The notes under the pieces are model-generated. The model was not told the origin of the DNA, did no database searches, and saw nothing but the letters and a program-made list of their open reading frames with translations. DNA of 32,000 nt from Mycobacterium leprae TN (lineage in GTDB: Bacteria; Actinomycetota; Actinomycetes; Mycobacteriales; Mycobacteriaceae), in assembly GCF_000195855.1 (NCBI RefSeq), contig NC_002677.1, positions 480,001 through 512,000 of the forward strand, in the 5' to 3' direction. This document shows positions 1 to 32,000 of this stretch, in pieces (within the stretch, counting starts at the first letter, position 1; each line of letters starts with the position of its first letter). The position numbers were made by a program, and so were the translations under genes.

Positions 1-92
1 TGCCTCAGCATTAACCGTGTGGTCGGCTAGCTACTACGTAGTCAGTGCTACTAGTTTTTCGGGCCGATTGATCGAGCGCAAATGCTGCGTCA

Positions 93-506
93 TCAGTGAC
101 GGCGGCGATAGCCATCCGCGTCTGATGTCGCTTGGTTTAGCGATGCATCTGCGTATCCCCGGCAATAATCCCACGTGACGTAGGAGTCCGGTTCGGGGTC
201 GTAGGCCGGCTCGTGCGGGCGGACAGTGCCGTCGATCAGTAGTTGCAGCAGGTTGGCACGCAGCATGTCCCAGTCGTGATAGTGGTCTTGTTGACATTCG
301 TCACAGCACACCACAAGTCCACGAATTCCCTTATGCGCCAACAGTGCCTCGTAAACGGCCAGGTCGGCCAGGTCGGCTTCGACCGCAATCCGCTCCTGCT
401 GGTCTAGCGGTTGACCTGGCTCTACGGCATCGAGCGCCGCCGACGGATCGCAGGGGTCGTCAGCAAACGGGTCGGGTGGCAAACCCGGTGGTAGGTGGTC
501 ACGCAC
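93..506 (-). CDS. Conserved actinobacterial hypothetical protein (Rv3412-like small Cys/His-containing protein)
   Basis: 137-codon ORF with a GTG start, divergent from guaB. The translation (MRDHLPPGLPPDPFADDP...VVCCDECQQDHYHDWD...) is collinear with and near-identical to Mtb Rv3412 as recalled. Rv3412 is likewise the divergent neighbour of guaB2. Confidence 0.85.
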   Translation of the reverse strand: MRDHLPPGLPPDPFADDPCDPSAALDAVEPGQPLDQQERIAVEADLADLAVYEALLAHKGIRGLVVCCDECQQDHYHDWDMLRANLLQLLIDGTVRPHEPAYDPEPDSYVTWDYCRGYADASLNQATSDADGYRRRH

Positions 507-618
507 GCCTCTAGCCTACGCAGGCAGGCAGCAATAATGCCAGCAGCCAAGACCGATGTTGTTTCATCACCGGCACAACACCCGGCCAAGCGAGCCCAGA
601 GGATTGGTAAGCCTATAA

Positions 619-2250
<1,632 letters not shown>

Positions 2251-2258
2251 CGCCCGAC

Positions 2259-3386
2259 ATGGTCGAGATAGGGATGGGCCGCGTGGCCCGTCGAACATAT
2301 GAGCTCCGTGAGATCAGCATCGTGCCGTCGCGTCGCACTCGCTCGTCGAAAGACGTGTCGACGGCTTGGCAACTCGACGCCTACCGGTTCGAGATCCCCG
2401 TCGTGGCACACCCGACCGATGCGTTAGTGTCGCCGGAGTTCGCCATCGAGCTGGGCCGGCTTGGTGGGCTGGGTGTGCTCAACGGTGAGGGGCTGATTGG
2501 CCGCCATGCTGATGTCGGTGCCAAGGTCGCACAGTTGATCGAGGCTGCCGAGAAAGAGCCTGAACCGGCGACTGCGGTCTGTTTGCTGCAGGAACTGCAT
2601 GCTGCGCCGCTGAATCCGGACCTGCTGGGTTCGGCGGTAGCTCGGATTCGGGAGGCGGGAGTGACCACTGCAGTGCGAGTCAGCCCGCAAAATGCCCAAG
2701 TGTTGACGCCGGTGTTGCTCGCTGCCGGAATTGACCTACTGGTCGTCCAGGGTTCCATCGTCTCGGCCGAGTGTGTTGCCAGCGGTGGTGAACCACTCAA
2801 CCTGAAAACATTCATCTCTGAGCTCGACGTTCCGGTGGTCGCTGGCGGTGTGCTCGACCACCGCACGGCGCTGCACCTGATGCGCACCGGCGCGGCTGGC
2901 GTGATCGTCGGCTATGGCTCCACTAGAGGGGCCACTACCTCCGATGAAGTGTTAGGCATCAGCGTGCCGATGGCTACGGCGATCGCCGACGCGGCTGCTG
3001 CGCGGCGCGAATACCTCGATGAGACCGGTGGTCGCTACGTCCACGTGCTGGCCGACGGCGATATCTACACGTCTGGCGAGTTGGCCAAAGCTATTGCCTG
3101 TGGTGCCGACGCGGTGGTGCTGGGTACACCGTTGGCCCAAAGTGCCGAGGCACTCGGCGGCGGGTGGTTCTGGCCGGCCGCGGCGGCGCACCCGTCTCTG
3201 CCACGCGGGGCGTTGCTACAGACCGCTGTCGGTGAGCGACCGTCATTGCAGCAGGTTTTGAACGGGCCCTCCGACAACCCATTCGGCACCCTGAATCTTG
3301 TTGGTGGTCTGCGCCGATCTATGGCTAAGGCCGGCTATTGCGACCTCAAGGAATTCCAGAAGGTCGGTCTGATCGTCAGCATCTGA
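2259..3386 (+). CDS. guaB3: IMP dehydrogenase-related protein GuaB3 (no CBS pair)
   Basis: The ORF track starts at TTG 2247, overlapping the guaB stop. ATG 2259 (MVEIGMGR...) reproduces the Mtb GuaB3 (Rv3410c) N-terminus. It is an IMPDH-like barrel, collinear to the end (...DLKEFQKVGL). Confidence 0.9.
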   Translation: MVEIGMGRVARRTYELREISIVPSRRTRSSKDVSTAWQLDAYRFEIPVVAHPTDALVSPEFAIELGRLGGLGVLNGEGLIGRHADVGAKVAQLIEAAEKEPEPATAVCLLQELHAAPLNPDLLGSAVARIREAGVTTAVRVSPQNAQVLTPVLLAAGIDLLVVQGSIVSAECVASGGEPLNLKTFISELDVPVVAGGVLDHRTALHLMRTGAAGVIVGYGSTRGATTSDEVLGISVPMATAIADAAAARREYLDETGGRYVHVLADGDIYTSGELAKAIACGADAVVLGTPLAQSAEALGGGWFWPAAAAHPSLPRGALLQTAVGERPSLQQVLNGPSDNPFGTLNLVGGLRRSMAKAGYCDLKEFQKVGLIVSI

Positions 3387-3450
3387 GGTTCGGTCGCCAA
3401 ACGTGCGACCAGCCCGCACGCTGGTGCCTAAGGCGGGTCATACTGGGGCG

Positions 3451-5160
3451 ATGAAGCCGGATTATGACGTCTTAATCATCGGTTCAGGGTTTGGCGGCAG
3501 TGTCAGTGCGCTGCGGCTCACGGAAAAAGGTTACCGGGTCGGTGTTTTGGAGGCGGGCCGTCGCTTCGCCGACGAGGATTTTGCCAAGACGTCCTGGGAT
3601 CTGCGTAAATTCCTCTGGGCGCCGAAGCTGGGCTGCTACGGCATCCAACGCATTCACCTGCTGCGCAACGTGATGATATTGGCCGGCGCCGGAGTGGGAG
3701 GCGGTTCGTTGAACTACGCGAATACGTTGTACGTTCCGCCGGAGCCGTTCTTTGCCAACCAGCAGTGGGCGCACATCACCGACTGGCACAGCGAGCTGGC
3801 GCCGCATTACGACCAGGCGCAGCGGATGTTAGGTGTGGTTTGTAACCCGACCTTCACCGACGCCGACCGGATACTCAAAGAGGTTGTCGATGAGATGGGG
3901 TTTGGCGACACCTTTGTGCCGACGCCGGTGGGGGTGTTTTTCGGCCCTGATGGCACTCAGACGCCGGGTCGGACCGTGGCCGACCCGTATTTCGGCGGCG
4001 TGGGGCCAGTGCGCACCGGCTGCCTGGAATGTGGTTGCTGTATGACGGGTTGTCGCCACGGTGCCAAGAACACGTTGGTGAAAAATTACCTTGGTCTAGC
4101 GGAATCAGCAGGTGCGCAAGTGATTCCGATGACGACGGTGAAAGGATTCGAACTGCGGTCCGAGGGGCTGTGGGAAGTTCATACGGTCCGCACCGGCAGT
4201 TGGCTGCGCAGGGGCAGACGCACGTTTACCGCTGCACACCTGCTGCTGGCCGCCGGCACGTGGGGGACGCAACGTTTGCTGTTCAGGATGCGTGACCAAG
4301 GTAAGTTGCCTCGTCTGTCGCAGCGCTTGGGTGTGTTGACTCGGACAAACTCGGAGTCGATTGTCGGTGCTGGGACCTTGAACGTCATGCCTGACCGGGA
4401 CCTGACGCATGGCGTGGCGATCACGTCGTCGATTCACCCGACGTCGGACACGCATATCGAACCCATACGCTACGGCAAGGGGTCCAACGCGATGGGATTG
4501 TTGCAGACCTTGATGACTGACGGGCCCGGTCCCGAGGGCACCGATGTGCCGCGCTGGAGGCAGTTATTGCATCAGGCCAGCGAAGATCCGCGCCGCATGC
4601 TGCGGCTGATTAATCCCCGTCGGTGGAGCGAACGCACGGTGATCGCGTTGGTGATGCAGCACTTGGATAACTCGATCACCACGTTTACCAAGCGGGGGAA
4701 ACTGGGCATCCGTTGGTACTCCAGCAAACAGGGGAACGGAGAACCGAACCCGTCGTGGATCCCGATCGGCAACGAGGTCACCCGCCGTCTAGCCGCCAAG
4801 ATCGACGGCGTGGCCGGCGGTACCTGGGGCGAGCTTTTCAACATCCCGCTGACCGCGCACTTTCTTGGCGGTGCGGTGATTGGCGACAACGCTGAACACG
4901 GGGTGATAGACCCCTACCATCGAGTCTACGGCTATCCTACACTGTACGTGGTGGACGGCGCAGCGATTTCGGCGAACCTGGGCGTCAACCCATCGTTGTC
5001 TATCGCTGCGCAAGCTGAGCGTGCAGCCTCCTTGTGGCCCAACAAGGGCCAGCACGATCAGCGCCCTCGGCAGGGTGAGTCGTACCGTCGGCTGGCCCCG
5101 ATCGCCCCGGACCACCCGGTGGTGCCCGCCGAAGCGCTGGGAGCGCTGCGGTGGCTATAG
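3451..5160 (+). CDS. choD: GMC-family FAD oxidoreductase (cholesterol oxidase ChoD homologue)
   Basis: The ORF track starts at GTG 3403. ATG 3451 gives MKPDYDVLIIGSGFGGS (an N-terminal GxGxxG FAD fold) and matches the Mtb ChoD (Rv3409c) start. A GMC C-terminal motif is present (YVVDGAAISANLGVNPSLSI). Confidence 0.9.
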   Translation: MKPDYDVLIIGSGFGGSVSALRLTEKGYRVGVLEAGRRFADEDFAKTSWDLRKFLWAPKLGCYGIQRIHLLRNVMILAGAGVGGGSLNYANTLYVPPEPFFANQQWAHITDWHSELAPHYDQAQRMLGVVCNPTFTDADRILKEVVDEMGFGDTFVPTPVGVFFGPDGTQTPGRTVADPYFGGVGPVRTGCLECGCCMTGCRHGAKNTLVKNYLGLAESAGAQVIPMTTVKGFELRSEGLWEVHTVRTGSWLRRGRRTFTAAHLLLAAGTWGTQRLLFRMRDQGKLPRLSQRLGVLTRTNSESIVGAGTLNVMPDRDLTHGVAITSSIHPTSDTHIEPIRYGKGSNAMGLLQTLMTDGPGPEGTDVPRWRQLLHQASEDPRRMLRLINPRRWSERTVIALVMQHLDNSITTFTKRGKLGIRWYSSKQGNGEPNPSWIPIGNEVTRRLAAKIDGVAGGTWGELFNIPLTAHFLGGAVIGDNAEHGVIDPYHRVYGYPTLYVVDGAAISANLGVNPSLSIAAQAERAASLWPNKGQHDQRPRQGESYRRLAPIAPDHPVVPAEALGALRWL

Positions 5161-5204
5161 CCATTGATCCGGACGGGTGGGTAACGCTGGATGACGCCAC
5201 TGCG

Positions 5205-5663
5205 TTGGCTGAGGCTCAGTGGCGCACAGCTTACTATCCGACTGTGTTCGTCGTGCATGTTGACCGGAACATCGCCCACCAAGGTAACCCTGTGCATTGA
5301 GGTGTGGCTGGTTGTCGTAGTTGTCGGTTGCTTGGTGTTGTGTGATTGGTTGTCCTCAACGGTGACGTCGACCGGCTCCCGGTTCCAGCGGATGGTGTTT
5401 TCGGGCATGGTGATTTGTCGCTGTAACAACTCCAAAAGCACGCTTGGTTCGTGGCTGTCCAGACCGACGAGGCTGTGCATAAAATTTCCCAACAGTAACA
5501 TGGGCTCACCGGTCTTCGGGTGCACCCGCACGACCGGATGTTCGTTCCGGAAAACCGGGTTCTCGAACGCCTCCCGGAACTCCCGCTGTGTGTCGGTTAT
5601 CGATTCGACCCGATCCGGCTGCCTAGCTGGGTGACGTTTATCGTGTGTGTACTCTATTTCATT
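5205..5663 (-). pseudogene. TauD/AtsK-family Fe(II)/2-oxoglutarate dioxygenase remnant (Rv3406-like), 5'-truncated
   Basis: The translation ...REFREAFENPVFRNEHPVVRVHPKTGEP...ENTIRWNREP...MHRVTLVGDVPV matches only the C-terminal ~45% of Rv3406. The N-terminal half, which carries the HxD iron site, is absent. The distal His region is degenerate and the native stop is lost, so the frame runs into the choD 3' end. Confidence 0.7.
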
Positions 5664-5711
5664 TCATCCTTTTGGGACTAGCTGACGTAGTCAGTTCGAT
5701 CGCATCGACTA

Positions 5712-5731
5712 GTGCAGTCATATGACTGCAC
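5712..5731. promoter_or_regulatory. Perfect 20-bp palindrome GTGCAGTCATATGACTGCAC (candidate relic TetR operator)
   Basis: Read directly from the sequence. It lies in the ~70-bp divergent gap between the dioxygenase remnant and the TetR remnant. A second 5-3-5 inverted repeat, CTGAC-GTA-GTCAG, lies at 5682-5694. Confidence 0.45.
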
Positions 5732-5734
5732 CCT

Positions 5735-6279
5735 CGGCAACCCGCTCACGCAAGGCTCCCGCCGGACGGGAAGATGTTGCGGAGCCATGCCACTGACTTG
5801 TTTGCCGAGCGCGGTCCGGCCGCGACATCTATCCGCGATATCGCCGCCCGATCGGGGGTCAACGATGGACTGGTTTTTCGGCCCTTCGGAACCAAAAAGA
5901 ACAATTGGTGGGTGCTGTGCTATATCACTTGGGTATGACGCTGACCGGTTTGCTGCACTACGCGGCGTCAGGTGACGTCGTCGAACGTGGGCTCGATCGG
6001 CATATGGGGTCCTGACCCGGACACTATTCGACGGTTATCTCGTGGGGCAGATGAGAAGCAATTTCCCAACGTTGCAGAGATGCTAGATGGCGTGCGGCCA
6101 CGCCACAGAAGCGACCGCGCAGCGCACTGCTGGCAGTCGCTAATTTCCTTGCGCCGCAATTTGGTTAGCAATTATTTACTCCTATGCTGCATTCGGTTAT
6201 CGGTATCGCCGACCTGACCGAAGCGCAGCTTCAGCGGGCCGTGCACGCCGAGGTGGCCTGGCTCATCGAGCCGCACTGA
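5735..6279 (+). pseudogene. TetR-family transcriptional regulator remnant (Rv3405c-like)
   Basis: A TetR HTH is readable (DLFAERGPAATSIRDIAARSGVNDGLVFRPFGTKK). A frameshift precedes it (~5785) and an in-frame TGA follows shortly after. The C-terminal ...LTEAQLQRAVHAEVAWLIEPH* sits in another frame. Confidence 0.7.
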
Positions 6280-8641
6280 TTATGAGCGACTTATGGCGCC
6301 GGCTTACTGGCTCGCGGCCCGGCGGCTGTGATGGAGGCGGCAGGAGTGGCTTTCGGTCCCGTACCGCTATGGTCGACGGTGAATCCGATTTCAGTGTGAG
6401 GTGTTCACCGGCATGCCGGATGGTTAGCTCGCCGCCAGGGCCGTCGCGCAGGGTGTAGGTGACGTCGGCATGCCTGGCGTCCACGGTCAGTCGGAACCCG
6501 CGCCAGCGTAGTCGGAATCGTAGACGCGAGATGCCGTGGGGCAGTTGGGGATCGATGGACAGGATGCCCTCATCGTCACGCAGGCCGCCGAAGCCCCCGA
6601 CTAGAGCTGTCCACGCACCGGCGAGTGAGGCCATGTGCAACCCGTCACGGGTATTGCGGTGCAGATCGCGCAGGTCGATCAGCGCGGCCTCGTAAGCATA
6701 GTCGTGGGCCAACTCTAGATGTCCGACCTCGGCACACATCACCGCCTGTGTGCAGGCTGACAGCGATGAGTCACGCACCATGCGTCGTTCGTAGTAGTCG
6801 ACATTGCGCGCCTTTTGTTCGGGGGTGAACGCATGACTTTGCCACTGCATCGCCAGCACCAGGTCGGCTTGCTTGATTACTTGTGCTGGGTAGAGCCGTA
6901 CGTAGGCTTCGTGCAGGAATAATGGGTAGGTGGTGTTGGCTTCAAAATCCCACTCCGCAAAGGTGGTAAACCCTTCACACTGCTGATGGACACCGAGCTC
7001 GTCGTCGTACGGAATGTTGGCGGCGTCGGCCGCGTCGCGCCAAGCGGCCATCTCTTCGGTTGTGACACCCATTGCTTTTGCCGCTTCGGGCTGGCGTAGG
7101 CAGGCATCAGCAGCGGTGATCAGATTGCTCGCGGCCATTAGATTCGTGAACACGTTGTCACGGACCACCGCCGTGTACTCGTCGGGACCGGTGACCCCAT
7201 CGAGGTGCCAGACACCATGCCGGTCGTGGTGTCCGAGTGAAAGCCACAGCCGGGCCGTCTCGATGAGCACAGCAAGGCCGCATTCTTCCTCCAACGAGTG
7301 GTCACCGGTAACAATGCGGTATCGCTCGAAGGCCATCGCTATGTCGGCGTTGATGTGCCAAGCCGCCGTGCCCGCCGGCCAGTACGCCGAGCACTCCTGC
7401 CCGCGGATGGTTCGCCAGCAAAAGCTGGCACCGTCGAGCCCGAGTTCGGCTGCCCGGTCTTTGGCGAGCTGTAATGTCGACGCACGCCACCGCAGCGCAT
7501 CGGCGACTGCATGCGGCGCGGTGTAGGTAAGCACTGGCAACACGAAACCTTCGGTATCCCAAAAAGCGTGGCCGTCGTAGCCTGTTCCGGTGAGTCCCTT
7601 GCTGGGGATAGCACGCCGTTCGGCGCGCGCGCTGGCCTGCAGCAGGTGAAATAGCCCGAACCGCACTGCTTGCTGAGATTCCGGGTCGCCCTCGACTTCG
7701 ACGTCGGCGCTGTCCCAGAATTCGTTGAGGTAAGCGCGCTGCGCGTCCAGCAATCCTTGCCATCCACTGTAGCGGGCGGTGTGCAGTGCGGCGGTGGCCT
7801 GGTCATGCAGCGCTGGGCGGGAGCGCAGACTTGACCAGCCGTACGCCAGGTATTTGACGATGCGCAGCTTCTGTCCTGGGCGCAGACCGCAGATCACGGT
7901 GGTCCGAGCCAAGTCTGGACGCGCGTCGGTGGTGATCTCGACTCGTCCGGGAACCTCGACCTCGTGATCCATTCCGGCGGCCATCATTAAGGAGCTCGCC
8001 CGGGTCCGGTGCATGAGAAGTCCGCCGCGCTCAGTGGCTTCGTGTTCGACGGCCTCTAGCGGGTTATCTAGAATGGCTGACACTCGCGGGTCGCCCGAGG
8101 TCTCGGGTTGGTCCTCGTTGGAGACGAGCTCAGACTGTACGGTCACGCGCACGAATTTGTCCAGCGCTTCGACGACGTACTCGATAGCTGCGACACTACG
8201 GTGCGCCAGCGACACCAAACGGGTGGACACCACCTTAACTTGCTTGTCCGCGGGCGAGCGCCAATTTGCGCGGCGGGTCAGCGTTCCGGCGCACAGGTCG
8301 AGGACTCGCTCGTGGAAGATTACTTCCCCGTAGCGGACGTCGAACGGCTCGTCCTCGACGAACAGACGCAAGATCTTGCCGTTGGTGACGTCTACGACGG
8401 TCTGACCGGCCTCCGGATACCCGTATCCGGCTTCGGCATATGGCAGCGGTCGGATTTCGTAGAAGGAGTTCAGATAGGTTCCCGGCAGGCCGTACGGCTC
8501 GCCTTCGTCGAGGTTGCCGCGCAACCCGATGTGCCCGTTGGACAAGGCGAATAGGGATTCCGATTGGGCTAGTAAGTTCAGGTCGAGCCGGGTCTCGCGA
8601 ATCTGCCAAGGTTCTACGGGGAAGGCTTCTTCGGTGATCAT
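6263..8641 (-). CDS. Glycoside hydrolase family 65 disaccharide phosphorylase (Rv3401-like)
   Basis: 792-codon clean ORF with GH65 N-terminal, catalytic (alpha/alpha)6 and C-terminal regions recognisable by eye (...GTGYDGHAFWDTE...). It starts 13 bp downstream of the beta-PGM gene's stop codon on the same strand. Confidence 0.9.
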   Translation of the reverse strand: MITEEAFPVEPWQIRETRLDLNLLAQSESLFALSNGHIGLRGNLDEGEPYGLPGTYLNSFYEIRPLPYAEAGYGYPEAGQTVVDVTNGKILRLFVEDEPFDVRYGEVIFHERVLDLCAGTLTRRANWRSPADKQVKVVSTRLVSLAHRSVAAIEYVVEALDKFVRVTVQSELVSNEDQPETSGDPRVSAILDNPLEAVEHEATERGGLLMHRTRASSLMMAAGMDHEVEVPGRVEITTDARPDLARTTVICGLRPGQKLRIVKYLAYGWSSLRSRPALHDQATAALHTARYSGWQGLLDAQRAYLNEFWDSADVEVEGDPESQQAVRFGLFHLLQASARAERRAIPSKGLTGTGYDGHAFWDTEGFVLPVLTYTAPHAVADALRWRASTLQLAKDRAAELGLDGASFCWRTIRGQECSAYWPAGTAAWHINADIAMAFERYRIVTGDHSLEEECGLAVLIETARLWLSLGHHDRHGVWHLDGVTGPDEYTAVVRDNVFTNLMAASNLITAADACLRQPEAAKAMGVTTEEMAAWRDAADAANIPYDDELGVHQQCEGFTTFAEWDFEANTTYPLFLHEAYVRLYPAQVIKQADLVLAMQWQSHAFTPEQKARNVDYYERRMVRDSSLSACTQAVMCAEVGHLELAHDYAYEAALIDLRDLHRNTRDGLHMASLAGAWTALVGGFGGLRDDEGILSIDPQLPHGISRLRFRLRWRGFRLTVDARHADVTYTLRDGPGGELTIRHAGEHLTLKSDSPSTIAVRDRKPLLPPPSQPPGREPVSRRHKSLIISAAR

Positions 8642-8654
8642 CGGGGATGATGCC

Positions 8655-9440
8655 CTACAGTAGTTCAGCGAGATCGGTCACCACTACATTGGCGCCGATG
8701 CGGCGCAGTTCTTCGGCCTGGTCTACCCGACCCGTGCGGTTGATGCCCACCACGAAGCCGAAGTGACCGGACAGGCCGGCCTGCACGCCGGACAAGGCGT
8801 CCTCGAATACGGCTGCCGCGTCGGGAGCGACGTCGAGCAACTGCGCCCCGCGCAGGTATGAGTCGGGGGCCGGCTTGCCGGCGATGTGCTCTTCACGCAG
8901 GGTGATACCGTCCACCTGTTGCTGGACAAATCGGTCAAGACCGGTGATCTTGAGTACGTCGCGGGTATTGGTGCTCGACGACACGACGGCGACGCCGAGG
9001 CCTGCGTACGTGATTGCCTCCAGATAGCGTCGCGACCCGTCGAAGACCTCAATGCCATGCTCCTTGAGTACCTGCCGGAATAGGTCGTCTTTGCGGTTGC
9101 CTAGGCCATATATTGTCTCGACGTCGCCGGAGTTGTCGGCACTGCCTTCAGGCAGTGTGATTCCCCGACTGCCCAGAAATGACCGGACCCCGTCTTCGCG
9201 CTTCTTACCGTCCACGTATTGTCGGTAGTCTGCGGTGGGGTCGAAGGGCACAAAATTTTCTCCGGTGTGCTTGGCCCGTTGGTATAGATAGGTGTCAAAC
9301 ATGGTCTGCCATGCCTTGGCATGGACACTCGCGGTATCGGTGAGAACACCGTCGAGGTCGAATAGGCAGGCGCGCACTTGCTCCGGCAGACCCAGCACGG
9401 TGGACCTCACTTTACTAGTTGGGTGATCCCAGTTCGCCAT
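8655..9440 (-). CDS. Beta-phosphoglucomutase-type HAD hydrolase (Rv3400-like)
   Basis: HAD motif I is present ([12 protein letters not shown]), with downstream motifs ([19 protein letters not shown]). The ORF track start at 9476 is rejected; ATG 9440 (MANWDHP...) matches the Rv3400 N-terminus. Confidence 0.9.
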
Positions 9441-9914
9441 GCCCACTGTTGGGCTGGCTGCACAGTCCGGGCTCACCGGGATGCAGCGTACCTAATGTGT
9501 CGGCGCTGATTGCATTGCCGAGCCGGCCTTGCGTCAACGGCCCAACCGTCAAGCCACGGCTGTTTGTATAGGAGTTTACATTTGACCTGGTTTTTTGTTC
9601 GTTTAACAGTTACTTTCGTTGAGACGATAACGATTCTCAGGCGTCAAAAACTGTGAAGCTCATGTTCGTGTTTCGATATTCGCTACTACACGCTCTCGCT
9701 TTGCTGTTCTGGTGACGGTTCGTGACATGTCCTGGATGACTTGTAACCGCTGGCCGGCAAGGGGCACGAGTGAAGTTTCTTGGTGTTGTGCTACAAGTTG
9801 GCGACGAACGCGTGTAGTCCCAGCGGGTTGGACGACAGGTACAGCACGGCTTGCATGAGTGTGGTCGCCTGCTCCGTTCGATCGTTCCAGTGCTCGATTG
9901 CTAAGCTGTAGGAC

Positions 9915-10427
9915 TCAATGATGACTCGTAACTGGTTGGAGGTGACGAGATGGCTGTGGCTGGGCTCGTCGGGCCATGGCTCCGGATAGTAGAGTTAGCC
10001 GCTTTTTGATATGGTGATGTTCCACATGGCAAGTCAACTCTCGTAGATCAATACCCGGTGTGATTCGGAGTATTAGGTGGGCATTGTTCGCCATGCTCAG
10101 ATGAACGTGTTGGCTGAAAATGACCTGAAAGGTGGCGTCAACGAACGGCAGTTTGGTTACGTCCGATTGCTGAACGAAGATCTGCTTGACCAAGCTGACA
10201 AGTTGATTTAGCCAACGTGCCGTGTCGTAGTACTCTCTGGTCAGATCTACGGCGGTGACTCGACAGCGTCTTTGGTCTGCGGCAAAACGGGAGGTTCCGC
10301 CGATGGCGCTGCCCCCGTCAAGTGCCTTGGTTTCACTTGTGATCTCGATAAGGTACATGAGTTGGCTGGTAGCAATGCGACCCATTGTGTGGGAAGTCTT
10401 CGCGCAACCCACGAGCCGCAGCCGCAA
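9915..10427 (-). pseudogene. Class I SAM-dependent methyltransferase remnant
   Basis: The 170-aa ORF shows a degraded motif I and post-I region (ALDGGSAIGGTSRFAAD..CRVTAVDLT...LPFVDATFQVIFSQHV). It is too short for the family and its termini are non-homologous. Flanking DNA (9.5-9.9 kb, 10.4-10.9 kb) is ORF-poor and lower in GC. Confidence 0.5.
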
Positions 10428-11042
10428 GGTGTTCGAGGTTCCTTTTCAACATTGATCAGAGTTGTTCGATGTTATCCTTGCTATAAGCCGGTCGAGTACT
10501 GGGCACAAATCTTGTCATTCATACGTGCACCAGGCGGTGTTCTAGCTGCGCTACGCGGCGTACCGACCCGAAAATTGGAAGTGCGCGGCCCGTGGCTGCT
10601 GTAGCCGATCGAATTCGTCCAGACAGTGTGCTAGGGACCTGGAAAATGGACGGCATGATCACCTATGTTCGCGATGTCGTTGGTGTCGAACCCGAAGACT
10701 TCTTGACAATTGCACACCGTTACGTCATCGTCTCAAAATTGCGCCGTACCGCTGGCAATACTTAATACGCTAGGTCTGGGACTTCATGTTGACTGAGCTC
10801 GATCCGATGCACTTGTCACAGTCCCCCCTCGGGGGACCGAAGCCAAGTACAAGGCCGCTATGCGGCGAACCCATGCCACCGGCGATCGTTATGCCATCGA
10901 CGCATTGCGTGCCGCGTTGTGCTCTCGGTGGATTGATGCTGGGGGAACAACAGGCGGTTGTCGGCGTGGAGTTGATCGCGAGGCAGCCCTGTGCGTTGCT
11001 GCTTGCCTCGGGAGCTGCTGCCAGCCTCTAGACTGGCTGCCC

Positions 11043-12632
11043 GTGGCTGACTCTGCTGGCCTCGACCAGCCCGAACCCTCGCCCCGCCCCGTGTTGGTGG
11101 TCGACTTCGGTGCGCAGTATGCACAGCTTATTGCCCGCCGGGTTCGAGAAGCACGGGTTTTTTCCGAGGTAATTCCGCACACCACCTCGATCGAGGAGAT
11201 CACCGCCCGTGATCCGCTGGCGATTGTGCTTTCTGGTGGACCGGCCAGTGTCTATACGGAAGGTGCTCCGCAGCTCGATCCAGCGCTGTTTGACCTCGGT
11301 TTGCCGGTGTTCGGGATCTGCTACGGGTTTCAGGCCATGGCTCAGGTGCTCGGCGGGACTGTCGCCCGAACCAAGACCAGTGAATACGGCCGGACGGAAC
11401 TGAAAGTCCTTGGCGGTGATCTGCATTCGGGTCTTCCTGGTGTCCAGCCGGTCTGGATGAGTCACGGTGACGCGGTCACCGCCGCGCCCGATGGATTCGA
11501 CGTGGCTGCCAGCAGCTCGGGTGCCCCAGTGGCCGCCTTCGAGAACCGGGACCGGCGTCTGGCCGGGGTGCAGTATCACCCGGAGGTGATGCACACCCCG
11601 CACGGGCAACAAGTACTCAGCCGGTTCTTGCACGATTTCGCTGGGCTTGACGCGGATTGGACGGCTGCCAACATCGCTGGTGTGCTGGTCGAGCAGGTGC
11701 GTGCCCAGATCGGCAACGGCCATGCGATCTGCGGACTGTCTGGAGGTGTGGATTCCGCAGTGGCCGCAGCACTGGTGCAACGCGCCATCGGAGACCGATT
11801 GACCTGTATCTTTGTCGATCATGGTCTGCTGCGTGACGGTGAGCGCGGACAGGTGCAGCGTGATTTTGTCGCCGCTACTGGCGCTAAGCTGGTTACCGTC
11901 GACGCGGCCGAGACTTTCCTTCAGGCGCTGTCGGGTGTGACCAACCCCGAAGGCAAGCGTAAGATTATCGGACGCCAGTTCATCCGGGCATTTGAAGGTG
12001 CAGTACGGGATTTGTTGGGTGACAGCACTTTTGATTCCGGGATCGAGTTCTTGGTTCAGGGCACACTGTATCCGGATGTGGTGGAGTCCGGTGGGGGCAG
12101 TGGCACTGCGAACATCAAGAGCCACCACAATGTTGGTGGTCTTCCCGACAACCTAAGGTTCAAGCTCGTTGAGCCGCTGCGGCTGCTATTCAAAGACGAG
12201 GTGCGTGCGGTCGGTCGACAGTTGGACCTGCCGGAGGAAATTGTTGCTCGCCAACCATTTCCGGGTCCTGGCCTGGGCATCCGGATCGTTGGTGAGGTGA
12301 CTGCCGAACGGCTGGACACGCTGCGGCGGGCCGACTCGATAGCGCGTGAGGAGCTGACCACGGCGGGTCTGGACTACCAGATTTGGCAGTGCCCGGTAGT
12401 GCTGCTGGCCGACGTACGTTCGGTCGGTGTGCAGGGGGATAATCGCAGTTACGGACACCCGATCGTGCTGCGGCCAGTGTCTAGCGAGGATGCCATGACA
12501 GCCGATTGGACCTGGGTTCCTTATGAGGTGTTGGAGTGCATCTCGACGCGTATCACCAACGAGGTTGCTGAGGTTAACCGCGTGGTGTTGGACATCACCA
12601 ACAAACCGCCCGGCACCATCGAGTGGGAATAG
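11043..12632 (+). CDS. guaA: GMP synthase (glutamine-hydrolysing)
   Basis: Glutamine amidotransferase domain (GICYGFQ, HPE), ATP-PPase P-loop (SGGVDS) and the C-terminal dimerisation domain are present. GTG 11043 places 15 residues before PVLVVDFG, as in Mtb GuaA. The ORF-track start at 10860 adds a 61-aa non-homologous extension. Confidence 0.95.
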
Positions 12633-12713
12633 CGGTCGCCGAAAACTTTCCGGAATGACATCACGTCGCTGGCGCTCCTCGGGCGCTCAGGGTTGCCGGT
12701 GAATGCGGAACCG

Positions 12714-13823
12714 TTATTTGGTGTCGATGATGAACTCTTCGAGCTGGGCACGCGCGATCTCGTCGGGTAGCTGTTGCGGCGGGCTTTTCATCAGGTAGGA
12801 TGAAGCCGGGATCACTGGTCCACCGATCCCTCGGTCCTTGGCTATCTTTGCTGCCCGTACCGCGTCGATGATGACGCCCGCTGAGTTCGGTGAGTCCCAT
12901 ACCTCGAGCTTGTATTCGAGGTTCAGCGGCACATCGCCGAAACCACGGCCTTCCAGTCGGACGTAGGCCCATTTGCGGTCATCGAGCCAGCCGACGTGGT
13001 CTGACGGACCGATGTGGATGTCTTTGGTATTGAATTCCCGATGCACGTTCGACGTTACGGCCTGGGTCTTGGAGATCTTCTTGGATTGCACCCGTTCGCG
13101 CTCGAGCATATTCAGGAAGTCCATGTTGCCGCCCACGTTGAGTTGCATGGTGCGGTCCAGCTGCACCCCGCGGTCCTCAAACAGCTTGGCCATCACCCGG
13201 TGAGTGATGGTTGCGCCGACCTGGCTCTTAATGTCATCACCTACGATCGGTACCCTGGCGTCGGCGAATTTTTTGGCCCACACTGGGTCGGAGGCGATGA
13301 ACACCGGCAGCGCGTTCACGAACGCTACGCGGGCGTTGATGGCGCACTGGGCATAGAACTTGTCGGCTTCTTCGGAACCCACCGGCAGGTAGGACACCAG
13401 CACGTCTGTCTTGGCTTCTGTTAGTGCCTGGACTACGTCGACGGGTGGAACGTCTGACAGCTCAATGGTGTCGGTGTAGTACTTGCCGATGCCGTCCAGT
13501 GTTGGGCCGCGCTGCACCACCACATTGGTGGGTGGCACGTCGGCGATCTTGATGGTGTTGTTCTCTGAGGTGAAGATCGCGTCCGACAAGTCTACGCCGA
13601 CCTTCTTGGCGTCTACGTCGAAGGCCGCCACGAATTTAACATCACGCACATGGTAGGGTCCGAACCGCACGTGCATAAGACCGGGCACTGTCGATGTGTC
13701 GTCAGCGTTCTGGTAGTACTCGATACCTTGAACTAGCGAGGACGCGCAGTTGCCCACGCCGACAATGGCTACTCTTACCTCAGTCGACGCCCCTGGCGCC
13801 CCTGCTGGGTTGTGCTCACTCAT
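12714..13823 (-). CDS. ino1: myo-Inositol-1-phosphate synthase
   Basis: 369-codon ORF. The translation ([22 protein letters not shown]...) is collinear with Mtb Ino1 (Rv0046c). It is convergent with guaA across an 81-bp gap. Confidence 0.95.
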
Positions 13824-13938
13824 AGGGCGTTCTCAAAACTTTGTTTCAGGTGTTTGTTGTTTGGTACAGGGAGTTAGCTAAGCAGGGTGAATGACCGCAC
13901 TGGCTTTAGTGCCGCTGACTCGGATGATACGACGTTTA

Positions 13939-15771
13939 TCATTTGATAATGCCGATCTTGCGGCGTTGTAGGAAGACAAAAACCGCAGCGGCGAGCATAA
14001 TTCCCTTGATGATCTGCGAGGCGGCATTCCCAACACCCATAAACACCATGCCGTTGGAGAGCATCGAGATGATTATTGCACCGATCAGCGTTCCGCTGAG
14101 TCGTCCCAATCCGCCGGTTAAGGGCGTGCCGCCGATGACGACTGCGGCGATGACATCGATCTCGAAACCTGTTGCTGCGGTGGGTGTCCCGGCTCCGAGG
14201 CGGGAAGCAAGCACGATACCGCCGAGGCCTGCTGTCAGTCCGCAGATCGCGAAGATCGCGACTTTGATCCCGCGGGTAGGTACCCCGGCTAACGTTGCGA
14301 CACGTTCGTTGCCACCGATGGCTTTGACCCACCGACCAAACATGGTGAATTGGAATAAGATCCCTGCCAGGATTGTGACGAAAAGACAGACGATGAGGAT
14401 CCACGGCATGGCTCCCATTGCACCCAGTATTCCGTGAAACGGCATCGGTTTGGCAGAACTGTCGCTGATCATCAGGGTGATACCACGGCAGACTTGAAGC
14501 ATGCCGAGGGTGCTAACGAATGACGGAATCTTCCCGTAGGCAAAAACGATGCCGTTTACCATCCCAGCAGCCAACCCCACCAGCAGGGCGGTGACGATCG
14601 CAGCGAATTGATTCTGTGCAGCCACGAGTGCCGCGGTGACTCCAGTCAATGCGACGATCGAGCCCACCGATAGTTCAACGGAGCCTGCCATGATAACGAA
14701 AGTCATGCCGTATCCGACGATCGCCAGCACCACGGTTTGTTGGAGAATGACCAGCAGATTTGATGGTGCATAGAACTTAGCTCCGGCCGCAGCTGTAAAA
14801 AACACAAACAGTGCGATCAGCGCGACGAACGGTACCAGCTGCTGCGGCGTGACGGCACATTGTTTCTTGTTCTTGGCTGCATACATCGCGGAGTCGGCAT
14901 CACGCAAAATGTCGGCGGCCCGCCGTCGATCGTCAGGTCTCACCTCAAGGATGCCAACACTCGCTCCGATAGGCACCGTGAGCTGGTCGACCACGAGTGA
15001 CTCGGACAGTGTTGTGTGCAGTCTTTTTGCGACGTCGTTAGCATTCATGTCCGAAAGGGGACCCCGGAGTAGTACGATGAACTCGTCTCCGCCCAGCCGC
15101 GCGACGACATCGTCGGGCCGCACAGCCGAGCGTAGTCGCTGCGCTACAGTCTGCAACACCGCGTCACCTACGTCGTGGCCTAGTGAGTCGTTGATCACTT
15201 TGAAATCGTCGAGGTCAAGAAGCAGTACAGCAGCTAATCGAGAGCGTTCGTCATGCTGCAGTGATTTGGTGATCTGGTCTTCCGCAAACCTGCGATTGGC
15301 AAGACCGGTGAGACAGTCGTGGGTTGCCTCGTAGGTGAGCCGTTCGATCGAAAGGTGGTGGGCAGAAATGTCAGAAAACGAGACTACCAGTGCAGAGTGT
15401 GGGGGAGCCTTGTACGCAAGCAGGCTCACGTTTACCGATAGCCATAACCGCTGGCCACTGTGTTGGTCAATGCCGACGACTTTGCTTACCGTTGTTACTT
15501 CGCGTCGTACGACGCGCATGACCTCACGCTCAAGATCAACCCGCTGATTGTCTGTATCGTAGAAGCAGAATGGATGGCCATGCTTCATGTCAACGACATC
15601 GTGGGCTCGTAAGCCCAATATCCGAGTAGCGGCGGGATTAATGGACTCAATCCGTCCGTCGATGTCTACCACAATGACTCCGTCGGCCATTGATGTGACA
15701 ATCGCTTGGAAGTATTGTTCGGCGTCACACTTCGTCGTGTGATCCACGCCCTCTGATGTAATGTCGGCCAC
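13939..15771 (-). CDS. Fusion protein: PAS sensor + GGDEF diguanylate cyclase + RbsC-type (CUT2) ABC sugar permease
   Basis: 610-codon uninterrupted ORF with a GTG start. PAS spans aa ~17-135 (nt ~15367-15723). GGDEF spans aa ~142-303, with DLDDFKVIND, the GGDEF motif at nt 15079-15093 and an RxxD I-site at nt 15109-15120. From aa ~310 (nt ~13942-14842) it is a multi-TM BPD_transp_2 permease collinear with E. coli RbsC (GSVELSVGS, GGNERVATLAGV, IGGTPLTGG). From memory this may correspond to ML0397c. Confidence 0.85.
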   Translation of the reverse strand: MADITSEGVDHTTKCDAEQYFQAIVTSMADGVIVVDIDGRIESINPAATRILGLRAHDVVDMKHGHPFCFYDTDNQRVDLEREVMRVVRREVTTVSKVVGIDQHSGQRLWLSVNVSLLAYKAPPHSALVVSFSDISAHHLSIERLTYEATHDCLTGLANRRFAEDQITKSLQHDERSRLAAVLLLDLDDFKVINDSLGHDVGDAVLQTVAQRLRSAVRPDDVVARLGGDEFIVLLRGPLSDMNANDVAKRLHTTLSESLVVDQLTVPIGASVGILEVRPDDRRRAADILRDADSAMYAAKNKKQCAVTPQQLVPFVALIALFVFFTAAAGAKFYAPSNLLVILQQTVVLAIVGYGMTFVIMAGSVELSVGSIVALTGVTAALVAAQNQFAAIVTALLVGLAAGMVNGIVFAYGKIPSFVSTLGMLQVCRGITLMISDSSAKPMPFHGILGAMGAMPWILIVCLFVTILAGILFQFTMFGRWVKAIGGNERVATLAGVPTRGIKVAIFAICGLTAGLGGIVLASRLGAGTPTAATGFEIDVIAAVVIGGTPLTGGLGRLSGTLIGAIIISMLSNGMVFMGVGNAASQIIKGIMLAAAVFVFLQRRKIGIIK

Positions 15772-16059
15772 AGCATCAGAGAGTACAACTGTGCTTGAGT
15801 ACGATGTGCGGTTCGGTTGACGTTGTGGTATTCGCCCAGTTCATGTGTAACGGTTTTGGTGATTTGCTTGGTCGCTCAGCCAGCGTCTGGACTATTGTTC
15901 CAGTCCTGGCTAAGCATCCCCTGCCGTTCTCGTTGGTAAACCCAGGGTTTGTTGTGGGTTCAACTGCGGCGACGGTGTTCTGAGTCCAGTTAAGCGCTTA
16001 CAAAGCACCATAGGAGTTGCCTAGTACGGGTTGTCTGGAACAGATCGGACATTTTTTGA

Positions 16060-17097
16060 TCAGTTCAAGGTGATCGTCATATCGAACGGGGTTGTGGACT
16101 TCCAGTTGTAGTGTGGCGTGTTGTCGATGTAGCGGGCCTTGAACTTGGCGACGTTGGATTTGTCAACCTTGAGCAGGTCGAGCTTCACCATCCGCTCAGC
16201 AGGATCTTGGCCGTGGATTTTGCGATAGAGGATTGCCAGCCCGAACCCGCCCTCTAGCCAATGGGCGCCCAAGCTGACGGTGTACAATCCGTTTTCGATC
16301 GCTGCGATTGCTTGCGGTGTCAAATCCATTCCTCCAAAGATGAATTCCTTTTCACGATTGGCGTTGTATACTGCTTTGATTGCGCCCTGGCAGAGTTTGT
16401 CGTTGAAGCACCAGATGGCGTTGGCGTCGCCGGCGGGGTGTGCTTGCAGCATGTTCTCGGCGGCGGCAAGGCCTTTGTCTTCGCTGTCACCGGCGTACTG
16501 AAACTGCACAAGCCGGTGACCGACTGCCGTGAGCGCTGATTCCAGGCCAGCCTTGCGGCCCTGGGCCACCGAGTTGCCGGGCATGCCACCGAGGGCAAGG
16601 AATTTCGACCCGCCGCCAGCCATGAGTGCTTCAGCAATGCCGCTTCCGGCTTTCTCATTATTGGGTCCCAGGAAGGCCACATAATCAGCGTTTTTGTTCT
16701 GCCCCGGGGCATATCCTGGGTAGCGGTCGACTACGACCACCGGGATGTTTGCCTGGGTGGCTATCCGCAGCAGCGTGGGAGCGATCGATGTTGACTGGGG
16801 GGTGACGATAAGCCCGTCGATGCCTTGGTTGATGAGGGTCTCAACGTCGGACAGTTGTTTTTGTTCGTCTTCTTCAGCCGACACGGCATTGATATAGACA
16901 CCGAGTTGGTGGCTTCCCTCGTCGATAAAGCGTGTGTAGGCATTCCAGAACGGACTGTTCGCGGTAGGATAGGACACGCCGATGGTCAGCTTGTGATGTG
17001 ACTCTGAGAAACCACACGCCGGCAGGATTGCTGGTAGCAGTCCCAGGATCAGCATAATGCTAGCCACGCGCAGTGGTACACTCGTTCCTGTGCTCAT
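16060..17097 (-). CDS. Periplasmic sugar-binding lipoprotein, type I (RbsB-like) ABC solute-binding protein
   Basis: 345-codon ORF with a signal peptide and a lipobox-like LPAC|G. The Peripla_BP_4-type body is recognisable (IGVSYPTANSPFW..., IPVVVVDR, FNDKLCQGA). It lies on the same strand, 288 bp upstream of the fusion gene. From memory this may correspond to ML0398c. Confidence 0.85.
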   Translation of the reverse strand: MSTGTSVPLRVASIMLILGLLPAILPACGFSESHHKLTIGVSYPTANSPFWNAYTRFIDEGSHQLGVYINAVSAEEDEQKQLSDVETLINQGIDGLIVTPQSTSIAPTLLRIATQANIPVVVVDRYPGYAPGQNKNADYVAFLGPNNEKAGSGIAEALMAGGGSKFLALGGMPGNSVAQGRKAGLESALTAVGHRLVQFQYAGDSEDKGLAAAENMLQAHPAGDANAIWCFNDKLCQGAIKAVYNANREKEFIFGGMDLTPQAIAAIENGLYTVSLGAHWLEGGFGLAILYRKIHGQDPAERMVKLDLLKVDKSNVAKFKARYIDNTPHYNWKSTTPFDMTITLN

Positions 17098-17341
17098 CAG
17101 GAGTCCTTTCGTGGGGCCGGCAGTGACGCTGGGTCAGGCGCATCGACAGTTTGGTCTTACGCCGTCTGACATGAGTTGAATCAATTGTTGTGCGGTAAGG
17201 CTTCTGAGCATTTTTCGTCCGCGCGCTTGCCGTAGATAATAGTAACTGAATTTCAATACTGGCAGGCCTCGTTGACGAGTCGGCGGTCGATGGTTGACGG
17301 GTGGCGGAGGCCAGGTGTTTGCCCGAGCATGAATTCGAGTT

Positions 17342-18016
17342 ATGTGTCTCCATAAATCTGGTAGGAGGCTAGTCGTGACCGCGGCTTTAGCCCCTGACCA
17401 GCGGTATGAGAATCGCGCTGATCAGCTCGAAGCATTGTGCCGTCGGATGGCTTTGATGTCTGAAAAGGCGTCCAGGCAAGTCGTAACCTGCTCTGCTACC
17501 GAAACCGGAATCTCGGCTGGCTGTCCCGCAGTGGCTTGCTGAAGCGCTGGACCCGAGGGGCCGGCAATGTACTACATTACGCGGGGGACGGTGGCGGTGT
17601 TGTCAGCTCGGTCATTGCTGTTGGGCGTGGTTGTTGTGGTGACGGCCGCCTGGGTCAACCCGTTGGTCTGCCTGATGTCGGACTGCTAGCCGCTGTGGAG
17701 TCTGGGGGCGGATCTGAGCCGGCTCGCGGTGATACCGGGTACCGCGACTGATCCAGTGGAAGTGGTTAGCGGTGTTTGTTGACGGCATGGTTCTGGTGGT
17801 ACTTGGTCTATGTGGGCACCTGGTGCCGCGCACTTGGGCGCGGGCAGTGGTAACCTGTGTTAAAAGTATGAGGTTGTTGCTATCTTGCTGGTCACCGATG
17901 GTGACTGGCAAGGGATTCTGACTCGGTTGGAGGGCCGAGTCTATGGCTATGAGATCACGATGAGCAACCAAGGCGCATCCACTCTCGGATTCGGGCACGT
18001 CGGGAGGTCCGGGTGA
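17342..18016 (+). pseudogene. imuA': imuA' (Rv3395c-like, RecA/SulA-fold mutasome accessory factor) remnant
   Basis: A single frame retains ...ADQLEALCRRMALMS...RGTVAVLSARSLLLGVVVVVTAAW...GADLSRLAVIPGTATDPVEVV...[26 protein letters not shown]. It is interrupted by four in-frame stop codons. It ends in GTGA, overlapping the imuB start. Confidence 0.6.
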
Positions 18017-19400
18017 GGGTCAGTGGCCTGTGTCCTGGAAGACAGGATTGAGTGTCTGGTAGCTATCCTGGGCGATTTCCGGTCACTTCATCATCCCGGA
18101 TGTTGGCGATTTGGTTCATGGACTGGCCGGCGGTCGCGACAGTCCCGGTCGTGGTCACTTTGGCTAACCGGGTGACTTCCTACTCGTCGGGCCGCCCCTC
18201 GCAAGGGTAGTCCGGCGAGGGCTGCGACGTCGTGAGGTGGCGGTCCGATGCCCGCAACTGTACGTCATGACTGTTGCCATTGACCGCGGCGCCCATTTTT
18301 TTGAGGGAGTGATCGCGGCCGTGGACGATCTGGTGTTCCGCCTCGAGGTGTTGCCGGCTCGGGCTTTTGGTGTTGTCATGCGAGGAACGGCCCGCTATTT
18401 CGGGTCCGGACAGCAGGTAACAACGCGGTGCTTGCCGATCTGGTTGACCGCCGCACTGTTGGTTACTGATGTGGCCTCACAGGTTCGGCGCTTATGGGGT
18501 AGCCGCCCACCGGTCCGGCCCATGGCGAACTCGAACGTCCGCATCTGTACAAATTGGCGCACTGCATCAGGCACTGATGGCCGCAGGAGTGGTATGTTAC
18601 CCGACTGACCATTTACGCCGTCACCGCTAATGTCGAAGAGTTGACTCGGGTGTGGTGGTGCGCCAAGCCGTTGACCGAGAATGCCACCGCCGATCGGGGT
18701 GCATTGGAAACTGAATGGCCCGTCAAGCAATCGGACTGCCTGCGACCGGCTCATGTCCGAGTTGAAAATGTTATCGCTGCAGGCGGTGGAGGTGGAGGTG
18801 GTCTCTGCTGAGGAACTGCAGTTGCCGTTATGCTATGGCGTTGAGGAGCGGGACGAACTTCTAGGCTTGGCGGGTGCGGGTATTCCGTACTGTTCGGTGG
18901 TCGCGCTCCGGCCGAACACATCACGTTGACCTCGCTGGGTGGTGAGTCGGCACCGTAGGCCGACTCGGGTCAACTGTGGCGCGGCCAACTTCCCGAGCCG
19001 TCGCTGGCTGTGTTGCTTGACGACCCAATGGCATTACTTGATGGACAGGGAAATCCGATACGGGTGACCCGCGGGTCAAGGGGGTCATACCACCCGTGCC
19101 CAGGTACTGCTGGACAGCGAGCGTGCGCTGCTGCTGTGCTACCGGCAGCGGCGGTATAGGCCTTCTTGAAGGCAACGTTCCTTTGTCAAATGACTTGCCC
19201 TGCCACACTACTCTCTTGCCGATGTTCGTCGGTGTTCCGTTGTCGCTGTAGACCCACAGGCGCGTTTTGTCGGTAGGCCAACCGGATCGGCTTGCACCGT
19301 GGGATCCTTGCGCTGCTAGCCGTGGCTCGCGTGACAACAGTACTTCCTGCGCAGGATAGGCTAATGGGGCCCGCCAGTGCACCCATTTCGGCCACGTGTC
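18013..19400 (+). pseudogene. imuB: imuB (Rv3394c-like, catalytically dead Y-family polymerase homologue) remnant; 3' limit approximate
   Basis: Fragments in shifting frames: RMLAIWFMDWPAVA...LANRV; AVRCPQLYVM..DRGAHFFEGVIAAVDDLVFRLEVLPARAFGVVMRGTARYFGS; LLDDPMALLDGQGNPIRVTRG. There are multiple frameshifts and stops. Confidence 0.55.
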
Positions 19401-19933
19401 CGCGAACCTGTGCAGGTATCGCATGGTGAGGGTGATGGGGCCGGGCGGTATTAGTGACCCGCGCCGCCAGGTCGGTCATGTGTTCTGTATCCGCACCCTC
19501 CGGGTAGACATTGACGATTTCGCGTAGATTCGCGGCTACCGGCTGGTAGCCCTGGCGAGCAACAAGAATGTGGTTTCTTCGGTGGTTGAGTTCGTCGCGG
19601 CGATGTGTTTGCGCTCAGCGATAACAGCCTTGGCCAATTCGATATCGGCCAGAAGCAATGTGTGTAGCATGGTCCATTGCCGAACCGGCTATAGCGCACA
19701 TCTCTACGAGCTGGAACGTTCGCGCCGCGAACTCGTCTTCAACTACGCCGTTCATGCTCGCGGATCAGCCTGGGCCCACTGGATCCAAAACTTCTCACCG
19801 TCGTTTGTTACTGAATCGGAATGAGCTTGCATCAGGTGGATTCTATGGTGACGTCGTGTCCTATCTACCGAACATCTCGCGCTCTAGGGTCTCCGCTCGG
19901 AGACCGCACCATGGATACTCGGCCCGCCGAGAC

Positions 19934-20617
19934 CTACGACAAGGCGATTGGCCGCAAAAGTTGCTCTCTGGTTGGCCATGCTGACGTCGTCTGTGTAACT
20001 GTTGTGGGCAGTGAAATTGAGTTCGTCAGAGCACACCGGGTCTTCGGGACGCCTACCTTGATGGCCTTGGCTTGATGGGCCGGGCCGATGGCGACCGGTG
20101 ACTCGCCGAGGAAGTTCATGGCTTGGAAATTTGTCATTCCAAAGAGAACGACCGCAGCGATGTGGTCAGCGCACTCAGGCTGCAGCGGTTTGGACACGGT
20201 CGCCGGATCTATCCTGTCCAGCACCGCAGTCGAGGTAACGAAGCCCATCTACAGCTGCGCCTTGGGAATAATCGTAAAGTGCCATCCTGGTCTGCGGTCA
20301 GTTACTCGCTATCTAAACGACGTGACCGCTTGCGTCCCTAATGTCGTTAATGCCTGTGTACCAATCATTAGTGATTAGTGTCGGGGTAATTGAACTGGAT
20401 ATACGCCCACTGATCTGCCGCCGATGTGCTGGCGCAGGGGGGTCGATGAATGCTTCTCTGATTGGCCCAACACTGGGTAGAGTTGTCGATACCGTGTGCC
20501 AGCATGAATTTCACATCGTGGCATGGCTAGGTGGCCGCAGATGGCCAAGCGAAGATAGCAGGGGCCGAAGCTGCTTAGGCCTGATGCCGCTACTACTGTA
20601 GGATCAAGAAACAGCAC
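19934..20617 (-). pseudogene. Cutinase-family serine esterase remnant
   Basis: Fragments in three frames: ...GGRSVGVYPVQLP; NDWYTGINDIRDASGHVV*IASN*PQTRMALYDYSQGAAV (the GYSQG nucleophile elbow degraded to DYSQG); ADHIAAVVLFG...PVAIGPAHQAKAIKV. In-frame stops are present. Confidence 0.65.
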
Positions 20618-20913
20618 GATGTGACGTATGATTATGACGCAATAGGTGTTCGTTCAAGTTAAGCACCTAAATCTACTATATTCTGGCCCCATTGGATGGA
20701 TCTGGGCTGTCGGCAGCTTGCGTGCATTGTGCCGTTGGTGAGCAGAGCCCGGCCGGGCTGGCCGCATCGGCGGTGAACAATTGCGGGTGCTCCGCGTTCT
20801 ACAGTGGCGTTACGCTTGGGGTATCTGACCTGCGAACGACCCAACCCGGCCAATTTACCCGGTAGAAAAACGCCGCAGGGGCTACGCCAATGGAGATCAA
20901 GGTAGTTGGGCTT

Positions 20914-21775
20914 TCAATCCGAGGACCAGTCGGCGACCGTCAAGTCAAGCGGATATGTTAGCTCGACCTCCACTGTCGTGGCCTGGGTTGTCACCAAGTC
21001 CGGATCCAGTGTGACTACAGCAGCCAGCGCATCATGCATATACGCTACGCACCCTAGGTTGCGAGCCTCGTGAGACTCGAATGTATTAAGCGCAGCGCAT
21101 CCTTGATCACCTGGATCAACGGAGACAGAACTGCGGTAGACACCAGCTTGGTGAGGATGTTCAGCGTCAGATCCAACCTGCATACGATCGAAAGTTGTTG
21201 TTGCTCAGTCCAAGCCGCAAATACCTTGTTTGCCTCCTCTGGGTTCACCCTACCTGATTGTTCCATTCGGCCGCGACTTTGCTCTGGCCAGAGCCGTCGA
21301 ACACGCCGCCTATGATCACTAGCCGGCTTAGGAGCGTCGGGCGTGCCGACTCGGTGTACAATAACACAGCCAAGTTGGTCGGCGTCCCGGTGACGAGGCC
21401 GATTCGGTTCTCAGCGTGGGTGCGAGCGGCATCTATCCAAGTCGTCGTGGCATCGTAACTGGCAATCCGGCAGTCAGTGGAGGGCAGCTCGGCATAGTTT
21501 CAATCTCGGCATAGTTTCAATATTTGGGCTGTGGAATTTTGCATTCTCAGGCTACTTGGTCGCACAGTGGCTTGTCGTTGCCTTTGCACACGGGTATGGC
21601 TGTGGCCCGGAACAATTTGACCAAGCCAAGGTTGTTCGCGCACATCTGCTCGACTTCAATATTTTCGCCGGGAGATACTATTCCGACGAGATTGATGTCA
21701 GGGTTGGCCAGTAGATATACCAGAGCCACAGCCTAATCGATGTCGGTAATCGACGTCGATGAAAACTAGGGTGCA
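20914..21775 (-). pseudogene. iunH: Inosine-uridine preferring nucleoside hydrolase remnant (iunH, Rv3393-like)
   Basis: The N-terminal DxDxxxDD region is degraded (VFIDVDYRHR*). Then come ALVYLLANPDINLVGIVSPGENIEVEQMCANNLGL, NPEEANKVF, and the C-terminal HDALAAVVTLDPDLV...VEVEL. Frames shift, stops are present, and a 17-bp tandem duplication lies inside. Confidence 0.7.
21489..21522. repeat. Perfect tandem duplication, 17 bp x 2 (CTCGGCATAGTTTCAAT)
   Basis: Read directly: 21489-21505 and 21506-21522 are identical. It lies inside the iunH remnant, and the length is not a multiple of 3. Confidence 0.95.
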
Positions 21776-21824
21776 TCGTGGTAACGATACTGGAACTGGT
21801 GATTAGGTTGTTACGGTGTACAAA

Positions 21825-22790
<966 letters not shown>

Positions 22791-23216
22791 ACATCAAAAG
22801 TTTAATCATGCCTGGAAATCAGAGCATTGAAATTTAAATATGTATATATTGTATTTGGAAGATTTTGCCTAAAGATCACTATAACGAAAAAATTTTTAAG
22901 TGTTGACGAGAATCTAAACATTGTTAAAGGATTTTGTAATGAATTTTTGTGTTATCTTTGAGTGAATTTCGAAAAATTATGACTTAATAATCTTATGAAT
23001 TAAATGATTTTATATTCATTTATAGTGTATTAACGATATAATTTAATATATTTAAAGATATCTAGAATATTTATTTTACATTATGCTCATCCATCTAATT
23101 ATTTTTTTAGCGTGGCGGTCTGAAGGTAATCGTACAATATGCAATAACAGGTCAATATAAGTCATGGTACGGCATTATATTCTATAGCGACGACTGTTAG
23201 GATGTAGGCGGCAGGC
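22791..23216. promoter_or_regulatory. Extremely AT-rich intergenic block upstream of espA (probable promoter / nucleoid-protein binding region)
   Basis: A hand count of 22801-23100 gives 65 G+C in 300 nt (~22% GC) in an otherwise GC-rich window. There is no ORF of 60 aa or more. A/T tracts and short AT palindromes (ATTTAAAT, GATATC, TCTAGA) are present. TATATT/TATAGC -10-like hexamers lie 30-45 nt before the espA ATG. Confidence 0.5.
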
Positions 23217-24401
23217 ATGAGCGGCGCATTCATCATCGATCCGACGTTAAAGGCCATTGAAGCTTGGCATGCACTCCTGGGGATAGGAGTACCCAATGAC
23301 GGGGGAGTGCTCTACTCTTCATTATCGTTCTTCGAAAAAGCGCTTGAGCACCTGGCGGCGGCGTTTCCTGGTGACGGCTGGCTAGGCTCTGCCGCGGATA
23401 AATACGCCGGCCAAAACCGTAAACGGGTGGACATTTTTCAGGAGCTGGCTGAGCTGGATAAAGAGCTTATCGAGCTAATCCATAACCAGGCCAACTCGGT
23501 CCAGACGACACGCGGCATCCTGGATGGCGCGAAGAAGGCGCTCCTGTTCGTGCGTCCGGTGGCTATAGACCTGAACTACATCCCGCTTGTCGGATCTGTC
23601 ATGTCGGCTTCCATACAGGCTCAGGCCTGCGCAGCTGCCATGGCCGCAGTGAGCGGCGGGCTTGCTTACCTACTCGTCCAGACTGCGATCCATACGGCTA
23701 AATTCGTTGCTTTGCTGGCTCGGTTGGCGCACCTGTTGGCGTCCGCTGTCGCGGACGTAGTTTCGGACGGAGTAGCGATCATAAAGGGCATTGTGGATCA
23801 CCTATGGCATTTTATAGCGGGCGCGTTAACGGGCCTGAAGGATATTGTGGAAAAGATCATCCATTGGTTTTTTGGACTGTTCTCGCACTGGTGGTCGAGA
23901 CTGCACTCCTTCTTTGGAGGCATCCCTGGCCTGAGTGGTGCGACTAGCGGCTTGTCCCAGGTGACCGGTTTGTTTGGTGTTCCCGGTTTGGCCGGTTCGT
24001 CCGGGTTACTAAGCGGCGAGAGCTTATTGAGCACAGAAAACTTACCCAGCCTGGCCGGAGTTGGGGCCGGGCTCGGCTTAGGGAGCTTGCCGCAACTGGC
24101 TCAGCTGCATGCCGCCTCGACTCGGCAGGGAACACGTTCCCAAGCCGGTGTTTCGGCCGAACTCTCTACGGAGCAGTTTGGCGGACAGCAGGAGCCGGTC
24201 TCCGCACAGGGCTCTCAAGGTATGGGCGGCTCTCAAGGTATGGGCGGCATGACTCCCGCTTCGACGAAGTCGAAAAAAGATGAGCGGAAGAAGAAGAAGT
24301 ACTCGGAAGGCGCAGCAGCGGGCACAGACGATGCGGAGCGTGCGCCAATCGAAGTTCAATCAGGCGGTGGTAAACGGGCGTTGGCACAACACGTCGTTTA
24401 A
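23217..24401 (+). CDS. espA: ESX-1 secretion-associated protein EspA
   Basis: The 394-codon ORF is collinear with Mtb EspA (Rv3616c) from MS.AFIIDPT through FPGDGWLGSAADKYAG (WxG), the conserved Cys (QACAAAM), GLSQVTGLFG and AQGSQGMGG to ...YSEGAAAGT.DAERAP. From memory this may correspond to ML0405. Confidence 0.9.
   Translation: MSGAFIIDPTLKAIEAWHALLGIGVPNDGGVLYSSLSFFEKALEHLAAAFPGDGWLGSAADKYAGQNRKRVDIFQELAELDKELIELIHNQANSVQTTRGILDGAKKALLFVRPVAIDLNYIPLVGSVMSASIQAQACAAAMAAVSGGLAYLLVQTAIHTAKFVALLARLAHLLASAVADVVSDGVAIIKGIVDHLWHFIAGALTGLKDIVEKIIHWFFGLFSHWWSRLHSFFGGIPGLSGATSGLSQVTGLFGVPGLAGSSGLLSGESLLSTENLPSLAGVGAGLGLGSLPQLAQLHAASTRQGTRSQAGVSAELSTEQFGGQQEPVSAQGSQGMGGSQGMGGMTPASTKSKKDERKKKKYSEGAAAGTDDAERAPIEVQSGGGKRALAQHVV
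24210..24245 (+). repeat. Perfect in-frame 18-bp tandem duplication in espA (GGCTCTCAAGGTATGGGC x2; encodes GSQGMG twice)
   Basis: Read directly: 24210-24227 equals 24228-24245, followed by a partial third unit GGC. Confidence 0.95.
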
Positions 24402-24467
24402 CAATATATGGCGAGCTAGATCCATTGTGAACCGGCGCTGTAGCAAGAGACGGAAGGGATGCGATCA

Positions 24468-24779
24468 ATGATAGATAACTTGACGGTTCAGAGCGAACAC
24501 CTGAATTCCTTGGCCTCGCAACATGAAAACGAGGCGGCTTGTGCCTCCTCCGGCGTCAGTGCTGCCGCCGGACTCGCCAACGCAGTCTCGACCAGTCATG
24601 GTTCGTACTGCGCCCAGTTCAATGACACGTTAAAAATGTATGAGGACGCCCACCGAACTCTTGGCGAGTCCTTGCATACGGGCGGTATTGATCTCGCTAG
24701 GGTTCTGCGAGTTGCGGCGGCCATGTATTGTGACGCTGACGAAATATGTGGATCAGATATCAAGTCGGCGTTTGGCTGA
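24468..24779 (+). CDS. espC: ESX-1 secretion-associated protein EspC
   Basis: The ORF track starts at 24459. ATG 24468 (MIDNLTVQ...) lies 9 nt after GGAAGGG, aligns residue-for-residue with the Mtb EspC (Rv3615c) start, and gives 103 aa. A C-terminal YxxxD motif (YCDAD) is present. Confidence 0.9.
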   Translation: MIDNLTVQSEHLNSLASQHENEAACASSGVSAAAGLANAVSTSHGSYCAQFNDTLKMYEDAHRTLGESLHTGGIDLARVLRVAAAMYCDADEICGSDIKSAFG

Positions 24780-24791
24780 CCAAGTTCGTTG

Positions 24792-24834
24792 CATGGGAAG
24801 TAGACGTCGGATTAACCGACGTCTACTTCCCATG
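24792..24834 (+). terminator. Perfect 19-bp stem / 5-nt loop hairpin in the espC-espD spacer (possible partial terminator, attenuator or RNA-stability element)
   Basis: CATGGGAAGTAGACGTCGG-ATTAA-CCGACGTCTACTTCCCATG, read directly. It starts 13 nt after the espC stop, a TTTT run lies at 24840-24843, and AGGAGG lies at 24862-24867 before espD. The structure is certain; the function is inferred. Confidence 0.5.
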
Positions 24835-24876
24835 TCGACTTTTCCTGCGTGGCAGGAATTCAGGAGGGATGTCGTG

Positions 24877-25443
24877 GTGGTGTTCCCCGGAAACGACTTC
24901 GACCGCGATGATTGCGACACCGTGGATCCCTGGGGCGTCGGCGGTGCGGCGCACTGGACTATAGATCCGATTGTTGGCTTTGCGTCGTCGTCGGCGCCCC
25001 AGGACCGCGGAACCGACGTAGACAACACCCGCGGTCAGGCTGAGGAGGATGAAAAACAAAAGGAGCCAGAGGTCGCAATTTTCACGGTGACGAACCCCCC
25101 ACGTACCGTGTCGGTATCGGTGCTGATGGACGGCCGGATCGACCATGTTGAGCTTTCGAAGAGGGTGACATGGATGAGTGAATCACAGGTCGCCTCCGAG
25201 ATCCTGGTTCTTGCTGACTTGGCGCGGCAGAAGGCGCAGTCGGCCCAGTACACTTTCATCCTAGACAAACTGAGTCAACTGGCCGATGGAGATGAGCACC
25301 GCGTCGCACTGTTACGTGAATCCGTGGGCAATACCTGGAATTTGCCGTCGCCGGAACAAGCCGCAGAGGCAGAAGCTGAAGTATTCGCAACTCGTTACAG
25401 TGACTATTGTCCTGCACAAGATACAGAGAATGATCAATGGTGA
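24877..25443 (+). CDS. espD: ESX-1 secretion-associated protein EspD
   Basis: The 267-aa ORF-track call (24640) overlaps espC and lacks homology in its first ~80 aa. GTG 24877, 9 nt after AGGAGG, gives (M)VFPGNDFD... aligned with Mtb EspD (Rv3614c) MDLPGNDFD. The conserved core is FTVTNPPRTVSVS.LMDGRIDHVELS...ARQKAQSAQY. Confidence 0.85.
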   Translation: MVFPGNDFDRDDCDTVDPWGVGGAAHWTIDPIVGFASSSAPQDRGTDVDNTRGQAEEDEKQKEPEVAIFTVTNPPRTVSVSVLMDGRIDHVELSKRVTWMSESQVASEILVLADLARQKAQSAQYTFILDKLSQLADGDEHRVALLRESVGNTWNLPSPEQAAEAEAEVFATRYSDYCPAQDTENDQW

Positions 25444-25745
25444 ACCTGATCCAGTCCGGTGAGTTCGGAGACTCTGGTCCGTCCTGCGTTGTGCAGAGTT
25501 GTGGTCCTGGGTTTCATGCTGTCGGGACGGGCTTCTCTAACTCGATCCGGTCAGCCTACTGGATAAATCATAAATCGGTGCCTGAGTTAGGACATTGCAG
25601 ATTGGGGGAGTGTGTCCAGCAAGGGTGGGTGTATTAAGTCAGGCTGTGAGTTGAGGACCGGCATGTCGTAGTCGGATGGATTGAGTGTAATCGCGTGATT
25701 CATCGAGAGACCTAGCAAAGTAACTTGAGCAAAGGAATTAACGCG

Positions 25746-26775
25746 ATGATCAATTCCTACGATATTCACTTGGCCTCAGTTACTGGCTGAACGACTCACT
25801 GTCACCCACCCTGATGTGCTGTGCGAACTGCTGACTAAGTTCATTTACGCGCCGATGGGCGTTGAACCCGACGCAGCGTGCCGGGACGGCCTATGATCAG
25901 TGCAGTGCTACGCGTGCCAATCAGCTGCAGTGGCTGTCGGTCGGACACCGTCAATTCGATATTCGTGCAAGCACGCTGGATGTAGCGATCTCCAAGTTGC
26001 GGCAGGATTCCTAATTCTACTTCCCGGATTGGCTCTTGGAGCTCCGCAAACGTGCCGAGAAGGCATTGGACCTGTTTGTCTGCTGGGTGTGTCCACCCCG
26101 GCGGATGGGTAAATTCGTCGAAACCTTCGGGACCAGTGGGCCTGTCGAAGTCTCAAGTCAGCGTGATGGCTAAGGAACTCGACACCGTTGTGGATGCCTT
26201 TCGTACCTGTCCGCTCGATGCTGGCCCCTACACTCATGGCTTGACTGATGTGCTGGTTTCGAGGTTCGTGAGGCCGGTCCCGTGTGGTCAATGTGCATGC
26301 TCTGATCACCACTGATGTCAACGCCGAGGGCTACCGCGAAACTCTTGGTTGTGGATGCGACCACCGCCGAAGACGGGGTCGGTTGGTTGAAGTTTCTGCG
26401 GTCGCTGACCGCCCGCTGGCTTTCCGGCGTGGCTACCTCGGTCACCAGCGATGCCCACGCCGGACTGCTCGCCACAATCAGGGCCAGCCGCCCGGCGTGT
26501 TCTGGCAACGCTGTCGCATCTATTTAGGCCACCAACCTCATGGCCTGCGCACCCACGGCTTCCTGACCGTGGGTGCGTACCCTGCTACACTACTCGGTGT
26601 TTGATCAACCCGATGTGGAATCCGCTGCCGTGCAATATGATCGGGTCATCGATGTATTGATCGACAAGTTGGCCCGGGTTGCTGATAACCGCGAAGCAGC
26701 CCACGCGGGTCTGCTGGCATTCATTCCGTGAACTAACCTGGTTCTGCTGGAGACGGCTAAATAATCTAGACCACC
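25746..26775 (+). mobile_element. IS256-family (IS1081-like) transposase pseudogene, 5' portion (3' limit +/-20 bp)
   Basis: The translation is collinear with the IS1081 transposase across shifting frames: QLLAERL..HPDVLCELLTKFI..PMG; GVSTP...LSKSQVSVMAKELDTVVDAFRTCPLDAGPYT; VNAEGYRETLG; TSDAHAGLLATI; WQRCR; DQPDVESAAVQYDRVIDVL; LLAF. It contains many stops. Homology breaks off at about WFCWRRLNN. Confidence 0.7.
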
Positions 26776-28035
26776 TCGGTCGAGGTGACCATTTGATCAT
26801 AGCGTTGCTTGTACTCCACCGGAGGTCCGTCCTCGATTCGGTAAATGCGAGGCTGGGCGTGTTGTGCCAGTGTACCCGTTTGGCGGTCTCACGTTCCAAT
26901 TCGGCTCGGCCAGTGAAGGTGGCTTTCTCACCGACGAGATGCGATTTATACAATCCTACAGCAGATTCCATCTATGCGTTATCGAATGCGTCGCCGACAT
27001 TGCCGATAGAGTCGACGATCCCGGCCTAGCGCAGTACTTCAGTGAATGGGTGAATGCGATCGCCGTGTACTGATCACCTACATCCGAGTGGCGCACTAAA
27101 ATCCATTGCAAAGAAACGTAACTCGTAGTACTTCCGGATGAATAGCGCTTGCTCAAACAGCGATGTCACCAACACCGTGGTCTTGCTGGTTCTTCCTGGC
27201 CACCCCGGGATGCGGCGGGAGAACACATCCACGCAGAACGCTGTGTAGCCACACCTCATACAGCGTCTAAACATACGTGAAATCGGCGACTCAACTACTG
27301 ATCCAGGCACCTTGGCGTTGACTAGGCCCGGTTGATCAGGTACTCGGTGTCCCGGTGGCGCCTGTTTGTCATGTTCGGTCGTGCGGGTGATGCGCTTATC
27401 GCGCACGATACCGTCGAGGCCGGCCAGACACATCACCCGCGCTACCCCGATATCATGATCATGCCTCCAGTCGTGGCCTGCGCGTTTGGCGGTGTTCCTG
27501 AGCTTGCGCACGCCGTAGACGCGCCGGTTGGCTACACACAGGTCGAACATGGTGCTCGCCCATCACCATTAGGGGTCGTCAACATCAGCTGCCGATACCA
27601 GTCTCTGCTGCATGACGGCATACTAGTTAGGTGGACAAGGCGGTCCGCTCGGGCAGTGCTGGGTAAATCGGGTCAACCCCGAACTTGTCGCGGTAGGTAT
27701 CAATGTATTCGACGATCACCGTAGTTGGCGGTCGACTTTCGCCGTTGCGAAAAGCACTCGCGGTTCATAGATTTCATTGGGCACACTTGAGTTCTCGGAC
27801 TTCGCGCTCGAGTTCTGCGATCCGGCTGACATCATTAGATGTCGTGCTAGGGTGCGCGTCACTATAAAAAAACAATCTCGTCTCGGCACGCCTTGACCCA
27901 TGTCCGCAACGTCTCAGGATGCACACCGGACTGTTCGGCGATTGGCTTGATCGGGCCCCCTTGCGGTTGCCGTGGAGCACGGCGAGCTGTCTACGCGTCA
28001 TCCGCGTCGCTTACTCTCTCAGCTCCTCCGAGTGC
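26766..28035 (-). mobile_element. IS3-family insertion sequence remnant (orfA HTH + orfB DDE integrase), decayed; ends approximate
   Basis: orfA-like: GPIKPIAEQSGVHPETLRTWV and IAELEREVRELK. orfB-like: RRVYGVRKL...ARVMCLAGLDGIVRDKR...YTAFCVDVFSRRIPGW, GNVGDAFDNA*MESAVGLYKSHL, and VHWHNT...PPVEYKQRY. It has several stops and frameshifts. The ~1.25-kb size fits IS3-family elements. Confidence 0.7.
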
Positions 28036-28204
28036 TTCCGCTGCGCTACCACACCTCAATCTTCTCCGGGTGATAAGAGTCACCAGCGAAGCTGGGATAG
28101 TTCAGTTGATTCTGGCTGACCGGCAAGTCTATGATACATTCCGTGTATTAGAGAGACCCCTTTATTCCAATGGATCTATGATGCGGATGGTGTTGAAAGG
28201 TTAG
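28036..28204 (+). mobile_element. IS256-family transposase pseudogene, 3' portion (resumes after the IS3 remnant)
   Basis: FRCATTPQ.SSPGDKS / GIVQLILADRQVYDTF..ERPLYS aligns weakly with the IS1081 segment IRRRTDVVGIFPDR...IRLVGAVLAEQHDEW..GRRYL, which directly follows the point where the 5' portion breaks off. Confidence 0.4.
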
Positions 28205-28326
28205 TCATTTAGTGCACTTAGCACCACTAAAGTCATAGGCCAGAAAGCTTAGGTGACTTAGACTACCTGAGTTTTGTCCTTTCAGTTGTTTGGATTTATT
28301 TAATTTTCGAGGAGGGTTTTATAGTT

Positions 28327-28629
28327 ATGTCCTTTTTTCTGAGAGTAGAAGTAGGTGGGTTGATGATGGCAGCCGGCAGATTGGAGCGCATTACCTCCGA
28401 GTCTATGGCATGCAATGCCAAGCTTACTCCTGTAACCACCAAGGTTGTCCCACCGGCCGCCGACCAAGTGTCGAAGCTAGTATCGCAGGTATTTAGTTCC
28501 TACGGGAAGCAGTACGAGGGGTATGCCGCTCAGGGTGTAGACCAGAGTCGGTTGTTTGTCCAGAGTCTGAAAGATGCCGCAGGTGATTATATGGACAGTG
28601 ATCATATGTATCTAAACACAGAGGATTAA
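28327..28629 (+). CDS. PE family protein
   Basis: 100-codon ORF with GAGGAGGG 11 nt upstream. A PE-domain signature is present (MSFF...VVPPAADQVSKLVSQVFSSYGKQYE...FVQSLKDAAGDY), along with a C-terminal YxxxD motif (YMDSD). The eponymous Pro-Glu is replaced by Val-Glu. From memory this may correspond to ML0410. Confidence 0.85.
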   Translation: MSFFLRVEVGGLMMAAGRLERITSESMACNAKLTPVTTKVVPPAADQVSKLVSQVFSSYGKQYEGYAAQGVDQSRLFVQSLKDAAGDYMDSDHMYLNTED

Positions 28630-28754
28630 GCCTCCTAAGTGTTGGAGTGTTAAGCCTCACTGTGGGGCATCGTATTGTGTGAAGTTTCTGGCGGTATCGG
28701 AGTGGCTACCGGCGAGTAGGAAGATTATAGAGAAGATATAGAGGTAACAAAATC

Positions 28755-29981
28755 ATGTTCGACTTCATGGTGTATTCGCCCGAGGTCAATGCTTTTCTTA
28801 TGAGTCGTGGCCCGGGTTCTACTCCTCTATGGGGCGCCGCTGAGGCATGGATTAGTCTGGCAGAGCAGTTAATGGAGGCGGCGCAGGAAGTGTCGGACAC
28901 AATAGTCGTCGCGGTGCCGGCGTCATTTGCGGGCGAGACGTCGGATATGTTAGCCAGCCGTGTCAGCACTTTTGTGGCGTGGCTGGATGGTAACGCCGAG
29001 AATGCCGGGCTGATTGCTCGCGTCCTCCACGCAGTGGCATACGCCTTCGAGGAGGCGCGTGCGGGCATGGTGCCACTGCTGACGGTGCTCGGGAACATCA
29101 TACACACCATGGCGCTGAAGGCAATAAACTGGTTCGGGCAAGTATCTACCACGGTCGCGGCTTTGGAAGCCGACTACGATCTGATGTGGGTCCAAAACTC
29201 GACGGCAATGACGACCTATCGGGATACCGTGCTCAGAGAAACGGGAAAAATGGAAAATTTTGAACCAGCACCGCAGTTGGTCTCTAGATATTGCATGGAT
29301 CGGCGGGATTCCGTTAATTCGTTTCATTCTTCGTCTTCGTCCGATTCACTTTACGAATCAATCGATAATCTGTATGACTCGGTGGCTCAGTCCGAAGAAC
29401 ACGGATCGGACAGTATGTCCCAATCGTACAATACGTGTGGATCGGTCGCTCAGTCTGAATTGTGCGATTCGCCGTTTGGCACCCCTTCTCAGAGCTCTCA
29501 GAGCAACGACCTTTCTGCTACGAGCCTTACACAGCAGTTGGGAGGCCTGGACAGTATCATATCGAGTGCTAGTGCAAGTCTGCTTACAACGAACAGCATA
29601 AGCAGCTCGACGGCAAGTAGTATTATGCCTATAGTGGCTTCTCAGGTTACAGAAACACTGGGTCGAAGTCAAGTGGCTGTGGAGAAAATGATACAGTCGA
29701 TTAGCAGCACCGCGGTGAGCGTGGATGTGGCGGCCAGTAAAGTGGTTGCCGGCGTAGGTCAGGCTGTGTCGGTTGGTGCTTTGCGGGTGCCGGAAAATTG
29801 GGCCACGGCCAGTCAGCCGGTCATGGCGACGGCGCACTCAGTGCCGGCAGGCTGCAGCGCGATTACCACGGCAGTAAGCGGGCCGCTGGAAGGGGTGACT
29901 CAGCCTGCTGAGGAAGTTCTCACGGCTTCCGTTGCCGGCGGCAGTGGGACTGGAGGTCCGGCCTTCAACGAAGCGGTTTGA
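28755..29981 (+). CDS. PPE family protein, serine-rich antigen
   Basis: 408-codon ORF. The N-terminal ~180-aa PPE domain (MFDFMVYSPEVNAFLMSRGPGS..LWGAAEAW) has SPE in place of PPE. A Ser-rich low-complexity middle spans nt ~29307-29642. The C-terminus reads GALRVPENWA. It matches my recollection of the M. leprae 45-kDa serine-rich antigen (ML0411). Confidence 0.9.
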   Translation: MFDFMVYSPEVNAFLMSRGPGSTPLWGAAEAWISLAEQLMEAAQEVSDTIVVAVPASFAGETSDMLASRVSTFVAWLDGNAENAGLIARVLHAVAYAFEEARAGMVPLLTVLGNIIHTMALKAINWFGQVSTTVAALEADYDLMWVQNSTAMTTYRDTVLRETGKMENFEPAPQLVSRYCMDRRDSVNSFHSSSSSDSLYESIDNLYDSVAQSEEHGSDSMSQSYNTCGSVAQSELCDSPFGTPSQSSQSNDLSATSLTQQLGGLDSIISSASASLLTTNSISSSTASSIMPIVASQVTETLGRSQVAVEKMIQSISSTAVSVDVAASKVVAGVGQAVSVGALRVPENWATASQPVMATAHSVPAGCSAITTAVSGPLEGVTQPAEEVLTASVAGGSGTGGPAFNEAV

Positions 29982-30185
29982 GCGTGAGTGAGGTTGGTTG
30001 AACAATTATCGAGGTGCTAGTTGGTCATAGTGTTAGCTTTTTTGATACGTGCATAAGACCATCCCGTCACACACCTCGTGTAAGCAGTTTCGTGATGTTT
30101 GTGAAATGTTTGATTCGTCTGTTGATCGGGTTGTACGAAATGGCCTGAGTGGTCGTCTGCCTCCAAGTCACATTTGCTATGTTAT

Positions 30186-30220
30186 GAGCACGAAGCCCAC
30201 ATCTTGTGGGCTTCGTGCTC
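30186..30220. terminator. Perfect 15-bp stem / 5-nt loop hairpin ~200 bp downstream of the PPE gene (candidate tail-less intrinsic terminator)
   Basis: GAGCACGAAGCCCAC-ATCTT-GTGGGCTTCGTGCTC, read directly. There is no clear U-tract; only TTT at 30226-30228. Confidence 0.4.
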
Positions 30221-30365
30221 CAAGCTTTGAGCATGCATCTCAAAACCACTTGCCAAATTGAGTTGCACTTAGGACTCTAAAATGTTTCGTGCGTACATGA
30301 TGAACCAGGTTACGTAGATTCGAGTGCTTTTATTATAGCTTTTCACGTCTTTTCGATAGCGGAGA

Positions 30366-30990
30366 TCAGGTTACGTTTCGGATGCTGTGCCAGTCCACCA
30401 GCTTCCAACTGTTAATTGGGCTCCTGGTGATCATCACCCGGCCGATGTTCGGTAAGGGATGGCTGATCAACAGCTTGTCTTTACCGTTCTTCACGTTCAT
30501 CAGCGTCCAGACCATGATCGCCGCACCCTATGACCCTATGAGGAGAAACACACTTGCTTGTGGTGGCCGCTGTTTGTAGATTCTCCAAGTGGCGGCACGG
30601 AACGCAGAATTGAAATTCTTGCCGTTAGGTCGATCCCGGAATGCCGTTCTGGACATCACTGTTAATATCCAATCTGCCGGCACCAGTAAATACGTTGAGT
30701 TTGGTTATTGTCTTGGGTTTTGTCGTTGTACCAGCCGGCGTCGATAAACTGTAGGCTACTTAGGATCTCGACCGGCTTACCGAGCTAGCTGGCCAACGGT
30801 GCGGCGGTTTTCTGGGCTTGTTCTTTGCTATCCGGGGTAAGGCTGGGACTGGGTATGTCCGGTGGCGATGACCCTGTTTGCGTTATCCATAGGATTAGGC
30901 GTTTCGGATAAAGGTAAACATGATGCTGCGTGCATGTGTTGTTCCGCCGCAGGCTTCGACGATTACCGTTGTGTCCAGCACGGTCGGCAT
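30366..30990 (-). pseudogene. lpqD: Lipoprotein LpqD (histidine-phosphatase/PGM-like, Rv3390-like) remnant
   Basis: Fragments in shifting frames: VEACGGTTHARSIMFTFIRNA* (lipobox region); NSTYLLVPADW; FNSAFRAA..RIY; GAAIMVWTLMNVKNGKDKLLISHPLPNIGRVMITRSPINSWKLVDWHSIRNVT*. These match my recollection of Mtb LpqD. In-frame stops are present. It is divergent from the htdY remnant, as in Mtb. Confidence 0.55.
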
Positions 30991-31114
30991 GTTTTCCAGA
31001 TCATGGTGCGGTTGAGTGTGGCAATAGTCTGCTTTGGACTGACCGTGTCAATGTGTTTTGCGATGGTTAGATGCAGAAAAGATGGAGGCTTGAATATTTC
31101 CCTTTAAGGGAGAC

Positions 31115-32000
31115 TCGTATAGCAAAAGACCTGCTGCCATCGGCGTGGTGACGGAGCCAATGCTGACCGAACTGACGAACCAAAATACCATAACTGTATG
31201 CTCTCGGCGTCGATGTTGGAATCGAGAATCTGTCCTTCATCACAGATAACAGTCACGACATCACCTCAGCAGGTATTTTCCACCTAATGTTGTGATTTGT
31301 TGTCTGGCGTTCGGGGTGGCGACAAAGATCGGAAAGTTTAACAAATGAGCCTTGCGTCTTACACAGATCACAGGCCATCCGGTTACATACGCCGTTGCCG
31401 GCCGCCGGAAGGCTGTCGGTGGATCACCGTAGGTCGTTGAGCTGCAGGGACAAGGGCGAGGAGCAGGAACCCGATCGTTGTGTTGTGTGGCCGCGATACG
31501 GGCCCGGAATCTGGGATGCTGAATCGCTAATACGCGGACCACGCTGGTCATCTAGGGTTTGGGGGAGTGTTGGGGCAACGGCCGGCGGCACCGGATTTTC
31601 TGGATCGTGAGTGCGACGCTCGAATCGTGCTGTCCACTTGTGAAGATTAGGCGTTGATTTACCTCCTTATCTGATGACCGTAATCCGTTGTTTATAGTGA
31701 TCCGTGGTTTGCCTGAGAGGATTAGCCGGGTTTCTCAAGCCGATCCTGTACGTATTGTCCCGTTACGGTGTACCGGGCCGAGCGTTGGTCGTCGAGTTGG
31801 GTAAAGGTTTGGCGCCTAATATCAGCTCGATTTACCTCACCGGTGTTTCCCGGCGAGACGCTGACCACCTTGATTTGGAGAACCGAGCCAGGGCGGACGG
31901 TGTTTCGTACTGAGGTCGTTGGCTTTGGCGGCGACGAAATGCGGGTGGTGCTGAAAGACGGGGCGGTTGGAGTACCTGCCGGCCTAGCGTTGAGTGTCAC
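31115..32000 (+). pseudogene. htdY: MaoC-like double-hotdog (3R)-hydroxyacyl dehydratase HtdY (Rv3389c-like) remnant; runs off the window end
   Basis: AAIGVVTEPML; VVICCLAFGVATKIGKFN; LSDDRNPL; AGFLKPILYVLSRYGVPGRALVVELGKG; ARFTSPVFPGETLTTLIWRTEPGRTVFRTEVVGFGGDEMRVVLKDGAV. These lie in at least four frames with stops, and no start codon remains. Confidence 0.65.

What the first reader, a model, noticed from the sequence alone, without database searches (positions are those of the whole stretch)
13939..17097. Solute-binding lipoprotein plus PAS-GGDEF::ABC-permease fusion with no ATPase: candidate ligand-gated c-di-GMP signalling module
ORF 13939-15771(-) is uninterrupted and reads PAS, then GGDEF, then a permease. 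Every catalytic element of the GGDEF domain that I can check by eye is intact: DLDDFKVIND, GD, GGDEF at nt 15079-15093, and an RxxD I-site exactly 5 residues upstream at nt 15109-15120. The permease is a full-length RbsC/BPD_transp_2 (CUT2) type, collinear with E. coli RbsC from its first TM helix to its C-terminus. An intact RbsB-like binding lipoprotein lies 288 bp upstream on the same strand. The RbsC N-terminus is cytoplasmic, so the PAS-GGDEF part would be cytoplasmic and held in a dimer by the permease. That geometry could couple binding-protein docking to cyclase activity, by analogy with binding-protein-dependent sensor kinases. About 12 of 27 gene-sized units in this window are dead, yet both of these ORFs are clean, which argues for selection. 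I know of no characterised diguanylate cyclase that uses an ABC permease as its membrane or sensor module.
Basis: partly seen in the sequence, partly recalled or inferred. Interest (0 to 1): 0.82.

Follow-up and report, generated by a model that had tools for sequence, protein, structure and literature searches.

The report
Diguanylate cyclase fused to orphaned ABC permease
In the leprosy bacilli and M. haemophilum, the ATPase gene of a sugar ABC importer was replaced by a PAS-GGDEF (c-di-GMP synthase) module fused in frame to the permease, giving a selectively maintained membrane protein seen in no other sequenced organism and probably used for signalling rather than transport.

Summary
ORF 13939-15771(-) (M. 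leprae ML0397c by adjacency to ML0398c) is PAS + GGDEF + a complete RbsC-type permease. ORF 16060-17097(-) (ML0398c) is an RbsB-like lipoprotein 288 bp upstream.

New findings:
- The closest free-standing permeases lie in SBP-ATPase-permease operons. A decayed 5' piece of that ATPase gene, including a ruined Walker A, survives in the 288-bp spacer. PAS-GGDEF therefore replaced the ATPase.
- The fusion is full length in M. leprae, M. lepromatosis and M. haemophilum. No other GGDEF-permease protein ranked among the top 150 of 1.84 billion representatives.
- Both halves are under purifying selection (omega about 0.13-0.23), and the permease keeps its EAA coupling motif.
- In M. lepromatosis the binding-protein gene is long dead (10 indels, near-neutral divergence), yet the fusion stays intact and constrained. 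The binding protein is therefore not obligatory.
- The last phosphate-binding Arg of GGDEF is Gln at the junction.

Verdict: a real, lineage-specific, membrane-anchored diguanylate cyclase built on an ATPase-less ABC permease. Gating by the binding protein is plausible in M. leprae and M. haemophilum but unproven and dispensable. It is a new variant of a known kind. The gene is already annotated, and no activity has been shown.

The parts
16060..17097 (-). ML0398c: RbsB-like solute-binding lipoprotein (345 aa). Signal peptide with lipobox LPAC, Cys28.
   Evidence: Peripla_BP_4 E=8e-41. The best solved relatives are ribose-binding proteins, 2ioy at E=1e-30. It is 59% identical to the binding protein of the free-standing operon L003. 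The published ML0398c peptide aa15-29, MLILGLLPAILPACG, matches. dN/dS against M. haemophilum is 0.20.
15881..16030 (-). Fossil of the 5' end of the ABC ATPase gene, about codons 9-58. Walker A is decayed (GENGAGKST to NENGRGCLA) and there is an in-frame stop.
   Evidence: tblastn of the L003 ATPase, residues 15-58, hits window 16012-15881(-) at 36% identity, E=1.5e-4. This is the only ATPase hit in the window. It lies in the 288-bp spacer, in the right order and orientation. The same place matches in M. haemophilum (E=0.003) and M. lepromatosis (E=0.084). Pfam does not recognise the fragment.
15772..15880 (-). Leader between the ATPase fossil and the fusion start codon. It probably arrived with the PAS-GGDEF insert. 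The last 25 nt or so are conserved in all three species.
   Evidence: Three-species comparison of the spacer. No convincing promoter or terminator on this strand was found by consensus scan.
15364..15714 (-). PAS domain of the fusion (residues 20-136).
   Evidence: PAS_8, PAS and PAS_4 score above their Pfam cut-offs. This is the least constrained part: omega is 0.30-0.58 pairwise, and 10 nonsynonymous to 4 synonymous changes fall on the M. lepromatosis branch.
14860..15327 (-). GGDEF domain (residues 149-304), carrying DLDDFKVIND, GHDVGD, the RPDD I-site, GGDEF and the AAK of AKxxGR.
   Evidence: Pfam E=6e-48. Alignments to solved cyclases. Motif coordinates. omega is 0.13-0.17. It is 45-49% identical to the C-terminal PAS-GGDEF of the ML1419c family (P0010-P0018) and 54% identical to a 329-aa free-standing PAS-GGDEF, P0123.
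14845..14862 (-). Fusion junction, residues 304-309 (QCAVTP). It includes Gln304 in place of the conserved Arg of AKxxGR. Only about 11 residues separate the last GGDEF helix from TM1.
   Evidence: Comparison with the C-termini of PAS-GGDEF relatives and the N-termini of free-standing permeases. The junction residues vary among the three species (C/F, T/R).
13939..14844 (-). RbsC-type (BPD_transp_2, CUT2) permease, residues 310-610 plus the stop codon. It has ten long predicted helices and the EAA coupling motif GGNERVATLAGV at nt 14281-14316.
   Evidence: Pfam and NCBIfam. It is 55-67% identical to free-standing permeases and keeps essentially all family-invariant residues (exceptions are in the report). 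AlphaFold2 pLDDT is 89, and the nearest solved folds are type II ABC importer membrane domains with TM-scores of 0.44-0.49. omega is 0.18-0.23.

Best explanation
**What it is**

This is a lineage-specific chimeric gene, present in M. leprae, M. lepromatosis and M. haemophilum. In an ancestral actinobacterial sugar or polyol importer operon (binding protein, double-domain ATPase, permease), almost all of the ATPase gene and the first 35 or so codons of the permease were replaced. The replacement was a PAS-GGDEF cassette related to the ML1419c family, joined in frame to the permease.

**What it most likely does**

The product is an inner-membrane protein. Its permease half, normally a homodimer, holds two cytoplasmic PAS-GGDEF units side by side, so it can make c-di-GMP. 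It can no longer pump, because its motor is gone.

I propose that the permease dimer now serves two roles. It is a membrane and dimerisation scaffold, and it is the docking site for the ML0398c binding lipoprotein. Ligand-loaded ML0398c would shift the permease dimer and so change how the two GGDEF domains meet. Product inhibition through the RxxD I-site, and the PAS domain, would add cytoplasmic control.

The binding-protein input is modulatory, not essential. M. lepromatosis lost it and kept the enzyme.

**Shown versus inferred**
- Shown: the anatomy, the origin, the distribution and the selection.
- Inferred: cyclase activity, dimer geometry and coupling to the binding protein.
For: **Architecture and motifs:**

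**Origin**
- The closest free-standing permeases (55-67% identity) sit in SBP-ATPase-permease operons. The L003 binding protein is 59% identical to ML0398c.
- The ATPase fossil lies in the spacer in all three species.

**Not an artefact, and unique**
- Full-length orthologues occur in three species.
- No other GGDEF-permease protein appears among the top 150 of 1.84e9 representatives. The two-stretch hits tested are tandem permeases.

**Selection on the fusion**
- Overall omega is about 0.2 in every species pair, within the range of neighbouring intact genes (0.04-0.36).
- On the M. lepromatosis branch there are 27 nonsynonymous and 38 synonymous changes (P = 2.5e-8 against neutrality).
- There are no indels where about 18 would be expected at the local pseudogene rate.

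**Topology**
- Six helices precede the EAA loop, so the N-terminus is cytoplasmic.
- A single permease gene next to a double-NBD ATPase in the ancestral operon implies a permease homodimer.

**Binding protein still in use in M. leprae**
- It carries 30 lineage-specific substitutions per 998 sites, against 94 in the dead M. lepromatosis copy. Its omega is 0.20, in a locus full of pseudogenes.

**Permease not degenerating**
- It keeps almost all family-invariant residues and an EAA motif identical to free-standing relatives, with little rate acceleration (one of 15 relative-rate tests significant).

**No cognate ATPase elsewhere**
- No named mycobacterial member appears among the 33 closest ATPase clusters.

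**Precedents**
- Sd-Amt1, an ammonium-transporter module driving a GGDEF domain (PDB 8qj3; PMC11152129).
- NspS-MbaA, a binding protein controlling a c-di-GMP enzyme.
Against: - M. lepromatosis has kept the fusion under selection for most of the time since its split from M. leprae with a dead binding-protein gene. The selected function therefore does not need ML0398c.
- The permease is attached to the C-terminus of GGDEF by about 11 residues. Known sensor cyclases transmit signals into the N-terminus through a helical stalk, so the coupling route proposed here has no precedent.
- The conserved Arg of AKxxGR is Gln304, so activity may be reduced or lost.
- The PAS domain evolves almost neutrally in two of the three lineages.
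- No expression, activity or interaction data were obtained here.
- The full-length AlphaFold2 model is unreliable in its N-terminal half, so the geometry is untested.
Confidence: 0.4

Rival explanations
1. Anchor only. The permease half is merely a polytopic membrane anchor and dimeriser that localises a PAS and I-site regulated cyclase. ML0398c has no functional link to it, and either has another role or is not yet decayed in M. leprae and M. haemophilum.
For: - The fusion is retained under selection in M. lepromatosis without the binding protein.
- The PAS-GGDEF unit resembles complete soluble cyclases such as P0123 (329 aa) and the ML1419c family.
- The C-terminal tether is an unlikely signalling route.
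Against: - ML0398c is clearly constrained in M. leprae: 30 lineage-specific substitutions against 94 in the dead copy, omega 0.20, in a genome that discards unused genes. Its only ancestral partner is this permease.
- The permease keeps almost all family-invariant residues, including the EAA motif. That is more conservation than a simple anchor needs.
- After loss of the binding protein, 6 of the 12 M. lepromatosis-specific permease changes cluster in TM1 and the first periplasmic turn (P = 3e-4, post hoc).
Confidence: 0.3
2. Catalytically weak or dead GGDEF. The domain acts as a c-di-GMP or GTP receptor (through the I-site or active site) or as a structural module, and the protein has a non-cyclase role at the membrane.
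For: - Gln304 replaces the conserved phosphate-binding Arg at the junction.
- The RxxD I-site is intact.
- No activity data exist for this protein.
Against: - All other catalytic signatures are intact and unchanged in the three species: DxDxFKxxND, GHxxGD, RxGGDEF and the Lys of AKxx.
- GGDEF is the most constrained part, with omega 0.13-0.17.
- Relatives in the same family vary at this motif (AKADGK, AKAKRR), and two lysines flank the position.
Confidence: 0.15
3. Still an importer. ML0398c and the permease half transport a sugar or polyol using an ATPase encoded elsewhere, and PAS-GGDEF is a regulatory appendage.
For: - The permease is fully conserved, including the EAA coupling motif that normally contacts the ATPase.
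- The binding protein is retained in two species.
Against: - The cognate ATPase gene is visibly destroyed in situ.
- No ATPase lies within 10 kb in any of the three loci.
- No named mycobacterial member appears among the 33 closest ATPase clusters.
- From memory and untested here: M. tuberculosis-type mycobacteria lack CUT2 ATPases.
- M. lepromatosis keeps the fusion without the binding protein.
- A bulky PAS-GGDEF only 11 residues from TM1 would crowd the ATPase docking face (inference).
Confidence: 0.1
4. Evolutionary accident with no function: a chimeric ORF that has simply not yet decayed.
For: - It arose by a crude replacement event and sits among pseudogenes.
Against: - It is intact in three species, with omega about 0.2 in each pair.
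- It has zero indels where about 18 would be expected at the neighbouring pseudogene's rate (P = 2e-8).
- The M. lepromatosis-branch nonsynonymous to synonymous ratio is far below neutral (P = 2.5e-8).
Confidence: 0.03

Closest known systems
Sd-Amt1 of Shewanella denitrificans: an ammonium-transporter module fused to a diguanylate cyclase (PDB 8qj3/8qj4/8qpf; PMC11152129)
   Same: A membrane transport module has been repurposed as the membrane or sensor part of a GGDEF cyclase. Oligomerisation of the transporter brings the GGDEF domains together.
   Different: - The transporter there is an Amt trimer, not an ABC permease.
- GGDEF is C-terminal there and connected through a HAMP domain. Here PAS-GGDEF is N-terminal and is tied by its C-terminus to TM1 through about 11 residues.
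- No separate binding protein is involved there.
- Sd-Amt1 has been characterised structurally. This protein has not.
NspS-MbaA of Vibrio cholerae and Sinorhizobium, and other solute-binding-protein-dependent c-di-GMP enzymes (PMC8967002, PMC9993111; review PMC8050422)
   Same: A periplasmic solute-binding protein derived from an ABC transporter is encoded next to a membrane c-di-GMP enzyme and is proposed to control it.
   Different: - MbaA has its own periplasmic sensor domain and a GGDEF-EAL output. Here the presumed docking surface is the original ABC permease itself.
- The interaction is demonstrated for NspS-MbaA and untested here.
- One species here has lost the binding protein.
RbsABC-type (CUT2) ABC sugar importers, e.g. 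the free-standing operons L002 and L003
   Same: The binding protein (59% identity) and the permease (62-63%) are clear homologues in the same gene order. The EAA motif is identical.
   Different: The ATPase gene is reduced to a fragment of about 150 bp. The permease lacks its own N-terminal 35 or so residues and carries PAS-GGDEF instead.
ML1419c family of mycobacterial PAS-PAS-GGDEF cyclases (P0010-P0018). I recall the activity of ML1419c from Rotcheewaphan et al. 2016, which I could not read here.
   Same: The PAS-GGDEF half is 45-49% identical to the C-terminal 300 residues of this family. Published ML1419c peptides match the family.
   Different: Those proteins are soluble, have extra N-terminal PAS domains, end after GGDEF and keep basic residues at the AKxxGR position.

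Membership tests
GGDEF diguanylate cyclase (PF00990) | GG[D/E]EF active-site motif, preceded by Arg (RxGGDEF) | tested here: met
   ARLGGDEF, residues 224-231. Pfam E=6e-48. Identical in all three species.
GGDEF diguanylate cyclase (PF00990) | Metal- and guanine-binding motifs DxDxFKxxND and GHxxGD | tested here: met
   DLDDFKVIND (186-195) and GHDVGD (198-203) align to the same motifs in solved cyclases 5m3c, 3icl and 7a7e.
GGDEF diguanylate cyclase (PF00990) | C-terminal phosphate-binding Lys and Arg (AKxxGR) | tested here: not met
   The Lys is present (K300). The Arg position is Gln304 and the Gly position is Lys303. The alignment is AKNKKQC against AKSRGRS of 5m3c. Close relatives also vary here, so the consequence is unknown.
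GGDEF diguanylate cyclase (PF00990) | Allosteric I-site RxxD, five residues before GGDEF | tested here: met
   RPDD, residues 218-221.
GGDEF diguanylate cyclase (PF00990) | Makes c-di-GMP as a dimer | not testable with these tools
   A dimer is inferred only from the homodimeric nature of single-gene CUT2 permeases.
Binding-protein-dependent ABC importer (CUT2, RbsABC type) | Periplasmic or lipoprotein solute-binding protein | tested here: met
   Peripla_BP_4 E=8e-41. Ribose-binding proteins are the best solved relatives.
Binding-protein-dependent ABC importer (CUT2, RbsABC type) | BPD_transp_2 permease with an EAA coupling loop | tested here: met
   Pfam E=1e-34. The RbsC model is covered at positions 11-316 of 321. 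AIGGNERVATLAGVPT is identical to free-standing homologues.
Binding-protein-dependent ABC importer (CUT2, RbsABC type) | Cognate ABC ATPase | tested here: not met
   Only a decayed fragment of about 50 codons remains, with a stop codon and a ruined Walker A. None lies within 10 kb in the three species. No named mycobacterial member is among the closest ATPase clusters. The whole genomes were not searched.
PAS sensor domain | PAS fold recognised above the curated threshold | tested here: met
   PAS_8 33.7 bits (cut-off 21.8), PAS 33.5 (22.6), PAS_4 26.0 (23.1). Cofactor or ligand was not assessed.
Solute-binding-protein-controlled c-di-GMP enzyme (NspS-MbaA type) | Binding protein physically controls the enzyme | not testable with these tools
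   The only evidence is adjacency, shared ancestry and joint retention in two of three species. Loss of the binding protein in M. lepromatosis shows the control is not obligatory.
Transporter-derived receptor cyclase (Sd-Amt1 type) | Transporter module fused to GGDEF through a signalling linker such as HAMP | tested here: not met
   A transporter module is fused, but no HAMP or helical stalk lies between the permease and GGDEF. The link is about 11 residues from the C-terminus of GGDEF to TM1.

The most novel reading that the evidence does not exclude
An ABC importer membrane domain that has lost its ATPase works as an ATP-independent receptor. Docking of the ligand-loaded lipoprotein ML0398c on the permease dimer is transmitted to the fused GGDEF domains and sets c-di-GMP levels. 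This would give the leprosy bacillus and M. haemophilum a dedicated sensor for a host sugar or polyol. It would be the first ABC permease shown to transduce binding-protein docking into second-messenger synthesis.
Probability: 0.3. Interest if true: 0.8.

Novelty: new variant of a known kind. Interest (0 to 1): 0.62.

Why it matters
- **An accessible signalling system in an uncultivable pathogen.** M. leprae cannot be cultured and has shed most of its signalling genes, yet it keeps this odd protein and its binding lipoprotein intact among pseudogenes. If the pair senses a host metabolite and sets c-di-GMP, it is one of the few environmental inputs of the leprosy bacillus that can be tested. 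Testing could be done in M. haemophilum or M. smegmatis.
- **A traceable evolutionary event.** The locus is a clean, datable example of how a transporter is converted into a signalling protein. The donor family, the acceptor operon, the junction and the fossil of the replaced gene are all visible.
- **A general question about ABC importers.** It offers a natural test of whether ABC permease conformational changes driven by a binding protein can be read out without an ATPase.

Tried and rejected
1. **Other GGDEF-permease fusions.** In the exhaustive search, 13 hits of 625-717 aa with two matched stretches looked like candidates. All ten tested are tandem permease-permease proteins.
2. **A possible horizontal transfer signal.** The synonymous divergence between M. 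leprae and M. haemophilum is lower for the fusion and binding protein (0.27) than for ino1 (0.56) and guaA (0.41-0.44), which suggested transfer of the cassette. I dismissed this because the neighbouring GH65 gene has 0.276 and the range among neighbours is 0.25-0.56.
3. **A full-length alignment for structure prediction.** MAFFT misaligned the PAS-GGDEF homologues onto the permease (A2 and A3). The full-length model therefore used permease homologues only and is unreliable for residues 1-306. No inference on inter-domain geometry was drawn.
4. **Pfam on the ATPase fossil.** A Pfam scan of the fossil peptides gave no hit. The evidence for the fossil is the tblastn match plus its position.
5. 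**A solved CUT2 permease.** Sequence search of the PDB for the permease half found nothing. The fold search gave only weak type II ABC importer matches.
6. **Literature.** The Rotcheewaphan et al. 2016 paper on M. leprae cyclases is not held. Searches for ML0397 or ML0397c found no paper naming the fusion gene. Searches for GGDEF plus ABC permease fusion found nothing relevant.
7. **Relative-rate tests.** Tests for faster evolution of the permease after fusion were mostly non-significant.
8. **Promoters and terminators.** Consensus scans gave no more hits than shuffled sequence.

Full report
**Identity of the locus**

The window is Mycobacterium leprae. The exact 610-aa product of ORF 13939-15771(-) is RefSeq WP_330944609.1, annotated [quoted passage not shown]. 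The strain TN entry CAC29905.1/Q9CCU8, "putative transporter protein", is the same protein read from a start eight codons downstream. ORF 16060-17097(-) is "putative D-ribose-binding protein". It contains the published ML0398c peptide aa15-29, MLILGLLPAILPACG. By adjacency the fusion is ML0397c. That locus tag comes from my own knowledge of the numbering and was not printed by any tool. Downstream lie ino1 (12714-13823, -) and guaA (10860-12632, +).

**Checking the observation**

- Pfam gives PAS (residues 20-136), GGDEF (149-304, E=6e-48, profile 1-159 of 161) and BPD_transp_2 (339-596, E=1e-34).
- NCBIfam aligns residues 306-599 to positions 11-316 of the 321-position RbsC model.
- GGDEF is at nt 15079-15093 and the RPDD I-site at 15109-15120, five residues upstream. 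DLDDFKVIND and GHDVGD are present.
- The upstream ORF is Peripla_BP_4 (E=8e-41). Its best solved relatives are ribose-binding proteins (2ioy, E=1e-30). It has lipobox LPAC at Cys28, and the gap to the fusion is 288 bp.
- Neighbouring orthologues of M. haemophilum genes are frameshifted or truncated in the window. These are a nucleoside hydrolase, a 414-aa protein, two small proteins, a TetR and a TauD.

There is one correction. The conserved Arg of the C-terminal AKxxGR motif is Gln304. The alignment is AKNKKQC against AKSRGRS of 5m3c.

**Topology**

An AlphaFold2 model of the permease half is confident (pLDDT 89, pTM 0.86) and shows ten long helices. Six of them precede the loop that carries the EAA-type motif AIGGNERVATLAGVPT. 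In ABC importers that loop faces the cytoplasmic ATPase, so the N-terminus, and with it PAS-GGDEF, is cytoplasmic. The three lysines before TM1 agree with this. The nearest solved folds are type II ABC importer membrane domains (BtuC, HI1471, PsaC; TM-scores 0.44-0.49). No CUT2 permease structure is found by sequence.

**Origin of the fusion**

The closest free-standing permeases are 55-67% identical (P0003-P0009, P0121) and 333-346 aa long. Two metagenomic contigs show their context. The order is binding protein (377 aa), ABC ATPase with two nucleotide-binding domains (500 aa), permease (336 aa). In L002 these are followed by GFO/IDH oxidoreductase, an Ino1-like gene, a PfkB kinase, SIS, LacI and an AP_endonuc_2 gene.

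The L003 binding protein is 59% identical to ML0398c, and the L003 permease is 63% identical to the fusion's permease half. Both M. leprae genes therefore descend from such an operon, and PAS-GGDEF occupies the place of the ATPase gene.

The ATPase left a fossil. tblastn of the L003 ATPase against the whole window gives one hit. Residues 15-58 match window 16012-15881(-) at 36% identity (E=1.5e-4). The hit lies inside the 288-bp spacer, in the right orientation. It has an in-frame stop, and Walker A has decayed from GENGAGKST to NENGRGCLA. The same position matches in M. haemophilum (WAENTVVAVEPATNPGLANEND against WADDAVIAIEPGDVLGLAGENG, E=0.003) and in M. lepromatosis (E=0.084). Pfam does not recognise the fragment.

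The junction can be placed within about six residues. Sequence derived from GGDEF ends at ...DSAMYAAKNKK. Sequence derived from the permease starts at about PQQLVPF, which corresponds to RQLVPF at residue 36 of the L003 permease.

The PAS-GGDEF half is 54% identical to a free-standing 329-aa PAS-GGDEF protein (P0123). It is 45-49% identical to the C-terminal 300 residues of the P0010-P0018 family. Those sequences contain the published ML1419c peptides, such as LRLDGTTL.

**Distribution**

Full-length orthologues exist in M. haemophilum (610 aa, 90% identity) and M. lepromatosis (617 aa, 91% identity). The gene order is the same in both: binding protein, fusion, ino1, guaA.

An exhaustive HMMER scan of 1.84 billion representative proteins listed no other protein matching both halves among its top 150 hits, all of which score at least 180 bits. 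Of the 13 two-stretch hits of 625-717 aa, the ten I tested are all tandem permeases. The fusion is therefore not a strain or sequencing artefact, and the architecture appears confined to this small clade.

**Selection**

Pairwise dN/dS by the Nei-Gojobori method:

| Region | dN/dS |
|---|---|
| Whole fusion | 0.20-0.27 |
| GGDEF | 0.13-0.17 |
| Permease | 0.18-0.23 |
| PAS | 0.30-0.58 |
| ML0398c, M. leprae vs M. haemophilum | 0.20 |
| Neighbouring intact genes | 0.04-0.36 |

The permease keeps almost all family-invariant residues, and its EAA motif is identical to that of free-standing relatives. The exceptions seen are A to C in LQVCRG, a conserved G to A in PTAATGFE, and the strain-specific D366E described below. 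Tajima relative-rate tests show only a slight excess of changes on the fusion branch. The excess is significant in one of 15 comparisons (51 against 18, P=7e-5, versus P0004 with outgroup P0009) and not in the other 14.

**The M. lepromatosis result**

In M. lepromatosis the binding-protein gene is a pseudogene. The start codon is lost and there are ten indels, including a 37-bp deletion. It carries 94 lineage-specific substitutions per 998 sites. The M. leprae copy carries 30. The figure of 94 is close to the synonymous rate per branch, so the gene has drifted for most of the time since the two leprosy bacilli split.

Over the same period the fusion gene in M. lepromatosis acquired no indel. 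At the pseudogene's rate about 18 would be expected (P=2e-8). It accumulated 27 nonsynonymous and 38 synonymous changes, far below the neutral ratio (P=2.5e-8). For the permease half alone the counts are 12 and 20 (P=1e-5).

The function that keeps the fusion alive therefore does not require ML0398c. Two weaker observations fit a loss of periplasmic input in that lineage.
- Six of the twelve M. lepromatosis-specific permease substitutions fall in residues 308-335, which cover TM1 and the first periplasmic turn (P=3e-4, post hoc, and this region is variable in the family).
- The PAS domain there is nearly neutral, with 10 nonsynonymous and 4 synonymous changes.

**Is an ATPase available in trans?**

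None lies in the window or within 10 kb in the other two species. The cognate ATPase subfamily comprises 33 clusters at 54% identity or more, followed by a drop to 43%. Its named members come from Leucobacter, Rhodococcus, Paractinoplanes and Solicola. None is named as mycobacterial, although M. haemophilum proteins are in that database. A heterologous CUT2 ATPase elsewhere in these genomes could not be excluded with the tools available. From memory, M. tuberculosis-type mycobacteria lack CUT2 systems.

**Mechanism**

Shown:
- The protein is a polytopic membrane protein with a cytoplasmic PAS-GGDEF module.
- Its transporter motor is destroyed.
- It is maintained by selection in three species.
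- Its ancestral binding protein is maintained in two of them.

Inferred:
- A single permease gene with a double-NBD ATPase implies a permease homodimer. A homodimer would hold two GGDEF domains together, which is the condition for c-di-GMP synthesis.
- ML0398c is kept in the decaying M. leprae genome although transport is no longer possible. Its only ancestral partner is this permease. The most economical reading is that it still docks there and modulates the enzyme.
- M. lepromatosis shows that this input is dispensable.

I rate this model at 0.4. The rivals are rated as follows.

| Rival | Confidence |
|---|---|
| Pure membrane anchor | 0.3 |
| Catalytically impaired GGDEF acting as a receptor | 0.15 |
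| Importer with a trans ATPase | 0.1 |
| Functionless relic | 0.03 |

The weakest point of the gating idea is geometric. The permease is tied to the C-terminal end of GGDEF by about 11 residues. Known sensor cyclases instead feed signals in through an N-terminal helical stalk.

**Comparison with known systems**

- The closest in concept is Sd-Amt1, an ammonium-transporter module driving a GGDEF domain through HAMP (PDB 8qj3; PMC11152129).
- Also close are binding-protein-controlled c-di-GMP enzymes such as NspS-MbaA (PMC8967002, PMC9993111; review PMC8050422).
- The protein is not a member of the functional ABC importer class, because the ATPase test fails.
- It meets most but not all sequence criteria of active GGDEF cyclases.

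**Novelty**

The gene itself is known and annotated. I found no description of the replaced ATPase, the fossil, the clade-restricted architecture or the loss of the binding protein in M. lepromatosis. That search was limited to the held literature and was not exhaustive. I class the finding as a new variant of a known kind, a transporter-derived membrane cyclase, with moderate to high interest.

Noticed in passing
window 14674-14676 (codon 366 of the fusion): The window, like strain TN (CAC29905.1), has Glu at a position where 90% or more of RbsC-type permeases have Asp (G-S-I/V-D-L-S-V-G-S). M. haemophilum, M. lepromatosis and the commoner M. leprae allele also have Asp. The commoner allele (WP_231883283.1) is on 193 contigs, against 12 for the window's allele. 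This is a rare nonsynonymous polymorphism within a very clonal species.
   Followed up: partly
L004 11830-11854 (M. lepromatosis fusion 3' end): The stop codon of the fusion is lost in M. lepromatosis, which adds seven residues (CHPSQRH). The last helix also carries changes (FVFLQRRK to FVLPQRHK). Database entries use four different starts or lengths for this protein: 602, 605, 610 and 617 aa.
   Followed up: partly
window 12714-13823 (ino1) and L002 4250-5326: The fusion is followed by ino1. The free-standing homologous transporter operon L002 also contains an Inos-1-P_synth gene (45% identical), together with iol-like genes (GFO/IDH, PfkB, AP_endonuc_2, LacI). This hints that the ancestral transporter handled an inositol-like polyol. 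ino1 also has the highest synonymous divergence of the local genes between M. leprae and M. haemophilum (0.56, against 0.25-0.44 for the others).
   Followed up: partly
window 17375-21747 and 5208-6276: Six M. haemophilum genes flanking the pair are pseudogenes in the window:
- nucleoside hydrolase, 20856-21747, three frames
- a 414-aa protein, 18599-19157
- the MT3502_N protein and an 82-aa protein, 17375-17770
- TetR, 5722-6276
- TauD, 5208-5645, truncated
   Followed up: partly
window 13874-14404(-), 13943-14437(+), 14849-15334(+): These long ORFs overlap the fusion gene in other frames and are spurious. One has dN/dS above 2. The two antisense ORFs simply mirror the constraint on the fusion.
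   Followed up: yes
window 22001-23000: GC content falls to 0.42, against about 0.55-0.63 elsewhere in the window. The region aligns only weakly (69%) to M. haemophilum.
   Followed up: no
window 10860-10970: The guaA ORF as listed has a 37-residue N-terminal extension that does not align to the M. haemophilum or M. lepromatosis orthologues. The true start is probably near 10971.
   Followed up: no
window 14884-14886 (Met296 codon): The conserved Met of the GGDEF motif ADxAMYxAK lies 14 residues before TM1. An internal start there would yield a permease-only product with a normal-length N-terminus. No evidence for or against this was sought.
   Followed up: no
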